A DNA stretch of 64,000 nucleotides from positions 152 to 64,151 of IMG/VR virus record IMGVR_UViG_3300046171_000216; one strand, written 5' to 3'. The notes under the pieces are model-generated. The model worked only from the letters and a program-made list of their open reading frames with translations, ran no database searches and was not told the DNA's origin. Of the stretch, positions 1 through 64,000 are shown piece by piece. Every line of letters begins with the position of its first letter. Positions within the stretch are counted from its first letter, which is position 1. The DNA is from a virus. Taxonomy: Duplodnaviria; Caudoviricetes. Both the position numbers and the translations under genes were made by a program.

Positions 1-92
1 TTTAATTGTTCTACATCACCATCAGTGCATAGTTCATTCATTCGGTCTATTGACCAATCATAAGTTGTTCTAAGAGTCTTTGTTAAATTCAC
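1..92 (-). CDS. Partial hypothetical protein running off the window edge
   Basis: Open frame from GTG at 92 (VNLTKTLRTTYDWSIDRMNELCTDGDVEQL...) with no stop before position 1. Confidence 0.45.
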   Translation of the reverse strand, partial: MNLTKTLRTTYDWSIDRMNELCTDGDVEQL

Positions 93-525
93 CGTAGTCT
101 TTACGCATATAGCGTCCGAGTATGTTGCTATTATAGTACATTGGTGTCCCGTCGTCAAGTGACTCCATCAACACATTGTGTAAAAACAATTGTTTTGTCT
201 CTTCGTAGTTTACTTTTCCAAGGGTTGTGTGGAGGAAGAGGATTTCTCTTCTGAAAGAGTCTTTTCCAATTTCTCTAATATCTCGTTTAAGATCGTCAGA
301 GCTTCCATAATACTTTTTCCAGTCAGACTCTGATGTAACTCTTCGTTTTCCTCCTTTGGGTTTTCTTTTTTGAGTAAAATATTTTCTTCCGATGTATTGC
401 TTTCCGTTAGTAGTATTGGTGATGCGATAGACGAACCCATAGTAATCCCCGATATCATCAGAGGTAAAAGGATTACCTTCATACATCCAAGGGTTTTCAT
501 AATCGACTTCCAAAGTAGTAATCAT
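70..525 (-). CDS. GIY-YIG family nuclease (Seg-like)
   Basis: GFVYRITN...YIGRK motif, YYGSS, and the conserved helix Glu (NYEE) and Asn (YYNSNI). Confidence 0.8.
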   Translation of the reverse strand: MITTLEVDYENPWMYEGNPFTSDDIGDYYGFVYRITNTTNGKQYIGRKYFTQKRKPKGGKRRVTSESDWKKYYGSSDDLKRDIREIGKDSFRREILFLHTTLGKVNYEETKQLFLHNVLMESLDDGTPMYYNSNILGRYMRKDYGEFNKDS

Positions 526-553
526 ATATTAACACATTCATATCTATATATCC

Positions 554-560
554 ATAAATA
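554..560 (+). promoter_or_regulatory. T4-type late promoter (ATAAATA)
   Basis: ATAAATA 20 nt upstream of the ATG at 580. Confidence 0.55.
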
Positions 561-579
561 TCAATAAACGATTATATAA

Positions 580-942
580 ATGACTGTTTACAGAAAAAAC
601 ATAAGTATCAATGTTGGTGAGACATTTAGTGAAGATTTAACTTTATTAAGTGCTGATGGTTCTGGTGTTGTTGATCTAACAGGTTTTACTGCACAATCAA
701 AGTTAAGAAAAAGTCCTACAAACTACAGATTTGCAGATATCCAAGTTGGTATTACAAGTGCTGCTCAAGGACAAGTTAATATTTCAATTGCAAGTTCGAT
801 AACTAAATTTCTTCAAGGTGGTAGACATGTATATGATGTAGTTCTAACTCGACCTGGTGGATTTAAACTTGTGGCAGTTGAAGGTAATGCTCTTGTAAGA
901 TCAGGAATCAATACCTTTGTACATTATTTTGGTTCACCATAA
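580..942 (+). CDS. Putative virion beta-sandwich protein (baseplate/fibre N-terminal-like)
   Basis: DLTGFTAQSKLRKS...GQVNISI...GRHVYDVVL pattern; paralogue of 959..1339. Confidence 0.55.
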   Translation: MTVYRKNISINVGETFSEDLTLLSADGSGVVDLTGFTAQSKLRKSPTNYRFADIQVGITSAAQGQVNISIASSITKFLQGGRHVYDVVLTRPGGFKLVAVEGNALVRSGINTFVHYFGSP

Positions 943-945
943 ATA
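939..945 (+). promoter_or_regulatory. T4-type late promoter overlapping the stop codon
   Basis: ATAAATA 14 nt upstream of the ATG at 959. Confidence 0.5.
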
Positions 946-958
946 AAAGTAAAAATAT

Positions 959-1339
959 ATGGCAGTCTTTAGCACCAATTTAATAATCTATAAACATACT
1001 GACTTTGAGCAAACCTTTGTACTTGAAGATGGTCAATCTAATAGTGCCAAAGATTTAACAGGGTTTACTGGCACTTGCAAGATGCAGAGAACATTGAATC
1101 TTGGCAGTCTCACATCTTTTACTGTGACATTTACAAGTAGATTAAATGGTAAAGTTAGAATATCATTAACAAATACACAAACAGCAGAGATTGCAGATGG
1201 TAAATATTTTTATGAGTTAATGTTAACTGATCCAAATGGTGTTGTAGAAAGAGTAATTGAAGGAGTTGTAATCGTAAAACATCCTGTTACTTGGGATTCA
1301 CCTACACCTCTTACTCCCTTTGACGCTCAAGTTCCTTAA
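959..1339 (+). CDS. Putative virion beta-sandwich protein, paralogue of 580..942
   Basis: DLTGFTGTCKMQR...GKVRISL...GKYFYELML aligns with the preceding ORF. Confidence 0.55.
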   Translation: MAVFSTNLIIYKHTDFEQTFVLEDGQSNSAKDLTGFTGTCKMQRTLNLGSLTSFTVTFTSRLNGKVRISLTNTQTAEIADGKYFYELMLTDPNGVVERVIEGVVIVKHPVTWDSPTPLTPFDAQVP

Positions 1340-1545
1340 TCTTCAGGAAAATCATAAGGTCCATTCAACTTTTTTTCCATATCTCTTTCGTCTAGGACTT
1401 CATTAATAAGTTGTTTGAGTTCTATCTTAAGTGCATCAGATAGAAGATTCATTTTATTCACCACCATTGGTGGTATGGCATCTCTTTGACGCTGTATATC
1501 ATCAGGAGTAGAACTACTCCCAAAGGTCATCGCTTGCGTATCCAT
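1336..1545 (-). CDS. Hypothetical protein
   Basis: 69-aa ORF in operon orientation. Confidence 0.6.
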   Translation of the reverse strand: MDTQAMTFGSSSTPDDIQRQRDAIPPMVVNKMNLLSDALKIELKQLINEVLDERDMEKKLNGPYDFPED

Positions 1546-1547
1546 AA

Positions 1548-1682
1548 TTATTTTTTATTATATATTAACTCAAAATCCTCAGACACACCAACACCAGGTT
1601 GATAGTTCTGAGGATTAAGTTTTGCAAGTTTGACTGACTTTAGACCACCGATGATGTCAGCACGATTGATAATAGATTTCAT
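1548..1682 (-). CDS. Small hypothetical protein (44 aa, not in the ORF track)
   Basis: MKSIINRADIIGGLKSVKLAKLNPQNYQPGVGVSEDFELIYNKK* fills the gap between its neighbours. Confidence 0.6.
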   Translation of the reverse strand: MKSIINRADIIGGLKSVKLAKLNPQNYQPGVGVSEDFELIYNKK

Positions 1683-1684
1683 AA

Positions 1685-1897
1685 TTATCTAAAGTAACCA
1701 TCCTCTTTAGTGGTTCCACTTTTCTTTTCATACTCTGTGGCTTTTTTATCTTGATATTTTTTCCTTGCGTCACCTACAGGATCAAATTTCTTTAATTTAT
1801 CAATACCTTTTTTAGCAAGAACACCACCAAGAACAGCAGCACCAGTTTTTAATGCCATCTTTGCCAATCCTTCGTTAAATTGTTTAAACGTTTTCAT
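1685..1897 (-). CDS. Putative internal head protein with capsid-targeting N-terminus
   Basis: Starts MKTFKQFNE (cf. T4 internal-protein signal MKTYQEFIAE); basic. Confidence 0.6.
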   Translation of the reverse strand: MKTFKQFNEGLAKMALKTGAAVLGGVLAKKGIDKLKKFDPVGDARKKYQDKKATEYEKKSGTTKEDGYFR

Positions 1898-2994
1898 TAT
1901 TCAGATAAAGCAACTGTAACTTCTTTTACAATTTCACCAATTGTTTGCTGTTCCATTTCCATCATAACATAATTTGCTTCTTCAAGTGTTGAGACTTGCT
2001 CTGTTGAATACAAATACTCAAGAACCATATCATAAGCATCCCACTCTGTATGATCTCTTAGACCTTTTGCTTTCTGTGCTGTGATCGACTTTGGATACTT
2101 CTTGATGAAATCATCCTTAGCTCATTCCACCTTTTCTCATTGCCTTGAAGTCTTATTCTTTGCCTTTAACTTATCAACCTTTGCATCACCAAATCTTGCT
2201 CTATTTTTCTTTTCAATAGAATGCATTTTCTTTGGTTTTGCCTCTGTAGCTTTTGGTGGATCTGTTTTCTTCTTAAGATTATCGTTAAGAGTTGGATCTT
2301 TTAAGTCAACTCTTGCTTTCCTCTCACCTCTATTGTAAGCAGCCTGCTCTCTTCCCTTCTGTGTCATACCAGTGCCTTGACCAGACTTCATACCAGAATC
2401 TTTGATTCCTTGCTTAATTTTCTTATCTAATTCAGCTTTTGATTTTGCTTCTCTCTCTTTCTTACCTCTCTTTCTTAATGCATTAAGACCTCCAGCAATA
2501 CCACCTACAGCAAGTGCACCTGCACCAAGCATTGGTGCTGCCTTAAGAAGTTTTGGTGCTACCTTTTTAACTACACCACCAACTTTTGACATTGCACTCT
2601 TTGCAACCGATCCTGCACCTTTTACTGTATCTTTAACACCTTGAGGAATTGCTTTCTTAACTGCACTGAATCCCTTTTTAAGCATTCCACCAATTCCTTT
2701 AGATGCTTTTGCTCCTGCTTTAGCAGCTACTGGTGCCATTTTTTTAACAACTTCTTGTATCTGTTCTTCGTTTAAGTTCTCTTCAGATAAACAGTCTGTT
2801 ATTATCTCTTCTGTTAATGTTGCTAATTCTCCTTCCCATAACTCATCAAAATTCTCATCGATATATTTAATCTCTTCTGCAGTAAATTCTGCTTCGGCAA
2901 TCGCTGTATTGATCGCTCTTTGCTCTTCAGAAATATTCACAGATTCATGATAGAGTTGTGTTATTTCCTGATACTCTTTTAAGTCCTTAAACAT
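1897..2994 (-). CDS. Late protein (acidic N-terminus, basic core, YDxVLEYL C-terminal module) interrupted by compensating indels
   Basis: The same frame resumes after two TGAs near 2122-2139 (AKDDFIKKYPKS...WDAYDMVLEYLYSTEQVSTLEEANYVMMEM...LSE*) and ends in a TAATG overlap with the next gene. Confidence 0.65.
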
Positions 2995-3019
2995 TTGTCA
3001 AGTCAGTTGCTACAGTTAT

Positions 3020-3027
3020 TATTTATA
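3020..3027 (-). promoter_or_regulatory. T4 late promoter TATAAATA
   Basis: Exact consensus 25 nt upstream of the ATG at 2994. Confidence 0.7.
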
Positions 3028-3031
3028 CTGA

Positions 3032-4501
3032 TTACGTTTTCTTATAAGTTTTCTTGACAGGAGACTGAAATGCGGAGGTTCCATCCTTAAATTTTTTGTA
3101 AGCTACTTTATCAGCATTTTTCTTTCCAGTATCAAATCCTAATGGTTTATTATATACATCATACTCCTTTGGTTTTGCTTTTGGTGCCAATGCTTTCTTT
3201 ACAGATGGAGCAACTATTGCTGTAGCAGCTCCAAGTGCTAAAATTGATTTAGTCATAGGAGATGCTCCAACAATTCTCTTAAAGAATTGTTTTTTCAAAG
3301 TACCTGAACCTGGAATATTTTTAATTCCTGTAAAACTTCTTCTTGAAAAATTACCACTTTTAGTTTTAAACTGATCCCATTTTGGATTACCTTCTATATC
3401 TCCAGGTCTTGTTCTAAAGTCTTTCGTCTTTTGACCTATAGTTCTCATAAGATTTTTCACTTTAGAGAATAAATTTTTAGATTTAGGTTTTGGTGGAGTA
3501 GTTAAAACTTCTGGAGGTTTTATAGGTTCAACCCTTTGTTTAATCAAAGGATATTTTTCTCCCATCTTTTTAGTGATTGGGACTCTCTTAAATCCTTTTG
3601 GCACATTTAATTGTTTAGATATTTCTTTACTTCTTACCAATGTAGTCTTCGTTTTTACTGGTAGTCTACCACCTGATTCAGGACTTATGTATGTTGGATT
3701 CTTTGCATCAATCTTTGCTTTAACTTTTGCTAAAGATGGTAACTTTGATGATCTTGGTTTTGAAATCTTACCTGCATAATCACTCTTATTAATCGTATCT
3801 GCTATCTTTTTATATTCTTTACTCGCTGGATTTTTTACAAGTTCTTTTGCTTTTTTAATTGCTTTTGGATTGGTAGGATCTCCTTTCCCATACTTTTTCT
3901 TTGCAAAATCCTCTACACCTGATTGTGTTGCTCTACCTGTCTTGGTATCAATACGTGCTTTTCTCTTCGCTGCAAGTTCTCCTGACTTACTAAAATCTAT
4001 CTGACCTGGCGTTAATATACCACTTTTAGCAGTTGTGGATGGTTTAGTTTTCTTTACAAGTTGTCCTAATGGTCTTTTTTGTGCACCATCAGATGCTAAT
4101 TGTGTTTTAGTATATGCTGCTTTATATTCTTTTGGTTTTACATACTCAGGACGATTTGGATTCTTTTCATTATACTTCTTTGTAATTACTTTTGCATCAA
4201 CTGATTTTTTTACTGGAGATTCAAAGTCCCTTACGTTAACTGTAACAGGTTTTCTACCCTTACTTTTAGTTCCAGATGTAGCATCAGGAAACCTTGTACT
4301 ACTAGATAGTTTTTGATTTGTCTGTTTAGAAACAATATTCTTTGTTTTATTTAAATTCTTTTTTTCTTTTTTGCTAAGATTATCATATTCATCAAACTTT
4401 TCAGCATCAGCTGCTGACAAGGGACTTGGATCTTGAGACATATCAGATGGTTTCTCTTGCAGATTATATCTTTTATTATTTAATTTCTCAAACAGACTCA
4501 T
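3032..4501 (-). CDS. Lys-rich hypothetical protein, possible internal virion protein
   Basis: 489-aa very basic ORF with one hydrophobic segment (SILALGAATAIVAPSV). Confidence 0.7.
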   Translation of the reverse strand: MSLFEKLNNKRYNLQEKPSDMSQDPSPLSAADAEKFDEYDNLSKKEKKNLNKTKNIVSKQTNQKLSSSTRFPDATSGTKSKGRKPVTVNVRDFESPVKKSVDAKVITKKYNEKNPNRPEYVKPKEYKAAYTKTQLASDGAQKRPLGQLVKKTKPSTTAKSGILTPGQIDFSKSGELAAKRKARIDTKTGRATQSGVEDFAKKKYGKGDPTNPKAIKKAKELVKNPASKEYKKIADTINKSDYAGKISKPRSSKLPSLAKVKAKIDAKNPTYISPESGGRLPVKTKTTLVRSKEISKQLNVPKGFKRVPITKKMGEKYPLIKQRVEPIKPPEVLTTPPKPKSKNLFSKVKNLMRTIGQKTKDFRTRPGDIEGNPKWDQFKTKSGNFSRRSFTGIKNIPGSGTLKKQFFKRIVGASPMTKSILALGAATAIVAPSVKKALAPKAKPKEYDVYNKPLGFDTGKKNADKVAYKKFKDGTSAFQSPVKKTYKKT

Positions 4502-4889
4502 CTTCTTCAGACACTTTTTTAGTATTTATATCATAAGATTCGTATCCATCATAATCACCAAATAACCAAGCATCTGCCTTTGCTGCTTCACGATATGCTT
4601 CAATACTCATATCTTTGAGTCCTTTTACTTCTGATTCAGTTTCAACAACTTTAACTCTTGGTTGAGTATAACCATCCCAACTCTTATGAATCTCTTTCAC
4701 TTGTTCATCTACACTTGCCATTTCCATTTGTATCTTACCTTCTATCCATATCTTTTTCAACCAAGCAACAATACCTAATGCAAGATGTTGAATATATGGG
4801 TTTTTGAATTTCTTCTTAACCCATCTCTCTGCCTTTGCATACCAAGGATCTGTGCCCTTGCCAAATTGTTTTTGAAATTCTATTTTCAT
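4488..4889 (-). CDS. Hypothetical protein
   Basis: 133-aa ORF in operon orientation. Confidence 0.65.
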   Translation of the reverse strand: MKIEFQKQFGKGTDPWYAKAERWVKKKFKNPYIQHLALGIVAWLKKIWIEGKIQMEMASVDEQVKEIHKSWDGYTQPRVKVVETESEVKGLKDMSIEAYREAAKADAWLFGDYDGYESYDINTKKVSEEDESV

Positions 4890-4899
4890 TTGTAGTAAT

Positions 4900-5370
4900 T
4901 TATCCGAAATAATATGTTACTTCATCACTGGGAACATATCTATTTACCCTACAGGATATGCAGATACGAGGAACTGTACTTGACACTCCCATATGTTCAC
5001 GACCCTCTGCGATTAAAATTGAGTCACCAACTTTTAAAACAACAGGTTTGGTGTTCTCAATAACATATGATATCTGCCCTTCTATGCATATTATTAAAGT
5101 ATCACCTATATCTTCATGTGGACCAAAACCATCAGACGCTCCTAAAGAACAGAATAATTGAAAATTTTCAGGTTCATATTTCAGATATTTGTTTAAAATG
5201 TTTTTAATTTCTTCAGAAAATTCTTCAATATGAATATAATTTGTACTTAATGTACCACGTTCATACTTGTAAATTTCATATTCATCTGATTCATTATATG
5301 GATTTGGAAATGTAGAATTAGGTTCATTCCCATGAGTTTTTATAAGTTCAATTATTTCTTCCCAATACAT
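4900..5370 (-). CDS. Cupin/JmjC-like protein
   Basis: GFGPHED...LKVGDSILIAEGREH: HxD...H metal triad on a double-stranded beta-helix pattern. Confidence 0.65.
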   Translation of the reverse strand: MYWEEIIELIKTHGNEPNSTFPNPYNESDEYEIYKYERGTLSTNYIHIEEFSEEIKNILNKYLKYEPENFQLFCSLGASDGFGPHEDIGDTLIICIEGQISYVIENTKPVVLKVGDSILIAEGREHMGVSSTVPRICISCRVNRYVPSDEVTYYFG

Positions 5371-5375
5371 AATAT

Positions 5376-6038
5376 TTATTTACTAGAAGACCAATCAAAA
5401 TTCCATCTTGGAATAGATACTTTACCTCTTCTCTTCATTCTACCACTGCTTAATCGAATGTTGAATGATACTGAAATACGATCTTCATTTGATTTATTTT
5501 CTTTTACATGATGATTTAAATGTGCTGGAAAAATAAGTATTTTCCCTTCAGTAGGATCGAATTTATAAGAGTGAAATAAATTATTTTCATTCTTGAAATT
5601 ATCATTATATGAATTTATTTCATTATGTGATTGAAATCCTGTAGGAGAATCAAATACAATTACACCACAATCTTGGGGACATTTAATCCACAATACTCCC
5701 GCTAAATCCACACCAGGATGATTATGTTTGATATTATAATCACCTGGTTTATTAATATTAACCCAAGCATCAACTTTAATATTGAAAGATTCATCAATTA
5801 CAGGAAATCCTGCTAAACAATTTATGATGAAATAATGTAATACATCATCTTCATTATTTACACTAAAATCTGGTGATTGCCAACCACCATGATTTGAAAT
5901 CGATACACCTTCTGGTTCTCTCTTTTTCAAATCATATGCATAATCAATTAGTTTATCTTGAATTTCACTAAATCCATTCACATCAAATTGATGTATTATG
6001 GAGGGAAAAAGATTTACTGTTTTATAATTTAAATCCAC
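5376..6038 (-). CDS. 2OG-Fe(II) oxygenase (TIGR02466-like)
   Basis: WVNIN...HNHP...IFPAHLNHHV...RISVSFN. Confidence 0.85.
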   Translation of the reverse strand: MDLNYKTVNLFPSIIHQFDVNGFSEIQDKLIDYAYDLKKREPEGVSISNHGGWQSPDFSVNNEDDVLHYFIINCLAGFPVIDESFNIKVDAWVNINKPGDYNIKHNHPGVDLAGVLWIKCPQDCGVIVFDSPTGFQSHNEINSYNDNFKNENNLFHSYKFDPTEGKILIFPAHLNHHVKENKSNEDRISVSFNIRLSSGRMKRRGKVSIPRWNFDWSSSK

Positions 6039-7215
6039 TAAATGTATCTTTTTTCACATCCTGTTTAATACCACCGACAATATAGGACTCTACCTCTGTC
6101 TCCTGTGGTGCCACTTGTAATCCTTTTGAGGATATCCAATGCTCTGTCCAAGGCAATGGATTGTTTCTTGCTGCAATGTCATACACTGGTTTTAAACCAA
6201 TTGCTCTCATTCTACGATTTGCTATCCATTCAACATATTGATGAAGTAGTTTGTCATTAAGACCAATCATACTTCCATTTGTAAATAGATACTCTGCCCA
6301 TCGCTTCTCTTCGTTTACACAACGGTCAAACATACTATAAGTCCATTGCTCTTCCTCTTTGATGATTTCCTTCATCTGAGCATCATCACCCTTTCTCCAG
6401 TTGTTTATAATATTTTGAGTTATTGCCAAATGGAGGTTTTCATCTCTAGCAATAAGCGAAATGATTTTCGCAGATCCTTCCATGAGTTTAAGCTCACCAA
6501 AAGCAAAACTACAAGCGAAAGATACGTAAAAGCGGATACCTTCCAAAATGTTGACATTAGTAACTGCACGATAAAGTTTCCTCTTTAATTCTTTTGTTTC
6601 CCACTCTGCTGTAGGACTTCCTTTCCAACCTTCTTTCCAGAAATTACCTGTATCATACTGGTGTGCCTCGTTTATAAAGGTGTCGTATGACTCTGTAACA
6701 CTTGATGCACGGTCTAATATACGGTCATCAGATAAAATCTTATCAAAGACATCAGATGGGTCTGCATATACATTCTTGATGACATATGTGTATGAACGAG
6801 AGTGAATCATTTCCATGAATGACCATACTTCCATACAAGCTTCTAATTCAGGTAAAGAACAGTATGGTAGAAATGCCATACCTGGTGCACGACCCTGTAC
6901 AGAGTCAAGCATTATCTGATACTTAAGATTAGATGTATAGATGTGTTTCTGCTCTGGACGTAATGCCTGATAGTCACCACGGTCTTTCTGTAGTGATACT
7001 TCTTCTGGTCTCCAGAAATATCCTAATTGAGACTTTGTTAAATTCTCAAATGCAGGATACTTAAAGTTATCATATCTTTGAACTCCTAAAGGTTTGCCAA
7101 AAAACATAGGTTGTTTTTTTGTGTCGCATTCCTCTGTGTTAAAGACAGTCATGCCTTTAAGATTTGTCATTGGTTTTTTTCCGATAGGTGAAACTTTAAA
7201 TTGAACAGGATTCAC
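6022..7215 (-). CDS. nrdB: Ribonucleotide reductase class Ia beta subunit
   Basis: FWRPEEV, EMIHSRSY, LEGIRFYVSF, RDENLH and APQETEVESY motifs. Confidence 0.97.
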   Translation of the reverse strand: MNPVQFKVSPIGKKPMTNLKGMTVFNTEECDTKKQPMFFGKPLGVQRYDNFKYPAFENLTKSQLGYFWRPEEVSLQKDRGDYQALRPEQKHIYTSNLKYQIMLDSVQGRAPGMAFLPYCSLPELEACMEVWSFMEMIHSRSYTYVIKNVYADPSDVFDKILSDDRILDRASSVTESYDTFINEAHQYDTGNFWKEGWKGSPTAEWETKELKRKLYRAVTNVNILEGIRFYVSFACSFAFGELKLMEGSAKIISLIARDENLHLAITQNIINNWRKGDDAQMKEIIKEEEQWTYSMFDRCVNEEKRWAEYLFTNGSMIGLNDKLLHQYVEWIANRRMRAIGLKPVYDIAARNNPLPWTEHWISSKGLQVAPQETEVESYIVGGIKQDVKKDTFSGFKL

Positions 7216-9514
7216 ACTCTTCCTCCTTTGCGTTACTTAATTCGTTTAACAAGCAATCTAATTTGCTACTTTCACTCGATTCATTATTTAAGGTGTCACC
7301 AACTTCATCAGTTTTAATATCATAAGTGTTTTGGTAATAAGATGTTTTCCAACCATATTTGTATGTGGTTAGTAAATCATTTGCCATTACACTAACAGGA
7401 ACTTCTGAATTATCATAGTGTTGTGGATTGTACGACCAGTTTCCAGAAATCGCTTGGTCAAAGAACTTTTGCATAACAGCAACAATATTAATATACCCTG
7501 TATTATCAGGCATATCCCAGAGCAACGTATAATTATTCTTTAAGGTATTGTAAGAGGGAACAATCTGCTTGAGAGGTCCTTTCTTTGACTTCTTGATTGA
7601 GAGATATCCTCTTGGAGGTTCTATACCATTAGTTGCGTTGCTAACAACGGAAGATGATTCCGAAGGCATTTGTGCGGATAATGTGCTGTTTCTTACACCG
7701 TATTTCTTTACATCCTGACGAAGAGATTCCCAGTCAAAGTTTAACTTATTTGGAACTAATTCATCAACATCTGTTTTGTAAGTATCGATTGGAAGTACAC
7801 CGTGAGAATATTTAGTACGATCAGAATATTGACACGCACCTTTCTCTTTGGCTAGGTTCACAGTGGACTTTATCAGATAATATTGGAATGCTTCTGTCAA
7901 ATCATGTACCAATTTCCACGCTTCTGGGTCTCCATAGGATACCCCTTGCTTGGCAAGGTAATGTGCTAGACCAATGTAACCAATTCCAAGGGAGCGTCTT
8001 GCTTTAGTAGCGACTTCTGCTGCTCCGACTGGGTATTGTTGAAAATCAATGAGTTCATCAAGACTCCGAACACTAAGATCGCAAAGCATTTCAAAATCCG
8101 AAACATCCCTAATTTTGCCAATATTAATAGCAGAAAGGATGCAGAGAGCAATTTCCCCAGTTTCATCGTCAATATGTTGTATAGGTTTAGTTGGTAATGT
8201 AATTTCTTGACACAAGTTACTCATCTCAACTTTATCAGTAAATGATGAGTGAGAATTGCAATGGTCAATATTCATTAAATATAGTCTACCAGTTTCTGCT
8301 CTTTCTTTCAATAGGTCAAGTATAAGTTCTTGAGCATTTAAAGATTTCTTTGGTATTGTGTCATCATTTTCATACTTTAAGTATAGTTCATCAAAATCAT
8401 CTGTACCAAAACTATCATAAAGCCCTGGCACATCATGAGGAGAAAACAGGGTAATCTCTTTATTCTCAATGAACCTCTCATAAAATAATTTACTCAATTG
8501 AATACTATAATCTAATTTACGAACTCTGTTATCTTCTGTTCCCTTGTTATTCTTTAGAACAATTATATCTTCTATTTCTTGGTGCCAGATTGGAAAGTGG
8601 ACAGTTGCTGATCCACCTCTGATGCCATTTTGAGTGCAGCATCTGACAGTTGATTCAAACTTTTTGAGAAACGGGACGACACCTGTGTGTTGAACTTCTC
8701 CACCCCTGATTTTAGCGTTGATCCCCCTGATCCTACCAGCGTTGATACCAATGCCAGCCCTTTGTGCGACATACTTACCAATGGCCATGTCAGAACTAAA
8801 AATACTATCCAAGGTGTCGTCAATATCAACCAGAACGCAAGACGCATACTGCCGAAGGGGTGTACGGACTCCCGCCATGATTGGTGTTGGGATGTTGATT
8901 CTGTGTTTGGAAATGGCATCGTAATACTTTTTAACGTAATCTAATCGGATATCTGGTGAATACTTTGAAAATATAGAAGCAGATATCAAAAGATACATGA
9001 ACTGTGGAGACTCATAAAGCAATCCTTCACTTCTATCTTGTACCAAATATTTATCGACTACTTGGCGAAGTCCAGCATATGTGAAGAGATAATCTCTTTC
9101 GTGGTCTATGAATGTTTCGAGTTTAACAAATTCCTCTTCAGAATACAAATCAAGTAACTCTTTGTCATATACTCCTGCATCTACGCACTTCTTAACGTGA
9201 TCAATAAGTTTTGGGTGGTCGTGTATTCTACCAAAGATTTGTTTACGAACAGAATATAATAATAGTCTTGCTGCAACATATTGATAATTTGGATGATCTA
9301 AATCTATTAAATCACTTGCTGAACGGATTAATATTTCTTGTATCTCTCCAGTTGAAATACCATCATAGAACTGTATACCTGATTGTATCTCTACTTGACT
9401 TGCAGAGACCCCTGCAAGACCCTTACACGCTTCTTCTACCATTACGTGCATCTTTTCAAGGTTCAATGGTTCAATAGCACCATTTCTCTTTTTAACCTTT
9501 GTTCCGTTGGTCAT
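7196..9514 (-). CDS. nrdA: Ribonucleotide reductase class Ia alpha subunit
   Basis: ATP cone (VKKRNG), PTPIMAG, SNLCQEI, KTSYY and C-terminal CESC; likely start MTNG at 9514. Confidence 0.97.
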   Translation of the reverse strand: MTNGTKVKKRNGAIEPLNLEKMHVMVEEACKGLAGVSASQVEIQSGIQFYDGISTGEIQEILIRSASDLIDLDHPNYQYVAARLLLYSVRKQIFGRIHDHPKLIDHVKKCVDAGVYDKELLDLYSEEEFVKLETFIDHERDYLFTYAGLRQVVDKYLVQDRSEGLLYESPQFMYLLISASIFSKYSPDIRLDYVKKYYDAISKHRINIPTPIMAGVRTPLRQYASCVLVDIDDTLDSIFSSDMAIGKYVAQRAGIGINAGRIRGINAKIRGGEVQHTGVVPFLKKFESTVRCCTQNGIRGGSATVHFPIWHQEIEDIIVLKNNKGTEDNRVRKLDYSIQLSKLFYERFIENKEITLFSPHDVPGLYDSFGTDDFDELYLKYENDDTIPKKSLNAQELILDLLKERAETGRLYLMNIDHCNSHSSFTDKVEMSNLCQEITLPTKPIQHIDDETGEIALCILSAINIGKIRDVSDFEMLCDLSVRSLDELIDFQQYPVGAAEVATKARRSLGIGYIGLAHYLAKQGVSYGDPEAWKLVHDLTEAFQYYLIKSTVNLAKEKGACQYSDRTKYSHGVLPIDTYKTDVDELVPNKLNFDWESLRQDVKKYGVRNSTLSAQMPSESSSVVSNATNGIEPPRGYLSIKKSKKGPLKQIVPSYNTLKNNYTLLWDMPDNTGYINIVAVMQKFFDQAISGNWSYNPQHYDNSEVPVSVMANDLLTTYKYGWKTSYYQNTYDIKTDEVGDTLNNESSESSKLDCLLNELSNAKEEECESCSI

Positions 9515-10485
9515 ATTTTTTTCCAATTGTTAAATTTTACTTTTGCTTGTAAACCAGAGTATGTATTTGATTCTAGCACACTCATGATTTTGTGTCCACC
9601 CAATACCATATCGTTGATGTCCTTTTCAACAATAGACGTTGGCCAGATTACTACTTTGTATCCTCCATTAATGGTTTTGTCGATTCTGTTGACGATTTCT
9701 CTGTTGCGAGGTTCATTATCATAAACGTAAATACAATCGCTCCAACCAAACGACCTAATATCAAGATCGGAGCCGCACATAGCAACACCGTTTTGTACCA
9801 AGGTCGCATCGAAGGGTCCTTCAATGATGTATATGGGTTTTTCATTATCAACTTTATCGAGTCCATAAATTTTTGGAGCATCTTCATTAATCATCACAGT
9901 GATATATTTAACAGAGTTAGGACCTAGACTCCTGCCTTGAAATCCGATCAAATTCTTTTCTGTATCATGTAGTGGTATTATGATGCGAGATTCGTCCCTA
10001 CCGATAGTGTCAAAGGTCTGTTTTTGTGTATTTGCCCACTCTTTAAACTTATGTGCAAAGTAAAATTTTGATGGGTCTAATTTTCTCTTTTCAAGATATT
10101 CCTTTGCAATCGGAACTTCAGTTGCCTTTGGTAAATCTAACTTCTTTCTGAATACTGGTTTCTTAAATTCTAATTTTGGTTCATCAACAACGAAGTTTCT
10201 ACCACCTGCAAACCCTTCTTTAAACTTCTCCATAGTGTATTGTTTATGAAGAGTTGCATCTATTTGTTTTAGAAAATTATTAAATGAAGAACTTGCACCG
10301 CAGTTATGGCACTTGAAGTTTGTATTTGTCTTAACCTGATAAAAATATCCTCTTGCTTTATTCTTATGTTTTTGAGAGTCACCACAAATCGGACAACGAA
10401 AGTTAAAGAGATTTGGTTTAACTCTTTTAAACTTCTGAAGTCTTGAGGATACGAGACCAATATATTTGGAATCAATTATATCCAT
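9511..10485 (-). CDS. 61: DNA primase (T4 gp61)
   Basis: CPICGDS...CHNC zinc finger; TOPRIM EGPFD and YDNEPRN. Confidence 0.95.
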   Translation of the reverse strand: MDIIDSKYIGLVSSRLQKFKRVKPNLFNFRCPICGDSQKHKNKARGYFYQVKTNTNFKCHNCGASSSFNNFLKQIDATLHKQYTMEKFKEGFAGGRNFVVDEPKLEFKKPVFRKKLDLPKATEVPIAKEYLEKRKLDPSKFYFAHKFKEWANTQKQTFDTIGRDESRIIIPLHDTEKNLIGFQGRSLGPNSVKYITVMINEDAPKIYGLDKVDNEKPIYIIEGPFDATLVQNGVAMCGSDLDIRSFGWSDCIYVYDNEPRNREIVNRIDKTINGGYKVVIWPTSIVEKDINDMVLGGHKIMSVLESNTYSGLQAKVKFNNWKKI

Positions 10486-10958
10486 TACTCACCTAAAGTG
10501 TGTACCACTGGTTTCTCGTGCATCAATACCTTATATAACTTCTGTGTATCTGCACAGGACACAGGTATAAACTCGGTTTCACTATCAAAACCTTCATACC
10601 TATGAGATTGATTGATGACAATAGAACCCTTTTCTCCTGATACTGACCTATGATAAGTTAGTTTAGGTATGAGTAGAGCACCACTGGCACGGTTGAGGTG
10701 TACTATATGGTATGGATACTTCCAATCAAAGTTAACTAACTCAAACTGTCTCTCACCAGAGACAACCCTATTATAGTCGTCCTGATACTTGTGTATATAA
10801 AATTGCTTTGCACCTACTCTATCGTTCGGTGGTGATGTTGCAGCACCTGTATGAACAACTAAGTCAGAAGCATTTGATTCTTCAACTGATATATCATAAA
10901 AGATCACATCATCTGTTTCACGAAACACTCTGTGCTTCTTGAAATGAACTTCACTCAT
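10485..10958 (-). CDS. Hypothetical protein, possible cupin fold
   Basis: FYIHKYQDD...LLIPKLTYHRS pattern. Confidence 0.6.
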   Translation of the reverse strand: MSEVHFKKHRVFRETDDVIFYDISVEESNASDLVVHTGAATSPPNDRVGAKQFYIHKYQDDYNRVVSGERQFELVNFDWKYPYHIVHLNRASGALLIPKLTYHRSVSGEKGSIVINQSHRYEGFDSETEFIPVSCADTQKLYKVLMHEKPVVHTLGE

Positions 10959-10968
10959 TGTATAGTAA

Positions 10969-11376
10969 TTACTTTTCTACTATTATACTCGAAACTTGTG
11001 CTGGAGTCAACATAGGTTTGATAATTCTTTGACCCATTGGACTAACTATGAATGATATTATAGCAAGACCACCAAATATTGACCACATTTTCTTCTCTAT
11101 CAACCTCAAACGGTTGTCTACAAGTCTTATATCTCTCTCACATCCTTTCTTAATATCAGTAGCATGTCTATCTAATTTTACATCCACTTGCTCAATCTTC
11201 TCAAATAAAACTGCATCAATACGATCTTGCTTCGTTAGTTTCTCATCATGAACAGCAAGAAGTTGCCCCATCTTTACAGAGTTTTCCTGTAGAGATGAAA
11301 CTACTTTCTCTAATCTTTCTAGAATGGCTGCGTTTACACCCGTATTATCGTCCACTTTGAGTATTTTTACCTTCAC
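10969..11376 (-). CDS. Coiled-coil protein with C-terminal transmembrane helix
   Basis: LLAVHDEKL...RLRLIEKKMW followed by hydrophobic SIFGGLAIISFIV. Confidence 0.65.
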   Translation of the reverse strand: MKVKILKVDDNTGVNAAILERLEKVVSSLQENSVKMGQLLAVHDEKLTKQDRIDAVLFEKIEQVDVKLDRHATDIKKGCERDIRLVDNRLRLIEKKMWSIFGGLAIISFIVSPMGQRIIKPMLTPAQVSSIIVEK

Positions 11377-11573
11377 GTATATTTATTTTTCTTAAAACTT
11401 GCAAGAAGATCAGCACCTTTTTTGAATTTTGTTCTTCCTTTAGGCATCAAACCTCTAGCAATTACAGGTGGTTTTTTATTTCTTACAGGCGGATCACCAA
11501 CTGTACCTGCAATCTGACCGCCACTAACATTGTTTGCCATCATCTCTTCATAGAAGTCGTAAAAGGATTTCAT
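11373..11573 (-). CDS. Small putative internal head protein
   Basis: Starts MKSFYDFYEE; basic C-terminus. Confidence 0.55.
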   Translation of the reverse strand: MKSFYDFYEEMMANNVSGGQIAGTVGDPPVRNKKPPVIARGLMPKGRTKFKKGADLLASFKKNKYT

Positions 11574-11914
11574 TCTCCTCCACCTCCTCCATTACCACCG
11601 CCACCGTTTCCACCACCGTTGCCACCGCCATTTCCACCACCGTTGCCACCGTTTCCATTACCACCATTACCATTTCCGTTGCCATTACCATTACCATTTC
11701 CGTTGCCATTTCCGTTGCCATTTCCATTACCACTATCGGAACGATTATCTCCACGACCATATCCACCCATATAATATCCCCTTACACCATATCCTTTTCC
11801 TTTTCTCTTAATAGGGACGCAAGACTTCAACTTCTTGCTATATTTAAATCCTTTCGGACATTTAGCTCTCTTCTTTGCTTCTCTTAAATTTTGTATGACT
11901 CTATCGATGTCCAT
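11570..11914 (-). CDS. Small protein with a Cys pair and Gly/Asn-repeat tail
   Basis: Likely start MDIDRVIQNLRE at 11914 (TAATG coupling); CPKGFKYSKKLKSC, then (GN)n and (GGGN)n. Confidence 0.65.
   Translation of the reverse strand: MDIDRVIQNLREAKKRAKCPKGFKYSKKLKSCVPIKRKGKGYGVRGYYMGGYGRGDNRSDSGNGNGNGNGNGNGNGNGNGNGNGGNGNGGNGGGNGGGNGGGNGGGGNGGGGGE
11580..11732 (-). repeat. Low-complexity coding repeat, (Gly-Asn)n and (Gly3-Asn)n
   Basis: Degenerate GGN-AAY hexamer repeats with synonymous variation. Confidence 0.9.
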
Positions 11915-12285
11915 TAGAGATTGTTGAGTTGATCGAGACACTCCTGATCTACATCAATCGTATCTACTTTTGTTTTTGGATATTCGGGTATCCGTTTTAA
12001 AAAAACTAAAAAACTCTTGACGATTGGCCAGAGTTCTTCTTCTAAATTATAAAATAATAAAGGAACTGCAGCATCATGAAAAACATTAAACAATATAATT
12101 AAATGATTCATAATCAAATGAATCTTCAACTCTCCAGTATTCTTATACCTTTTAAGCAATCTTTTAATATAACGAATCCTCTTCAAGTCACTTTCAAAGT
12201 CATCTTTGGTAACTGCTTGAGGATTGTCATAGAATTTTATAGCGAAGAGCATATAGTTGCTCTCATTCAATTCATCAAATCTCAT
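11914..12285 (-). CDS. Conserved T4-like hypothetical protein
   Basis: FAIKFYDNP...DLKRIRYIKRLL...HLIMNHLIILFNVF pattern typical of T4-like phages. Confidence 0.75.
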   Translation of the reverse strand: MRFDELNESNYMLFAIKFYDNPQAVTKDDFESDLKRIRYIKRLLKRYKNTGELKIHLIMNHLIILFNVFHDAAVPLLFYNLEEELWPIVKSFLVFLKRIPEYPKTKVDTIDVDQECLDQLNNL

Positions 12286-12295
12286 ATTATGTCAT

Positions 12296-12580
12296 TTAAC
12301 TATCTGGAAGAATGGTGTCATCGGATGCGTCACCAGTAATAGAGCTTGAAGCGACAATCGTTTCAGTTTTTACTCTTAAACTACCGTGCATATCCATATA
12401 AGTTGTAATACCAACGTACCCTGCGTGAGAGGGTGCATATTGTGAACTACCAGTTGTTGCTACACTTTGTTCGGTAGTATCTACACCATACATCGTGAAG
12501 TTGGATGAATCCATTGCTTCATGATGCGATGTAAATTTAGGTTCACCAGCAGTATTATCAGTTTTTCCCCAGAGAGACAT
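12296..12580 (-). CDS. Putative virion structural protein (MSLWG family)
   Basis: MSLWG start and HAGYV...RVKTETIVA. Confidence 0.65.
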   Translation of the reverse strand: MSLWGKTDNTAGEPKFTSHHEAMDSSNFTMYGVDTTEQSVATTGSSQYAPSHAGYVGITTYMDMHGSLRVKTETIVASSSITGDASDDTILPDS

Positions 12581-12614
12581 AATTATACCTCGTTAATATA
12601 TTATATAGTTGTTA

Positions 12615-13208
12615 TTATGCAACAACTGTAACTGTTCCAGCAGCAGTACCAATACTAGCAGCAGAAGTTATTGTAGATGCAGTGTTTGTTCCAGCATCCT
12701 TAATTGTTCCACTATTCAAGTTCATTGGGTTTGTTCCAATTGAAAGAACATCATCTGCGTTAGTTGCAGCGTTTGCAGCAGCAATTGCTAATGTAAATAC
12801 TAATTCATTAGTACCTGTACCAGATGCATAAGGTAAGTTATGTGGTCCACGACCTGAACCTGTACCTTGGTTTCCGTTTGTAACCGCTAGGTATGGAGTA
12901 CCACCTGATGTATCAACATCAACTGCCTCGTTAAATCTAGCACGAACAGATAAACTAAATCCAGCTGACTTGTCAGCAGTAGTTGTAATCCATTCAATTT
13001 CTGTGATATCAGCAGCACCAATAGATGTTGTTAATTCACCGATTGCAACCAGAACTTCTGGTGTTGCACTTGTATTATCGTTACCACTAAGAGATGAACC
13101 AGCTTCAAGCACCCAACCACTTGAGTTTGCGAATACCAGTTTCTTCTCAGCAGTGGTCAAATTCTTAGGTTTTGACTCATCTGAGTCTGTTGCTCCCCAT
13201 AAAGACAT
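12615..13208 (-). CDS. Putative virion structural/fibre protein (MSLWG family, Ig-like C-terminus)
   Basis: MSLWG start; T/S/G/A-rich; FNEAVDV...YASGTGTNELVF. Confidence 0.7.
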   Translation of the reverse strand: MSLWGATDSDESKPKNLTTAEKKLVFANSSGWVLEAGSSLSGNDNTSATPEVLVAIGELTTSIGAADITEIEWITTTADKSAGFSLSVRARFNEAVDVDTSGGTPYLAVTNGNQGTGSGRGPHNLPYASGTGTNELVFTLAIAAANAATNADDVLSIGTNPMNLNSGTIKDAGTNTASTITSAASIGTAAGTVTVVA

Positions 13209-13235
13209 GATTCTCTGTATTATTATTATCAGAGA

Positions 13236-13243
13236 TATTTATA
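13236..13243 (-). promoter_or_regulatory. T4 late promoter TATAAATA
   Basis: Exact consensus upstream of 13208. Confidence 0.7.
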
Positions 13244-13438
13244 TTATCTTGCCTTTATCGCTGCCTCTACTTGTTCAAGTAACTTGTCATCCATCTCAGT
13301 TTTAGTTAATTTAACTGCTTTTTTAAGGATAACTAGGCACAAGTCGATAAGTTTTTCTCCCAATTCTGCATCGTCGGGAATCTTGTCAATCGCATCTGAA
13401 ACAATCTTTGAAGCGATTGGTAATAAAAATGAAAACAT
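13244..13438 (-). CDS. Hypothetical protein
   Basis: 64-aa ORF, LTKTEMDDKLLE. Confidence 0.65.
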   Translation of the reverse strand: MFSFLLPIASKIVSDAIDKIPDDAELGEKLIDLCLVILKKAVKLTKTEMDDKLLEQVEAAIKAR

Positions 13439-13466
13439 TGTTAATAATAAGAACTATATTATATAG

Positions 13467-14930
13467 CTACGGTTTGCCTGGTGCCATGTTTGAGGGGTTG
13501 GCAGTTCCTGAACCATATGGATTATATCTCAATCCTTTTTTATCTCCACCTTTAGTACCTGTTGGTTTCTTCTTCTTTGGTTTTCCATCTTTATCATATG
13601 GACTGTTCTTTCCACCAGGTCTCATGATGTCAAATGAAGGATCATCCTTTGCAGGAGTTCTTTCTGTATTCTTTGGTGCATTATCTCTTTTAGGTGCACC
13701 GTGTGTTGGTGTTCCATCTTTTTTAATTATTGTTTCATCTATCTTCTCTTCACAAGCATCAACTGCCATCACCATTGGATCTCTTTGACCAGCAGCACGA
13801 AGTTTGTTCTTGATTAAATTAATCATTGCATATTTGCTACGAAGATCTGGTTTCTCTTCTTCTTTCTCATCTTCTTTCTTTACAGAAGTTTTAGTCATCA
13901 TACTCGATACTTTATCTTTCTTTGCTAATTCTTCCTTCTTCTTTTTCTCATCATACATCTCTATCATTCTTTTCTGTGCTTCAGAAAGAGTAGAACCTTT
14001 TAAGAGGTGGTGAGCATATTGCATACTCTTAGTTTTCTTCTCCTCTTCTTTTTGAGGATCAGGAGAAAGTGTTACTGCACCTGAAGAATAATTATCAACA
14101 TCCTTACCAGTTATCTTATCTTTTCCTTTTGGTTCTGTAGTTATAGTTCCATCTACAAGATATGCTTCTGCTTGAGTACGAATTGCATTACCAATTGCTT
14201 TTCTTCTCTTTAGAAGATACTTATCAGATTTATTTACCTTACCATCATTATTAACATCAGCATCTTCTTTACCAACTGGATCTAATCCACCACCTTTTGC
14301 TTTAGCTGTTTTTTCTCCCCTCTTTCTTTCACCTTCATATGGTTCACCGTGATCTGTCATCTCAACAGATTCAATATTAGGATTACCACGAAGTTCAGTA
14401 ATCTTGGCACGATCAGCAAATCTTACATATGATCTACCATTCTTATCTGTAACTCTTACCTTATATTTCTGACCAGGTTCTTCATCTAACTGTTGTAAAT
14501 ATGCAAGTTCAAGTTCTTTCTCTGCATCATTCTTTTCTACGAATACCTTATATAATGCATTTGCAACACCATCAACCGCTAATTCATCTGCACTATTAAT
14601 ATACTTCTCTGACATACCACCAGTCTTACCAAATAATTTTTCTCTAACCGCAGTTCTTTCTGCCTGACCTAATGAACTGTTAGACATATATTGAGCAAAA
14701 GCAGCTTTCAAATCTATATCTTCTCTTCTTGCACGATATCTAATATCATAAACTGCCTGACGAATTTTCTTTTCTGAACCTTCTTCAGACGCACCTTTTT
14801 CACCACCACCTTTTGCTGCTGGTTTTCCACCACCTTTCGCTGCAGGAGGTGCAGATTTTTCTTTAGATTTTGCCATTACAGCAGGTGCAAACTTTCTTGC
14901 TGGTAGACTTTCAGAGATATCAGTACTCAT
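13467..14930 (-). CDS. Late protein with EF-hand/dockerin-like loop, probable head-associated protein
   Basis: DADVNNDGKVNKSD loop; many (L/I)xE sites; upstream late promoter. Confidence 0.7.
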   Translation of the reverse strand: MSTDISESLPARKFAPAVMAKSKEKSAPPAAKGGGKPAAKGGGEKGASEEGSEKKIRQAVYDIRYRARREDIDLKAAFAQYMSNSSLGQAERTAVREKLFGKTGGMSEKYINSADELAVDGVANALYKVFVEKNDAEKELELAYLQQLDEEPGQKYKVRVTDKNGRSYVRFADRAKITELRGNPNIESVEMTDHGEPYEGERKRGEKTAKAKGGGLDPVGKEDADVNNDGKVNKSDKYLLKRRKAIGNAIRTQAEAYLVDGTITTEPKGKDKITGKDVDNYSSGAVTLSPDPQKEEEKKTKSMQYAHHLLKGSTLSEAQKRMIEMYDEKKKKEELAKKDKVSSMMTKTSVKKEDEKEEEKPDLRSKYAMINLIKNKLRAAGQRDPMVMAVDACEEKIDETIIKKDGTPTHGAPKRDNAPKNTERTPAKDDPSFDIMRPGGKNSPYDKDGKPKKKKPTGTKGGDKKGLRYNPYGSGTANPSNMAPGKP

Positions 14931-14941
14931 TTTAATGAAGA

Positions 14942-16240
14942 TTACTTTCTAACTTTATATTTATTTATAAATTGTTTTCCATAGGAAATTCCAGGAACCA
15001 TTGTTTCAACGTATTTACGAAGTGCATCAGTGCCAGTTAATCTCTGATTTGCTGGAACACCTGATGGAGTTGTTGCATTTACAACTGCTTCTTGTAAATC
15101 TTTTACCCAAGATTTAAACATTATATTATTCTCTGCAACACATATTAAATGATTTGCACCACGACGAATAATACGACCAATTAAACCTGTGTTTAAGTTT
15201 TCAACTTTATCACCAATATTAAAAATTTCTTTCTTAACATATGATTCTCTTAAATTTTCTGTATCATATTTTGGTGCTATCTCCCATATATTCCAAAACT
15301 CTTTCATCTCTTGAACATTCATTGTTTGTCTTACAGTATCAAATAATGACATCGCCATTTTTCTTGGTGTCTCTTCTGGTAATCCTGCACGGAATGATTT
15401 GAAATCTCCTTCTGCTGCAGCGAGTCTCATTCTTGAAGATGATAAACCCTCCATACCCTCTGCATCTGGATCACGATCACCTGATGATACAACTTCCATA
15501 TTATCAAACTGATAGAGTTGTCCATTATAATTTTGAGATAATTTATCAAACTCTTTGACACGATCTTGTCCTGCAACGATTCTTACATTTGTATAACCAT
15601 CATTATGTGCCTTCTTCAAAACATCAAAGATTGTACGATTTGCTCCATCATTCACAATTCTTTCACTGTGTTGTGGAAACATCTGTCTCATCATTGATAC
15701 TTTAGTGTCAGCATCAAGTGGATTCTTCTTTGGATCTTGTGATCTTGACGGAACAATTATATAATCATCACCATTACCAAGTTCAGCAGATTGTGCAGCG
15801 GACTGTGCTGCAACATCCATTAATTGCAAATGACCTGCGTGTGGTGGATTAAATCTACCAAATGCAAGAGTTAATGTTCCTTTTGTTTTTTCAACTGGTG
15901 GCGGACCTGCTGCTAAATCAGGACTTTGAACTTGTTGTTGCTGCTGTTGTTGTTCTTCAGGTGGTGCTTCTTGTTGTTCAGGTGGTGGTGCTTGTTGTCC
16001 TTGAGGTGGTGCCTCCATATTAGGATCAGATAAATTCTTTTCCTTTTCTGATTGTGCTGGATCTTTACCACCAACTTTTTGCCTCTTATTAAAAAACTTT
16101 AATTTGCCCTTCTCTGTTTTCGCTACAAATTCTCCTGTAGTACGATCTGTCCATCCACCATGACCATCACTCTGCAATCCCAATCTAGCTGCTTGTTGGG
16201 TTGCAGTACTTTCAGTAATAAATTGTAAAAATGATTTCAT
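14942..16240 (-). CDS. HIGH-family nucleotidyltransferase (cytidylyltransferase-like) with capsid-targeting N-terminus
   Basis: FGRFNPPHAGH and SSSRMR motifs; starts MKSFLQFITE. Confidence 0.85.
   Translation of the reverse strand: MKSFLQFITESTATQQAARLGLQSDGHGGWTDRTTGEFVAKTEKGKLKFFNKRQKVGGKDPAQSEKEKNLSDPNMEAPPQGQQAPPPEQQEAPPEEQQQQQQQVQSPDLAAGPPPVEKTKGTLTLAFGRFNPPHAGHLQLMDVAAQSAAQSAELGNGDDYIIVPSRSQDPKKNPLDADTKVSMMRQMFPQHSERIVNDGANRTIFDVLKKAHNDGYTNVRIVAGQDRVKEFDKLSQNYNGQLYQFDNMEVVSSGDRDPDAEGMEGLSSSRMRLAAAEGDFKSFRAGLPEETPRKMAMSLFDTVRQTMNVQEMKEFWNIWEIAPKYDTENLRESYVKKEIFNIGDKVENLNTGLIGRIIRRGANHLICVAENNIMFKSWVKDLQEAVVNATTPSGVPANQRLTGTDALRKYVETMVPGISYGKQFINKYKVRK
14962..14969 (-). promoter_or_regulatory. 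T4 late promoter TATAAATA
   Basis: Exact consensus inside the end of the upstream gene, 31 nt before 14930. Confidence 0.65.
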
Positions 16241-16443
16241 CAGTCTTTTATTAGTTTCAATAAGATTTGATTCTTATTGTGCGTCATATACTCAAGAATA
16301 GACGCTCTGGTATGTTTATATTTATCATCTTTATCAGCACCCAATGTTCTATAAGAAAAAAACATAAAGTTATCGTAGATATTTCCTCGGATAATCTTTT
16401 GTTTTTTAAACTGGATTATCAGTGATTCGATTAGATCATTCAT
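16240..16443 (-). CDS. Hypothetical protein
   Basis: 67-aa ORF coupled to both neighbours. Confidence 0.6.
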   Translation of the reverse strand: MNDLIESLIIQFKKQKIIRGNIYDNFMFFSYRTLGADKDDKYKHTRASILEYMTHNKNQILLKLIKD

Positions 16444-17612
16444 ACTTTAAATCCTAATTTATCTGAAGGTCTATTATAACTATTTTTATTTCGTAAAACT
16501 AAATTTGATATAGTTCTATCTGATGTAGAAGCAACGTTAAATCTAGGAATACCATTATCTATATCTAGTTTAACATAGAATATTTCATTGTCTAATATAT
16601 CCTTTACAATTTCAGTAAATTTTTTAGAGACCATGCTTTTCTTTGAATATTCAACCAATTTTTTTTCACACACATATGCTATATTTCTAAGTGTAATAGT
16701 TTTTCTATTTCTTAGTTCAGAATCATTCATAATAAGATTAGCAAATAGTTGTTTTGATACATCTGATATTACAGCATCATTACCTCTAAGACCACCAACA
16801 GATCCAGCAGCTTGTCGTGATATCACACCCACTAAAGCACATCCTTGAATAGGTCCCATATTCATACTATTAGAATTTATCGTGCTCATTAACTGAAATT
16901 CAGTTGTGGATTGAAATTTAGGATTAACTTGTGAAACCAAAGAAGTCATTTTAAGTGTATTCGCAGTTCCCTTTGATTTTGCAGAAACTTTAATTTGTTT
17001 TGTAGATGTACTAATAATATAATCTAAAAGTTGTGCAGATCCAGAACCAGGAAATGATACTGTAGATGATGCATTTATACCTAAATTCTTATTGATCAAT
17101 CCTGACTTAAGACAAAATATCGGACCAATCGCTTCACCAAAATCATTCCTAATAGATGCCATAGGAAGTTCAGTAAACTTGTATCCTACTAATCCACCAC
17201 TTCCTGATGAAACATAATCAACTAAATCAAGTAAATATTCTTGCAATTCTCCTTTTATATCTCCTCTATTTTTAATTGATGTTTTAAGAGTTGTCACATA
17301 TGATGTCAATGACAAAGGTGCACCTAATCCAAACGCTTGTGGTTTTAGATTAACTACACCTAATGATTTTGGTTTTACTAAATTATCTACATTTGTGAAA
17401 AATATATCTTGTCCAACTCGAATTGCTACTCTAGTATGTGATTTAGATTGACTATCAATATAAGTTACAGGTGTTCCTCTTGTTAATTGTTGTGTCAATC
17501 TATTTCCATTTTCTTCATATAATATTCCAGTATCTACTTTCGCAACGGTTGAAACATCACCTTGACCTTTGAAATTATCGTTCCAATTATCGACTCCTCG
17601 ACTTGCTGCCAT
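16440..17612 (-). CDS. Hypothetical protein, possible PD-(D/E)xK-like nuclease fold
   Basis: NDFGE...LLDYII...IKVSAK pattern. Confidence 0.55.
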   Translation of the reverse strand: MAASRGVDNWNDNFKGQGDVSTVAKVDTGILYEENGNRLTQQLTRGTPVTYIDSQSKSHTRVAIRVGQDIFFTNVDNLVKPKSLGVVNLKPQAFGLGAPLSLTSYVTTLKTSIKNRGDIKGELQEYLLDLVDYVSSGSGGLVGYKFTELPMASIRNDFGEAIGPIFCLKSGLINKNLGINASSTVSFPGSGSAQLLDYIISTSTKQIKVSAKSKGTANTLKMTSLVSQVNPKFQSTTEFQLMSTINSNSMNMGPIQGCALVGVISRQAAGSVGGLRGNDAVISDVSKQLFANLIMNDSELRNRKTITLRNIAYVCEKKLVEYSKKSMVSKKFTEIVKDILDNEIFYVKLDIDNGIPRFNVASTSDRTISNLVLRNKNSYNRPSDKLGFKV

Positions 17613-17745
17613 TGACTTTTTGACTATTTATTTCTAGATATGCCAACTTAATTTCTTTATGTCTTAAAATAATTTTTTTTGCCTCTGTCATTTCTTCATG
17701 ATAAAAGACAATTGGTTGTTCGTGTAATCCTGCATCGCCACTCAT
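17587..17745 (-). CDS. Small hypothetical protein (not in the ORF track)
   Basis: MSGDAGLHEQPIVFYHEEMTEAKKIILRHK...; ATGA overlap with the upstream ORF. Confidence 0.5.
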   Translation of the reverse strand: MSGDAGLHEQPIVFYHEEMTEAKKIILRHKEIKLAYLEINSQKVNGSKSRSR

Positions 17746-17921
17746 TCTTCTTCTCCCAAACTTAACGGTTTACCAAAAGTTTTATATGTTAGTTGTTCTT
17801 TTAGGAAGTCAACTTGTAACTTTAAACTTTTATTTTCTTTTTCTAGAACATCTATGTGCTCTTCATAAACATGAATCATACTTTGTAGTTCATTATTTTT
17901 TAATTCTAAGTCCCAGTCCAT
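17742..17921 (-). CDS. Small coiled-coil protein (59 aa, not in the ORF track)
   Basis: MDWDLELKNNELQSMIHVYEEHIDVLEKENKSLKLQVDFLKEQL... Confidence 0.6.
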   Translation of the reverse strand: MDWDLELKNNELQSMIHVYEEHIDVLEKENKSLKLQVDFLKEQLTYKTFGKPLSLGEEE

Positions 17922-17962
17922 AGGGGGTTATCTACTATATTATAAGTTTAATATTTTCTTAA

Positions 17963-18373
17963 TTATCTGTCATCCGATGCACGGTTCTCTGATTCGTATA
18001 CATTAAACTCTCCACCAGGATATCTTTTCTTTAGTTTTTCTACGTTTCCAGCGACTACATCTTCAAGTGAAACATCAAGTGCAGCACAAGCTTGCATCAC
18101 ATACCACATAACGTCACCCAACTCAATAATAAGATGTTCTCGATTGTCGTCGTTCCAAGGCTTACCTTGGAAAACCATCTTCTTGACGATTTCCATAAAC
18201 TCACCACCTTCAGCACTAATCCCAACAGCAGCAGTAAGAAGCCTGTGAATATTGGCACCCTTTCCGTCAAGGGAACTAATACTCTCAATAAAGCATTGAT
18301 AATCCTTACTGGAATCGGATGTGACACCATCCACGAATAGAGCATACTTATCAAAGTCAATTTTTTTAGTCAT
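17963..18373 (-). CDS. mazG: MazG-like nucleoside triphosphate pyrophosphohydrolase
   Basis: AEGGEFMEIVKK...ELGDVMWY...NVEKLKKRYP. Confidence 0.92.
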   Translation of the reverse strand: MTKKIDFDKYALFVDGVTSDSSKDYQCFIESISSLDGKGANIHRLLTAAVGISAEGGEFMEIVKKMVFQGKPWNDDNREHLIIELGDVMWYVMQACAALDVSLEDVVAGNVEKLKKRYPGGEFNVYESENRASDDR

Positions 18374-19752
18374 TAAAATTTAAATTCTGCGAACGATTTT
18401 TTAAAAGGTTTCTTCTCTTCATCATTATACTCTTGTTCTGTTTTATTGTCAAGAATATCATCCTGTGCTTTCTGTTCACAGTCATATAATCTCATCTTTG
18501 CACGGTCTACACCCACAACAAATCTTTTGTAGATGGTTGGGTCATTATATCTATTCTTCAATTGTTTGACCATTATTTGCCCAAGACCCTCAAGCTCCTC
18601 TGTACTAATAAGAGCAAACATAAGATCAGCAGTGGCGGGAAGACCGAACGACTCGCTTGTGTCAGTAAGATCAACATCACTACTACCGAAACCAGAACGA
18701 GTCGTCTGAGTAGCGGAGACGATAGGTACATTAGCCTCAACTGCAAGACCACGGAGTTCTTCAGCAATGGCTTTAATATACGAGTAAGAATTGACATTGT
18801 TGTTTGTGCGATAACGAGATGATGCACATATATTCAGATAATCTATGAATATTATATCAGGAGTAAATGACTTCTTCAGTGCGAGTTCATTTAACAATGA
18901 TTTAAAATGACCTGAATGTGCAGATGCAGTAGGGTACTCTTTAATTATAAGAGTTCCTTGAGTTTTTTTACTAATATTATTTACCTTATTTTCAAACATA
19001 GGTTTAGGTAAATCAGTAATGTCTTGTATATTAACATTTAATAAATTTGCATCTATTCTTTCTGCAATCTTTTCTTCTGCCATTTCAAGAGTAATGTATA
19101 AAACATTTTTACCTTCTAGAAGGACAGAACTAGCGTGATGGCACATAAACAAAGACTTACCCACACCAGTACCCGCAAGTGCAATATTAAGTGTTTTGTT
19201 TGGGAGACCTCCCTTTGTAATTTTATTAAAGAGTTCGAGGTCGAATTGAACCCTGCTTTCTTTCCTGTGATATGATTCGTATCTTGCTTCATAGTCTTCC
19301 AAGTAATCGTGCCCTACATGATTATCGAAAGAAACAGCCAAAGCGTCAGAGAGAATGCTAGGAATAGCATCCCTTCCTTTTTTGTCATCTTGTCCATCTG
19401 CGAGTGCGATTGATTCCATGAGTGCCAAATATATAGCACGATCACGACACCATTTCTCAGTTGAATCAGTTAACCATTGACTATCTATTGGTGCATCATC
19501 AAATGTTTTTGTAGTATCTCTTGCTTCTTTTATTTCTGTTTCTGTTAAGTCAGTACGATTCTCAATCTCAATATTAAGTGCTTCGATTGTAATTGCAGCA
19601 TCATACTTCACAATGAATTGTGTTGCCTCTTCAAATATTATCTTTTCAGTTTTATTCTCAAAATATTCTGGTTCGATGAAGGGAATTACTTTTCTAGAGT
19701 ATTCTTCATCAAAAATCAGATTACGAAGAATAGTAGTTTCAATTCTTTCCAT
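18373..19752 (-). CDS. 41: Replicative DNA helicase (T4 gp41)
   Basis: AGTGVGKS, ITLEMAEE, IFIDYLN and VKQLKNRY. Confidence 0.96.
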   Translation of the reverse strand: MERIETTILRNLIFDEEYSRKVIPFIEPEYFENKTEKIIFEEATQFIVKYDAAITIEALNIEIENRTDLTETEIKEARDTTKTFDDAPIDSQWLTDSTEKWCRDRAIYLALMESIALADGQDDKKGRDAIPSILSDALAVSFDNHVGHDYLEDYEARYESYHRKESRVQFDLELFNKITKGGLPNKTLNIALAGTGVGKSLFMCHHASSVLLEGKNVLYITLEMAEEKIAERIDANLLNVNIQDITDLPKPMFENKVNNISKKTQGTLIIKEYPTASAHSGHFKSLLNELALKKSFTPDIIFIDYLNICASSRYRTNNNVNSYSYIKAIAEELRGLAVEANVPIVSATQTTRSGFGSSDVDLTDTSESFGLPATADLMFALISTEELEGLGQIMVKQLKNRYNDPTIYKRFVVGVDRAKMRLYDCEQKAQDDILDNKTEQEYNDEEKKPFKKSFAEFKF

Positions 19753-20293
19753 AATGAATATATGTGCTCATAATATACTTAGAATCATTTTTTGGTGGTA
19801 ATCCAGTATGTGGATACTCCCAAGTCGGTGGGAATACTATCACTCTACCAGAAACTGGTTGAATATTCAAGTTGTGTAACGGAAACAAAGTATTTCCATC
19901 ATTATCATTCAAGTAAAATAAAAATGCAACTGCTCTTATTGATGAACTTGAGTCTGTAACATCGACGTGTTCATCAAATTTTTCATTACCATTATTATAA
20001 TATCTTTTAATTCTAAATTCCTCTAGTTCTTTTAGAGGTGGTATATATTTTGATCTTACATCATTTTTATATTGATTGTATACTTGTGTCAGATAAGGTA
20101 TTAAGGAACGAACGATATTAGGAGATAATTGGTTTAAATTTAATTGTGTAAAACAAGGGCACCCATTGTAATCAACGTACTCTTGATGGTTTTCATTATT
20201 CTCAAATAAATCTATGAAACTTTTACAAGCTTTACCAGGAATAACATTGTCATATACCTTAACCATATGAATATTGTTCTTTTGATATTTCAT
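19739..20293 (-). CDS. 2OG-Fe(II) oxygenase (prolyl-4-hydroxylase-like)
   Basis: FDEHVD...FLFYLND...FPPTWEYPH...KY. Confidence 0.85.
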   Translation of the reverse strand: MKYQKNNIHMVKVYDNVIPGKACKSFIDLFENNENHQEYVDYNGCPCFTQLNLNQLSPNIVRSLIPYLTQVYNQYKNDVRSKYIPPLKELEEFRIKRYYNNGNEKFDEHVDVTDSSSSIRAVAFLFYLNDNDGNTLFPLHNLNIQPVSGRVIVFPPTWEYPHTGLPPKNDSKYIMSTYIHYGKN

Positions 20294-21260
20294 CTAACTT
20301 CTTCATTACCTCTTCGGTAAAATATTTTTCTGGATTTTTATATATTTCTTTAGCATATACTTTCTTTCCATCCATCTCATATCTACCTGCAACATTTTTC
20401 CAGAGACCACCTATCTCTCCTAAGTCTAAAAGACCATAGTATTTGTCGAGTCCTCTTTCATCATAGTAAAGACGAACTTCAACTTCTTTATTCTCTTTAC
20501 TTAAACGTGACTTATGAGTCTTTGCCTTGATAATGTTTCCAATGACATCTTTTCCGTCTTTTTCTTTTTTCTTGGTAAGATAGATGATTGTAGATGCTGC
20601 ATACTTGAGACCGCTGCCTCCTCCCATTTCTTTAGTTGGGACATAAGAACCGATAACGTCATAGGTGTGATTAGTTACTATAAGTGGAATGTTTGCTTGA
20701 CCAAGTTTAAGTGTAAGCATTCTAAATGCTCCTTTGACAAGTTGAGATTTGGTCATATCTCGAACCATCTTATCATTTAATGTGTCGGTAATTTCTTTCT
20801 CTGTTGAAAGCATACCTAGAGAGTCTAACACAAACATACAAGGTTTGCGATTCTCTTCTTCTGTCTTAAGGTATATATCTACTGCCTTTAGTGCCTTACC
20901 ACGAAACTGTTCAATCGTTACGACATTGACAACAACAAGTCTGTTTTGATCAATTCCACGAGATGCAAGTAATCCCTTGGTGATTGCAGCTTCAGTATCA
21001 AAATAGAGACAATACCCATCAGGGTTAGTGTCCAAAAAGTTTTTGACGACAGCAAGGGAAAAATAAGTTTTACCAGTACTAGTTTCACCAGCAATGGCAG
21101 TGATCTTATTACTAGAAACACCACCATAAATGGAACCGCTAACCACTGCATTAAAGATGTGTGATCCTGTGTCGATGAATCTTTCTGTTTCATCTATGTC
21201 TGCTGCAATTTTGGTGAAATCATCTCCGATCTCCTTAACTATTTCTTTCAAAAAATCCAT
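20259..21260 (-). CDS. uvsX: RecA-like recombinase UvsX
   Basis: GETSTGKT, YFDTE, VLDSLGML and MGGGSG; likely start MDFLKE at 21260. Confidence 0.95.
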   Translation of the reverse strand: MDFLKEIVKEIGDDFTKIAADIDETERFIDTGSHIFNAVVSGSIYGGVSSNKITAIAGETSTGKTYFSLAVVKNFLDTNPDGYCLYFDTEAAITKGLLASRGIDQNRLVVVNVVTIEQFRGKALKAVDIYLKTEEENRKPCMFVLDSLGMLSTEKEITDTLNDKMVRDMTKSQLVKGAFRMLTLKLGQANIPLIVTNHTYDVIGSYVPTKEMGGGSGLKYAASTIIYLTKKKEKDGKDVIGNIIKAKTHKSRLSKENKEVEVRLYYDERGLDKYYGLLDLGEIGGLWKNVAGRYEMDGKKVYAKEIYKNPEKYFTEEVMKKLDEISKEQYSYG

Positions 21261-21261
21261 A

Positions 21262-21420
21262 CTAACTTTCTTTGCGATGATGTACTTCAACATAGGATTG
21301 ACATTTTGGACAAGAGAGATTGGTTACAAAATCATATGCATGATCTTTACCATAAAACTCTTCTTCTAAATCGTGGTCTCCTCCCCAGATAAGTTCGGTG
21401 CCACAGTGCCAACAATCCAT
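21262..21420 (-). CDS. Small zinc-ribbon protein (52 aa, not in the ORF track)
   Basis: MDCWHCGTELIWGGDHD...NLSCPKCQSYVEVH. Confidence 0.7.
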   Translation of the reverse strand: MDCWHCGTELIWGGDHDLEEEFYGKDHAYDFVTNLSCPKCQSYVEVHHRKES

Positions 21421-21429
21421 TTTATTTTT

Positions 21430-21458
21430 ATTATACTATTTTTTCACTTAAACGTCAA
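21430..21458 (-). promoter_or_regulatory. Sigma70-type promoter
   Basis: TTGACG-N17-TATAAT ahead of the zinc-ribbon/uvsX/gp41 genes. Confidence 0.75.
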
Positions 21459-21460
21459 GG

Positions 21461-21631
21461 TTATATTGATATTCCCCTTTCTTCACGCAGTATCTTTTTA
21501 TAAGGTCCATCAGGATTTAAATCTCTGACTTCTTTTACTTCTTTCAAAAGATGATACAATCTAGCATCTCCTCCAAGAGAAAGAGCATTTACGATTGTTT
21601 CTAAATCGTTATCATTAATAGGTAATTCCAT
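21461..21631 (-). CDS. Small hypothetical protein (56 aa, not in the ORF track)
   Basis: MELPINDNDLETIVNALSLGGDARLYHLLKEV...; TAATG coupling to gp43. Confidence 0.65.
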   Translation of the reverse strand: MELPINDNDLETIVNALSLGGDARLYHLLKEVKEVRDLNPDGPYKKILREERGISI

Positions 21632-24132
21632 TAGGAAAAAAATAGTTCTAAGTTTACAGTTTTTTCAACATTCCACCCAATTGCATCTAAGATTGTTCTG
21701 AGTGGTTCAACAAAACTTTTGTCAAATTGTAAGTCATAATCGACATACTTTTCAAGGTCAAGTTCTCTAGGAAAATCTTGAATGAATGATATTACATTCT
21801 CTTGAATAATATTAGGTTTTTTCAAATAGAGAAATTTGACCTTTTCTCCATTTCCAATGAGTGAATACTTATTGTCAATCTTTTTCGCTTTCACATAATG
21901 ATTAAACAATAATGCACCCCGTATATGTATAGGAGTTCCCTTTGCATAGATTGTAGAATGTGCTTTATACTTCTGAACATTTGATGCAGTGCGAGGAAAT
22001 GCAATCTCTTCTGGTGGTAGTTTTTTGAATTGTTTTCGAGACTCATCAATGAAATCAATGACTTCTTCTTCAGTGCCATTCATCATTAACTTGAGTGCAC
22101 TTTTAATTAATGCACGACAAGGTGCAGGAGTTGAAGATTTAACTGCTTCAATACCCATCATCTTGAGATTTGGTTTTTCATATCGAACACCTTCACTATC
22201 CCATACATTTAAAATATATCTTTTCTTTGCTGTCCAGATGCCACGGTCTGCGATATTCTCTCGCTTCATTACCATCTTATTATCATAAGCATTTACGTAG
22301 TTCGCCAACGTTTCATAAGAACCCTCAATATACTTCTCAAATTCCACTTCACAGATCTTATTAAGGAACGACACAATGCTCGCAGCATTCTTTTCTCTGC
22401 CTTCGTATACCCTATCGACAAGATCACCCAAGTTGAGATAGATGCTGTCAGTATCACTAGCAATAACATAGTCTTCACCCTCCGTTTTTAGTATTTTGTT
22501 TAAGTATGCGTTCATTTTGTTTTCTATCCAACGAATAGAAACCTGCCCTGATAATGTAATTGCTTCCGCATTTGCTAATTTGTAATAGCGAAAATATTGA
22601 TTACCAATCGCACCATAGGCAGAATTAAGAGAAATCTTCTTTGCCATCTGGATATTATTACAACGGGCAATTTCCTTTTCAAGGTTTTTTGTAGGAGTCT
22701 TTTCATATGCCTTCTTTGCAGTAATCATCCTCTTCTTGAAGATAACTCTTTCGTTATACATCTTCTCCATCAACTCTGGTAAGAACCCACGAACATCTTT
22801 ACGATACATTGCACCATTTGCACAAACAGCATTATTCTTATACATCTCAAAAGTCAAATCTTCATTAAGGATTTTGTCAACTGTAACTGATGGATGTTTT
22901 GTATCCAATAAAGTTTCTGGAGAAATATTATATTGCATAATCAAATGCGGATATAGACTATTCAAGTCAAAAGAAACAACCCAATCATATTTGCCAGGTA
23001 TTGGTTCTTTTACATATGCACCAGCATACTTATCATTTTTATGTGACCTATTCTTTGGAGGTATAACAATATTCCTTCTCTTTAGATAATTGTAGATAAT
23101 CGTATCCCACATTCTTACCTGATAGAATACATCTTCATAATTTACCTTTGCATCATATGCCATCGTCAATGCAAGTTCAATCAACTTCATCTTATCCTCA
23201 AGACGGTCAACCAGTTCAACGTCAATGATGTTGTATTCTACAAACTTTTGCCAACCTTGAGTGTAGAAGTCTTTAAATGTATCAAATTCAGAGTGGTCAA
23301 GTTTCTTTTGTCCAAGTTCTACACTTGCAATATAATCCAAACGATATGACTCTTGTGCTTTGTAAGTAAACTTCTTATATAAGTCAAGATAATCTAACTG
23401 CGATACACCACCAATATCATAAGAAATTTGTTTACGTCCCATTATCGTAGTTTCTTCTTCAGTTACAAGACCCCAAGGTGACATTCTTTTCTTTAGTTTC
23501 TCACCAAGTATGCGGTCAATACGACGACAAAGATATGGAATATCATAAAACTTACTGTTCCAACCAGTAATAACTTCTGGTGTATTATCTTCTATCATCC
23601 ACCAGTTGATGAAATCTGTAAGAAGTTCATATTCTGTAGTAAATGATTTGTATATTACGTTCTCTTGTTTATTATTAAATGCCCCAAGACCCCAAGTGCG
23701 TATTTGTTTTGTTGTATAATCTTGTAATGAGATAAGTAATATTTCTTCTGCAGCAGATTCTACATCGGGGAATCCATATTCAGACTTTACCTCAATATCA
23801 ATTGTGGTTAATTTAATTTGTTCAATATCAAACTTTAATTCTTGCTCTGGATATTTGTCTGATATGTATTGATAGATAAATCTTTCATTACCATAGATAT
23901 TAAAGTTTTCAACCTCATTATAATTTTTTATAAAGTCTCTACATTCACGAACTGTACCAGGTTCAATTGGTTCAACGGGCAAACCATCAAGTGTTTTATA
24001 TTTTGTCTTTCTTTTTGAATCTACAAATAATGTTGGGTAGAACTTTTCACGAGTAGCAAAGTGTTTACCATCTTCATATCCACGAACCAAGAAATTATCT
24101 CCGACCATTTGGACGTTGGTATAAAATCTCAT
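21631..24132 (-). CDS. 43: Family B DNA polymerase (T4 gp43)
   Basis: DIE exonuclease motif, SFDLNSLYP, KISLNSAYG and SDTDS. Confidence 0.97.
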   Translation of the reverse strand: MRFYTNVQMVGDNFLVRGYEDGKHFATREKFYPTLFVDSKRKTKYKTLDGLPVEPIEPGTVRECRDFIKNYNEVENFNIYGNERFIYQYISDKYPEQELKFDIEQIKLTTIDIEVKSEYGFPDVESAAEEILLISLQDYTTKQIRTWGLGAFNNKQENVIYKSFTTEYELLTDFINWWMIEDNTPEVITGWNSKFYDIPYLCRRIDRILGEKLKKRMSPWGLVTEEETTIMGRKQISYDIGGVSQLDYLDLYKKFTYKAQESYRLDYIASVELGQKKLDHSEFDTFKDFYTQGWQKFVEYNIIDVELVDRLEDKMKLIELALTMAYDAKVNYEDVFYQVRMWDTIIYNYLKRRNIVIPPKNRSHKNDKYAGAYVKEPIPGKYDWVVSFDLNSLYPHLIMQYNISPETLLDTKHPSVTVDKILNEDLTFEMYKNNAVCANGAMYRKDVRGFLPELMEKMYNERVIFKKRMITAKKAYEKTPTKNLEKEIARCNNIQMAKKISLNSAYGAIGNQYFRYYKLANAEAITLSGQVSIRWIENKMNAYLNKILKTEGEDYVIASDTDSIYLNLGDLVDRVYEGREKNAASIVSFLNKICEVEFEKYIEGSYETLANYVNAYDNKMVMKRENIADRGIWTAKKRYILNVWDSEGVRYEKPNLKMMGIEAVKSSTPAPCRALIKSALKLMMNGTEEEVIDFIDESRKQFKKLPPEEIAFPRTASNVQKYKAHSTIYAKGTPIHIRGALLFNHYVKAKKIDNKYSLIGNGEKVKFLYLKKPNIIQENVISFIQDFPRELDLEKYVDYDLQFDKSFVEPLRTILDAIGWNVEKTVNLELFFS

Positions 24133-24380
24133 TACGTAGTTAGTTCAGTATATTTGTCTATAATTGTACCAGTTGGATCTGCAATCGTCAATATATCTTC
24201 TGACCTTATCATAAACTCTGTTTGATTTGTAATATCTGCTTTCCAAGGCACCATATCATCAATACCATTGTAAACGTATGGTTTAATCATTTTACAATTA
24301 GGATTACCTAATTCTGCATCAATTTCTATAATCTCTGCAATCAGAGTACAGTGAGCATTTAACATTACACATTTAATCAT
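24132..24380 (-). CDS. Hypothetical protein, Sm-like pattern
   Basis: IKCVML...LIAEI...IKPY...PW...IRSEDILTIADP. Confidence 0.55.
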   Translation of the reverse strand: MIKCVMLNAHCTLIAEIIEIDAELGNPNCKMIKPYVYNGIDDMVPWKADITNQTEFMIRSEDILTIADPTGTIIDKYTELTT

Positions 24381-24714
24381 TTCCTTCCTCCTTCAACTTA
24401 AACGATTCACATTTATCCTCATACATTTGAGTTACTGAATCAAGTGGTTCTACTATAGTTAGCACACTATCTATCGGTATAATCATTTTTTTATCTTTAG
24501 ATAAAACTACCCAAGGAATCATAGCGACATCAATTCCAAAATCTCCTCCTCTACTTTTATCTTCTTCAGTAACAAATTGTCTATCTTTTATTTCAATTAT
24601 ATGAGGATTTTCAAGCATGTATGCGTGTGCAACATCTTGACCTTCAGCAACTAATTCTTTCATTTCAGAGATTAGTTGTTCACCTGTTTTAAGTAAACTA
24701 ATTTTGATTGACAT
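24373..24714 (-). CDS. Hypothetical protein, Sm-like pattern
   Basis: KISLLKTGEQLIS...LENP...PW...IPIDSVLTIVEP. Confidence 0.6.
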   Translation of the reverse strand: MSIKISLLKTGEQLISEMKELVAEGQDVAHAYMLENPHIIEIKDRQFVTEEDKSRGGDFGIDVAMIPWVVLSKDKKMIIPIDSVLTIVEPLDSVTQMYEDKCESFKLKEEGND

Positions 24715-24730
24715 TTTTCTATCTAATTAA

Positions 24731-24800
24731 TTGGTAGATTCCTATAGCCGCTTATGCTGAACCTACCAAAGGGCATAACCGCAGCCAGTATTTCTCTGAC
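24731..24800 (-). ncRNA. Unassigned structured leader RNA (pseudoknot or switch)
   Basis: GUCAG/CUGGC hairpin; UUAUGC/GCAUAA stem whose loop UUGGUAGGUUC pairs over 11 nt with downstream GAAUCUACCAA. Confidence 0.6.
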
Positions 24801-24806
24801 AAATAT

Positions 24807-24835
24807 ATTATAGCACAACTTTTCCAATTGTCCAA
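24807..24835 (-). promoter_or_regulatory. Sigma70-type promoter with extended -10, in the purM 3' end
   Basis: TTGGACA...TG-C-TATAAT directly upstream of the structured leader. Confidence 0.6.
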
Positions 24836-25740
24836 CTCTTGTATCCAAATGCATCTATTGTATCGTGAGTATCAATTTCACTTTGCTCTGGTATTACCAC
24901 ACAATATCCAATACCAAGATTAAAAACTTTTTTCATTTCCTCTTCTGGTATCTCACCTGCTGACATTATCTTTTGAAATATTTTAGGTAACGGCCAAGAA
25001 TTGTAATCAATATCTGCCTTTAATCCATCAGGTAAGCAACGTGGCAAATTCTCTGGAATACCACCACCAGTAATATGTGCCATACCTAATATAGGAACTT
25101 CATTTATAAGTTCCATTACAAGTGGAGCATAGATATGAGTTGGTGTTAAAAGTTTTTTCGTTGCTTTTAATTTTTTCTGTCTTATTAAATGATTAACTAA
25201 ACTGTAACCATTACTATGAATACCACTACTTTCAATTCCGATTATAAGGTCTCCTTCTTGAATAATTGAACCATCAATTATTTCAGATGACTCAACGATT
25301 CCTGTACTAAATCCTGCGAGGTCAATATCAAAAGTCATTGGATGTTCAGCAGTTTCACCACCAATAAGTTCAACACCTGCTAACTCACATCCTTTAATGA
25401 TACCTGTCATAATATCATCTACTTTTGTATTGATTGTATTAAGAGAAATATAATCTAAAAAATATAAAGGTTTTGCACCACAAGTAATAATATCATTAAC
25501 ACACATTGCAACCAAATCAATACCTATAGTTTTATAGTTGTCTAGTCTACTACAAATACAAATTTTTGTTCCAACTCCATCAGTACCAGAAACTAAAATA
25601 GGTTCCTCATATCCACGAGGAACCTTATACATACCACCGAATCCACCGATGGTAGGTACTTTTTGTTTTAGTCTTTCAACGAAAGCATTACCTGCTTCAA
25701 TATCAACACCCGATGATTTATAGGTAGTTTTTTCTTGCAT
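24808..25740 (-). CDS. purM: Phosphoribosylformylglycinamidine cyclo-ligase (AIR synthetase)
   Basis: YKSSGVDI, TDGVGTK, GGETAEHP, SSGIHSNGYS, HITGGG and FNLGIG. Confidence 0.95.
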   Translation of the reverse strand: MQEKTTYKSSGVDIEAGNAFVERLKQKVPTIGGFGGMYKVPRGYEEPILVSGTDGVGTKICICSRLDNYKTIGIDLVAMCVNDIITCGAKPLYFLDYISLNTINTKVDDIMTGIIKGCELAGVELIGGETAEHPMTFDIDLAGFSTGIVESSEIIDGSIIQEGDLIIGIESSGIHSNGYSLVNHLIRQKKLKATKKLLTPTHIYAPLVMELINEVPILGMAHITGGGIPENLPRCLPDGLKADIDYNSWPLPKIFQKIMSAGEIPEEEMKKVFNLGIGYCVVIPEQSEIDTHDTIDAFGYKSWTIGKVVL

Positions 25741-26152
25741 GATGTTCTGGAACTATCTTACCCAATTTGACGGTAAGTAATCCATCTTTAAATAAAACCT
25801 CTCTGACTTCAATATCTTCTGATAGTGACCAGGTTCTGTTGAAAGATCTCTGAGCCAGTCCTTGATAGACATACTCGGATTCTTTCTCTTTTTCTTTTTT
25901 CTTTCCTTCAACAATAAGTTTTCCATATTCAGTATAAACATGAAGTTCATTTTTACTAAATCCTGCTAATGCTATTTCTAGTATTGATTCAACATTATTT
26001 ACATGAATAAGATTGTAGGGTGGATAGTTTGTTGCGGTTTCGTAAGAATTGAAAAAATTATCTAGGTATGAATCCATACCAATTCCATTCTTAGAAATAA
26101 TCTTCATTAGTTCTGGAAGATTAGCAGAGTGATACTTCTGTAGTGAAGTCAT
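25718..26152 (-). CDS. hsp20: Small heat shock protein (Hsp20, IbpA-like)
   Basis: NYPPYN, EIALAGF, QGLAQRSF and DGLL. Confidence 0.93.
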   Translation of the reverse strand: MTSLQKYHSANLPELMKIISKNGIGMDSYLDNFFNSYETATNYPPYNLIHVNNVESILEIALAGFSKNELHVYTEYGKLIVEGKKKEKEKESEYVYQGLAQRSFNRTWSLSEDIEVREVLFKDGLLTVKLGKIVPEHHARKNYL

Positions 26153-26205
26153 AATAGTTCTCCTTTAAAAGCGAGTGTAAATTGTGAACCCTTTCGGCAT
26201 TCTCA
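26150..26205 (-). promoter_or_regulatory. ROSE-like RNA thermometer in the hsp20 5' UTR
   Basis: CUCGCU-UUUAA-AGGAG-N7-AUG places the U(U/C)GCU motif opposite the SD; a GAAA-capped hairpin lies upstream; TAAATA at 26208-26213. Confidence 0.6.
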
Positions 26206-26221
26206 ATTATTTAACAATACA

Positions 26222-26632
26222 CTACCACTTTTCCATAATAATCTCTATAGTATTATCAACATCCATATGTTCGGTTGTTACATTAAAACCTTTTGATTGT
26301 GCGGTTTCTACTACAGCACATTTTGCATATGCCTGAGTTACTTTTTGTAGAAATCTTTCAATAGGAAATGATTCGTGCCAAGTATCAACCTCAGTAACTA
26401 ATTCAAATACTCCATCATCATTAATCTTAAATCCCGCTGTCATCGGTCTCATTACTTCTAAAGATGTATCATACTTAGTTACTCCTATTTCAACTTGAAC
26501 CTCTTCGTGTTGATGATTAGAAGGATTTTTTAACAATACATTTTCTGTTCCAGTATATCCAATAGTAAGCAATGCTTTAATTAAAAAATCTTTATCCTTC
26601 AGTTTCGTTTTGATGTTGGTGAAGTGAGACAT
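26222..26632 (-). CDS. DUF1257/Ycf35-like protein
   Basis: MSHFTNIKT...L.KAL..IG...FLQKVTQAYA...GF. Confidence 0.8.
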   Translation of the reverse strand: MSHFTNIKTKLKDKDFLIKALLTIGYTGTENVLLKNPSNHQHEEVQVEIGVTKYDTSLEVMRPMTAGFKINDDGVFELVTEVDTWHESFPIERFLQKVTQAYAKCAVVETAQSKGFNVTTEHMDVDNTIEIIMEKW

Positions 26633-26792
26633 TTTGTTTCTGATAGTATTCTGGTTTTAATTCTCTAGACTTAACATTACCTAGAGTATCTTCTATTTCT
26701 TTTGTAATATCTATACAAGTATCATTTGTTACTCCTTGAACTTCTTCAGTAACATTACCGTCTTGGTCAATACGAAAAATAATTCTTTGCAT
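26592..26792 (-). CDS. DUF2997-like protein
   Basis: IIFRIDQDGNVTEEVQGV...C...TKEIE..LG....ELKPEYYQ. Confidence 0.8.
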   Translation of the reverse strand: MQRIIFRIDQDGNVTEEVQGVTNDTCIDITKEIEDTLGNVKSRELKPEYYQKQNVSLHQHQNETEG

Positions 26793-26805
26793 GTTTCAGT
26801 AGCAT

Positions 26806-26852
26806 AAAAAAAAGACCCTCTGCCCCACTCTCTTGAGTTGCATCTTAGGTCT
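26806..26852 (-). terminator. Intrinsic terminator/attenuator hairpin
   Basis: AGACC...GGUCU stem with inner ACUC/GAGU, followed by a U8 tract. Confidence 0.65.
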
Positions 26853-26857
26853 AAAAA

Positions 26858-27043
26858 AGGAGGGAGGTTGGGTTCCTGTGTACCAACAAAAGATGGGCAT
26901 TACTACAGAGTAAATACATCTTTGCCTGAGACCCGACTGGTAAGTCGATTCTGCTTTCGCAGCAGCACCACCTGTGTCTCATCACCTTAACCAGCGATTG
27001 CCAGTAAGTTTATTCAGTCACTCCCATTGTTGCGTCCAACAAT
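26858..27043 (-). ncRNA. Large structured RNA, most likely the manA RNA motif
   Basis: About 185 nt non-coding; GGGAG/CUCCC closing stem plus UGAGAC/GUCUCA, CUGC-GAAA-GCAG, CGACU/AGUCG, AAAGAUG/CAUCUUU and GUUGG/CCAAC stems; family name is from recall, not a covariance-model search. Confidence 0.65.
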
Positions 27044-27046
27044 ATA

Positions 27047-27074
27047 AGTATAGCACAAAAAAAGGAGGTGTCAA
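27047..27074 (-). promoter_or_regulatory. Sigma70-type promoter for the structured RNA
   Basis: TTGACA-N16-TATACT with TGn extension; the spacer contains a T homopolymer that may be miscounted. Confidence 0.7.
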
Positions 27075-27511
27075 CCCTCCCCTTCTTCTTTCTTCTTTTT
27101 AGCACCAATATTATATTTCGTTTCTAAAATCCATTCACCTTTATCTTTAAATGATAACACTTTGATTTGATTAAGAGGTGCAATGTCTTGTATACGAACT
27201 ACATCGACCACACCAACCAATCCCCAATCAGCAAGAAGCTGAGCAATACGGTTGCGACGCTGAACATCGTTAGAAGTAAGGTTAGCGTGTTTTCCATCAA
27301 GAGCAAAAAGTTCTTTAAAGTGGACAAGATAATACCTCCCTTGCTTATGAAGTATGTGACAACTTTGATATATTTTCTTTTCTTTCCTACTTGCTACACC
27401 AATTCTTGTGAGAGTTTCTCTGACTTTCAGGAAATCATCTGGTTCATTCAATGTTACCTCCACCATTTGGTCGGGAGACCATGTGACGACAGGTTCTTTA
27501 ACAACACTCAT
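27071..27511 (-). CDS. regA: Translational repressor RegA
   Basis: DFLKVRETLTRIGVA, QSCHILHKQGRYYLVHFKELF. Confidence 0.96.
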   Translation of the reverse strand: MSVVKEPVVTWSPDQMVEVTLNEPDDFLKVRETLTRIGVASRKEKKIYQSCHILHKQGRYYLVHFKELFALDGKHANLTSNDVQRRNRIAQLLADWGLVGVVDVVRIQDIAPLNQIKVLSFKDKGEWILETKYNIGAKKKKEEGEG

Positions 27512-27888
27512 TTCGCTCCTCCAGTATCAAATTTAGATTTTATAAAGTTGAGTTGTTTTTTTGTCAGAATTTTCAAAGCTTGTTTTGCTTTTTCGTTACT
27601 ATAACCATAATAACGTTTCACATAATCAAGGTCTTTAATCATATCCTTACGAAGCCAAGGAGAGAATCTCTTCTTAGTTCTGAGAGTATTTATATAAAAG
27701 TCGTATTGCATCCGCTTTGGTAAGAAATTATACTTATTCATTTCGTTAGCAAAAAGGATTGCATCTAAGTGTCCTGAGAAACAACGATTGATTATGTATG
27801 GTGGATAATCTTTCTCTACTAGAGGATCTTCATCTATTAAATTTTTCTTTGTTTGGTTGATTGAGTTCAACCAGTCTTTCAGTTCCAT
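27508..27888 (-). CDS. 62: Clamp loader small subunit (T4 gp62)
   Basis: Start [11 protein letters not shown]; [13 protein letters not shown] and YYGYS; position before regA. Confidence 0.9.
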
Positions 27889-30637
27889 CTTCATTATCAA
27901 AATAGTTTTCACAAGAGCAGACAAGATTACGATCTCCATAAACATTGTCAATTCGTGATATCGCTGGCCAAAACTTATTTGTTTGATTGGCAGGATACGC
28001 TGCTTCATCACGACTATAATTATACACCCATTCATCTGAACTTACAACCTTTGCTGTATGGGGTGCGTTTTTCAAGATATCTTTATTCTTATCAATCTCT
28101 CTTCGGATACTTACCATTGCTGAACCAAATCTTTCAAGTTCTTCTAATGATTCACTTTCAGTTGGTTCTACCATTACTGTTCCTGTAACTGGCCAAGATA
28201 ATGTAGGTGCGTGAAAACCATAATCCATCAATCTCTTTGCCACATCTTCAGCACTAATACCATCAAAATATCGAACATCAAATATACATTCGTGTGCCAC
28301 TCTATCGTTTGCACCTTTATATAATACTTTGAAGAATGGTTCAATACGATGCACTAACCAGTTTGCAGTAAGTAAAGATATTTCACTTGCCTTTCTTAAT
28401 CCATCAGCACCCATCATTCTTATATACATCCAACTGATTGGAAGTATAGATGCACTACCTTGAATTGCTGCTGATACTCGATGGTTCATAAAAGGAACAA
28501 GATGTTCTGCAACACCAATAGGACCAACACCAGGACCACCACCACCGTGAGGAATACAGAATGTCTTATGTAAATTCATATGGCATACATCAATACCATA
28601 CTCACAAGGTTTTGCTAATCCGACTTGTGCATTTAGATTTGCACCATCAAGATATACCTGTCCACCACTCTCGTGAACAATTTTACAAATGTCCTTAATG
28701 GTTGGTTCAAATACACCGTGAGTTGATGGATATGTAATCATAATACAAGACAACTCAAGACAGTTCATAAGTGCTTGCTTTTCTAAATCCTTTAAATCTA
28801 TATTACCTTCTTCATCACATTTAACAGGAACAATCTTCATACCTGCCATCACTGCTGATGCAGGATTAGTTCCGTGTGCACTTGTAGGTATCAAACATAC
28901 ATTTCTTTTTGTATCACCATTACTTCTGTGATATTCTTGTATTGCAAGTAAACCTGCATACTCTCCCTGTGAACCTGCATTTGGTTGTAATGATACTTCT
29001 TCAAATCCAGTAATATCACATAACCATTCTTGTAAATCAAACATAATTCTTTGGTATCCAAGAGTTTGATTTTCTGGTGCGAATGGATGCATATTCGCAA
29101 ACTCATTCCAACTTACAGGCATAAGTTCTGATGCTGCATTTAATTTCATAGTACAACTTCCAAGTGGCATCATACCATTTACTAATGAGAAATCTTTTGA
29201 TACTAACTCATTAATGTATCTCATCATATTAGTTTCACTTTGATACTTATTGAAAACATCTTGTCTTAACCAAGGTTGTGTTCTCTCTGGAATATCTTTC
29301 CACTTGTATCTACCAACTGACTCAACAATATGATCAATACTATCACTTTTGTTTACTAAATCTTGTTGTGAATTAAGAATATCTTTTATCTCATCAAGAG
29401 TCGTAAGTTCATCTAAAGTAATGATAGTATGGTCATCTTCATAACGAACATTGTATCCTTCAACAGTAAGAAAACTTCTGAATCGCACTGTATCAAAACC
29501 TTCAGTATCATCTACCTCAATACCTAACCAGAATAATCCTTTTCTTAATATTTCACGATAAGTTAGAATACGATTTGCAATTCTTTTGAGTCCTTCTGCT
29601 CCGTGATATGCAGCATAAAATCCTGCCATATTTGCAAGTAGTGCTTGTGCTGTGCATATGTTAGATGTTGCCTTATCTCTTCTTATATGCTGCTCTCTAG
29701 TCTGTAGTGCCAATCGTAGTGCTTTGTTACCTTGAGCGTCTACAGACTGTCCTACTATCCTACCAGGTATTTTTCTTTTATACTTATCTGTTGTTGCAAA
29801 GAATGCTGCGTGTGGACCACCAAATCCCATTGGTACACCAAATCTTTGCATACTACCAACTGCAACATCAAAACCCATTTCACCTACAGGTTGCATAAGA
29901 ACCTGTGCTAATGGATCGACAATTGCAATCTTCATACACTTACAAACTTCTGCTAATCTTAATACTCCATCACGATGTCTTAAATTACCGTGACTATTTG
30001 GTAATTGTACAATGACTCCAAATGCATCAGAAAAGAAAGCGATTGGTATTGAACCATCAAAATCAATTTTAATGATATTAATTCCTAGTGGTCTTGCTCT
30101 TGTTTGTAATACTTCTAGTGTTTGTGGGAATATTTTATCATCAACTATAAAATCTTTCTTCTTACTTTGACTATGTGCAAGTAACATTGCTTCTGCTGCT
30201 GCAGTTCCTTCATCTAACAATGATGCATTTGCAACTGGTAATCCAGTAAGTTCTGTAATTAATGTTTGATAATTAAATAATGCTTCTAATCTACCCTGTG
30301 ATATCTCTGCCTGGTATGGAGTATAAGATGTATACCAAGCAGGATTTTCAAATACATTACGAAGAATTACTGATGGTGTAATTGTGCCATAGTATCCTTG
30401 ACCTATCAAACTTCTCTTAACAACATTATGACTTGCAATATCTTTTAATTCTGTAAGTGCCTGTTGCTCACTACATCCTTCTGGTAATTTACTATCACCA
30501 CGAAGTAAAATTGAATCAGGAACAATCTCTCTGACCAATTCATCTATAGTTGATAGACCAAGATCAGCAAGCATTTTGCGTTGTTCTGATTCTGATGGTC
30601 CGATATGACGTTGAATAAATTCTGACATATTACCCAT
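27830..30637 (-). CDS. gcvP: Glycine dehydrogenase (decarboxylating), glycine cleavage P protein
   Basis: [38 protein letters not shown]-lysine motif [20 protein letters not shown] and GDRNLVC. Confidence 0.97.
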
Positions 30638-30797
30638 TCACCATTTCATCATCCATAGTTTTATTTCGGATGACAATTGTATTACTATCATAGTCAGGAT
30701 AAAATTCAATTATATCCTCGGTGTCCCAACACATTTCCTCATAAAGCATATTGAGTTTTTGCATGTCTTGGTACATATCTGATGGTCTTTCATCCAT
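30630..30797 (-). CDS. Small acidic hypothetical protein (55 aa, not in the ORF track)
   Basis: [36 protein letters not shown]...; abuts the dam stop. Confidence 0.6.
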
Positions 30798-31656
30798 TTA
30801 AAAAATTCCTAGTTTGTAATTAAAAAGAAGTAATTCCTTTCTAGTCTTTTGATTTCTCATATACTCTCCGACAGAACGCATTGTATATGTTAAATCAAAT
30901 TCAGCAACATTCCAATTTGTAAATCTATCTTTTACTAACTGGTCTGAATTATAACTTATAAGCATTTCAGAATTATATATTTCACAAGCTTTTGCAAAAT
31001 TATCGTGGTCAAACTTTTTATGCATTGAACCCTTTCTACCATACAAATTATCCTTAATATCGTATGGTGGGTCAAGATAAATAAATGTTTTTTCTTTATC
31101 TCCTAACAAATGACGATAATCAACATTTGTAATATACCAGTCCTTCAATCAGTTTACTGTAAACTGGTAATTTATCAATACCTCTCATTGAGAAGTTTGC
31201 ATCACTAGCTTGTTCAGAAAATGATGATGATTCAGTAAGACCACTGAAAGAACATTTGTTTATAATGTAAAAACAAACTGCACGGTCTTTATCTATAATA
31301 TCAAGGTCATATAATTTTTCTTTTGCATCTTCAAACAATCCTCTTGCAGAAGCACGATCAGGAAATCTTGATTTTAATTGGTGCAATTCACTATGAACAT
31401 AATCTCCATTGACCTGTAACTGTAACCAGAAATTATATAATGGTTCATACAAATCATTAACTACAATCTTTAGTTTTGGATACTTCTTTGTAATGTGTAA
31501 TGCAACACTTCCACCACCTAAAAATGGTTCATAGTAAACTTCATAATCTCTTAAGTCTGGAATATATGGTTCCATCTTTTTGCAAGCACGAGACTTGCCA
31601 CCAGGATAACGAAGTGGTGTCTTATATGATTTAAGTGATTTAATCGTCGTGGTCAT
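30798..31656 (-). CDS. dam: DNA adenine methyltransferase (one frameshift near 31143)
   Basis: PLRYPGGKS and YEPFLGGGS in 31120..31656; YLDPPY and ELL in 30798..31148. Confidence 0.9.
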
Positions 31657-31786
31657 CCCAAGGGTCAGTTAAATTTTCATTATCAAAGAATCCCTTGTAC
31701 ACACCATATGCTGCTAACAAAACAGTAATGACTGCAATTGATATACCAAAGGTAAAATCAGGATTTAAATTAAGATGCGGAATCAA
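31640..31786 (-). CDS. psbN: Photosystem II assembly factor PsbN (48 aa, not in the ORF track)
   Basis: TTG start after GGAGG; one TM helix then GVYKGFFDNENLTDPWDDHDD*, matching the PsbN LxDP(F/W)(E/D)(E/D)H(E/D)D terminus. Confidence 0.85.
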   Translation of the reverse strand: MIPHLNLNPDFTFGISIAVITVLLAAYGVYKGFFDNENLTDPWDDHDD

Positions 31787-32007
31787 TATATAATTCCTCC
31801 ACCTGTTCTTCTCTGTCTTAATTCTTCAAGTTCAATTTTAATCTCAATTATTTCAGTAAGGTCGTTTACTGAATTAGACATCGATTGATATCCCGCACCA
31901 ACAAAGATTTGTCCTGCCATTACTGCAACAGTGCAAGCACCCCAGAACAAATAGTATTGATAAGATTTTATTTGTGCTTTAGTTTTAGCAAAAGTTGATT
32001 TAGTCAT
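31783..32007 (-). CDS. Hypothetical single-TM protein
   Basis: YLFWGACTVAVMAGQIFVGAGY hydrophobic segment. Confidence 0.65.
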   Translation of the reverse strand: MTKSTFAKTKAQIKSYQYYLFWGACTVAVMAGQIFVGAGYQSMSNSVNDLTEIIEIKIELEELRQRRTGGGIIY

Positions 32008-32291
32008 TATATAATTAATTTTTTAGTAGGTGTTGATAACTTACCAAACATAGTATTATATTGTTCGATAATTTCTTCTTGAGGATTTCCTTCATACACA
32101 ACGTATTTTTTAGTAACTTCAATTTTATCTTTTTGAAGTAAAGGAGACCAAGGAGCAAAAGCAATTCTTCCCTCTTGTGGAGAAGGAACTGCTACGATTG
32201 GATTTTCGATTACATAAGAATCATTTGTTTCTTCAACGATGTCGGTGATTACATCTTCACCAGACCACATACGAATTAGTTTTACAGTCAT
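32007..32291 (-). CDS. Hypothetical protein, Sm-like pattern
   Basis: VKLIRMWSGEDVI...IENP...FAPWSP. Confidence 0.65.
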   Translation of the reverse strand: MTVKLIRMWSGEDVITDIVEETNDSYVIENPIVAVPSPQEGRIAFAPWSPLLQKDKIEVTKKYVVYEGNPQEEIIEQYNTMFGKLSTPTKKLII

Positions 32292-32310
32292 TTAAATTTC
32301 CATTAATAGT

Positions 32311-32339
32311 ATTTTAGCAAGTAAACATTAAAAAGTCAA
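32311..32339 (-). promoter_or_regulatory. Sigma70-type promoter
   Basis: TTGACT-N17-TAAAAT with TGn extension, upstream of the psbN-dam-gcvP island. Confidence 0.65.
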
Positions 32340-32762
32340 TTATTCAAAAGGTAAGTGTGGTCTTTTGAATTTTATTCTAAACTTTCTTAAAAATATATCA
32401 AGTGCAAAGTCTCCTCCACCATAACAAAGGACGCAGAATGCACCACCAAAGTATAGTATTAAAAGTTCGAGTAAGTAAATATTAAAACCTGATGTGGCAA
32501 CTGCGTGATATATTGCAACTGATATTGTCCCAACAATAGATAATGCACCAAGTCTTGTAAGCAATCCAATAATTATTAACCAACTACCATATATTTCAGA
32601 GTATGCAGCAATATATGATAAGAAAATTGGAAAAGGTAATCCAAGAGGTTTTACAAAAGCATTTGCAAAATTTTCTATATCTGCTGTTTTTTCATATCCG
32701 TGATGTATCAACATAGTTCCTATTGATAATCTTAAAATTAATAAACCAAAAGATTTAATCAT
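32340..32762 (-). CDS. DoxX family membrane protein
   Basis: LLILRL...HGYEK...E..G...IIGLLTR...GGGDFALD. Confidence 0.85.
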   Translation of the reverse strand: MIKSFGLLILRLSIGTMLIHHGYEKTADIENFANAFVKPLGLPFPIFLSYIAAYSEIYGSWLIIIGLLTRLGALSIVGTISVAIYHAVATSGFNIYLLELLILYFGGAFCVLCYGGGDFALDIFLRKFRIKFKRPHLPFE

Positions 32763-33702
32763 TTGAATTCACACTCCACCATAATTTCTGTTAACGCTGC
32801 CAAAAGATTAATTTCTTGATCTGCGACGAACGCAATTTGATACTGATATTTTGCAATAATAAGGACAGCAGCAGGTATAGTGCTATGCTCCAAGGAATCA
32901 TATAAGCTATCGTAAATACGACGCAATAACATAGAAGTGTCGTTGTCCAAGTTGGAAACAACCCACTTACGAACTTCCGAAAAGTTTTTTTGTTTGAGAC
33001 TTTTAATGAGATCATTTACTGCAACATCTGAGAAAACTGCTAATATACCACTATCTATTTTTCCACTTACTGAGTATCTCTGACACTCATTTAATACTCT
33101 TCTCCAATCAGGGAAAATGACTATTAATTAATTGTGCTACAACTTTTTTATCTGCCTCTATCTTTTCTTGTTCAAGAATATTTGTAAGTCTTGAAAAGAA
33201 TTGTGCTGCTATTGTTGGTTTGTCTCTTTTGTGTATAGAGAAATCAACAACGCTGCACCGAGAATGGAGTGGCTCAATAATCTTGTTTTTGTAGTTGCAG
33301 GTAAAGATAAACCTACAGTTTTTTGAGAACTCCTCAATAGACGCTCTGAGAAGGAGCTGTACATCGGAAGTGGTATTGTCTGCTTCATCAATGATGATGA
33401 CTTTATGTTTCGACTCACTTGTAAGAGAGACGGTAGATGCGAAGTTCTTTGCGTTGTTCCGAACAGTGTCCAGAAAACGTCCTTCATCCGATCCATTAAT
33501 GACATAGTAATCTGCTCCTAAGTTGATTACACAATGCTTTTGCTACTGTGGTCTTACCAATACCTGGTGGACCTGACAATAACATATTTGATATCTCACC
33601 TCTTTCAACAAAATCTTGAAATGTTTTCTTGATACTCTTTGGTAGAATACACTCATCAATTGTCTTGGGTCTGTATTTTTCAACCCATATAAAATCACTC
33701 AT
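32759..33702 (-). CDS. 44: Clamp loader large subunit (T4 gp44), several frameshifts
   Basis: WVEKYRP, GPPGIGKTT, IIIDEAD, PLHSRC, PDWRRVLNECQ and ADQEINL spread over successive frames. Confidence 0.92.
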
Positions 33703-33927
33703 TATTTAAAACCTTTTGATTTTGGTTTTGGTTTATCGAAGTACATGAATAACTGTTCCTTCAAACCAAGGTGAATTGCAGTTATTCCACCAATATTCCT
33801 GTACCTCCTCCCAAGATTCTACCACAAAAGATTTAGTTTGACAAACTATTCGATAATGATGGCGATCATAAGGTTCATCAGAAGTTTGAGAAAAATATCT
33901 TGGGTCATCTTTAGCAATTAATTGCAT
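33702..33927 (-). CDS. Hypothetical protein (probable frameshift near 33738)
   Basis: FSQTSDEPYDRHHY...YWWN; tail DKPKPKSKGFK* in the adjacent frame. Confidence 0.6.
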
Positions 33928-34395
33928 TTTCTTTTGCCCTCCATTCTTTTCTCATTCTAACATAAACATCGCTTTTCGCAACAATGTCACGAACTTTTTT
34001 AAATACTCTTGCAGATTCAGCATATTTACTTGATAGATTATCTTCTTCTTGAGGTAATACTTCTTTAGTTCCTTTTTTGTATTTCTACCAGAGTTATGAT
34101 TCGCATATCTTCTTGCTCTAGTAAATCCCATTTCTAAAAATTTACGACACATATCCATACCAATGAAGTCTCCTTCATCACGATAATCAAGATACAATGA
34201 GAAAATTTTGTTAGAAGATATTATTGCTTCTCTAGGAGTTTTAAATCTCCAATGATTACAAATAGTGTGAGTATAAGGGCGAACCAGTAGAACTCCTTGC
34301 TCTCCCCTTCCAATACGATAAAGTTCACGAGTTTCCGTATCTGTAAAATTAAGTTTTTTGTAATCGAGGTCATAGTCAAATTCTTTCATAGCCAA
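33911..34395 (-). CDS. DUF4385-like protein (frameshift near 34080)
   Basis: YRIGRGEQGVLLVRPY, WRFKTP and GMDMCRKFLEMGFTRARRYANH. Confidence 0.8.
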
Positions 34396-34920
34396 TTTGG
34401 TTTTTTGGATGGGTCACGTAAATAATTAGATGCAGCCCAAGGTTTGGACGATAATGTAACGTTTGTAAGCAGTAAGAGTGTCAATGCTTGTGTCATATTT
34501 AAAGACATCAGGGACCTGCGAATGCGAATGGTGTTGCTTCTCTGTGGCATAGTAATGTCTTCCTGTTTTTTCTTCAAACACTTTTTCTGCTGCATTCATT
34601 GCAGTTTGACAAGAGTGTACTTTACCATACCTATGAGTATACTCTTCAAGTAATCCAAAACCGTGTTGAATTAACCACGCAGTGTTTGCAATACTTTCTG
34701 CTGCCCAGATAGTGCAAGGATGTCCTCTGAAAGCACCTTTCTCTGTGTTGTATGGTGTTCCGTCTTTCTTGGGTAATAAATCATTACCCCAATCATAATA
34801 CCATTTAGAAAAAACTACTGCCAACATCTGGCAAGTTTCTAATGGCATTTTGACAATGTGTTTATCAGGTAGAACCTCTGCTGATAAATTAGGGTCAGGG
34901 TCTGTTACAAAAATATTCAT
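34386..34920 (-). CDS. Pyrimidine-dimer DNA glycosylase/DenV-related protein (frameshifted 3' part)
   Basis: MNIFVT...DKHIVKMPLETCQML...HPCTIWA...EYTHRYGKVH; tail SKPWAASNYLRDPSKKPNWL in another frame. Confidence 0.7.
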
Positions 34921-34924
34921 AATC

Positions 34925-35092
34925 CTAAAAAGTTTTAGGGTGAGTATTGATGTCGCCATTATCAATAGTGGCATGGTCTACATGATCAATATGCTCAATG
35001 TGTCCATGATCGATATTGATATGTGCACCAGTTTCTAGAATGGTTGCAATTCTTTCAAGTGCATCTGCGATGCGGTCAGCAGGTGTGTTCAT
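34925..35092 (-). CDS. Small His-rich protein (55 aa, not in the ORF track)
   Basis: MNTPADRIADALERIATILETGAHINIDHGHIEHIDHVDHATIDNGDINTHPKTF*. Confidence 0.65.
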   Translation of the reverse strand: MNTPADRIADALERIATILETGAHINIDHGHIEHIDHVDHATIDNGDINTHPKTF

Positions 35093-35112
35093 AATAATAA
35101 TTTCGTACTCTT

Positions 35113-35141
35113 ATTATAACAGAATATTTATTATTTGCCAA
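35113..35141 (-). promoter_or_regulatory. Sigma70-type promoter
   Basis: TTGGCA-N17-TATAAT with TGn extension. Confidence 0.65.
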
Positions 35142-35143
35142 TA

Positions 35144-35404
35144 TTAATTAACAATTTCTTCCAAATCATATTCCCAATCTTCTATTACAATATTAGCAAA
35201 CAATCTATCACTAAGTAAATCTAATTGTTCCTCTGCTTTATCTCTACTCTCTGCATCAAAAGTTAATTCAATGAGTTTATTAATTCTTAAACTATCTACA
35301 GTAATATCAGATGCAACTCTATTTACATTAGCTCTTACAGCATTTCCTGCAGCATCAGATACTGACGCTCTTAATCTAATATAAACCTTTGCTTTAAATT
35401 TCAC
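35144..35404 (-). CDS. purS: FGAM synthase subunit PurS
   Basis: FKAKVYIRLRASVSDAAGNAV...K.IEL...DRLFANIVIEDW. Confidence 0.85.
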   Translation of the reverse strand: MKFKAKVYIRLRASVSDAAGNAVRANVNRVASDITVDSLRINKLIELTFDAESRDKAEEQLDLLSDRLFANIVIEDWEYDLEEIVN

Positions 35405-35694
35405 CCTATGTCCTCTGGTGCAGGTATGCCTTTACTCTCTATAAAAGTTTTCATATATTCTTCTCTACCATCTTTAGTAAACATCTTCTTCTCATAGTCA
35501 AAGTAAGGATGTGGTTGGGCATTTTCAAAAGGGTTCTTAGATACATTTTTAAGAACAATAAATTTATCCTTTGCAAAAGTTCCTGCAACCTGTACTTCGA
35601 TATTATCACCATCTTTCCAGTTTATTTGACCTTTCAGATTAGTATGAAGCATAGCTTCTTGTATCTGGTCAATAAGTTCTTGTGTGAGTTTCAT
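35401..35694 (-). CDS. Hypothetical protein
   Basis: 97-aa coupled ORF. Confidence 0.65.
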   Translation of the reverse strand: MKLTQELIDQIQEAMLHTNLKGQINWKDGDNIEVQVAGTFAKDKFIVLKNVSKNPFENAQPHPYFDYEKKMFTKDGREEYMKTFIESKGIPAPEDIG

Positions 35695-35915
35695 TAATCA
35701 AATATTCCGTATTGTGTTAGATCGTATTTTACTTTAGCAATACCTTCTTCTTTCACTCTATTAGGTTGTCCTATTTTTGCTAGAATATCAGCAGGTATTT
35801 TCTTTTTAGTAATGTCATAGGGTATAGGTGCGTTTGCTACACATACCCTTACACATTCTAATTCTTCATCAGTCAATGGTATCATTGTCCAATCGATTTT
35901 ATCCATATCAACCAA
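35694..35915 (-). CDS. Hypothetical protein
   Basis: 73-aa coupled ORF. Confidence 0.6.
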   Translation of the reverse strand: MVDMDKIDWTMIPLTDEELECVRVCVANAPIPYDITKKKIPADILAKIGQPNRVKEEGIAKVKYDLTQYGIFD

Positions 35916-36573
35916 ATGTTGAATCTGGTTCTAATGCTATAAAGTACTTAAGATTATATTGCTTATTTGTAAACTCGGAAAGTAATTTAGATGAAATTAC
36001 TACATCATATGCACCAGGTATAATTTTAATATTTTCTACCTTAAAGTTAAATTCAAAAGTCTGGTCTGTCTCTCCAACATAAACTGCATATTCATTCGAT
36101 GTATCATTCTTCTTATCACGAACAACCATATGAATATCTCCATCTTTACCTAGAACAGATAAGTCAGGTAGTTGATATACTGCTGCTGCCTTTACAAGTT
36201 TTTCTAATGAAGTACTTTCTAATTGAAAAGTTACTTCTTGAGTAGGTAAATTAATCTCCTTATCTGGTGGAGCAATAATTACCTGTGGGTCTGCATAAAA
36301 ATACTTGACTCTTCTTTTACCTTCTTCAATTGAAATGTATGCATCTTTTGAGAAGTCAAGATTAGGGTCTTGATGTAAACTTAATCCATTTAAGAACTGA
36401 TTGAGATCATATATTGCAACGTCTCTAGGAAAGTCCTCTGGAATATCTGCTTCAGCAAGAATATTCTTTGCAACTGATATTGTGCGAAGTTGGTTCCCTT
36501 CTTTAACAAGAATTGAATTATTAATTCCTGCAAAGTTTTTAAGAACTGTAAGTGTACTGTCTGATAATTTCAT
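35908..36573 (-). CDS. 45: Sliding clamp (T4 gp45)
   Basis: MKLSDSTLTVLKNFAGINNSI, IYDLNQFL and YFIALE. Confidence 0.95.
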   Translation of the reverse strand: MKLSDSTLTVLKNFAGINNSILVKEGNQLRTISVAKNILAEADIPEDFPRDVAIYDLNQFLNGLSLHQDPNLDFSKDAYISIEEGKRRVKYFYADPQVIIAPPDKEINLPTQEVTFQLESTSLEKLVKAAAVYQLPDLSVLGKDGDIHMVVRDKKNDTSNEYAVYVGETDQTFEFNFKVENIKIIPGAYDVVISSKLLSEFTNKQYNLKYFIALEPDSTFG

Positions 36574-36584
36574 GAAATGCATAA

Positions 36585-37818
<1,234 letters not shown>

Positions 37819-37822
<4 letters not shown>

Positions 37823-37980
37823 CTTAAAAAAATAATTAAACTACGAGTTAGCATAACTGCAAATGTAACAAGATAAATCCATAGTAAAGTCATACTAATT
37901 CTGTTTTCTAGATTACCTCTGCGATATCTGACTGGGGCAGGATTGTCCCAACCAGAACGCAAATAGGTATTTGGATTCAA
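37819..37980 (-). CDS. Small membrane protein (not in the ORF track)
   Basis: TTG start overlapping the upstream stop; C-terminal LLWIYLVTFAVML. Confidence 0.5.
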
Positions 37981-39083
37981 TTCTCTTTCTCTTCATTAGT
38001 CTCAGGCATTTCAAAGTCTGCATCTACTTTATCATATAATTCCATAAATGATTGCTTTGTTTCATCATCGAAACGATTGATACAAACTTGAATTGCTTTT
38101 GCTTTGTTCTTAAAGATAGAGAAAGCACGAACGATGTGAACAAGTCTACGAGTGCTGATTAAGTCTTCGATACCACCATCATAGAATGTCTTACGAATAA
38201 TGTCTGCCCAATCTACAAGTTTCTTGATAAACTCAGCATCTTTAACACCAATTCTATCTGCATGTAGTCCAAGTAATTTGATTTCATTGTTCACACTTGG
38301 ATATGATTGCTCAAATGTTACTGGGAATCTTTCGAGGAAGGCTTCATTAAGCACGTTAGTTCCAATAAATCTTCCGTCGTCTGAACCCTTACCTTTAGTA
38401 TTTGCGGTGGCGAGTATGTTGAATCCTCTAGCTGGCTTAACGAATCTTCCAATTTTTTTAAGAAAAACTCCATTTCCCTCAAGGACTGATTGAAGGCAGA
38501 GAATCTTGTTAGAGGCAAGGTCGATTTCGTCAAGGAGCAAGATTGCACCTCGCTCAAGTGCTTCGATGACTGGGCCATTGTGCCATACTGTGGCACCATC
38601 AACAAGACGGAAACCGCCAATAAGATCGTCTTCATCTGTTTCAATAGTAATGTTTACACGGATAAGTTCTCTACCTAACTGAGCACAAGCTTGTTCTACA
38701 GAGAATGTTTTACCATTACCAGATAATCCAGTAATGAATGTTGGATAGAATTGTTTTGATTGTATTACTTTCTTTACATCATTGAAGTTTCCAAACTTGA
38801 AGAATGTTTCGTCAATTGCAGGAACTAAGTTCTTTTCAGATGCAGGTAATACTGCAGGAGATTGGAATGTTCTTTCAATCTGCTCTACATCTTTTTGTGT
38901 GACTTCAAGATTCCACTTACCTTTTGATACTTTGAAACTTGCTAGTTTCTTAGTAACTGTTTGATAAGTAATATCATTCATTGCACAGAATGCTTTGATA
39001 TCTGCTGTTGTAATCTCAGTACCGTATAGGTTCTTAAGTTTTTCGATTGCTTGCTCGGAAGTCATTTTAGTTTCAAAGGGCAT
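37977..39083 (-). CDS. cobS: CobS-like MoxR AAA+ ATPase
   Basis: GLSGNGKT, LLLDEID, ATANTKG, AFLERF and STRRL. Confidence 0.9.
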   Translation of the reverse strand: MPFETKMTSEQAIEKLKNLYGTEITTADIKAFCAMNDITYQTVTKKLASFKVSKGKWNLEVTQKDVEQIERTFQSPAVLPASEKNLVPAIDETFFKFGNFNDVKKVIQSKQFYPTFITGLSGNGKTFSVEQACAQLGRELIRVNITIETDEDDLIGGFRLVDGATVWHNGPVIEALERGAILLLDEIDLASNKILCLQSVLEGNGVFLKKIGRFVKPARGFNILATANTKGKGSDDGRFIGTNVLNEAFLERFPVTFEQSYPSVNNEIKLLGLHADRIGVKDAEFIKKLVDWADIIRKTFYDGGIEDLISTRRLVHIVRAFSIFKNKAKAIQVCINRFDDETKQSFMELYDKVDADFEMPETNEEKEN

Positions 39084-39117
39084 AATAATAAAAGGTTTGT
39101 TTCTTAACTATACCTAT

Positions 39118-39174
39118 ATTATAGTTAAAAAAAAGGGGTCGGTAAACCCCTTGTGTGCCAGTTTGTCAACTGGT
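39118..39174 (-). promoter_or_regulatory. Non-canonical promoter module (inverted repeat, GC hairpin, TATAAT)
   Basis: CCAGTT-GACA-AACTGG-CAC, then GGGGT/ACCCC hairpin with T-run, then TATAAT. Confidence 0.6.
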
Positions 39175-39438
39175 TTACATTGTCTCCATATATTCGATAT
39201 GGTCTTTCAATTGTTTAATTAGTTTTGATTTATTATGTCTTCTATCTAATTCAATACCGATTGTACGACCAAATGTTTCTAATTCTAGTTTTGACATAGA
39301 ATCATAATCAAGAGGTTCTGGATTCACAGGGTCTTCTACTGAAGCAGGTGCTGTATCTTCTACTGAAGGTGTAGTAGTAACATCTTCATATGCAGAGTGA
39401 ACTTCATTAGTTGATAGTAAATCTGTAAAACGTGTCAT
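39175..39438 (-). CDS. Hypothetical protein (small helical C-terminal module)
   Basis: MSKLELETFGRTIGIELDRRHNKSKLIKQL. Confidence 0.65.
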   Translation of the reverse strand: MTRFTDLLSTNEVHSAYEDVTTTPSVEDTAPASVEDPVNPEPLDYDSMSKLELETFGRTIGIELDRRHNKSKLIKQLKDHIEYMETM

Positions 39439-39575
39439 TCTTCTGTACTTGCTTCGGGTTCTGTTGCAGGTTCCTCTGTTGGTTCTGCTTCAACCTTGGG
39501 TTCTTCCTTCGGTGCATATACTTTAGAATATGCATTCATCATGTCCTGTGCTTCTCTAGGTGTAATTCTAACCAT
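39435..39575 (-). CDS. Small acidic protein (46 aa, not in the ORF track)
   Basis: MVRITPREAQDMMNAYSKVYAPKEEPKVEAEPTEEPATEPEASTEE*; TAAATA upstream. Confidence 0.6.
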   Translation of the reverse strand: MVRITPREAQDMMNAYSKVYAPKEEPKVEAEPTEEPATEPEASTEE

Positions 39576-39602
39576 AATATTAACGTAAGGTAACTTTATT
39601 TA

Positions 39603-41817
39603 TCAAGCTACCAATTCTATAAATTCACTTAATATCTTTTTATTCATCTTCTTACCCTTAAGACTTTTAGTAAATGCTCTCTTTATCTCTGCTTTAGTTG
39701 CATCTTCTTTAACTTCAAACTCTCCATCATTATTCAAAGCAGATGATGCCATACCAAAGTAAGTGTGATATCCAGATGTAGTGATTGCAAAAGACCTTTC
39801 CTTCTTCCAACGATGCATCATTTTTATTGATTCTGGAGTTTCATATCCACAATATCTACGAATGAATGAACCACCTTCACGACTTACAAGAACACGAATA
39901 CCAATGAAATTAGTTTGTGGGAAACTATCTTTTAGATTTTCAAGTAACATATCAGTTGCTTCATATCTACCAGAGTCTTTTGAAAGATAAGTCTTACCTA
40001 ACTTACGGTCACGCAATACACAACCATCACTAAAATAGTTTGTACCCATATATGGTTCATCTTCCCATTGTCTTTGAACCTCACGATGATAACGAAGTGG
40101 TTGACTTTCTCCATCAGTAAGCACAACACATTGTACTTTCTCTGCACCAGTTCTCTTTTGAAAATCAGGAAGTAATGTATGTAAAGTAACCATTGCTTCA
40201 TTCAAAGGTGTTCCAGATAATCTATATCCATATGGCACATCTAGGTAAGGTGTATTCATATTCCAAGCAAATATACACGCAGACCTCCAAATATTAATCA
40301 TTTGTGTATCTAAATCTTTTGACCTAGTTTGATTACTAAACATATTCAATAAAGCAAATTGGTTGTTGACTTCTGCCATCATATCCTTTGGTTCATAGAA
40401 AGTCTCTCCATTTGCATGCATAGCTGGTCTAGGATAGTCTGATGTAAATGCATATACATCATAAGGTATTTGAACTTTACGACAGAACCAGATTAGATTA
40501 TAGAGTTGCTTAAGAGTATCAAGTAAAACATTGTTCATTGAACCAGACCAATCAAGTATGAATACAAGTCCGTGATTCTTACCATCAGGAAGAACAGTAA
40601 CTTTCTTGAAAAGGTCTTCACTAAATTTGTAATTGATAAGTTTAGTTGTATCAAGAACACCAGTGCGACTTGTAGTAGCACGAGCATATGCAGATGCAGA
40701 CTTCTTACACTCAAACTCTTTGACAAGATAGTTTACTTCTTTCTGTGCAGACTTTTTGAATGCATAGAAGTCTTTATCTAATTCTGCAAATGGGTCATAA
40801 GATTCTGGGATTCTATCAGGATTGCAAAGTGAAGTAAAGTAGTTTGGATTTTCTTTGAACTGTTTTTGTATTCTCCAATTTAAATTAGTCCAATGCTCAT
40901 CAAATGCTTTATGTACTTTTTCATTTGAGATTACTACTTTTTTGATATCTACCTTTGGCAATTCAATGTAATGATTCTCACGAGTACCTTTGTTTACTAA
41001 ATCTTTGAGTGCTTCATCAAGTGCATCCATAGTCTCAACTTCTGGTTCTTGTGGTTCTTCAAGTGCCTGAGTGCCACCACTGATTTTATCCATCATATTT
41101 TCAATCTCTTCAAGTGTTGGTTCTTGAGATTGTGGTTTCTGATAATCTAAATCTACTTCTTCCTCAGACTCTCCTGATTCTCCTGTAGGTGTACCACTTA
41201 AACCTTCATCACCTAAGTCTATACCCATATCATTTTCTACTTCTTCTCTCTCCTTTCTATCTTCTTCTATCTTCTGCTTTGTTAAATCATATAATTGCTT
41301 TGCAAGAACAAGGACTTCATCAAATGTCTCTGCTAATTCAATCTTACTTACAAGTAAATTCTCTTCAATATCAAAGTCAATATCTACAAAGTGACCAATC
41401 TTGAAGTGTAGATTAACTCTATCTGCAAGGTTTAACTCATCTAGGTCTTTGTTTTCAATCTCAAAGAAATCCTTATCTGATAATTCGTGGTATGCATTAT
41501 AGAATGTCTTGTTTAAGTCCTTCATATCTTCTCTTGATTAACTTTTCAATACGTGCATCTTCAACAACATTAACAAACTGTTGAGGTACTTTTACCTCTT
41601 TCCACCACTCTGTATCAGGTGTGTAGAGTGCGTGTCCAACTTCGTGACCAACTAACATATCAATCACTCCGTTACTTGCTTTCTCCCACATCGGAAGTGT
41701 AAGTACACGAGTTTGTACATTGAACTGTGCTGTTTCGACTTGCTTGTGCTCAACTACAATGTCTTCTGTGGCAAGTAACTTAGCAAGTTGTGATTTGATT
41801 TCGTGTTGGACTGTCAT
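39603..41817 (-). CDS. Metallopeptidase-like/vWA protein (CobT-like MoxR partner), frameshift near 41520
   Basis: GHEVGHALYT...NVVEDARIE at the N-terminus; MIDAS motifs LDWSGSM, GTPLNE and VLTDGE. Confidence 0.85.
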
Positions 41818-41840
41818 AATGTTGTTTGCTTTATACATCT

Positions 41841-41896
41841 ATTATAACAACGAAACCGCCCCAAGGGACGGTCAAGTGGACACTTTATCAACTGTC
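41841..41896 (-). promoter_or_regulatory. Non-canonical promoter module (second copy)
   Basis: GACAGTT-GATA-AAGTGTC-CAC, then ACCGTCCC/GGGGCGGT hairpin, then TG-T-TATAAT. Confidence 0.6.
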
Positions 41897-41898
41897 TA

Positions 41899-42117
41899 CT
41901 ATCTGACTTTTTTCTCAAATTCACCAAGTTTCTTCTTACCTTTATTTAATGCTTCATATCCTTTATTGATAAGCAAATTCATAGCATTCTTTTTTAAGTC
42001 TTTAACTTCTTTACTTTTAGCAAAGGTTTTCATTTGTGGCACTATAGTATCAGCAAATCCTTTCATAGTTGCTTTCATACTATCAACATCTTCTTGAAAC
42101 TGTGAGAATGTTTTCAT
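41899..42117 (-). CDS. Putative internal head protein
   Basis: Starts MKTFSQFQED; basic. Confidence 0.6.
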   Translation of the reverse strand: MKTFSQFQEDVDSMKATMKGFADTIVPQMKTFAKSKEVKDLKKNAMNLLINKGYEALNKGKKKLGEFEKKVR

Positions 42118-42332
42118 TTTTTCTCCTGTAATTTTTCTAAAACTGATACTTCTTGTATCGGTGCTACATCATTTAAACCATTTGCATCAAACCAAGGTGC
42201 ATCTTCCCAACTAAATCCTTCACCAAAAGTATTATCAGGTGCCACAACATACCAATGACACTTTGCATCAGGTATGTCTACAGCACAAACTGCCCAATCA
42301 TCTGCCCACTGTGGTACTTGAACATACATCAC
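42114..42332 (-). CDS. Hypothetical protein
   Basis: Trp/Asp-rich ORF; the start may lie further upstream. Confidence 0.55.
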   Translation of the reverse strand: MMYVQVPQWADDWAVCAVDIPDAKCHWYVVAPDNTFGEGFSWEDAPWFDANGLNDVAPIQEVSVLEKLQEKK

Positions 42333-42378
42333 AGGTAAGTGATTCGCAAAAAATGAAAGTATAAAGAAAAGAAAATCA

Positions 42379-42579
42379 TTATCCTTCGTTTACAGCAGTA
42401 GTATCCCAACCAGCTGTTGTTTTCTTTTCCCAAATGTATGCTACTGCTTTTGCATTCGCTTGAGAACTATATGTAGAGCGATCAGCATAGGTTTCAGTCC
42501 AACGATTATCACCTTTGTAATAAACCGTTCCAACTCCTGCTGAAGTCATCATACTAGTTTTTTTAATATGCCAAACCAT
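42379..42579 (-). CDS. Hypothetical protein
   Basis: MVWHIKKTS...VYYKGDNRWT; TAAATA at about 42596. Confidence 0.6.
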   Translation of the reverse strand: MVWHIKKTSMMTSAGVGTVYYKGDNRWTETYADRSTYSSQANAKAVAYIWEKKTTAGWDTTAVNEG

Positions 42580-42601
42580 TTTATAGTTTTTTAGGTATTT
42601 A

Positions 42602-44314
42602 TTAAGAAACAACACGAGAGAAACCTTTGACTTTCTCAAACCTTATCACACTATTAAATTTATCATGTAAGTCTACTTTATGAGATATTACAAATACATT
42701 TGCATCTTTAATTACAAACCTGATTATCTTTAAGAATTCTTCAGTTCCCATACCATCAAGAGAACTATCAAATACCTCATCCATAATTAATAGGTTTGTA
42801 TTCACAGAGTTCTTAACTCTTGCAACTTCTCTCCAAGTGAATAGTAATGCTAAGTCAATACGCATCTTCTCACCTTCACTGAAAAGAACTATAAGAAAAG
42901 TTCTCGTGAATCGGTGATTCTATCGTCTCACAAAATTCCTCATCTAACTTAAAGTTGATATAGAAATCCATCATCTGCAGATAACGATTGACCTGCTGAT
43001 TGATAAGTGGTAGATATTTTTTAATTATTTTAGTCTTAACTCCGTCATCTTTAACAGAGAATATGCGAAATCGTGATAGATGATTTCTTCTTTCTTATCT
43101 GCTATTTCTTTAAAAATGTTTTGGAGATTTTGATTAAACTCTTTTAATTTTTCATCCTCAGTATTTCTGTTTGCAAGTTGAGTGGTAAGTTTTTGAATTT
43201 CTGATTCCAAATCTCTGACCTGTCGTTGACATCCAGAAATTCGAGTATTGTTTTGAGAAATGCCATTATTGAGTTTAGTAATCTCCTTTGAAAGTTTGGT
43301 GAAAAGATGCTCTCTTTCTTCTTCGTTTTTAATTGCTTTTTCTAGTTCTTGATAACCAGATTGCAACTCTTTTGCTTTAGTTTGAGCATCACTAATTCTA
43401 TTTAAACGAAACGATTCTTCTATCTCTTGAGTGCATGTAGGACATGTTACATTATCAGTAAAGAACTTATGTTCCTTAGTTATCGTTGCTACTTTCTGAC
43501 TTAACTGACCCTTATATTTGTTAAGAGTCCGTAACTTTTTATTAGTTCCTGTGACCTTTTCTTGCTCTTTTGTAAGGTCAATAACTTTATCCTCTAACCC
43601 ATTATTAGTAGATGAGTAACCATCCTGTTCTTCGAGAAGGGTTGTAATTTTATCCTTTTTTCCTTGAATATTTGCCTTTCCACGATTCTCTAACTCTTCA
43701 ATAAACTTCTTTTGCATATCCAATTTATCTTTTATATTCTCTCTTGCTAAATCTAAAACTTTATATTCATCCTTCTGTTTTCTTATCTTATCTCTGATAA
43801 TTACATTCATTGCAGAGAAAATACGGATATCTAATAAGTCTTCAATCACTTCTCTTCGATTTGTTCCTGACAATTGCATAAAAGGAACAAAGGCACTACT
43901 ACCCAGAATTACTATCTGAGTAAAGGACTTATAGTTTACTTTGAGTATATTTTCTTCTAAAATCTTTTGAGTTGCACGGTCATCTGCCTGTTTGTGCATC
44001 TTTTGACCATCAACTTCTATTTCAAATAGATTTGGTTTAATTGATCTTCTTACAAGATATTGTCTTCCACTAATATCAAACTCAACTTCGACACAACAAT
44101 CTTTCTCATTTGTTGCATTTATCAGTTGAGACTTATTAATTTTACGAAAAGGTTTATTAAACAAACTAAAAGTCAAGGCATCCAACACAGTGGATTTACC
44201 TGTACCGTTTGTTCCTACTATCAAATTCGTTGCATTTTTTTGGAAATCTATTTCCGAAAACTGGTCTCCAGTTGACAGAAAATTCTTCCATCTAATCTTT
44301 TGAAACGTTATCAT
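42602..44314 (-). CDS. 46: Recombination endonuclease ATPase subunit (T4 gp46, Rad50/SbcC-like), frameshifted
   Basis: GTNGTGKS, CPTC zinc hook, FSEGEKMRIDLAL, MDEVFDSSLD and VISH. Confidence 0.93.
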
Positions 44315-44570
44315 TCTTAGGTGGTGGAACGACTATATCGTTCGGTGTGATCACAGCGTACTTATAATTATACAGCTTACAGGTCTTTATTGCAACTGTA
44401 TCTTCAATTTCTATAACATTTAATCCAGTATCTTCATCATCATTCAACATCATAGCATATCTTTCTGCATCATCCTCTTCTTCAAACATAAAGAGAACTT
44501 TTTCTCCATACCGATTTAAAACAGCATAGGCACCATCGTCCTGTCTGTGTTTAAGTGTAAGAAGATACAT
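44292..44570 (-). CDS. Hypothetical protein
   Basis: MYLLTL...FEEEDDAERYA...DIVVPP between gp47 and gp46. Confidence 0.7.
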   Translation of the reverse strand: MYLLTLKHRQDDGAYAVLNRYGEKVLFMFEEEDDAERYAMMLNDDEDTGLNVIEIEDTVAIKTCKLYNYKYAVITPNDIVVPPPKNDNVSKD

Positions 44571-45610
44571 TAGTCTACCTCGCAAGCTTCGGAGTATATT
44601 TTCTGTAGAATTCCTTTAATTAGAGTTTTATCTCCTTCAAACTCAGATTCATCAATATAGCGATTCAATATACCAATCGTATTCTCAGTTTCTTCAACTT
44701 CAAAGTCTGCACTTTCTGTTAAAACAAAATTTTCAATTATCTTTAAGTCTTGAATACCAGAATTGTATAACTTATCTATAAATTTTTCAAATTGCTTTTG
44801 GTCGGTTTTCTTCTTAACTACTACTTTTATAATCTTATCTTTATATTCTCTAGTATCAAATAACTTATAATTAGTATCTTCATAATAAAGATTGTAAAAT
44901 AACCTATAAGGGTTGTTTACGGGTTTGTGTTCGATTGTTTTAGTATCAAAGATATGAAATCCTCTGGTATCTTTAACGTCATTCCAGAACATTTCATAAG
45001 GGTTTCCGAGATAATATATCTTTCCATTGTCAGAACGGGTATGATAATGACCTGAGTAAACACGATAGAATTTATCAAATATCTTTGTATCCATTCCATG
45101 TTCCATTCTATGACCAGCAGTTGCAACAAAACCATTTAACTCAAGATGACCCATAATTACATCTGCACTTGTAGTATCCATCATTTCTAATGTCTTCATT
45201 TTATTTTCTTCATTAATCCAAGGAAGTAATAAAATATCTAATCCACCAAGATTTACAGTAGTTGGTTCTGAATAAACTTTTACATTCTCATATTCCTTCA
45301 ATAAAAGTTCAACTGTATTAATTTCATTCGTATCTTTATAATATGCAGTGTGATTACCAACGATTGTATGGACAGTGATACCCATTGCTTGTAATCTGTC
45401 ATAGTAGTTCTTCTTTGACCACTCAAGAGTTGCTAGGTCAATATTACGACGATTATCAAATGTATCGCCCATATCAACGACAGTATCAATCTTATTTTTC
45501 TCCAAGTATGGAAAAAAGGTGCTATCGTAAAACTTTTTGAAATATTTGTGTATGTAATCAGCACCTTTCCTTGCACCGAAATGCTGGTCTGTTATAATTG
45601 CTATCTTCAT
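44570..45610 (-). CDS. 47: Recombination endonuclease nuclease subunit (T4 gp47, Mre11-like)
   Basis: TDQHFG, MGDTFD, VGNH and SGHYH. Confidence 0.95.
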   Translation of the reverse strand: MKIAIITDQHFGARKGADYIHKYFKKFYDSTFFPYLEKNKIDTVVDMGDTFDNRRNIDLATLEWSKKNYYDRLQAMGITVHTIVGNHTAYYKDTNEINTVELLLKEYENVKVYSEPTTVNLGGLDILLLPWINEENKMKTLEMMDTTSADVIMGHLELNGFVATAGHRMEHGMDTKIFDKFYRVYSGHYHTRSDNGKIYYLGNPYEMFWNDVKDTRGFHIFDTKTIEHKPVNNPYRLFYNLYYEDTNYKLFDTREYKDKIIKVVVKKKTDQKQFEKFIDKLYNSGIQDLKIIENFVLTESADFEVEETENTIGILNRYIDESEFEGDKTLIKGILQKIYSEACEVD

Positions 45611-45831
45611 TTCTTTGTTGGATCTGGTAATATAAATGGTGGTGCATCATTTAAAGATGACTTTCCATACTTCTCATATTCATTATAACCTGTCATCTTA
45701 CCACTAGTTTTCATAAGTGCCGACATAAATGAAATAATTAGAAACACTACAGGTGCTCCGATGATAAGAGCAGCAGCGAAAATATAACCAACAATGAATT
45801 CAGGAATAGAATGGTTTGCCCAGAAACTCAT
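45607..45831 (-). CDS. Hypothetical single-TM protein
   Basis: FIVGYIFAAALIIGAPVVFLIISF. Confidence 0.6.
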   Translation of the reverse strand: MSFWANHSIPEFIVGYIFAAALIIGAPVVFLIISFMSALMKTSGKMTGYNEYEKYGKSSLNDAPPFILPDPTKK

Positions 45832-45852
45832 GATTCTCCAGTAAAAAATTAA

Positions 45853-46332
45853 TCATCTATTGGAAGACTTATATTGAATATTATCTTTAATTGTATTATA
45901 ATCGGAACTTGCACCAGAAAGTGCACCATCATCCACAGTCATTACTTCATCATAACCTGTCTTCTCAATTATCTTTGTCTTAATTTCTAACTGCTTCTTT
46001 TCCTTCTGTATGCGTCTCAGAAAGGCATAGTGTATAATCTGTGTAAAGTATGCAAAAGGATTACGAGACTTCTCTGGGTCGAAGTTATGAATGTATTGAA
46101 CACAGTTCTCAATACCATCGGATATCATATCATCACGAAACATATAGTTAACAAAGTTTGGTTTATATGACAAGTGTGTTGCGATCTTCAAAAAGCAAGA
46201 ACCTAAGTAATTTGTGATACGTGGTTTTGGTAAATCATTTTCCTTTGCTTCTTTTACCTTTGCACGATAAACAATTAATGCCTCTAACAGTTCACGATTA
46301 TTTACATAATGCTCTGATTTTTTCTTTGCCAT
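45853..46332 (-). CDS. 55: Late-transcription sigma factor (T4 gp55)
   Basis: HYVNN, PNFVNY, DGIENC and NPFAYFTQIIHYAFLRRIQKEK; start MAKKK at 46332. Confidence 0.95.
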   Translation of the reverse strand: MAKKKSEHYVNNRELLEALIVYRAKVKEAKENDLPKPRITNYLGSCFLKIATHLSYKPNFVNYMFRDDMISDGIENCVQYIHNFDPEKSRNPFAYFTQIIHYAFLRRIQKEKKQLEIKTKIIEKTGYDEVMTVDDGALSGASSDYNTIKDNIQYKSSNR

Positions 46333-46354
46333 ATACCTGACTGAATATATTGAT

Positions 46355-46383
46355 AGTATAACATAATTTAGGGGACTTGACAA
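46355..46383 (-). promoter_or_regulatory. Sigma70-type promoter for gp55
   Basis: TTGTCA-N17-TATACT with TGn extension. Confidence 0.7.
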
Positions 46384-46405
46384 GTTATCTTAATTCTTGT
46401 ACAAT
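46377..46405 (+). promoter_or_regulatory. Divergent (antisense) sigma70-type promoter
   Basis: TTGACA-N17-TACAAT sharing the ACTTGACAAGT palindrome with the gp55 promoter. Confidence 0.55.
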
Positions 46406-46420
46406 ACCCTTTGTGAGGGT

Positions 46421-46837
46421 TCAAGGGTTATTAGGCTTATCTATATTATTCTTAAAGATATTCTCAAGGCTTTCACGAGCGTCATCAACCGTTGTCAATA
46501 ATCCCATCTTATTATTTAAAGTAACTTGACCATCTAGTTCAATATCAATATCATCTTCATTTAAATATCTGGTATAGAACATAATCATCTGTTCATCGGT
46601 TACTTCAGACATTGTAATAATTTTATCATACTTAATTAAAAATAAATCTTGATCTGGTAATTCTAACCAAGGTTTGACTTTAACATACTTTCCTGTAGAA
46701 CTTGAAAGCATTTTCATTATTACTGGATTTGAAAGCATAATGATTGAGTCTCCATCATTCTCATCGACGGAAACAAGCGAGAAGATTTCTTCACCTGTAA
46801 TTAATTTTAATACTGCGTGAAACTCGTCTCCCATCAT
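46421..46837 (-). CDS. Hypothetical protein, Sm-like pattern
   Basis: LKLITGEEIF...LSNP...KPW...IKYDKIITMSE. Confidence 0.7.
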   Translation of the reverse strand: MMGDEFHAVLKLITGEEIFSLVSVDENDGDSIIMLSNPVIMKMLSSSTGKYVKVKPWLELPDQDLFLIKYDKIITMSEVTDEQMIMFYTRYLNEDDIDIELDGQVTLNNKMGLLTTVDDARESLENIFKNNIDKPNNP

Positions 46838-46865
46838 CTCAGAATACTTGTACTATTATTTAGGT

Positions 46866-48332
46866 TTAATTTTTCAAAGGTATTTTAACTATGTCGTAAT
46901 TAAAGTTTTCTTCATTATATACCTTTATCCTTTCAATCAAATGATTCAGTGTATAATTCCTTCTTGATTTATAACTAATATCATCGGCAATATCATATAG
47001 AGTTGCCTTTGTTTTATTGTTTCCCTTTCTTAAGACTCTTCCGATTGATTGAAGGTTTCGTATTCGAGATTTTGATGGGGAAGCAAAGATGACATTATGA
47101 AGGTTCTTAATGTTAATTCCTGTTGAGAAGGTTCCGTATGAGGCAATAATGATTGCGTTATTCTCCATCTCTGTAATTGAGCGAACCTCTTCTCGATCTT
47201 CTGTTGCAACTCCTCCGTGAACGAAGAAGACTCGTCGTTGTTCAAGTACATTGCTCTCCTGTATTAAATTATATAGTGGTTCTCCGTGTCCTTCGACCCT
47301 TGCGAATAGAATTAATGTATTACCTTTAAGATCAAGGGCAAGATTTTTGATAAAGTTATTTCTCTTTTGATGTCCAATAATATATTGAATCTCATCCTCA
47401 AATGTCTCAAATTTATTTGGTGAGTGTTTCAATAGAAGCACATTAATATCCAACGTCGCTACATGACCTTTCTTCATAAGCTCGTCTGTCTTAATAATTT
47501 TATATGAAGGACCAAATAAACCTTCTAATACCCACTTATGTGTCTGTGTTCCATCAAGAGTTCCTGTAAAACCAAAACGATATTTGGCATTATCAAGTTT
47601 TGACATTATAGATATTAATGACTTTGATTTAAATTGATGTGCTTCATCTCCGATTACACATCCAAAACGATTAAAGTACTTACGAGGAAGTTTGTAGATC
47701 GATTGCCAAGTTGTAATGATTACTTGAGAGTCTGTTTCTCTTTCTTTACCTGCATATATCTTGTGACAAAATGAACCAACTTCCCAACCATAATCCTCGA
47801 AATCTTTATACATCTGTTCTACTAAAGATGTCGTCGGAACTACTATCAGAATACTTAGTTTTCTTTCAACGTAATATCTCACAATCCCATATATCATCAG
47901 CGACTTTCCTGAAGCAGTTGGAGATATCAATAACCTACGATTGTATTTTAAAGCGTCGTGTACTCCCTGAATCTGATAATCTCTAGGTTTATATTTACTT
48001 ACAGCATTTAAATAATCCTTGACACCCTCTTCACAGATACCATCATTTACCTCAAATGGTAAACCATAGAACTTACTTGGTTGAAAATCATATGTATATC
48101 CGTGGTCTTTACAGAACTGTACAATCTTATCTAAAAGTCCAACATATATCTGATTGTTCTGAATATTAAATAACCTTATCTTTCCGTCCCAATACTTATT
48201 CTTATAAGTTGGCATAAACTTTGCACCTGGCACTTCAAAGGTGAAATAGTCTGCTAACTCATAATAAACATGCATTTCAGATTCAATCTGAAGATGCACT
48301 TCATTCTTTTTTGATATTATCAAATGCGACAT
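46866..48332 (-). CDS. uvsW: UvsW DNA/RNA helicase
   Basis: PRDYQ, SPTASGKS, GDEAH, TGT and QSIGRVLR. Confidence 0.95.
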   Translation of the reverse strand: MSHLIISKKNEVHLQIESEMHVYYELADYFTFEVPGAKFMPTYKNKYWDGKIRLFNIQNNQIYVGLLDKIVQFCKDHGYTYDFQPSKFYGLPFEVNDGICEEGVKDYLNAVSKYKPRDYQIQGVHDALKYNRRLLISPTASGKSLMIYGIVRYYVERKLSILIVVPTTSLVEQMYKDFEDYGWEVGSFCHKIYAGKERETDSQVIITTWQSIYKLPRKYFNRFGCVIGDEAHQFKSKSLISIMSKLDNAKYRFGFTGTLDGTQTHKWVLEGLFGPSYKIIKTDELMKKGHVATLDINVLLLKHSPNKFETFEDEIQYIIGHQKRNNFIKNLALDLKGNTLILFARVEGHGEPLYNLIQESNVLEQRRVFFVHGGVATEDREEVRSITEMENNAIIIASYGTFSTGINIKNLHNVIFASPSKSRIRNLQSIGRVLRKGNNKTKATLYDIADDISYKSRRNYTLNHLIERIKVYNEENFNYDIVKIPLKN

Positions 48333-48373
48333 AACATCGTTCAATATCAATTATTTAGTTGTGTTTTATAAAC

Positions 48374-48718
48374 CTATCCTGGTGGCATAGCACCTTTAGA
48401 TTTTAATGCTGATTGACCTTTCTTAGAATTTACAAATGGATTGGTAAATGTTTTTGTTTGTACACCAGAAGGTCCTTCAGTTGTTGATCTTATATTGTTA
48501 TCATTATCTTTGAAAAATTTCTTCACCTCTGGTTCTTGAAGATATTGATTTTTTTCCTCACCCTCTCTATCTAAAATATTATTTGGATATCTATGTCCAC
48601 TTTTAAGTTTATGAATTGGTGGATTGTGACCATAAACGCCTGGATTTTGTTTTCCAGTCTTTTGATCTATGAATGGATTCTTAGATTGATCCTCCATAAA
48701 TTGTTGAAATGTTTTCAT
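48374..48718 (-). CDS. Putative internal head protein
   Basis: Starts MKTFQQFMED. Confidence 0.6.
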   Translation of the reverse strand: MKTFQQFMEDQSKNPFIDQKTGKQNPGVYGHNPPIHKLKSGHRYPNNILDREGEEKNQYLQEPEVKKFFKDNDNNIRSTTEGPSGVQTKTFTNPFVNSKKGQSALKSKGAMPPG

Positions 48719-48870
48719 CCTACTATTGTATCAAACCAATCCTGACTCATACCTGAGATAATTTTATCTGCTGAATCATTATCTGCTGCATAGTTTTCAT
48801 CTATGAGATGCTTTTTCACTTTCTCATAGTTCTCATGAATCTTCTTTGTTTCTTTTGGAGTTGGCTTCAT
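48715..48870 (-). CDS. Small protein, stand-alone YxxVxxYL module (51 aa, not in the ORF track)
   Basis: MKPTPKETKKIHENYEKVKKHLIDENYAADNDSADKIISGMSQDWFDTIVG*; TAAATA at about 48894. Confidence 0.65.
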   Translation of the reverse strand: MKPTPKETKKIHENYEKVKKHLIDENYAADNDSADKIISGMSQDWFDTIVG

Positions 48871-48898
48871 TGTATTAGTAATTCTACTAAGTTATTTA

Positions 48899-49330
48899 TT
48901 AATTATAACCTGCTTGGAACTTATTCCATTCAATTGCATTTTTAATTTGATATGTTCGATTCGATACTGCTCTTATAACTTCTTCTAAAAATTTTAACAT
49001 AATATCATAGTATTTAATTTTCATATCAACTTTATTCATTCGATCATCTGCTTCAAGATGTCTTTGAATCGCATCTTTTTCACGAACCTTATATGGAAAT
49101 GGTTCTTCAATATATGCTTCTGCTGGTGCCTTACCTGTGTAATAATTATATCTTTCTAATCTAACTTTACTATATTGTGTTCTTGCCTTTTCTCTCATCA
49201 AAGTAATTGTATTATAAAGTGTATAATACTTTGAGTGAAGTTGAGGTATTTTTAATGATTCATCATGTAAGTTATCAGGGTCGATCTTGGAGTCTTTCTC
49301 CCACATCTCCTGAATTTGTTCAAGATTCAT
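48899..49330 (-). CDS. uvsY: Recombination mediator UvsY
   Basis: WEKDSKID, IPQLHSKY and RTYQIKNAIEW. Confidence 0.92.
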   Translation of the reverse strand: MNLEQIQEMWEKDSKIDPDNLHDESLKIPQLHSKYYTLYNTITLMREKARTQYSKVRLERYNYYTGKAPAEAYIEEPFPYKVREKDAIQRHLEADDRMNKVDMKIKYYDIMLKFLEEVIRAVSNRTYQIKNAIEWNKFQAGYN

Positions 49331-49865
49331 GTATTATAGTTGATAATTTATATAAAGTATACTTGAAAGTTGCCTCTGCTGTAAAGAACTGAACATCAGT
49401 ATTTGTTGCATCAAAGTCGAGTGAAGTTAATGATATTGGAAACAAATCATTGAATTTAACTTTTCCAACTTCTCGATAATTACTGTTTAAGATTCTAAGA
49501 GTTCCGTCACAGAATGCTTCTTTTGGATCTGTTTGTCCATCAGAGTCTTTAATTATATCTGCAAACTCTTTTGTAGTTTCTGGAAATCCTAATCCTGTTA
49601 ACCAATTATAAACTGAAATATAATTTTCCATATTCTCATCAACTAGGAATCGAAGAGTAAAATCACCAAAAGTCAGTCTTTCACCAGGTACAGCAATATT
49701 TTTTAAATATGATGCCTGTTGTGCAAGTTCGAGGCTTAACTCTGGTATTCTAGCAGAATTTGAGAAAAAGTCAACCTTCGGAAACTTAGTCAAATTAAAT
49801 TTGAACGCTACTCCTGATAGAAAATTTCTATTCTGTATTTGTTTTCCGAATGCCGAATTAGTCAT
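49320..49865 (-). CDS. 3: Tail completion/tube terminator protein (T4 gp3)
   Basis: NFLS..F.F....P.VDFF, FLVDENMENY and FPISL. Confidence 0.88.
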   Translation of the reverse strand: MTNSAFGKQIQNRNFLSGVAFKFNLTKFPKVDFFSNSARIPELSLELAQQASYLKNIAVPGERLTFGDFTLRFLVDENMENYISVYNWLTGLGFPETTKEFADIIKDSDGQTDPKEAFCDGTLRILNSNYREVGKVKFNDLFPISLTSLDFDATNTDVQFFTAEATFKYTLYKLSTIIHES

Positions 49866-49883
49866 TATCTTTTTGATTATTTA

Positions 49884-50322
49884 TTATCTTTGAGTGAAAT
49901 CAATCCCCTCTAAGATGGTCAAACTCGTGTTGAAATACTCTTGCTGCAAAACCATCTAGTTTTATTTTATGTTCTTTTTTATCCTCATCCTCATATTTTA
50001 CAACGATTCGATTTGGTCGACTGACATTTATAATCTCATCAGGAAATGATAAACATCCTTCTTCAAACCAACCACAATCTTTATATCTTTTGATAATACG
50101 AGGATTGAAACAAGTAATTATTTCCTCTGTTTCCATATGTAATATCATTACAAATACTCTTTCACTAATACCAATTTGATTTGCAGACAAACCAACCCCC
50201 TCGTAATGAACCATATTCTCTTTCAGAATACGAGACATTTCACGACGGTCTAAATCCTCACTACACGGTTTCATTTTTTCGTGTAGTATTGGATGTGTGT
50301 TAGGTGTCAGTTGTAGGATCAT
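49884..50322 (-). CDS. def: Peptide deformylase (frameshift at the extreme C-terminus)
   Basis: GVGLSANQ, EGCLS and QHEFDHL; GIDFTQR* in the adjacent frame. Confidence 0.92.
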
Positions 50323-50491
50323 CTTCTCTAGGATTATTTAGAAACCAAGAAGGAGACTCCATTGAGAAATCTATATAAACCGTTTTTGCATAGTGAATTC
50401 CACGGTAACACAGAAAAGCAAAGACCTCATCTATATCGTGCTTCTCTTCGTCCCATTCTGGTTCTTGTCCTCTACCTAATAAGTGTAACAT
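50300..50491 (-). CDS. Hypothetical protein
   Basis: 63-aa ORF, LCYRGIHY. Confidence 0.55.
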   Translation of the reverse strand: MLHLLGRGQEPEWDEEKHDIDEVFAFLCYRGIHYAKTVYIDFSMESPSWFLNNPREDDPTTDT

Positions 50492-50537
50492 TTGTCTTAG
50501 CCTCCTGTAACATTATTTATTGTTTTGAAACGCAGAC

Positions 50538-50565
50538 AAAAAAAGAGACCCCCGAAGGAGTCTCT
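50538..50565 (-). terminator. Intrinsic terminator after gp23
   Basis: AGAGACUCC-UUCG-GGGGUCUCU followed by a U-run. Confidence 0.9.
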
Positions 50566-50589
50566 GATATCTCGAACGAGATATTTATA

Positions 50590-51984
50590 TTACATAAGGT
50601 TGGAAACCTTAACTCTTCTGTAGTAACGGTTTGTGTTACGTGTAAGTGTTCCAAGTCCTTGAGTTGTTCCTTGTGAGAATGGGTTCTCAACCATACCATA
50701 TCTGGTCTTGAATCCAATTTTTGGTTGGAATGTATCCTGACCAACCGCACGAACCATCTGTAATGGTACATATGGGCAGTAGAATAATCCAGCGTCATAA
50801 GGAGATGAACCTTTGTAACCGATAACATAGTACTGAGTAGCAGCAACGTTAGCAGCAAATGGGTCAATGTACACTCTGTACTTACCTTGTAATACACCAG
50901 CAAATGTATTGCCTGTGTCATCTACATTAAGGTTAGCGTTAAGAGCAGGAGTGTAATCTAGTACACCAGCCATTGTTAATGCAGAAGCAACGTCAGCAGA
51001 ACAAAGGATCATGTTACCCTTTCCTCTACGAGTCTCTTGTGCGATTGCGTTGGCATCTCTTTCCATCTGGAATATGAGACCTTTGAACTTCTCAACTGAC
51101 CATCTTCCGTTGGAGTCTGTGTCTAAGTCGAATGTTCCACCAGAAGCAACGTTTGCTTGAGCACCAGGCTTCGCTACGTTGTAAATTGTTCTGATAACTT
51201 CTCTGTTGATTTCAGCAAGTATCTCTGTTGAAAGGATATTTGCTAACTCAGCCTCTGCGTTCAATCCGTGGATTGCCTTAAGGTCTTGAGCAAGTTCTAA
51301 ACTGTACTCTGCCTTTAGTGCTCTGGACTTCGCTGTAACGGTCACTTTCTCGATTGAGAATGCCATTTCGTTGAAGTTATCTCCAGTTGTACCTAGATCT
51401 TCAGAGTCTCCAGTTGTCATACCCTGACCAACGTTGTAGTCAGTAGCATTTGCTTGAGAAGCAGTACCAGAAAGTAATCCTGGATTTGTACCACTTTGAG
51501 CAGTTGTACCTAAACCAACGTTAGATGCACCAGTAGCAGTGAAACCTGCTGTGTTGTCAAATCCTTCATTCTGACCAGAGAATGCTGAATCTGCTTCGTT
51601 GAATAGTGCTTCTGAACCAGACTGAGTTTTGAATCTGGATCTCATTGCAAAGATTAGTCCAGTTGGACCATTCATTGGTTGTACACCAGCCAAATCGTAT
51701 GCCACCAAGTTAGGCATTGAACGACGAATTAGACTGATAAGTACTGGGTCGAAACCAGCAACAGGACCTGCAGCAGTTGCACCAGCGGTGAATCCACCTG
51801 TGCCAGCAGCGTTTGTTGGTTGTTCTGCAAGGAATGATGCTTCCTCACGTAATTCTTTTTCTTGGTTTTCTAACAGGATAGCGGTTGTAGCTCTTCTATG
51901 AGCGTCTTTGATTGGATCAACTCCATCATAGTCGAGGATAGGTCCCCACTTTTCCTGCAAATGTTCTGTGTTATACATTTGCAT
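50590..51984 (-). CDS. 23: Major capsid protein (T4 gp23)
   Basis: LLENQE, GVQPMNGPTGLIFAMR, AKSRALKAEYSLELAQDLKAIHGL and FQPKIGFKTRYG. Confidence 0.98.
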   Translation of the reverse strand: MQMYNTEHLQEKWGPILDYDGVDPIKDAHRRATTAILLENQEKELREEASFLAEQPTNAAGTGGFTAGATAAGPVAGFDPVLISLIRRSMPNLVAYDLAGVQPMNGPTGLIFAMRSRFKTQSGSEALFNEADSAFSGQNEGFDNTAGFTATGASNVGLGTTAQSGTNPGLLSGTASQANATDYNVGQGMTTGDSEDLGTTGDNFNEMAFSIEKVTVTAKSRALKAEYSLELAQDLKAIHGLNAEAELANILSTEILAEINREVIRTIYNVAKPGAQANVASGGTFDLDTDSNGRWSVEKFKGLIFQMERDANAIAQETRRGKGNMILCSADVASALTMAGVLDYTPALNANLNVDDTGNTFAGVLQGKYRVYIDPFAANVAATQYYVIGYKGSSPYDAGLFYCPYVPLQMVRAVGQDTFQPKIGFKTRYGMVENPFSQGTTQGLGTLTRNTNRYYRRVKVSNLM

Positions 51985-52030
51985 TTTGATTTTTACCTCT
52001 TACGGTTTATTGTTTGAATAAATGTTAAAT

Positions 52031-53107
52031 TCACTTTTTGGCAGCTCTAGATAGAACGTTCAAATAGGCTTGCATTCTAGGAGTAGTCTCTTCTGAGATT
52101 ACTTCATCTGTTGAAACCTCTTCTGATAAGTTCTCAGAGGTGCTCTTTGGAGCACTAGTTTTTGATGGGAAATAAGATTCCTTCAATGTAACTAGTTTCT
52201 CACGATAGTCTGTCTCACTTTCAAACTCAACATTTTCGGCAAGAGTAGCGAGTTTTTCCTTCTGAGTGTCTGCAAGACCTTCAGCTACAGCAGTGAAAAC
52301 ACCGTCTGCATTGGATTCTGCCAATCTACGATTTAGAGCAACGTTACGATCTATTTGCTCATTGAGTTTTGATTCCATTTCATCAAGTTTGTCTACCATG
52401 CTATTGAGTACATCGTATTTTTCTTCAGGGATTGTTACATAATGTTCTTCAAAAAGTGACTTCATACCTTCTAAGAAGGATTCAGTCATCTCTGTTTTAA
52501 GTCCTGCTTCTACTTGGAGTGCATTTTCCTGCATCCACTCGTCAGCAACATACTCAAGGTATCCATCAACTCTTTCAGTTAATCCTTCCTTGATTTTGTC
52601 TAACTCTTCAACGAGAGCAGTAGCATAAGACTCTTGTAATTCTTCTTTGATTTCTGCAACTTTAGTTTTGATTGCAGTTTCAAAAATTGTCTTTGCTTTG
52701 CTTTGGAACTCTTCGGAAAGTTCTTCACCTTCAAGAAGTGCTGCAACGTCTGCTTCGACATCATAACTTTCTTCTTCGATGACTTCTTCCTCAGAAGTTT
52801 CTTCTTCAGCGACTACTTCATCTGTAGTTGCTTCTTCTTCAGCGACTACTTCATCTGTAGTTGCTTCTTCTTCCTCGATAACTTCCTCTTCTGTCTCTGC
52901 TTCTTCTGCTTTCATAGCTTTAGCATTGACAACATCTTTCACTTGTGCAAGTGTTAATGCGGGATCTTTCAGCTTTGCTGAATCGTCATCAGGTTTATAG
53001 TTTTCTGGTGTAGGTCCACCTAGATCTTCTACTGGAATGCCTGATGATGGCATTGGATCTGCAGGTTTTGCACCTTTGGTGACTACGTTTTCTTCGATGT
53101 TTTCCAT
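52031..53107 (-). CDS. 22: Prohead core scaffold (T4 gp22)
   Basis: LSEEFQSKAKTIFE, VDGYLEYVADEW and LKESYF. Confidence 0.93.
   Translation of the reverse strand: MENIEENVVTKGAKPADPMPSSGIPVEDLGGPTPENYKPDDDSAKLKDPALTLAQVKDVVNAKAMKAEEAETEEEVIEEEEATTDEVVAEEEATTDEVVAEEETSEEEVIEEESYDVEADVAALLEGEELSEEFQSKAKTIFETAIKTKVAEIKEELQESYATALVEELDKIKEGLTERVDGYLEYVADEWMQENALQVEAGLKTEMTESFLEGMKSLFEEHYVTIPEEKYDVLNSMVDKLDEMESKLNEQIDRNVALNRRLAESNADGVFTAVAEGLADTQKEKLATLAENVEFESETDYREKLVTLKESYFPSKTSAPKSTSENLSEEVSTDEVISEETTPRMQAYLNVLSRAAKK
52799..52873 (-). repeat. 33-nt in-frame tandem duplication in gp22
   Basis: Two exact copies of ttcttcttcagcgactacttcatctgtagttgc (ATTDEVVAEEE). Confidence 0.9.
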
Positions 53108-53158
53108 TTAGTGTAAAAAGTTACCGTGGATTTATTGAAATTCGTAAGAATCTATACT

Positions 53159-53166
53159 TATTTATA
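53159..53166 (-). promoter_or_regulatory. T4 late promoter TATAAATA
   Basis: Exact consensus upstream of gp22-gp23. Confidence 0.75.
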
Positions 53167-53178
53167 GCTTTCTTAAAC

Positions 53179-53828
53179 TTAGAGATTATTTAGAAAATCT
53201 TGAAACAGACTAAGTTTCTTTTCTTCTAATCTATTTTGTGTGACAAGTGTATTAATACGCTTCTCAGTTCTTTCTGCGAGTTCTTCACGAAGACTTCCAC
53301 CTTCCCAAACCCACTCTCTTCCTTCCATTATTCCATTCACAAAAGCGTCTGGTGCGGAAGGGTCTGCTACTATATCAGCAGCGGTTGCTAATTGAAATCT
53401 TCTCCAACCATTTTACAACCATTACTACTCTCTCTAAGTGATCCGATACCACGAGAAGATACTCCAAGTTTTACTCCTTCATCTAAAAGAGAAGATGCAA
53501 TTTTACCCATTGGAGTAGATAGTAAAGTCGCTTTTCCTCTAAAATTATTTCCCTCTCTTACGAGCGAGGTAATTTTGTGGGATACACGATCTAAATTAAC
53601 TGTTGGACCTTCAGGATGACCAAGTTCACCAAGTGCTCTGCCTTGAGAGACAAAAGTTTTATTGTATCTTCTGACTTCATTTTCAAGAATATCAACAGGA
53701 TACATTCTACCATTACGATTTTTGATACCACCTTGAAGAAACACACCTTCGATACAGAGACGTTTTGATTTCCCTTTACCTTCAGTGATAAATTTTACTT
53801 GTGAGACTTCTTCTGTGATAAGTTTCAT
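53179..53828 (-). CDS. 21: Prohead protease (T4 gp21), frameshift near 53392
   Basis: KNRNGRMY, ALGELGHP and GVSSRGIGS; DIVADPSAPDAFV in the next frame. Confidence 0.93.
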
Positions 53829-54025
53829 TATTCTGATTCCTCTTCAGTTGGTTGTTCATCAGATACTTCTTCTTCCTCTGGTACTTCATCAAAAACAGTT
53901 GAAGCAACATTAGGTCTAAAAGCATCAATACGAGTTGCTGCTTTTGCCATTAATGCATCCTTTATTTTATCAGATACATCACTAGCACTAGCGTCAGTCG
54001 CAATCAAATCCACTAATTCTTCCAT
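53828..54025 (-). CDS. Small acidic prohead core protein (gp67/68 position)
   Basis: Acidic 65-aa ORF between portal and protease; TATAAATA at 54050-54057. Confidence 0.65.
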   Translation of the reverse strand: MEELVDLIATDASASDVSDKIKDALMAKAATRIDAFRPNVASTVFDEVPEEEEVSDEQPTEEESE

Positions 54026-54052
54026 AAGATTAAATTATAGCAATATGTTTAT

Positions 54053-55738
54053 TTATATCTCTGCTGATTTGGTATCTTTTTGATACTCTGCATCAGTAAT
54101 TTGTCCTTGTGCATCAAGATTTGGATCTTCTGGACTTCTCCATTTCTCCACCACCTTCAGCAGCAGGATCACCACCCTTCTTGTGGTAATGGTTCTCCAG
54201 TTATTGGGTCAACTTCTGCAGGATTTGGAATAATACCTTTTTGTATTTCATCTTCAATCTGCATATCAATCTCTTCTATTTCTTGATCTGTCTGACGTAA
54301 TACTCTCTTTCTTACAAACTCAGTCGAATAATACTTACCAATATAAGGTTCAATCTGTGCAAGATTACCTAAACGACCTTGTATCATTTCAGTTTCTTTT
54401 AATTCTGCAAACTGATTATCATATAAGAAGTCATATTGAATATGATCTTCCATCTTATTCCAGTCTTCTGGAGTTACAATATTCTTTAATATTAATTGAG
54501 TTTTGAGCATATCATTGAACATATGTGCAAAACGCTTTCTTAAACGACCTACAAACTTCGCAAATTTAAGTTCATCTCTTAATATTTCAGATGATCTTCC
54601 TAAATTAAATCCACCTTCTGCAGCGATTCTTGACTCAGGAATACCTAATGCACGATATAATTTCTTCTGAAAGTATTCAATATCAGTTAAGTTCACCTAG
54701 ATTTTGTCCACCAGGTAAAGTTGTAATTTCAGTTCCACGACCACCTTCTCTTCTTGGCAACCAGAAATCTTCCATCATACTCATATACTTACGATCATCA
54801 CGAACTTCTCCAGTTTGTGCATCATAAGTTAACTTATTACGATAGCGACTCATTACCTCTTTAAGGTATTGCTCTGCCTTAACTTTTGGTAGATTACCTA
54901 CATCAATATAAAATATTCTTCTTTCTGGTGCTCTTGATAATCTGTAGATAACAAGACTATCTTCAATCATTCTTAATTGATTAAGTGCCTTGATTGCTTT
55001 ATGAAGATATGAAAGAACACGATTCTTATTTCGATCTACTAAACCAGATGTACACATAGTAATCGAATCTTTTGCAATTTTAGTTGATCCTTTACCTGCC
55101 TGTGCAATCATCCCTGTTGGATAATTAGGTTTCATTGAATAGATGTAGTATTCATCAAATTCAGGACTCATAATACTATCGTCCTTACTATTGATTCTTA
55201 CATATGGATCATCTTTACCATTCTTTCTTTTTTCTTGTTTAACAAACTTCAACTTCATCGGATCAATATATCTTAAATCCTTGAGTCCTTCCTGTGGATT
55301 TTTTGTATCGATTACTTTTAGATAATATAAACGACCATCTATGTACCAATTTCTAAAAATTTCGTGAGACTTCTTATCAAAGTCCATTAATTCTTTAATA
55401 TATCTGAACTCTTCTCTAATTTTTTTCTTTATACCATCACTCGCATTAAGATTTGATAGTTCAACTTCAACAGGAGAATCATATAGATCACTTACAATTG
55501 CTTCATTAACAACATCTTCAATGGCACCATCTGCTTCTGGATGCAGAGCCATCTCTCTATATCTTTTAATTAATTCGTGTTCAGAACGATATGCACCTTC
55601 AATATCTACATATTGACCATAAAATCCACTCGCTATATAATTATCAACCCCGTCCTCATTATTTTTGGGGACAGGGGAGACAATAGACGGAGATTTATTC
55701 TCTGTTTCATCAATAGAAAAACCAAAAAGTTTCGCCAT
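54053..55738 (-). CDS. 20: Portal protein (T4 gp20), frameshifts near 54688 and 54150-54175
   Basis: RAPERRIFYIDVGNLP, EDFWLPRREGGRGTEITTLPGG and EILRDELKF. Confidence 0.95.
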
Positions 55739-55765
55739 AGTATAATATTTTTGTTATATGTTTAT

Positions 55766-56352
55766 TTAGCTGATGTTCACACCGCCTGATACGGGACTAT
55801 CTCCCTTAAGAATTTCAATATACTGAACCTGAAGTTCAACTGTAAATTCTTGAATACCTTGAGCGTCGTATGATAATTCGATAGGACCGACCTGTGTTGG
55901 GAATGTATCATAGAAACGATATTTCTGATACTTTGTCCATCACGATCAAGTTGGAATACAAATGCGTCAGACTGATAAGCAGCAGGATTAACTAATCCAG
56001 TGTTATCACTTAACTTGTTGATTGTATTCATCCAGTTCTCAAATGCAGATCTTATTGCAAAGTCTGTATCGTTGATTACTGTGACTGTCCATGAATCGAA
56101 TGTTCTGTCACCTGCGATTTTAAGTACCCTTCCTCGGAAAGGAACTTCTATCTGTGCAATGTTTGATGCTGGTAATCTCGCTCCTTTAACCAAGAACCTT
56201 GATTTGTCAAGAACATCCTGTGCTGGTGCAGCAGCATCAGGAAATGTGAGGACTACTTCAAACAGATTAGCACGAGCACCGCCACCTGTCAACTTACTCT
56301 TAAAGTCGGAAATCGTCCTTAATGGTGGTGGATTTACCTGATTTCTAGCCAT
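55766..56352 (-). CDS. 19: Tail tube protein (T4 gp19), frameshift near 55922
   Basis: GARANLFEV, VPFRGR and AGDRTFDSWTVTVINDTDF. Confidence 0.93.
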
Positions 56353-56373
56353 AGTTGTTTAAACCTCTGTTAA

Positions 56374-58579
56374 TTAAACGGAACCAATTACTTCTTCAAA
56401 GTCAACACCAGTTCTGGTGGCGACGAAGGTAAGACCAATAAAGTTAATTGATCTTGCTGGTTTGATAAAGATGTCAGCAACAAATTCATTTCGATCAATG
56501 ACTGCTGCAGTATTATTTGTTTGCATCGCAAATCACAACAAAGTCAAATATACCTCTGTTGGATTGAACCTCTCTTAAGAATGGTTCAATAATATTTACG
56601 AAGTTTGTTCTAGTTAGTTCATCGTTGAACTCAAAGAGTTGATCCTTTGCAGCTGCTGATATAGCATCTTCTAAGGAATATGAACAATCTACGAACGTTG
56701 ATTCGGTCAAATGCCGATGATTTACCAAATCCTGTTTTGTCTCCGAAAAGAACAATTCCAGCACCTGGTGAAAGTATAACAGGGTTAACTCTATTAGAAT
56801 ATAGAATGTCTCTCTGTTTCTTGCCTGGATTGTAGACAAGTTTTACTGAGTTAAGGATTGAACCTCTTGCAGTACCCGCTGGTGAGAACCAAGGGAACTG
56901 TTCAATATCAGTTCTTGCACAAGTTCCAGCAATATCACCATTCAATGGTACATATCTAAATGTATTATTGAATCTGTCAAACATATATTTGTATCCACTA
57001 TCGAATACAGCATATGTTGTTGATGTTATTGGAGCATAGTATGCGACAATATTATTTGTCATCGTATCTATGTTGTTGACAGTAACAGTACCAGCTGTAC
57101 CATCATTCAAGAATGCTTGACGATATGGTGAGATAAATGCGACTGCATCCTTTCCTCGCTTCAGCAACTGCAAGTATTTTTCTGCAAGTGCCTGAGACTG
57201 CTCTTTTGGATGATGAGCAGCACCCATCAATATAAAGTCAACCTCAATTTCTTCTTTATTCTCAAATAAACCGTAACCAGTGATTAAATCATCAACACCA
57301 GATGTTAAAGCACCTGAAGTTGTGTAATCTGTCTTATCTCCATAGTTTGTACCACCTGCTAATGAAGAGGTAACTACACCAGATAATCCAAAGTTTACTT
57401 CACCACCATCTTGATCCCATCCACTATCAGCATCTAAGTTACCGATTGCAGTTGCTGTTCCACGTAAATCCAGTTGTTGTGATTCCAGCAGGAGCACTAC
57501 CACCGTAAATGTATTGTGAGTTAGTTGCAAGATACTTTCTCCAGTATGATGTTGAACCTACTGAATATTCAGCATCTTTTGCTTTTGAAAGATTTAGATG
57601 CTTTTCAAGAATTGTTCCAGCATTACCTGTAATTGTTCCTTTGTCATCTATGACAACAACATGAACTTCATCAAATCTACCACCTCTAGCAGCAGCATAA
57701 GTTGAAGTGCCAGGTGCATCTGCTAATTGCATCCCATTCTAACTTAGTGGATTACCATTTGCATCTGTTTGTGTTAAAACAATGTTTTGTTGTTCAAACC
57801 AATCAACTGCTTGCTGTATACAGTTTGTAGCTGTTCATCCAACTGTTTGACCAGCTGCAGTTAGCTCGAACTGTTCCAGTTGCGTAAAGTTATAAACTCC
57901 ACCATTTTGATAATTAACATTTGTTACTGTTCCAGCAGTTGAAACGTGAGCAAGAACTTTAACATCAGCAGTAGTTCCTGTAAATCCAGTAACAACACCC
58001 TTAATGTAACCATCAAGAACACTTGTTCCTGCAGAACCAGCAACGATTCTACCAGCAGCGGTTTGTGTAACTGCTAATCCAACTGTTGATATTCCAGATA
58101 CAGTTAGTATTTGGTCTGCCTTTTGCGTCTATGATTGCAACTCTAAGTCCGTTTGCATATGTACCAGGTGTTTTTGATGCAACTGTAACACCAGTAATTG
58201 TATTGTCATCATAACCTAATTGGTTATAATGTGTATCACTCTTGATTCTTATACTAGAAGCAGTTCCTACAAAAGCATTCTTAAGACCGACTCCAGTTAA
58301 TGTGTTGTAATCGTCAGCACGAATAACTTGAAGTGTTCCACCGTATGCTAGGTAAGAAGATGCGACCATCCAATACTCGTAGTGTTTATCTACAGAATAT
58401 GGTTGTCCAAAAGTTTGTAATAGATCCTCCTCACTCTCAATGAGTTGTGCGTCCTCTACAGGACCTTTCGTAAATGGAGCAACTAACGCACCAATAGAGC
58501 CGCTTGTAGCGTCTACTCTACCGATGGTGAGGTCAACTTCTCTTACTACTATACCAGGAGAGGCTAAATTTAAAGCCAT
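56374..58579 (-). CDS. 18: Tail sheath protein (T4 gp18), multiple frameshifts
   Basis: SPGIVVREVD, PWFSPAG..RG, FDRINVRRLF, FEFND and KPARSINFI across frames. Confidence 0.93.
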
Positions 58580-58660
58580 CTTGTATTCTCCAATCTCAGG
58601 ATATTTTTTATAGAATTATTTATTAAAACCACCTTTTACATCGGGGAAACAGTGCATGAA

Positions 58661-58882
58661 CTACCAATCTGGGTATTCCCAACTCTTTATCTTTACTTTC
58701 TTCTTACTTTTTACTCTTGAAATAGTACAGGTTTTACATTCATATGAATAAGAAGATTGAATACTCTTATTCTTTCTTATCAAATAGAAACCATCTATTA
58801 AATCTTTAGTTTTACCACAAACACGACACTTTCTTTCAGTTAGAACAAAATGATCTAATTCAAGTTGTTCATCAAAATCCAT
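58661..58882 (-). CDS. Small zinc-finger protein
   Basis: CRVC...FY...ECKTC. Confidence 0.7.
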   Translation of the reverse strand: MDFDEQLELDHFVLTERKCRVCGKTKDLIDGFYLIRKNKSIQSSYSYECKTCTISRVKSKKKVKIKSWEYPDW

Positions 58883-59118
58883 TATAGAACTTGAATTACT
58901 CCATTACAATCAGGAATATCTTGCATTATTTTACTTTCAATACCTTGTTTAAGTGTCATCGCACTCATTGCACAACTTGTACAAGCACCACCTAATCGTA
59001 CTTTAACATAGTTTGTTTCTTCTTCTATCTCTACAAACTCTACAAATCCTCCATCTGCTTCAATATAAGGAGCAATTTCTGATAAAGATTTGGTTACATT
59101 ACTTTCATTTAAGTCCAT
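58882..59118 (-). CDS. nifU: NifU/NfuA C-terminal-domain Fe-S carrier
   Basis: IAPYIEADGG..E...VKVRLGGACTSC..S.MTLKQGIE; start MDLNE TAATG-coupled to the gp17 stop. Confidence 0.88.
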   Translation of the reverse strand: MDLNESNVTKSLSEIAPYIEADGGFVEFVEIEEETNYVKVRLGGACTSCAMSAMTLKQGIESKIMQDIPDCNGVIQVL

Positions 59119-60764
59119 TACATATAATCCCACATATAGGATCTGATCACCATATTCATCAGTATGCCATAAATCTCCGTCCTTGTCAATGAAAGTAGAT
59201 TCATCTTGTCCATCAGACATAAAACCAAAAGGTGCCATATCTTGTTCTATTTGATTCTTTCTGTTCTTCATATATTCTCTTTCTTACATCATTATCAGTC
59301 ATTTCTTTGAAATAATCCTGTGCAACTAACCAAGCAAATATCACTAAACACATTGCTAGGTCATCATTACATCCCTCTTCTGCCTCAAATGAGTTGTGTT
59401 TTTGTGAGAAAGTAGTTAATTCTGATATAATATCATAGTCAATAATAAGTATCTTATCATCCTCTAGTAAAGTTTTTAAGTTTGAACAACCTAAGTTTTT
59501 TAACTGCTTGTGTAGTTCTAACTCCTAACTGTGATCTTTTACCACTAAATCCAGCACCAACAACCTGACCTGCACGACCTCTTTGAGAACACATCAATAA
59601 ATTATCATACTCTAAATCATAATTTAAGATAGATGCGACCTGATCACCAATATCATTTACCTCACATAATATGAATGCTTTATTATATGCTTTTCCTATA
59701 TCATCAATAATACTCGGAAACAGCATTGGTTTAATTTCATTATTTCGATATTTTGCAACTGCTTTATATGGGAAGTTAGTTATATCAAAGACAACGAATG
59801 CTGAATAGTCATTTCCAAGACCACGAGCAACGTCAACTGTAATCAAATAATTATGGTCTTTTTGTGGTCCTTCATATACATCTAATCCTGCATTTCTTTG
59901 AATCGGACTCTCATATACAAGATTTTTTAACTTTGATGGATTAATTAAAGTATTAACAGATCCAAGAAACTCACATTCAAACTCAACTTTAAATTGTTGT
60001 TCTGATGTGTTTGCAATTGTTTGTTCTTTCCATTCTTCATCACGACCTGGTACTTCAGACCAATGAACTTCTGTTGGTACATATTCATTTTTACTTCTTT
60101 CAGCATCGTGCCACATACGATAAAAATGATTCATACCTCTTGGGGTAGAAACAATTATAACTTTTGATTTCTGACCAGATGAAATTGTTGGATATACAGA
60201 CGCAAAGAAATCATCTGCAATATGATTCGGTATGAATGCAAATTCGTCCAAGAATATGACGTTATAAGATCCACCCCTAACTGCAGATGATGATGTTGAG
60301 TTTGCTGATATTTTTGACCCGTTCTCTAATTCTAATGAACCTTTATTCCAAGATATAATACCTTGCTGCATCCATCTTGGTAAATTTTCATATGCTAATT
60401 GAAGTCTACCTAATAAATCTCTGGCAGTAGAGGCTTTGTTTGCCAGTATAGCAATATTAATGTTATCATTAAAAACTGCATAATGTAAGAGATAAGATAC
60501 AACTGTAGTGGATTTACCCGTCTGCCGAGGCATCTTACAGATGTTAAAACGGTTTTCATGGAAATTACTTATTAGTTTTTTCTGGAAAGGATACATCCGA
60601 AATGGAACTAATCCTTCATCAATGGATACAATCTTTATATGTTTGTTTGCAAAATATACAGGATCTTCTTTACACCTCATAAACTCAAGAATATTCTCTT
60701 GAGAAAACTCAATAGCGGTATTTGCTTTTTTTAAATTGGGATTACCAAGATAAACTTCACTCAT
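59118..60764 (-). CDS. 17: Terminase large subunit (T4 gp17), frameshifts in the 3' third
   Basis: PRQTGKST, FLDEFAF, VSTPRG and VDVARG; AEEGCNDDLAM in a later frame. Confidence 0.95.
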
Positions 60765-60781
60765 TATGTAAAATTAAATTG

Positions 60782-61054
60782 TTAACTTATTGTGTATCCT
60801 ACAGCTGCACCTAAAACAGCAGCGTTTGCTGCAAAGATTGCTTCAGTTGATTTTTTCTCTACAACTTCTACAGCATTACCTGGTAATGTAAAAGTTCCAA
60901 TTGTTGTAGATCCTCCAACAGAATCAATAACAGATACTAATCTTGCAGTTGTACTATTATTAACAAGACGGACTGCTGTAGCACTACCAAAGGTGGATGC
61001 ACCTGCAGCATCTGTGCCACATGCTGCTTCAGTACCTTTAATTAATGTGATCAT
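60782..61054 (-). CDS. Small Ala/Thr-rich putative structural protein
   Basis: ATAVRLVNN...GTFTLPG...VEK; TAAATA at about 61076. Confidence 0.65.
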   Translation of the reverse strand: MITLIKGTEAACGTDAAGASTFGSATAVRLVNNSTTARLVSVIDSVGGSTTIGTFTLPGNAVEVVEKKSTEAIFAANAAVLGAAVGYTIS

Positions 61055-61077
61055 TATTCTAAACTTTTATTGACTAT

Positions 61078-61749
61078 TTATGCTATATTATTTTTTTTAC
61101 TTAAATTTTGATGCTTTGTTTTCTTTAATTGCATCAATCTATATTTTGCAATTCTTGATGATGGACCAGGAACAACTGGAATTATATCTTGTGCTTTAGC
61201 GATTCTTTCTGTTTCGGTGCCAGGAGTTTTTAATTTTTTCCAACTTTTTCTGATTGAATTCTTTTTAACTACTACATCCATGACTTCACCTTTATCTTTT
61301 TTTGGATTTAATATATTCTTAAATTTTTCATTTTCATACCTAGCACCTCTTTTTGCATAAAGACCTGCTTGTCTTCTTCCCTCTTTAGTAGCAGTTGCAA
61401 AATAAGCATCTTTACCTGGTCTTGCCATATTAGTGGTTCCTTTGTATCCAGTTTTTTTCACCCAAGCTAGAGTTGCTGGATTATTTTTATATTGTTGCAA
61501 AGGATTTGAATTAAGACCTGATACTGTAGGAGTTACACCAGTCTTTTTATAACGTGCAATATTTTTTGCTGATTGTCCATGAAAACCACGAACCATTGTT
61601 CCTCTCTCAACTGCTTTATTTGCAAAGAAAGGATCTATAGATCTTGGTGGTTTTTTAGTTTTTGTGATTAATTTTGAAACAGTTTTAATTATAGGTTTTA
61701 AATTTACTCTTTCATTTAATTCTTGATCAAACTGCTTATATGTTTTCAT
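61078..61749 (-). CDS. Putative ADP-ribosyltransferase-fold protein with capsid-targeting N-terminus
   Basis: MKTYKQFDQELNE; RGFHGQS...GKDAYFAT...AGLYA...GEVMDVVV...E. Confidence 0.5.
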   Translation of the reverse strand: MKTYKQFDQELNERVNLKPIIKTVSKLITKTKKPPRSIDPFFANKAVERGTMVRGFHGQSAKNIARYKKTGVTPTVSGLNSNPLQQYKNNPATLAWVKKTGYKGTTNMARPGKDAYFATATKEGRRQAGLYAKRGARYENEKFKNILNPKKDKGEVMDVVVKKNSIRKSWKKLKTPGTETERIAKAQDIIPVVPGPSSRIAKYRLMQLKKTKHQNLSKKNNIA

Positions 61750-64000
61750 CAGCAGTTCCAGCGACGGAGTGCCTTATTAATTCTTGAATCAGGATCTCTA
61801 CTTGTCTTTGCAGAAGTTAGTTTCTTTTTCATTCCCTTCATTCTTCTACAGAATGATAATCTTCTCTTTGCAGATTTAGAACCTTTCTTTAATTTTTTAG
61901 GATCTTTTGTGACTGCAGTTTTTAATTTAGAACCAGGATTCTCACGACGGTATGCATTAACTGCCTTTTGACTTAAACCATCAGTTTTATCTTTACGATT
62001 TTCTTTTTGCCAATCTTCTTCCATTCTTTCCAATCTGTAAAGGACATCATCATCTAATTGTGCTCTCCAGTCATAAGATGCCATTAAATTAGGATTATCT
62101 TCTTTATTGTTTTTTTTACTTTTATTTTTATCTAATTTTAATTTTTTTTGAATTTTTTTAATTTTATTCTTTTGTGCTTGAGTTAAAGGTTCCGTTTTTA
62201 CTTGTGGTAAATCATCAGTAAATGTTCCTGTTGGTTTTGTTGATCCAAATTTCTTTTGAATATTATTTGGTGTTGTACTAATATATTTGTCAAAATCAAT
62301 CTTTTTTTGAAGATTTACTTTTACAGGTGTTGTACCTTTATTTGGTTTTTTACTCACATCAACCAATTTCTTTGCTTGATTGACAACAGATTTTGTTTGT
62401 ATATTTTGACTAGTTACTTTATCAACTGGAATATACTTACTTTGTGTAACTCTCTGTGCACCTGTCTTAGTAAATGGATTTACCTTTCCTATGTTTTTTA
62501 ATATTGCTTTACCAAATTTGGCAATCATTCTTGTTTTAAATCCTTCATAAAGATCTACATTTTCCTTTAATGGTTTTGCTTTGATTATATCAACAGTTTC
62601 AATTTCTGTAAACTTGATATCATCAGAATTCCAATCTTGAATTACTAATTCACTTTCAATCGCAGTATTTTCCTTCATTGCTTTCTCTAATTTTTCTGCC
62701 TGTTTTTCGTGAGTCTTTAGATCCTTTCTTTAGATTCTTAACTAATTTTTTTACAAATGGTTTATCCTTTTCATCTAGTTCTTCTTTCATTTCTTTTTTC
62801 TTCTTTTTATCCATTACAATTTTAGTTGCGATTGCATACTTCACATTCTTATCACCATAACGATCTTTCATATCTTTGGTGCTAATTGCATCAGCAATCT
62901 CATCTCTTTTTTTAATATCTTTTTTAGTCATTACTTTTTCACCGATCACTTCTTCACCATAATACGCAGTACCATCTCCACCAGTTGGCATTTGCTGTCT
63001 TACTCTAGCAGGTGCTGTCTTTTCATCTTTTTGATATACTACAGCAGGACCGTAATCTGTGTTCTTTAGTTTTGTTTCTCTCTTGTAGTTCAGAAGAAGT
63101 ATCCTTTACTTCTTCTTCTTTGACTTTTTTACGCAGTTTGGATACCTCTTACCAAACATTGTTTTCATTCCTTTCTTTTCGTAACCTGCCCAACACTTCT
63201 CATCTAAAGTTGATCTCCAATCATAATGATCTTCTATCTTTGTGTTAGTTTTTATTTGATTCTGATATTCAGGTTTAGTTATTGTGTCTTTACCACCTTT
63301 AACTGTAAAGACTTTACGAAGAACTTTAACTGCTGGATTATTACTTTTTTGCACAAATTCAGATGCTTGATTAATTTTATTAATAGCAAAGTCCTGAACC
63401 TTTCCTTCAGGAACATATTCTTCTTTCTTTGTACTATTACCCCAATTTGCAGCACCGACTTTACGACACTTAACTAATGCACCTGATGCATATGCACTTG
63501 GCCAAACTGAATATCTTGACTTAACTTTATGATAACAAGCATCTTTTGTGCCACTACCCTTACCTTTTCTATCTTTTACTTCATTAAGGTCTATTTCTGT
63601 TTCTTCAGTATCTTCTAAAAGAATATCTCCTACCTTTACTTCATTTTCTGCAAACCAACCACGATTAACTTCAACTGCATATCTTACATCACCATCAGGA
63701 TAAACAGGAATTGGATTTTGTGGATCTAACTCTTTAATACTTTCGATTATACCTTCTTCGTTTATAAACGCAATATCAAGAGGTATAAAAGTATTTTTCA
63801 TATGAAAAGAATGATTATCAGTATTCTCAAATATGAAAAGCATACCACGATCTTGTTCTAAATTTTCACGGAACATTAGACCTAATCTAAATTCTGCACT
63901 GTTTTGAGGAATCTCAAGTTCAAGTGGTAGTGAAATAAATTCTTCTTTCATTTTCTTTCTTTTTAGGTTTGTCAGTTGAACATATGTTGGTTTTGCAGCA
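61749..64000 (-). CDS. Very large modular late protein (DUF192-like domain plus small Cys/basic modules), frameshifted, open to the window edge
   Basis: GLMFRE...GMLF.F...FHMKNT.IPLDI; KDACYHKVK...PSAYASG; CWAGY...PNC; SFCRRM...SRINKALRRWNC; no in-frame stop between 63951 and 64000. Confidence 0.7.

Follow-up and report, generated by a model that had tools for sequence, protein, structure and literature searches.

Does the interval between regA and gp43 in a P-SSM2-like cyanomyovirus contig hold one RNA-centred control circuit, or several independent units? The original prediction, made on a window of 64 kb (the whole stretch of DNA analysed), proposed the former: three RNAs, RegA, Sm-like proteins and gp43 would form one layered post-transcriptional circuit that ties chaperone, purine and polymerase output to temperature or to metabolite state. 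The reading preferred here, with a probability of roughly 0.6, is that the interval is hyperplastic and carries three independent early transcription units, each of which would begin with a sigma-70-type promoter cassette followed by its own structured leader. The listed parts are all present, regA, the structured RNAs, the hsp20 leader, the Sm-like ORFs and gp43 being recovered by domain and Rfam matches and by folds. All genes and RNA elements from regA to gp43 lie on the minus strand, the genes as follows.

27071..27511, minus: regA, translational repressor, 146 aa (PF01818, E 5.9e-45; phrog_242, E 5.5e-64)
26592..26792, minus: DUF2997 ORF, 66 aa (PF11211, E 4.9e-18)
26222..26632, minus: DUF1257 (Ycf35-like) ORF, 136 aa (PF06868, E 6.7e-15)
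25718..26152, minus: hsp20, IbpA-like small heat-shock protein, 144 aa (PF00011, E 5.3e-14; phrog_432, E 7.9e-50)
24808..25740, minus: purM, 310 aa (PF00586 and PF02769; phrog_1207, E 4.6e-142)
24373..24714, minus: Sm-like protein a (DUF6561), 113 aa (PF20198, E 1.3e-07)
24132..24380, minus: Sm-like protein b (DUF6561), 82 aa (PF20198, E 9e-29)
21631..24132, minus: gp43 DNA polymerase, 833 aa, putative final gene of the operon headed by element E3 (ORF; labelled by phmmer against related loci and annotated synteny in P-HM1 and S-T4)

Where transcription starts and terminates in this interval, and how the genes group into operons, are predictions from the sequence. Promoter-like sites in the region are not in excess (13, against 17.7, sd 4.6, in shuffles), so that weight is given only to the two best-matching sites and to their conservation in relatives. 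In the first unit the known manA RNA and its terminator-type platform would lead into DUF2997 and DUF1257.

27047..27084, minus: composite hairpin and predicted promoter upstream of manA (promoter scan, sequence)
26857..27042, minus: manA RNA motif RF01745, an orphan riboswitch candidate (Rfam, 189.1 bits against a cut-off of 55.2)
26806..26852, minus: terminator-like hairpin AGACCU...GGGUCU with a U run (RNAfold, -13.6 kcal/mol)

In the composite, a GGAGG/CCTCC stem holds TTGACA in its loop and is followed by a T run and then by TGCTATACT; the regA stop codon also lies inside this hairpin region. The promoter, TTGACA-16-TATACT at 27074-27047, has 11/12 matches, with TG, in the promoter scan, and the hairpin-plus-promoter layout is repeated in 8 of the 9 other loci in which the manA start was located. 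The manA RNA starts 5 nt downstream of the promoter, its match spans model positions 1-192 of 192, and no other Rfam match in the window exceeds its gathering score. The terminator-like element (hairpin 26852-26813, U run 26812-26806) ends 13 nt ahead of the DUF2997 start codon; when the manA 3' end is included in the fold, the manA CCUCCC strand pairs into the terminator-like region instead. A promoter-driven structured RNA with a terminator, as had been proposed, is accordingly seen at the level of predicted features, but it is not an undescribed one: it is the manA motif published by Weinberg et al. 2010 (PMC2864571).

The second unit would carry a short ROSE-like RNA thermometer hiding the hsp20 Shine-Dalgarno sequence, with purM translationally coupled to hsp20 (the purM start and the hsp20 end overlap by 23 nt).

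26209..26216, minus: putative extended -10 box TGTTAAAT of the hsp20 transcript (read from the sequence)
26153..26206, minus: ROSE-like two-hairpin hsp20 leader (fold, weak ROSE_3 match, own model R2)

Homologous hsp20 loci have TGGTTAAAT or TGGTATAAT at the place equivalent to the extended -10 box. In the fold of the leader, hairpin H1 (26206-26182) contains a bulged G and is capped by a GAAA loop, and H2 (26175-26160) pairs CUC-G-CUU with AAGGAG, the Shine-Dalgarno sequence, leaving the AUG unpaired; UCGCU with its bulged G faces the Shine-Dalgarno sequence. ROSE_3 (RF02523) matches at 26206-26147 (25.4 bits, E 0.029), and the hsp20-leader scores with this model, 25.4 and 29.3 bits, are both below the Rfam cut-off of 43. 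Our own model, R2, gives 82.2 bits on this leader and 35 matches in 47 sources, 21 of them on stretches extracted before hsp20 or overlapping the annotated hsp20 start in P-HM1. In the R2 alignment 99.7% of cells are paired, and of its 11 pairs 4 show two-sided changes, the hsp20-leader alignment (A6) being one fitted to the model; the tetraloops interchange (GAAA, UUCG, GAUA, GUAA) and the stem covaries. The leader, which travels together with hsp20, is ROSE-like, as had been proposed, and looks like a heat-sensing RNA thermometer. The energy model predicts its Shine-Dalgarno hairpin to be mostly closed even at 42 C, and host growth temperature is far below 42 C.

The third unit would run from an uncatalogued 52-nt H-type pseudoknot, E3, through an A/U-rich spacer of 18-22 nt into two overlapping Sm-like genes and on into gp43.

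24807..24834, minus: predicted E3 promoter TGGACA-16-TATAAT with TG (11/12 matches, promoter scan)
24784..24800, minus: P0 of E3, an optional 5' hairpin GUCAG...CUGGC (84% of cells paired)
24733..24784, minus: E3 core, 52 nt, proposed H-type pseudoknot (pairing in 55 distinct sequences)
24715..24732, minus: A/U-rich unconserved linker from E3 to the start codon (spacing, composition, identity)

The E3 promoter is embedded in the final purM codons, with the purM stop codon within the -10 box, and related contigs conserve it together with the 3' end of purM. The second promoter and pseudoknot leader of the original prediction thus have a counterpart here: the conserved 68-nt element in leader 3, at 24800-24733 (minus), fits a pseudoknot in which S1 pairs 24778-24773 with 24757-24752 and S2 pairs 24767-24759 with 24741-24733. 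P0 varies among U-G, U-A and C-G pairs and is replaced by unrelated sequence in several lineages. E3 has no Rfam family match at E up to 10; it is uncatalogued and is the novel part of the region.

Both stems are 100% paired, with no broken pair in the 55 distinct sequences, and the six variable stem positions all keep RNA-type pairs, including G-U. One pair occurs as GC in 42 sequences, CG in 12 and UA in 1, and three pairs show wobble-preserving changes. The structural support amounts to one two-sided pair change plus four that are one-sided; of the 15 pairs in S1 and S2, 10 are invariant and therefore uninformative either way. Loop L1 varies in length, and near-invariant unpaired nucleotides (CUGCGG, CCC, GCGGCKAUAG) surround the two helices. 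Pairwise identity is 98.4% in the core, against 61% in the ORF, 54% in the linker (mean A+U 88%) and 52% upstream, a conservation that is inflated by the exact 14-20-nt core anchors with which the copies were gathered; half-anchored scans gave 1 true variant among the matches listed.

E3 occurs in 83 distinct sequence contexts of uncultured cyanomyovirus contigs, plus P-SSM2 and P-SSM5. In 77 of the 83 contexts it ends 18-22 nt ahead of the start codon, and a same-strand ORF start follows in 143 of 144 matches. The first gene is most often Sm-like (58), followed by phrog_3704 (11), purM (4), phrog_878 before thyX (4), a short acidic ORF before gp3-uvsY-uvsW (3), DUF7294 (2) and other (1). In related phages the almost invariant pseudoknot stands at the head of further DNA-replication operons as well, the predicted set being Sm-like/gp43, purM, gp3-uvsY-uvsW and thyX. 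It is absent from P-HM1, P-SSM4, P-SSM7, P-RSM4 and P-RSM6 (best E 0.055), and is therefore inessential for the gp43 operon.

The two small ORFs upstream of gp43 are, by their models, Sm-like, as had been proposed. The model of protein a (pLDDT 83.8) matches the Sm-like structure 3BY7 (PDB) with a Foldseek E of 2e-6, an rmsd of 0.8-1.4 A for 4 of 5 chains and a target-normalised TM of 0.94-0.96 for the three best chains; that of protein b (pLDDT 95.5) matches it with Z 12.6 and an rmsd of 1.6 A over 75 residues, with a profile match at E 6e-6. The protein b frame overlaps both the protein a stop and the gp43 start, the latter at 24132 and overlapping the preceding stop codon. E3 would act in cis on translation initiation, placed where the 5' edge of the 30S subunit meets the mRNA, and through the overlapping frames may govern the output of the entire Sm-like/gp43 operon, and likewise that of gp3-uvsY-uvsW, thyX and purM in relatives that carry it there. 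Tentatively, E3 is taken to be a translational operator for a trans-acting protein, the downstream-encoded Sm-like proteins being the first candidates and RegA, gp43 or gp32 possible ones.

It is somewhat unlikely that E3 is instead a constitutive leader, an unregulated piece of a mobile promoter-leader cassette that stabilises mRNA or recruits ribosomes on messages lacking a Shine-Dalgarno sequence, its uniformity maintained by recent recombinational spread. E3 always lies directly after an early-type promoter, often a TTGACA-in-loop hairpin with TATAAT, which recalls the PeSL cassettes (PMC4122927), and it occupies several slots and is missing from the same slot in relatives; the fixed distance to the AUG, with no obvious Shine-Dalgarno sequence in the linker, fits a positioning element. 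A generic stabiliser, however, has no need of invariant loops. Identity falls sharply at both core borders and the flanks differ between contexts, so that E3 is not simply a recently copied block, and the occurrence of one pair as G-C, C-G and U-A points to time elapsed under structural selection.

A riboswitch is an unlikely alternative to an operator: a nucleotide-related metabolite or signal would bind an aptamer whose folded form blocks the 30S subunit at the start codon 18-22 nt downstream. Small pseudoknot aptamers have conserved unpaired nucleotides around two helices, as E3 does, and E3 shares slots with the riboswitch candidate manA and lies in putative 5' UTRs of units with a DNA or nucleotide-metabolism theme (the gp43 operon, purM, thyX, uvsY-uvsW). 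Yet many of the first genes, such as those for Sm-like proteins and the short acidic ORFs, are not metabolic, the helices show little variation, in contrast to those of most riboswitch classes, and no ligand can be named; nor is there a conserved expression platform, the linker having neither a terminator nor an anti-Shine-Dalgarno sequence. Some other mode of action is decidedly improbable.

For the interval as a whole, a single control hub is not supported and is very doubtful. Its parts do lie within 3.4 kb on one strand, the regA-gp43 interval of P-SSM2 and of P-SSM5 also contains manA, the ROSE-like leader and E3, and the Sm-like proteins and RegA are, by family, probable RNA binders. But nothing ties the parts together, and each RNA is found without the others: in other cyanophages manA follows gp23, pstS, a ferredoxin gene or nrdB, E3 lies elsewhere after gp23, after gp5 or before thyX, and P-HM1 and S-T4 retain the regA-hsp20-Sm-like-gp43 order with both manA and E3 missing from the interval. 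The three RNAs showed no sequence or pairing in common. Since each RNA also occurs alone and behind its own promoter cassette, the interval is modular as well as hyperplastic, in keeping with three independent units; the mutual independence of the elements is observed, as are their conservation, structure-preserving changes and contexts. It is scarcely credible that E3 acts as DNA, as a signal for recombination, homing or replication, rather than as an RNA. Its sequence conservation is extreme, and in one context the gene just upstream encodes an HNH endonuclease; but in 77 of the 83 contexts E3 keeps a fixed orientation and distance to the start codon, a -10 box invariably precedes it and its variable stem positions retain RNA-type pairs.

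Compared with published manA (RF01745), RNA 1 is a full-length member in which nothing essential differs. PMC2864571 already places manA of T4-like cyanophages in the 5' UTRs of ibpA chaperones and of genes for nucleotide synthesis; its first downstream genes in this window are DUF2997 and DUF1257. Like ROSE_3 (RF02523; Krajewski et al. 2013, PMC3669281), the hsp20 leader is a two-hairpin 5' UTR, about 55 nt long, ahead of a small heat-shock gene. Short ROSE-like ibpA thermometers are described, in the available portions of PMC3669281 and PMC4152365, as two hairpins in which a bulged G faces the Shine-Dalgarno sequence and the AUG is free; the leader likewise has its Shine-Dalgarno sequence in the 3' hairpin, imperfectly paired with U(U/C)GCU, with a bulged G and the AUG free. 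It differs in being carried by a phage of marine cyanobacteria and in scoring 25-29 bits, under the ROSE_3 cut-off of 43, the thermometer being a predicted one.

Arbiol in 2010 reportedly described PeSLs as composite terminator/promoter cassettes of T4-like phages. They are proposed to shuffle modules in these phages in PMC4122927, the text of which has 0 occurrences of cyanophage. The likeness lies in a T-run hairpin joined to an early promoter where modules meet, ahead of manA and hsp20 here and of E3 in other contigs, and in modules that are present or absent between relatives. Here, by contrast, the -35 box sits in the hairpin loop, and the PeSL definition does not cover E3 and manA, which would be additional transcribed RNA structures lying downstream of the cassette. 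The Sm-like protein 3BY7 is pentameric according to a review (PMC3710371). Both small ORFs are predicted to have its fold, five strands and a C-terminal helix, but at 22-27% sequence identity, and here as two tandem paralogues with apparent translational coupling to gp43.

The autoregulatory leader of T4 gene 32 consists of a 5' pseudoknot followed by an unstructured A/U-rich stretch. The excerpted text of PMC10690425 mentions this pseudoknot and states that no Rfam model exists for it. E3 differs from it in its spacer of 18-22 nt and in heading Sm-like/gp43, purM, thyX and gp3-uvsY-uvsW, none of the 83 contexts placing it before gene 32. Compared by anatomy, the two are alike: E3 would be a 5'-proximal H-type pseudoknot joined to the start codon by a stretch of 88% A+U, in the replication module of a T4-like phage.

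The interval between regA and gp43, in which every feature lies on the minus strand, is most likely made up of three independent early units, each consisting of a promoter cassette and a structured leader. The leaders are the manA motif, a ROSE-like element ahead of hsp20, and E3, an element ahead of the first of two tandem Sm-like genes. The source record is a viral contig of 64,151 nt, estimated to be 34% complete, and the window covers nearly all of it. For regA and manA the closest cultured relatives are P-SSM2 and P-SSM5, at 83% identity, and none of the 37 phage records that matched a 3.6-kb query reached coverage of 80% or more.

Genes and intergenic regions of the regA to gp43 interval
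ends at 27508, minus strand: gp62 clamp loader (PF16790)
27511-27071, minus strand: regA (PF01818, E 5.9e-45)
27070-26793, minus strand: intergenic region of 278 nt
26792-26592, minus strand: DUF2997 gene (PF11211)
26632-26222, minus strand: DUF1257 gene (PF06868)
26221-26153, minus strand: intergenic region of 69 nt
26152-25718, minus strand: hsp20 (PF00011)
25740-24808, minus strand: purM, whose start overlaps the end of hsp20
24807-24715, minus strand: intergenic region of 93 nt
24714-24373 and 24380-24132, minus strand: two DUF6561 ORFs (PF20198), Sm-like proteins a and b
from 24132, minus strand: gp43, whose ATG has one base in common with the preceding stop

Directly upstream of gp62 lies a gene for a 935-aa glycine cleavage P-protein (27833-30637, minus strand; PF02347, E 4.7e-170, and PF21478). 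P-HM1, P-HM2 and MED4-213 have an annotated glycine dehydrogenase with which its product shares 73% identity, and the gene is thus a known auxiliary metabolic gene. The longest gp62 ORF (27508-28035, minus strand; 175 aa) overlaps the end of this gene by about 200 nt, and the true start of gp62 is probably further downstream, because the Pfam clamp-loader match spans residues 54-160 only.

The first RNA is the sole Rfam match above its gathering score in the 64 kb: manA (RF01745) at 27042-26857, scoring 189.1 bits against a threshold of 55.2 and covering positions 1-192 of the 192-position model. It sits in a potential 5' UTR and starts 5 nt after the -10 box of TTGACA-16-TATACT, which by consensus match is among the two best promoter-like sites in the region. 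This promoter is embedded in a GGAGG/CCTCC hairpin that carries TTGACA in its loop and is followed by a T run, and the regA stop codon falls inside the -35 box. The DUF2997 start lies 65 nt past the manA end, and between them is a hairpin (26852-26813, -13.6 kcal/mol) with a U run, terminator-like by consensus match, 13 nt from that start. A fold that takes in the 3' end of manA has the CCUCCC strand of that end paired with the hairpin region instead, and the alternative pairings that this suggests would resemble those of terminator-type riboswitch platforms. The original prediction of a structured RNA with promoter and terminator after regA was therefore sound, as far as consensus matches define the two signals, but the RNA itself is not a new one: as manA it is already known, having been reported in T4-like cyanophages and rated a probable riboswitch in passages of Weinberg et al. 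2010 (PMC2864571). The same passages list mannose/fructose, nucleotide-synthesis, ibpA chaperone and photosynthesis genes among those with manA in the 5' UTR, and a 2023 paper (PMC9964418) still terms its role unverified. For this long-standing orphan motif, the copy in the window offers a clear promoter-to-terminator unit that should be useful in a ligand search.

The placement of manA is not tied to regA, as a comparison among other phages makes plain.

Position of manA in other phages
P-HM1 and P-RSM4: between gp23 and small ORFs ahead of gp3-uvsY
P-SSM4: after pstS
P-SSM7: between a ferredoxin gene and a carbamoyltransferase gene
P-RSM6: after nrdB, before transaldolase
P-SSM2: between regA and a purS-like gene

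A terminator-like hairpin follows manA in the window, P-HM1 and P-SSM7; in P-SSM2 and P-RSM6 an ORF follows directly. Two relatives have a tRNA gene whose start lies 4-5 nt past the manA end (extracted loci L040:112-406 and L002:1217-1492), an arrangement that bears on whether manA works in cis only. There, tRNA processing could set the 3' end of manA and free the RNA.

The hsp20 leader folds into two hairpins with the AUG unpaired. H1 (26206-26182, minus strand) has a bulged G and a GAAA loop, and in H2 (26175-26160, minus strand) CUC-G-CUU is paired with AAGGAG, the Shine-Dalgarno (SD) sequence. Short ROSE-like ibpA thermometers of Pseudomonas are described in passages of PMC3669281 as two hairpins in a UTR of about 60 nt, with the AUG unpaired and the SD imperfectly paired to U(U/C)GCU, and the bulged G of this anti-SD motif is named in part of PMC4152365. 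The cyanophage leader has in common with them the small heat-shock 5' UTR, the two hairpins, the SD in the 3' hairpin, the free AUG, and the U(U/C)GCU anti-SD motif with its bulged G opposite the SD. It falls below the threshold of Rfam ROSE_3 (RF02523), scoring 25.4 bits at 26206-26147 against a cut-off of 43 (E 0.029, 3.6-kb search); in a larger Rfam search of other loci only one further locus reached E 1 (L197, 29.3 bits).

Conservation of this fold was assessed in P-SSM2 and related contigs, which supplied 20 distinct leaders; one locus (L014) was dropped for a mis-set ORF start. In all 20 TCGCT is invariant. Both strands of the H1 stem vary, with GAAA, UUCG, GAUA or GUAA as its loop, and the consensus fold of the aligned leaders also fits two hairpins with the SD in the 3' one. 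A model built from these leaders (R2) gave 35 matches at E ≤0.001 in 47 sources, P-HM1 included and S-T4 not; 21 of them are stretches extracted before hsp20 or overlap the annotated hsp20 start of P-HM1. The resulting alignment, itself fitted to the model, has 99.7% of cells paired (99.5% in H2); four of 11 pairs change on both sides, and the covariation score is 0.215, as against 0.075 in shuffles and at most 0.038 with slid partners. Between 10 and 42 °C the energy model predicts that pairing declines only gradually and that the SD stays mostly paired throughout. Because ROSE-like features and covariation are present and the ROSE_3 score is below its cut-off, we would call the leader ROSE-like in its predicted mode of action and not a member of the family by the Rfam threshold. 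The expectation of a ROSE-like leader before hsp20, and of covariation within it, is in this sense confirmed. In P-HM1 the hsp20 start as annotated (locus position 576) falls inside an R2 match (L477:567-635; NC_015280 ~130063-130131); it is probably set too far upstream. No description of an RNA thermometer in cyanophages was found in the literature searched, and the word phage does not occur in PMC4152365, which deals with cyanobacterial thermometers. As far as these searches went, the leader would be the first RNA thermometer described on a cyanophage gene, and it would tie phage chaperone and purM output to temperature.

The cassettes that precede these leaders recur across phages. A composite element, comprising a GC-rich hairpin with the -35 box TTGACA as its loop, a T run and then an extended -10 box, is found, depending on the phage, upstream of manA, hsp20, E3 or the Sm-like genes, for example in the window (27047-27084, minus strand), in P-HM1 (L477:1054-1090), in another extracted locus (L478:1444-1480) and in many IMG/VR loci. 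The manA start could be located in nine of ten other loci examined (none could be detected in L464), and hairpin and promoter precede it in eight of the nine; in P-SSM4 both promoter boxes are present without the hairpin. The hairpin-promoter cassette likewise occurs before hsp20 and E3 in related contigs, and also in P-HM1 and S-T4. The E3 promoter in the window has no hairpin because it lies inside purM. Composite cassettes of T4-like phages, termed PeSL, were reportedly described by Arbiol in 2010. Located where variable modules adjoin, each combines a stem-loop and T run with an early promoter of the sigma-70 type; the cyanophage cassettes share this layout, and the composite element appears to be terminator and promoter in one. 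PeSL elements have been proposed to shuffle modules in T4-like phages (in passages of PMC4122927). The co-location of the three RNAs most likely follows from a favoured insertion site and not from a common circuit. The single control hub that had been envisaged for the replication module is not supported: manA also occupies other slots, and what looked like a hub is most likely the outcome of cassettes being shuffled as modules between regA and gp43, a negative that counts as a result too. One contig has an HNH endonuclease gene between purM and E3 (L186:406-1434), a further sign of uptake of mobile DNA by the interval.

The third leader was predicted to be promoter-driven and to contain a pseudoknot, and the sequence data fit both parts. 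TGGACA-16-TATAAT (24834-24807, minus strand; a consensus match), with the purM stop codon in its -10 box, directly precedes a 68-nt element at 24800-24733. The search of 3.6 kb yielded no Rfam family for it at E up to 10, and a 111-nt search with laxer filters likewise gave none, returning one spurious 10-bit row only. What stays invariant is a core of 52 nt (24784-24733) that begins with CUGCGG and ends with CUACC; a 5' hairpin, P0 (24800-24784), is optional and is replaced by unrelated sequence in several lineages. Copies collected by four anchor scans of IMG/VR, with repeats of the same contigs de-duplicated by sequence, comprise 55 distinct versions of the element in 83 distinct contexts. 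Two mutually crossing helices, S1 (UUAUGC/GCAUAA) and S2 (GGUAGGUUC/GAAUCUACC), fit all of these data, from which we infer a pseudoknot. Both helices are 100% paired in the 55 sequences, with no broken pair, and sliding the partners by 1-3 columns lowers pairing to 25-45%. One S1 pair is GC in 42 sequences, CG in 12 and UA in one, another changes once from C-G to U-G, and three S2 pairs vary (U-A to U-G in 3, A-U to G-U in 1, G-U to G-C in 11); loop L1 varies in length. Compensatory changes are present, although 10 of the 15 pairs never vary in a collection that needed exact anchors in the core and is thereby biased toward conservation. Scans with one half left free gave 24 + 7 = 31 non-canonical rows among the matches listed, and these (at least 31) included one true variant (contig L341), the remainder being unrelated chance matches.

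E3 is of limited distribution. By blastn it occurs in only six of 50,697 phage records, at 89-91% identity (three P-SSM2 records, P-SSM5 and two single-cell viruses), and a search of five cultured cyanophage genomes with a model of the element (R1) gave no copy (best E 0.055). The P-SSM2 copy (NC_006883, 144012-144103) is placed between hsp20 and PSSM2_175 and does not follow purM; the same genome has manA after regA and the ROSE-like leader ahead of hsp20. Allowing up to three mismatches, there is one copy in the window and one in the whole 64,151-nt, 34% complete record. A small upstream ORF was rejected as an explanation, since the S1 AUG (of a 43-aa ORF) does not survive where the position concerned is C or U. 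A copy or mimic of a host RNA was also rejected, the 20-nt anchor having, by exact matching, a single occurrence in 185,579 species genomes, on a MAG contig of 3,957 nt. No prior description was found in the literature searched. The element may be among the more than 10,000 viral structured RNAs predicted in PMC10690425; its motif strings are absent from the six supplementary files searched.

An ORF start (≥35 aa) lies downstream on the same strand in 143 of 144 E3 matches. The distance from the end of S2 to the ATG is 18 nt in 41 contexts, 19 in 19, 20 in 14, 21 in two and 22 in one (77 of 83); the outliers are 4 nt (two contexts, each with an in-frame ATG at 19 nt), 29 (one), 31 (two) and 35 (one). 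The spacer is 88% A+U with 54% identity between contexts, and neither a terminator nor a conserved sequence, as a riboswitch expression platform would have, was found between E3 and the AUG. Across the 83 contexts identity is 98.4% in the core, 61% in the first 90 nt of the ORF and 52% in the upstream region.

First gene after E3 (83 contexts)
Sm-like DUF6561 protein a: 58
phrog_3704 (PSSM2_175-like; without Pfam match): 11
purM: 4
phrog_878, then thyX, a regulator and phoH: 4
37-38-aa acidic ORF after gp23, then gp3-like, uvsY and uvsW: 3
DUF7294 after gp5: 2
other: 1

Most of 56 longer loci have the order hsp20 or purM, E3, Sm-like a, Sm-like b, gp43, and some have phrog_3704 and purM between E3 and Sm-like a. 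In P-HM1 and S-T4 the backbone is the same, with only a TTGACA-loop hairpin, a TATAAT box and a short plain leader before the Sm-like genes. E3 is thus an optional module, limited to some lineages and strongly constrained, that heads several DNA-metabolism operons; its structure is supported and nearly invariant, and the genes downstream belong in part to DNA and nucleotide metabolism and in part have no assigned function. The 222-aa gene after E3 in P-SSM2-type phages (PSSM2_175, L001:2624-3289) is labelled 'ferredoxin' or 'purM' in records and PHROGs (phrog_3704); the label looks unsupported, because no Pfam match was found at E 0.01. One lineage has a third type of Sm-like paralogue (phrog_527, also phrog_431) between an E3-led short ORF and thyX (L166:1714-1995).

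The two Sm-like ORFs predicted to run into gp43 were recovered by both profile and structure. PF20198 scores are 31.9 bits for protein a and 99.8 for protein b, against a cut-off of 27, and AlphaFold models reach pLDDT 83.8 and 95.5, respectively, with alignments of 31 and 29 sequences. Protein b matches PDB 3BY7, whose title calls it structurally similar to Sm/LSm-like RNA-binding proteins, with Z 12.6 and an rmsd of 1.6 Å over 75 residues (Foldseek E 4.8e-4; sequence profile E 6e-6), ordinary Sm/LSm chains coming next at Z 5-6. Protein a matches it at E 2e-6, with an rmsd of 0.8-1.4 Å for four of five chains. Members of the family are present in 52 phage records, none of which reaches 60% identity to protein a.

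E3 sits at a fixed distance from the AUG, its unpaired nucleotides are invariant, no conserved platform accompanies it, and it is used ahead of several operons. Together these features point to an element that a specific partner recognises and that thereby acts on the initiation of translation, and the overlapping frames of a, b and gp43 would relay any such effect to the polymerase. A more tentative proposal, to which we would give about three chances in ten, is that E3 is a shared operator of a phage replication regulon, its reader being either the orphan Sm-like ring proteins of cyanophages or a small ligand of nucleotide type. In the DNA polymerase, uvsY-uvsW, thyX and purM operons the 52-nt pseudoknot would then act from a constant distance upstream of the first start codon, and uncultured Prochlorococcus myoviruses could set translation of their DNA-synthesis genes jointly. 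Were an Sm-like protein the reader, it would be the first RNA partner and the first function for the 3BY7 family; were it a ligand, E3 would represent a riboswitch class that is new and confined to phages. Cyanomyoviruses kill a large share of marine picocyanobacteria, and to our knowledge little is known of translational control of their replication genes. E3 is a concrete RNA candidate to pair with structurally solved, functionless cyanophage Sm-like proteins and may define a replication regulon; like manA and the ROSE-like leader it is present in the cultured phage P-SSM2, which therefore offers three testable RNA elements.

A known counterpart of E3 is the T4 gene 32 operator. In T4 the operator precedes gene 32 and binds that gene's own product, whereas E3 precedes gene 32 in none of the 83 contexts. 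In architecture the two are alike: a 5' H-type pseudoknot, putative in E3, is followed in each by an unstructured A/U-rich stretch leading to the ribosome-binding site.

Follow-up and report, generated by a model that had tools for sequence, protein, structure and literature searches.

A small promoter-coupled pseudoknot RNA carried as an optional unit by marine cyanophages

Introduction

The mRNA of T4 gene 32 begins with an H-type pseudoknot at its 5′ end, followed by an A/U-rich unstructured leader that runs to the start codon, and the structure serves as an autogenous operator. The putL and putR RNAs of phage HK022 are antiterminators of ~70 nt, each made of two hairpins, that lie behind early promoters, are indifferent to what is downstream, and have a host machine as their target; they modify the transcribing polymerase, and their activity is established. 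The PeSL (promoter-early stem-loop) cassettes of T4-type phages are present in many copies and share no conserved RNA fold, and stable RNAs are encoded in the T4 tRNA cluster.

Marine cyanophages carry two conserved structured RNAs of unknown function, manA (RF01745) and wcaG (RF01761), ahead of mixed auxiliary genes, according to PMC2864571. The cyanophage RNAs named in the available parts of PMC2864571 and PMC12197685 are manA, wcaG, PhotoRC-II, glnA, abiF, and CfrI, none of which is the element described here. The pseudoknot at the 5′ end of the gene 32 mRNA is likewise treated in PMC10690425, as a structure without an Rfam model.

Here we describe an element that is one copy of a family of roughly 70-nt cyanophage RNAs, each consisting of a variable hairpin (P1) followed by an H-type pseudoknot. 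Like the gene 32 leader, it joins a 5′ H-type pseudoknot to an A/U-rich leader that ends at a start codon, but the protein that binds the gene 32 knot is invariably encoded by the mRNA carrying it, whereas the element stands on many unrelated cargos, tRNAs included. It resembles the HK022 put RNAs in being promoter-proximal whatever the cargo; it differs in being a pseudoknot and in being known here from sequence alone, and the second promoter found in S-SKS1-type loci does not fit the put scheme. With the PeSL cassettes and the T4 tRNA cluster it shares a terminator hairpin and an early promoter ahead of it and the location of some copies within tRNA clusters, but it is single-copy and its fold covaries. 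Finally, it is, like manA and wcaG, a structured cyanophage RNA ahead of mixed genes, but it has no sequence or structure match to them, is smaller, forms a pseudoknot, is fixed to a putative transcription start, and also precedes tRNAs. The element is real, widespread, and uncatalogued with respect to Rfam 15, and it is an optional portable unit rather than a switch of the DNA polymerase operon.

Results

The locus and its promoter

The window, that is, the whole stretch of DNA analyzed, is a 64-kb fragment (64,000 nt) of an uncultured T4-like cyanophage from an IMG/VR record, 34% complete by CheckV. Its closest cultured relatives are the Salacisavirus phages P-SSM2 and P-SSM5. The genes of the minus strand run in the order regA, manA RNA, DUF2997, DUF1257, hsp20, purM, the element, DUF6561a, DUF6561b, gp43, and uvsX. 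The features of the element and of the genes behind it are as follows.

24829..24834, minus strand: -35 hexamer TGGACA, with a 16-nt spacer to TATAAT; the promoter scores 11/12 plus the TG extension
24807..24815, minus strand: extended -10 box TGcTATAAT (TG 24815-24814, TATAAT 24812-24807)
24800..24800, minus strand: putative transcription start at the first G of P1, placed by the -10 spacing
24784..24800, minus strand: P1 hairpin GUCAG-AGAAAUA-CUGGC (GUCAG 24800-24796, loop 24795-24789, CUGGC 24788-24784)
24779..24783, minus strand: UGC and GG bulge, both invariant (102/102); UGC can pair with GCG at 24749-24751
24773..24778, minus strand: P2 5′ strand UUAUGC; four covarying pairs, helix 99.8% paired
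24759..24772, minus strand: P2 loop CC(U) and pseudoknot 5′ strand UUGGUAGGUUC (24769-24759), a 15-nt P2 loop together with A24758
24752..24758, minus strand: invariant A24758 and P2 3′ strand GCAUAA (24757-24752), as in the core alignment
24742..24751, minus strand: GCGG and the near-invariant linker CUAUAG; GCGGC, A, A, and G do not vary, and GCGGC is followed by U or G
24731..24741, minus strand: pseudoknot 3′ strand (tail) GAAUCUACCAA; 9 bp conserved, 24733-24741
24715..24730, minus strand: A/U-rich spacer of 16 nt with the ribosome-binding region; sequence not conserved, AUG at 24714
24373..24714, minus strand: DUF6561a gene, 113 aa, predicted Sm/LSm-like fold
24132..24380, minus strand: DUF6561b gene, 82 aa (PF20198, 99.8 bits)
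21631..24132, minus strand: gp43-type DNA polymerase gene, whose homologues are annotated as DNA polymerase; probably cargo on the element's transcript

A full-length manA RNA (RF01745, 189.1 bits) lies at 26857-27042 on the minus strand, between regA and the DUF2997/DUF1257/hsp20/purM genes and 2 kb from the element, so that two different orphan structured RNAs are found within 2.3 kb of one cyanophage. In a 231-kb genome (G001), the element has a wcaG RNA at a distance of 1.3 kb (93.7 bits; L132 507-600, minus strand), accompanied by a weaker wcaG-like match. The window also holds a full-length gene for the glycine cleavage system P-protein (935 aa; 27830-30637, minus strand; GDC-P 566.5 bits, and GcvP2_C), an unusual auxiliary metabolic gene in a cyanophage. 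It sits amid clamp-loader and regA replication genes, and its 3′ end overlaps a clamp-loader-like ORF (27508-28035).

A strong sigma-70-type promoter stands at a fixed distance ahead of the element. A preliminary description of the window had read a TGn-TATAAT box here, and we find it at 24815-24807 of the minus strand with a matching -35 hexamer, TGGACA; the -10 box overlaps the purM stop codon TAA (24810-24808). A -10-like hexamer is present, at any spacing, in 121 of 134 unique contexts; it reads TATAAT in 110 of the 121 and is preceded by TG in 97 of them. The -10 box ends 5-6 nt upstream of P1 in 119 of the 134 contexts (6 nt in 110, 5 nt in nine). In the cultured phage S-SKS1 the element's promoter is a perfect TTGACA-17-TATAAT (12/12 consensus). 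Runs of at least five T's occur upstream of the element in 54/134 contexts. From the fixed spacing between the -10 box and P1 we infer that transcription starts at the first G of P1; an early transcript would then begin with the knot itself.

The fold in the window

All the segments listed in the preliminary description are present on the minus strand between 24731 and 24834. The P1 hairpin is read at 24800-24784, and a hairpin of at least 4 bp is kept at this place in 127 of the 134 contexts; the P2 stem UUAUGC/GCAUAA is likewise read in the window and is maintained by compensating changes across 102 distinct cores. The pairing between loop and tail had been put at 11 nt with one G-U, and this describes the window correctly (24741-24731 with 24769-24759), but the family keeps only 9 bp: The 10th pair holds in 67/100 sequences and the 11th in 20/102. 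The tail does end 16 nt upstream of the AUG, the spacer being 24730-24715.

Folding of the single sequence gives a minimum free energy of −22.8 kcal/mol (z = −1.29), which is not significant, 24 of 200 shuffles folding equally well. Judged by the loop lengths usual in H-type knots, 6 nt is little for a linker that has to cross a 10-bp stem. The invariance of UGC/GCG in 102/102 cores means that pairing between these bases is neither supported nor refuted.

Two other interpretations of the region were rejected. The pseudoknot helix does not behave as a terminator, the U-run after the helix not being conserved, and a small ORF within the element was discarded since its AUG, in P2, occurs in the window only and is not conserved. 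No terminator was found downstream from the knot.

Homologues and covariation

When 50,697 phage records were searched by blastn, P-SSM2, P-SSM5, and a marine single-cell virus matched at 89-91% identity over nothing but the element's 92 nt (window 24823-24732), and the flanking genes had no DNA-level match. In these three the element lies between hsp20 and a gene that differs from the one in the window. Two pattern scans of IMG/VR gave 117 and at least 119 stretches, the first set including three chance matches (L007, L101, and L117). From all loci, among the matches listed, we extracted 190 instances with 102 distinct 55-nt cores (alignment A2).

The preliminary description had proposed a covariation check on collected homologues, and the outcome favors the fold: P1, P2, and the pseudoknot are all kept by compensating changes in the 102 distinct homologues. 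The P2 helix is 99.8% paired, and its four covarying positions show four, six, three, and four pair types (AU/GU/UA/GC, 33/29/29/11; AU/CG/UA/UG/GU/GC; UA/CG/UG; CG/GC/UA/UG). The pseudoknot helix keeps 9 bp, with one position alternating between GU, GC, AU, and UA (41/40/13/8) and another between GC, AU, and GU (84/8/5). Paired cells make up 94.3% of the observed alignment, compared with 86.0% in shuffles and 27%-51% when the partners are slid, and none of 500 shuffles matches the observed value on any of five measures. RNAalifold independently selects the 9-bp pseudoknot helix, and a narrower alignment (A1) agrees with A2 on the pairing. We discounted three of 10 pairs with double changes (pseudoknot 23-53, 24-52, and 25-51), which include or rest wholly on two misaligned rows (L196 and L197). 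The phages in these rows have lost one base from each pseudoknot strand, which is itself a compensating change.

P1 is more variable. In the 127 contexts with a hairpin of at least 4 bp, it always closes with G-C, and its second pair is U-G (61), U-A (47), or C-G (18); between clades the stems are wholly different (GUUGA/UCAAC, GUUGUU/AACAAC, GUCGU/ACGAC, and others), and their length and loops vary as well. In the core, 28 of the 55 positions are invariant in the 102 distinct sequences, many of them unpaired, which argues for a specific binding partner; little or no variation is seen in UGC/GCG, the GG bulge, the CC, the A, and the CKAUAG linker. This very high conservation is partly a matter of selection, because the loci were found with patterns drawn from the element.

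Two observations on P1 were made along the way. Its second base (U or C) covaries with the base after GCGGC (U or G), at A1 columns 4 and 58 (window 24799 and 24746): By eye, in alignment A1, 16 of 73 sequences have C with G, two U with G, and 55 U with U. This may be a tertiary contact or merely shared ancestry. In one clade (L126, L138, L149, L188, L134, and L155) the P1 loop contains CGCUACCU, which repeats the pseudoknot 3′ strand; it could possibly compete for the GGUAG of the P2 loop, as a clade-specific alternative pairing that is absent from the window.

Alternative pairing and known RNA families

The fold has one property of a riboswitch, being conserved, covarying, and aptamer-like. 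It had also been proposed that the stem can be extended by GGCUGC/GCGGCU at the expense of P1, so that two folds compete. The extension can indeed be drawn in the window, but it is not conserved in homologues: Its outer pair fails in 18/73 sequences, and the next base is an A opposite an invariant C in 47/127 contexts, while the same base always pairs within P1 (U-G, U-A, or C-G). As to an expression platform, we found no conserved alternative pairing with a terminator or a ribosome-binding site, and the knot stops 16 nt short of the AUG. Nor are the downstream genes functionally coherent, as those of a riboswitch would be (DUF6561, purM, pstS-like, membrane, HAD-like, tRNA-Pro, and tRNA-Arg).

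The earlier failure to place the element in a riboswitch family holds up. Rfam 15 has no match at the gathering score, and none of 10 sequences (the window and nine members) has an overlapping match at E up to 10. A tRNA or tRNA-like gene was not detected either, with no ARAGORN call over the element in 191 segments and no Rfam tRNA match in 10 members. A description of the motif was not found in the available parts of PMC2864571, PMC10690425, and PMC12197685; the element may be among the 8,495 unnamed IMG/VR candidate RNAs of PMC10690425 or among motifs of PMC2864571 such as "Ocean-VI", which has no Rfam entry.

A compact pseudoknot with invariant junction bases, in some phages next to tRNAs, could be a small self-cleaving ribozyme or another catalytic RNA, acting in 5′-end processing of its transcript. 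Yet the 10 members match no Rfam ribozyme family at E up to 10, the sequence directly past the knot is not conserved, and no conserved candidate cleavage dinucleotide was recognized, and we consider catalysis very improbable.

Copy number, spread, and optional presence

With the core model, the window yields a single copy (81.6 bits; the next match scores 9.2 bits), as does each of four whole genomes (P-SSM2, S-SM2, ACG-2014f, and the complete 231-kb IMG/VR genome), which separates the element from the many-copied PeSL cassettes. Two divergent queries of the phage collection each hit 55 records, at one place per record (55/55 for both). The matched records all belong to marine single-cell viruses or to phages of Synechococcus or Prochlorococcus, in several genera; carriers include P-SSM2, P-SSM5, S-SM2, Bellamy, SynMITS9220M01, S-SCSM2R, S-B05, S-B43, RB11-B, S-H68, ACG-2014f, and S-SKS1 (genus Llyrvirus). 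Cellular genomes, screened with a loose gapped pattern, gave 119 matches that we examined among the matches listed, and one looked real: an 832-nt MAG contig (L292) in which the element is followed by tRNA-Pro and which is probably phage. Contigs with the element, some with foreign flanks, are present in four RNA-library runs, and one spans the promoter; these are contigs only, carrying no information on ends, strand, or level.

One 45.8-kb IMG/VR fragment has two identical inverted copies 8.5 kb apart (G002:C1:31774-31828, plus strand, and 40299-40353, minus strand; L321 and L323), with 110 nt upstream and 170 nt downstream also identical, which reflects a genuine inverted duplication or else an error of assembly. 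In 151 genomes of the host family the core model gave two weak matches (30.8 bits), both lacking the 17-nt loop and antisense to an ORF, which we judged to be chance.

For an unbiased sample we used 80 IMG/VR loci picked by their gp43, 79%-98% identical to that of the window. Of the 64 with at least 800 nt upstream, 10 carry the element. It was also missing, at E up to 0.1, from five of five complete Kyanoviridae genomes that keep hsp20, DUF6561a, DUF6561b, and gp43 (S-SRM01, P-TIM68, S-SCSM1, S-SSM7, and B3), with positive controls detected in 5/5. Element-less loci, for example L453, L455, L456, L458, and L486, retain the same terminator hairpin, T-run, and TATAAT box, and their leader runs straight from the promoter into DUF6561a in about 16-25 nt (by eye). 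The element is thus a ~72-nt insertion with the promoter directly on one side and an ordinary short leader on the other. In S-SSM7 a tRNA-Gly occupies its spot.

Downstream genes

The element always heads whatever comes next, be it an mRNA, a tRNA, or a second promoter. Among the matches listed (191 instances), at least 20 unrelated gene types follow it. A DUF6561a-type gene comes next, at 16-19 nt, in 82 of these 191, a share that is biased upward because the first search pattern came from the window; other next genes in the same set are a 73-aa phrog_552 protein (22), the PSSM2_175 type of P-SSM2 (14), and purM (five), and further N-termini resemble, by eye only, PstS, HAD phosphatase, and small membrane proteins. 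In 11 of the 191 instances listed, tRNA-Pro or tRNA-Arg begins 3-4 nt past the knot, and in S-SM2 the element lies within a tRNA cluster. In S-SKS1-type loci a second promoter, TTGACT-17-TATAAT, separates the element from the gene, and in L184 and L185 the next ORF on the same strand is 250-300 nt away. Where genes follow, the start codon falls 14-22 nt past the knot in about 10 unrelated families, which would fit a leader that acts on translation as well.

On the minus strand of L185, 80-330 nt past the element, lies a stretch of ~300 nt that is poor in ORFs and has both G-rich repeats (uuuuggagggu-like) and strong predicted hairpins; it may be another noncoding RNA.

The idea that the element is a regulator belonging to the Sm-like-gp43 operon is not supported by these data: Most close gp43 loci lack it (10/64 carry it), and elsewhere it precedes tRNAs, purM, pstS-like genes, or a second promoter. 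The Sm-like label given to the downstream gene itself is borne out. The predicted model of DUF6561a (pLDDT 81.3) is an Sm/LSm-like β-barrel, and its best structure match is PDB 3BY7, a marine metagenome protein (TM 0.94 normalized to the target, E 2.6e-6, 22% identity). DUF6561 is encoded in all five carrier genomes tested, and a link between the element and a DUF6561 protein may exist on that count; as an obligate partner, DUF6561 was rejected, since it is also present in 5/5 non-carriers. A search for any phage gene that tracks the element, among the 456 S-SKS1 ORFs of at least 45 aa (blastp, E up to 1e-4; a small sample of five carriers and five non-carriers), returned none that was in all four other carriers and in at most one of the five non-carriers.

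These results bear on a cis-acting sensor, in which the knot, as an aptamer or a protein operator, would govern through its folding state how the gene starting 16 nt further on is translated, a candidate being autogenous control by the Sm-like protein, as by gp32 at its 5′ pseudoknot. Such a sensor would account for the near-invariant, aptamer-like unpaired bases, the 5′-terminal pseudoknot with an A/U-rich leader to the AUG, the Sm/LSm-like fold of the protein encoded next, the 82 DUF6561a and five purM genes among the 191 instances listed, and the presence of DUF6561 in 5/5 carriers tested. It fares badly in that the alternative pairing is not conserved, the ribosome-binding region does not overlap the knot, the cargo has no common function, and a tRNA (11/191 among the matches listed) or a second promoter can directly follow. 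Moreover, 54 of the 64 close loci and 5/5 complete genomes have the operon without the element, examples keeping the same promoter and leader. An autogenous operator in particular should always be on the mRNA of its binding protein, which neither the cargo survey nor the gp43 loci show. We regard the sensor as unlikely.

A generic cis-acting expression module would be an RNA that stays on the transcript and either shields its 5′ end from RNase E/J or modifies the transcribing polymerase. A hairpin at the inferred +1 without a 5′ overhang, in a position independent of the kind of cargo, would suit such a module, and a host target common to all carriers would explain conservation across phage genera. 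On the other hand, a general enhancer should be reused, whereas there is one copy per genome; a simple stabilizer has no need of 28 invariant positions; and no terminators for read-through were identified. In S-SKS1-type loci, the second promoter makes the cargo independent of the element, and RNase P cleavage would detach the element from a tRNA. This module, too, seems improbable to us.

Discussion

A fixed promoter, a single copy, optional presence, movement between lineages, any cargo, and invariant unpaired bases are better accounted for by an RNA with a role of its own than by a regulator of one operon. The explanation we tentatively prefer is a self-contained early RNA: It would supply the 5′ end for whatever comes behind it, act either after release or as a 5′ domain, and bind a conserved partner. 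Such an RNA would be an entity of its own, a stable 5′ domain that RNase P, where the cargo is a tRNA, or a cut within the A/U-rich spacer could set free; the lack of a terminator past the knot counts against this explanation, since a free RNA would need processing. The partner would be conserved across marine picocyanobacteria or their phages and might be a small ligand or a protein, the latter either a core phage protein or one of the host, such as RNA polymerase or a ribonuclease. In the window, the element would merely ride on the promoter of the operon of two Sm-like genes and gp43.

A more specific proposal, which we hold to be rather doubtful, is that the knot is a trans-acting RNA, made in bulk from a consensus early promoter and trimmed, that works as an aptamer-like decoy or effector on a conserved picocyanobacterial machine or signal. 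Its targets might be RNA polymerase, a ribonuclease, a defence sensor, or a metabolite, and, like a moron, it would pass from one cyanophage lineage to another.

The T4-like cyanophages, which rank with the most abundant viruses of the sea, influence how carbon and nutrients pass through Prochlorococcus and Synechococcus. An RNA that is strongly conserved, coupled to a promoter, present once per genome, passed between their lineages, and missing from RNA catalogues points to an unstudied layer of early infection control. Close relatives with and without the element behind the same promoter provide natural controls, cultured carriers exist (P-SSM2, S-SM2, S-SKS1, Bellamy, and others), and the knot is small enough for structure determination. 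Were the element shown to be a riboswitch, it would found a new class; were it shown to be a free effector RNA, phages would have a tool of a new kind. Should the trans-acting proposal prove true, it would be an RNA-only factor of host takeover or counter-defence.
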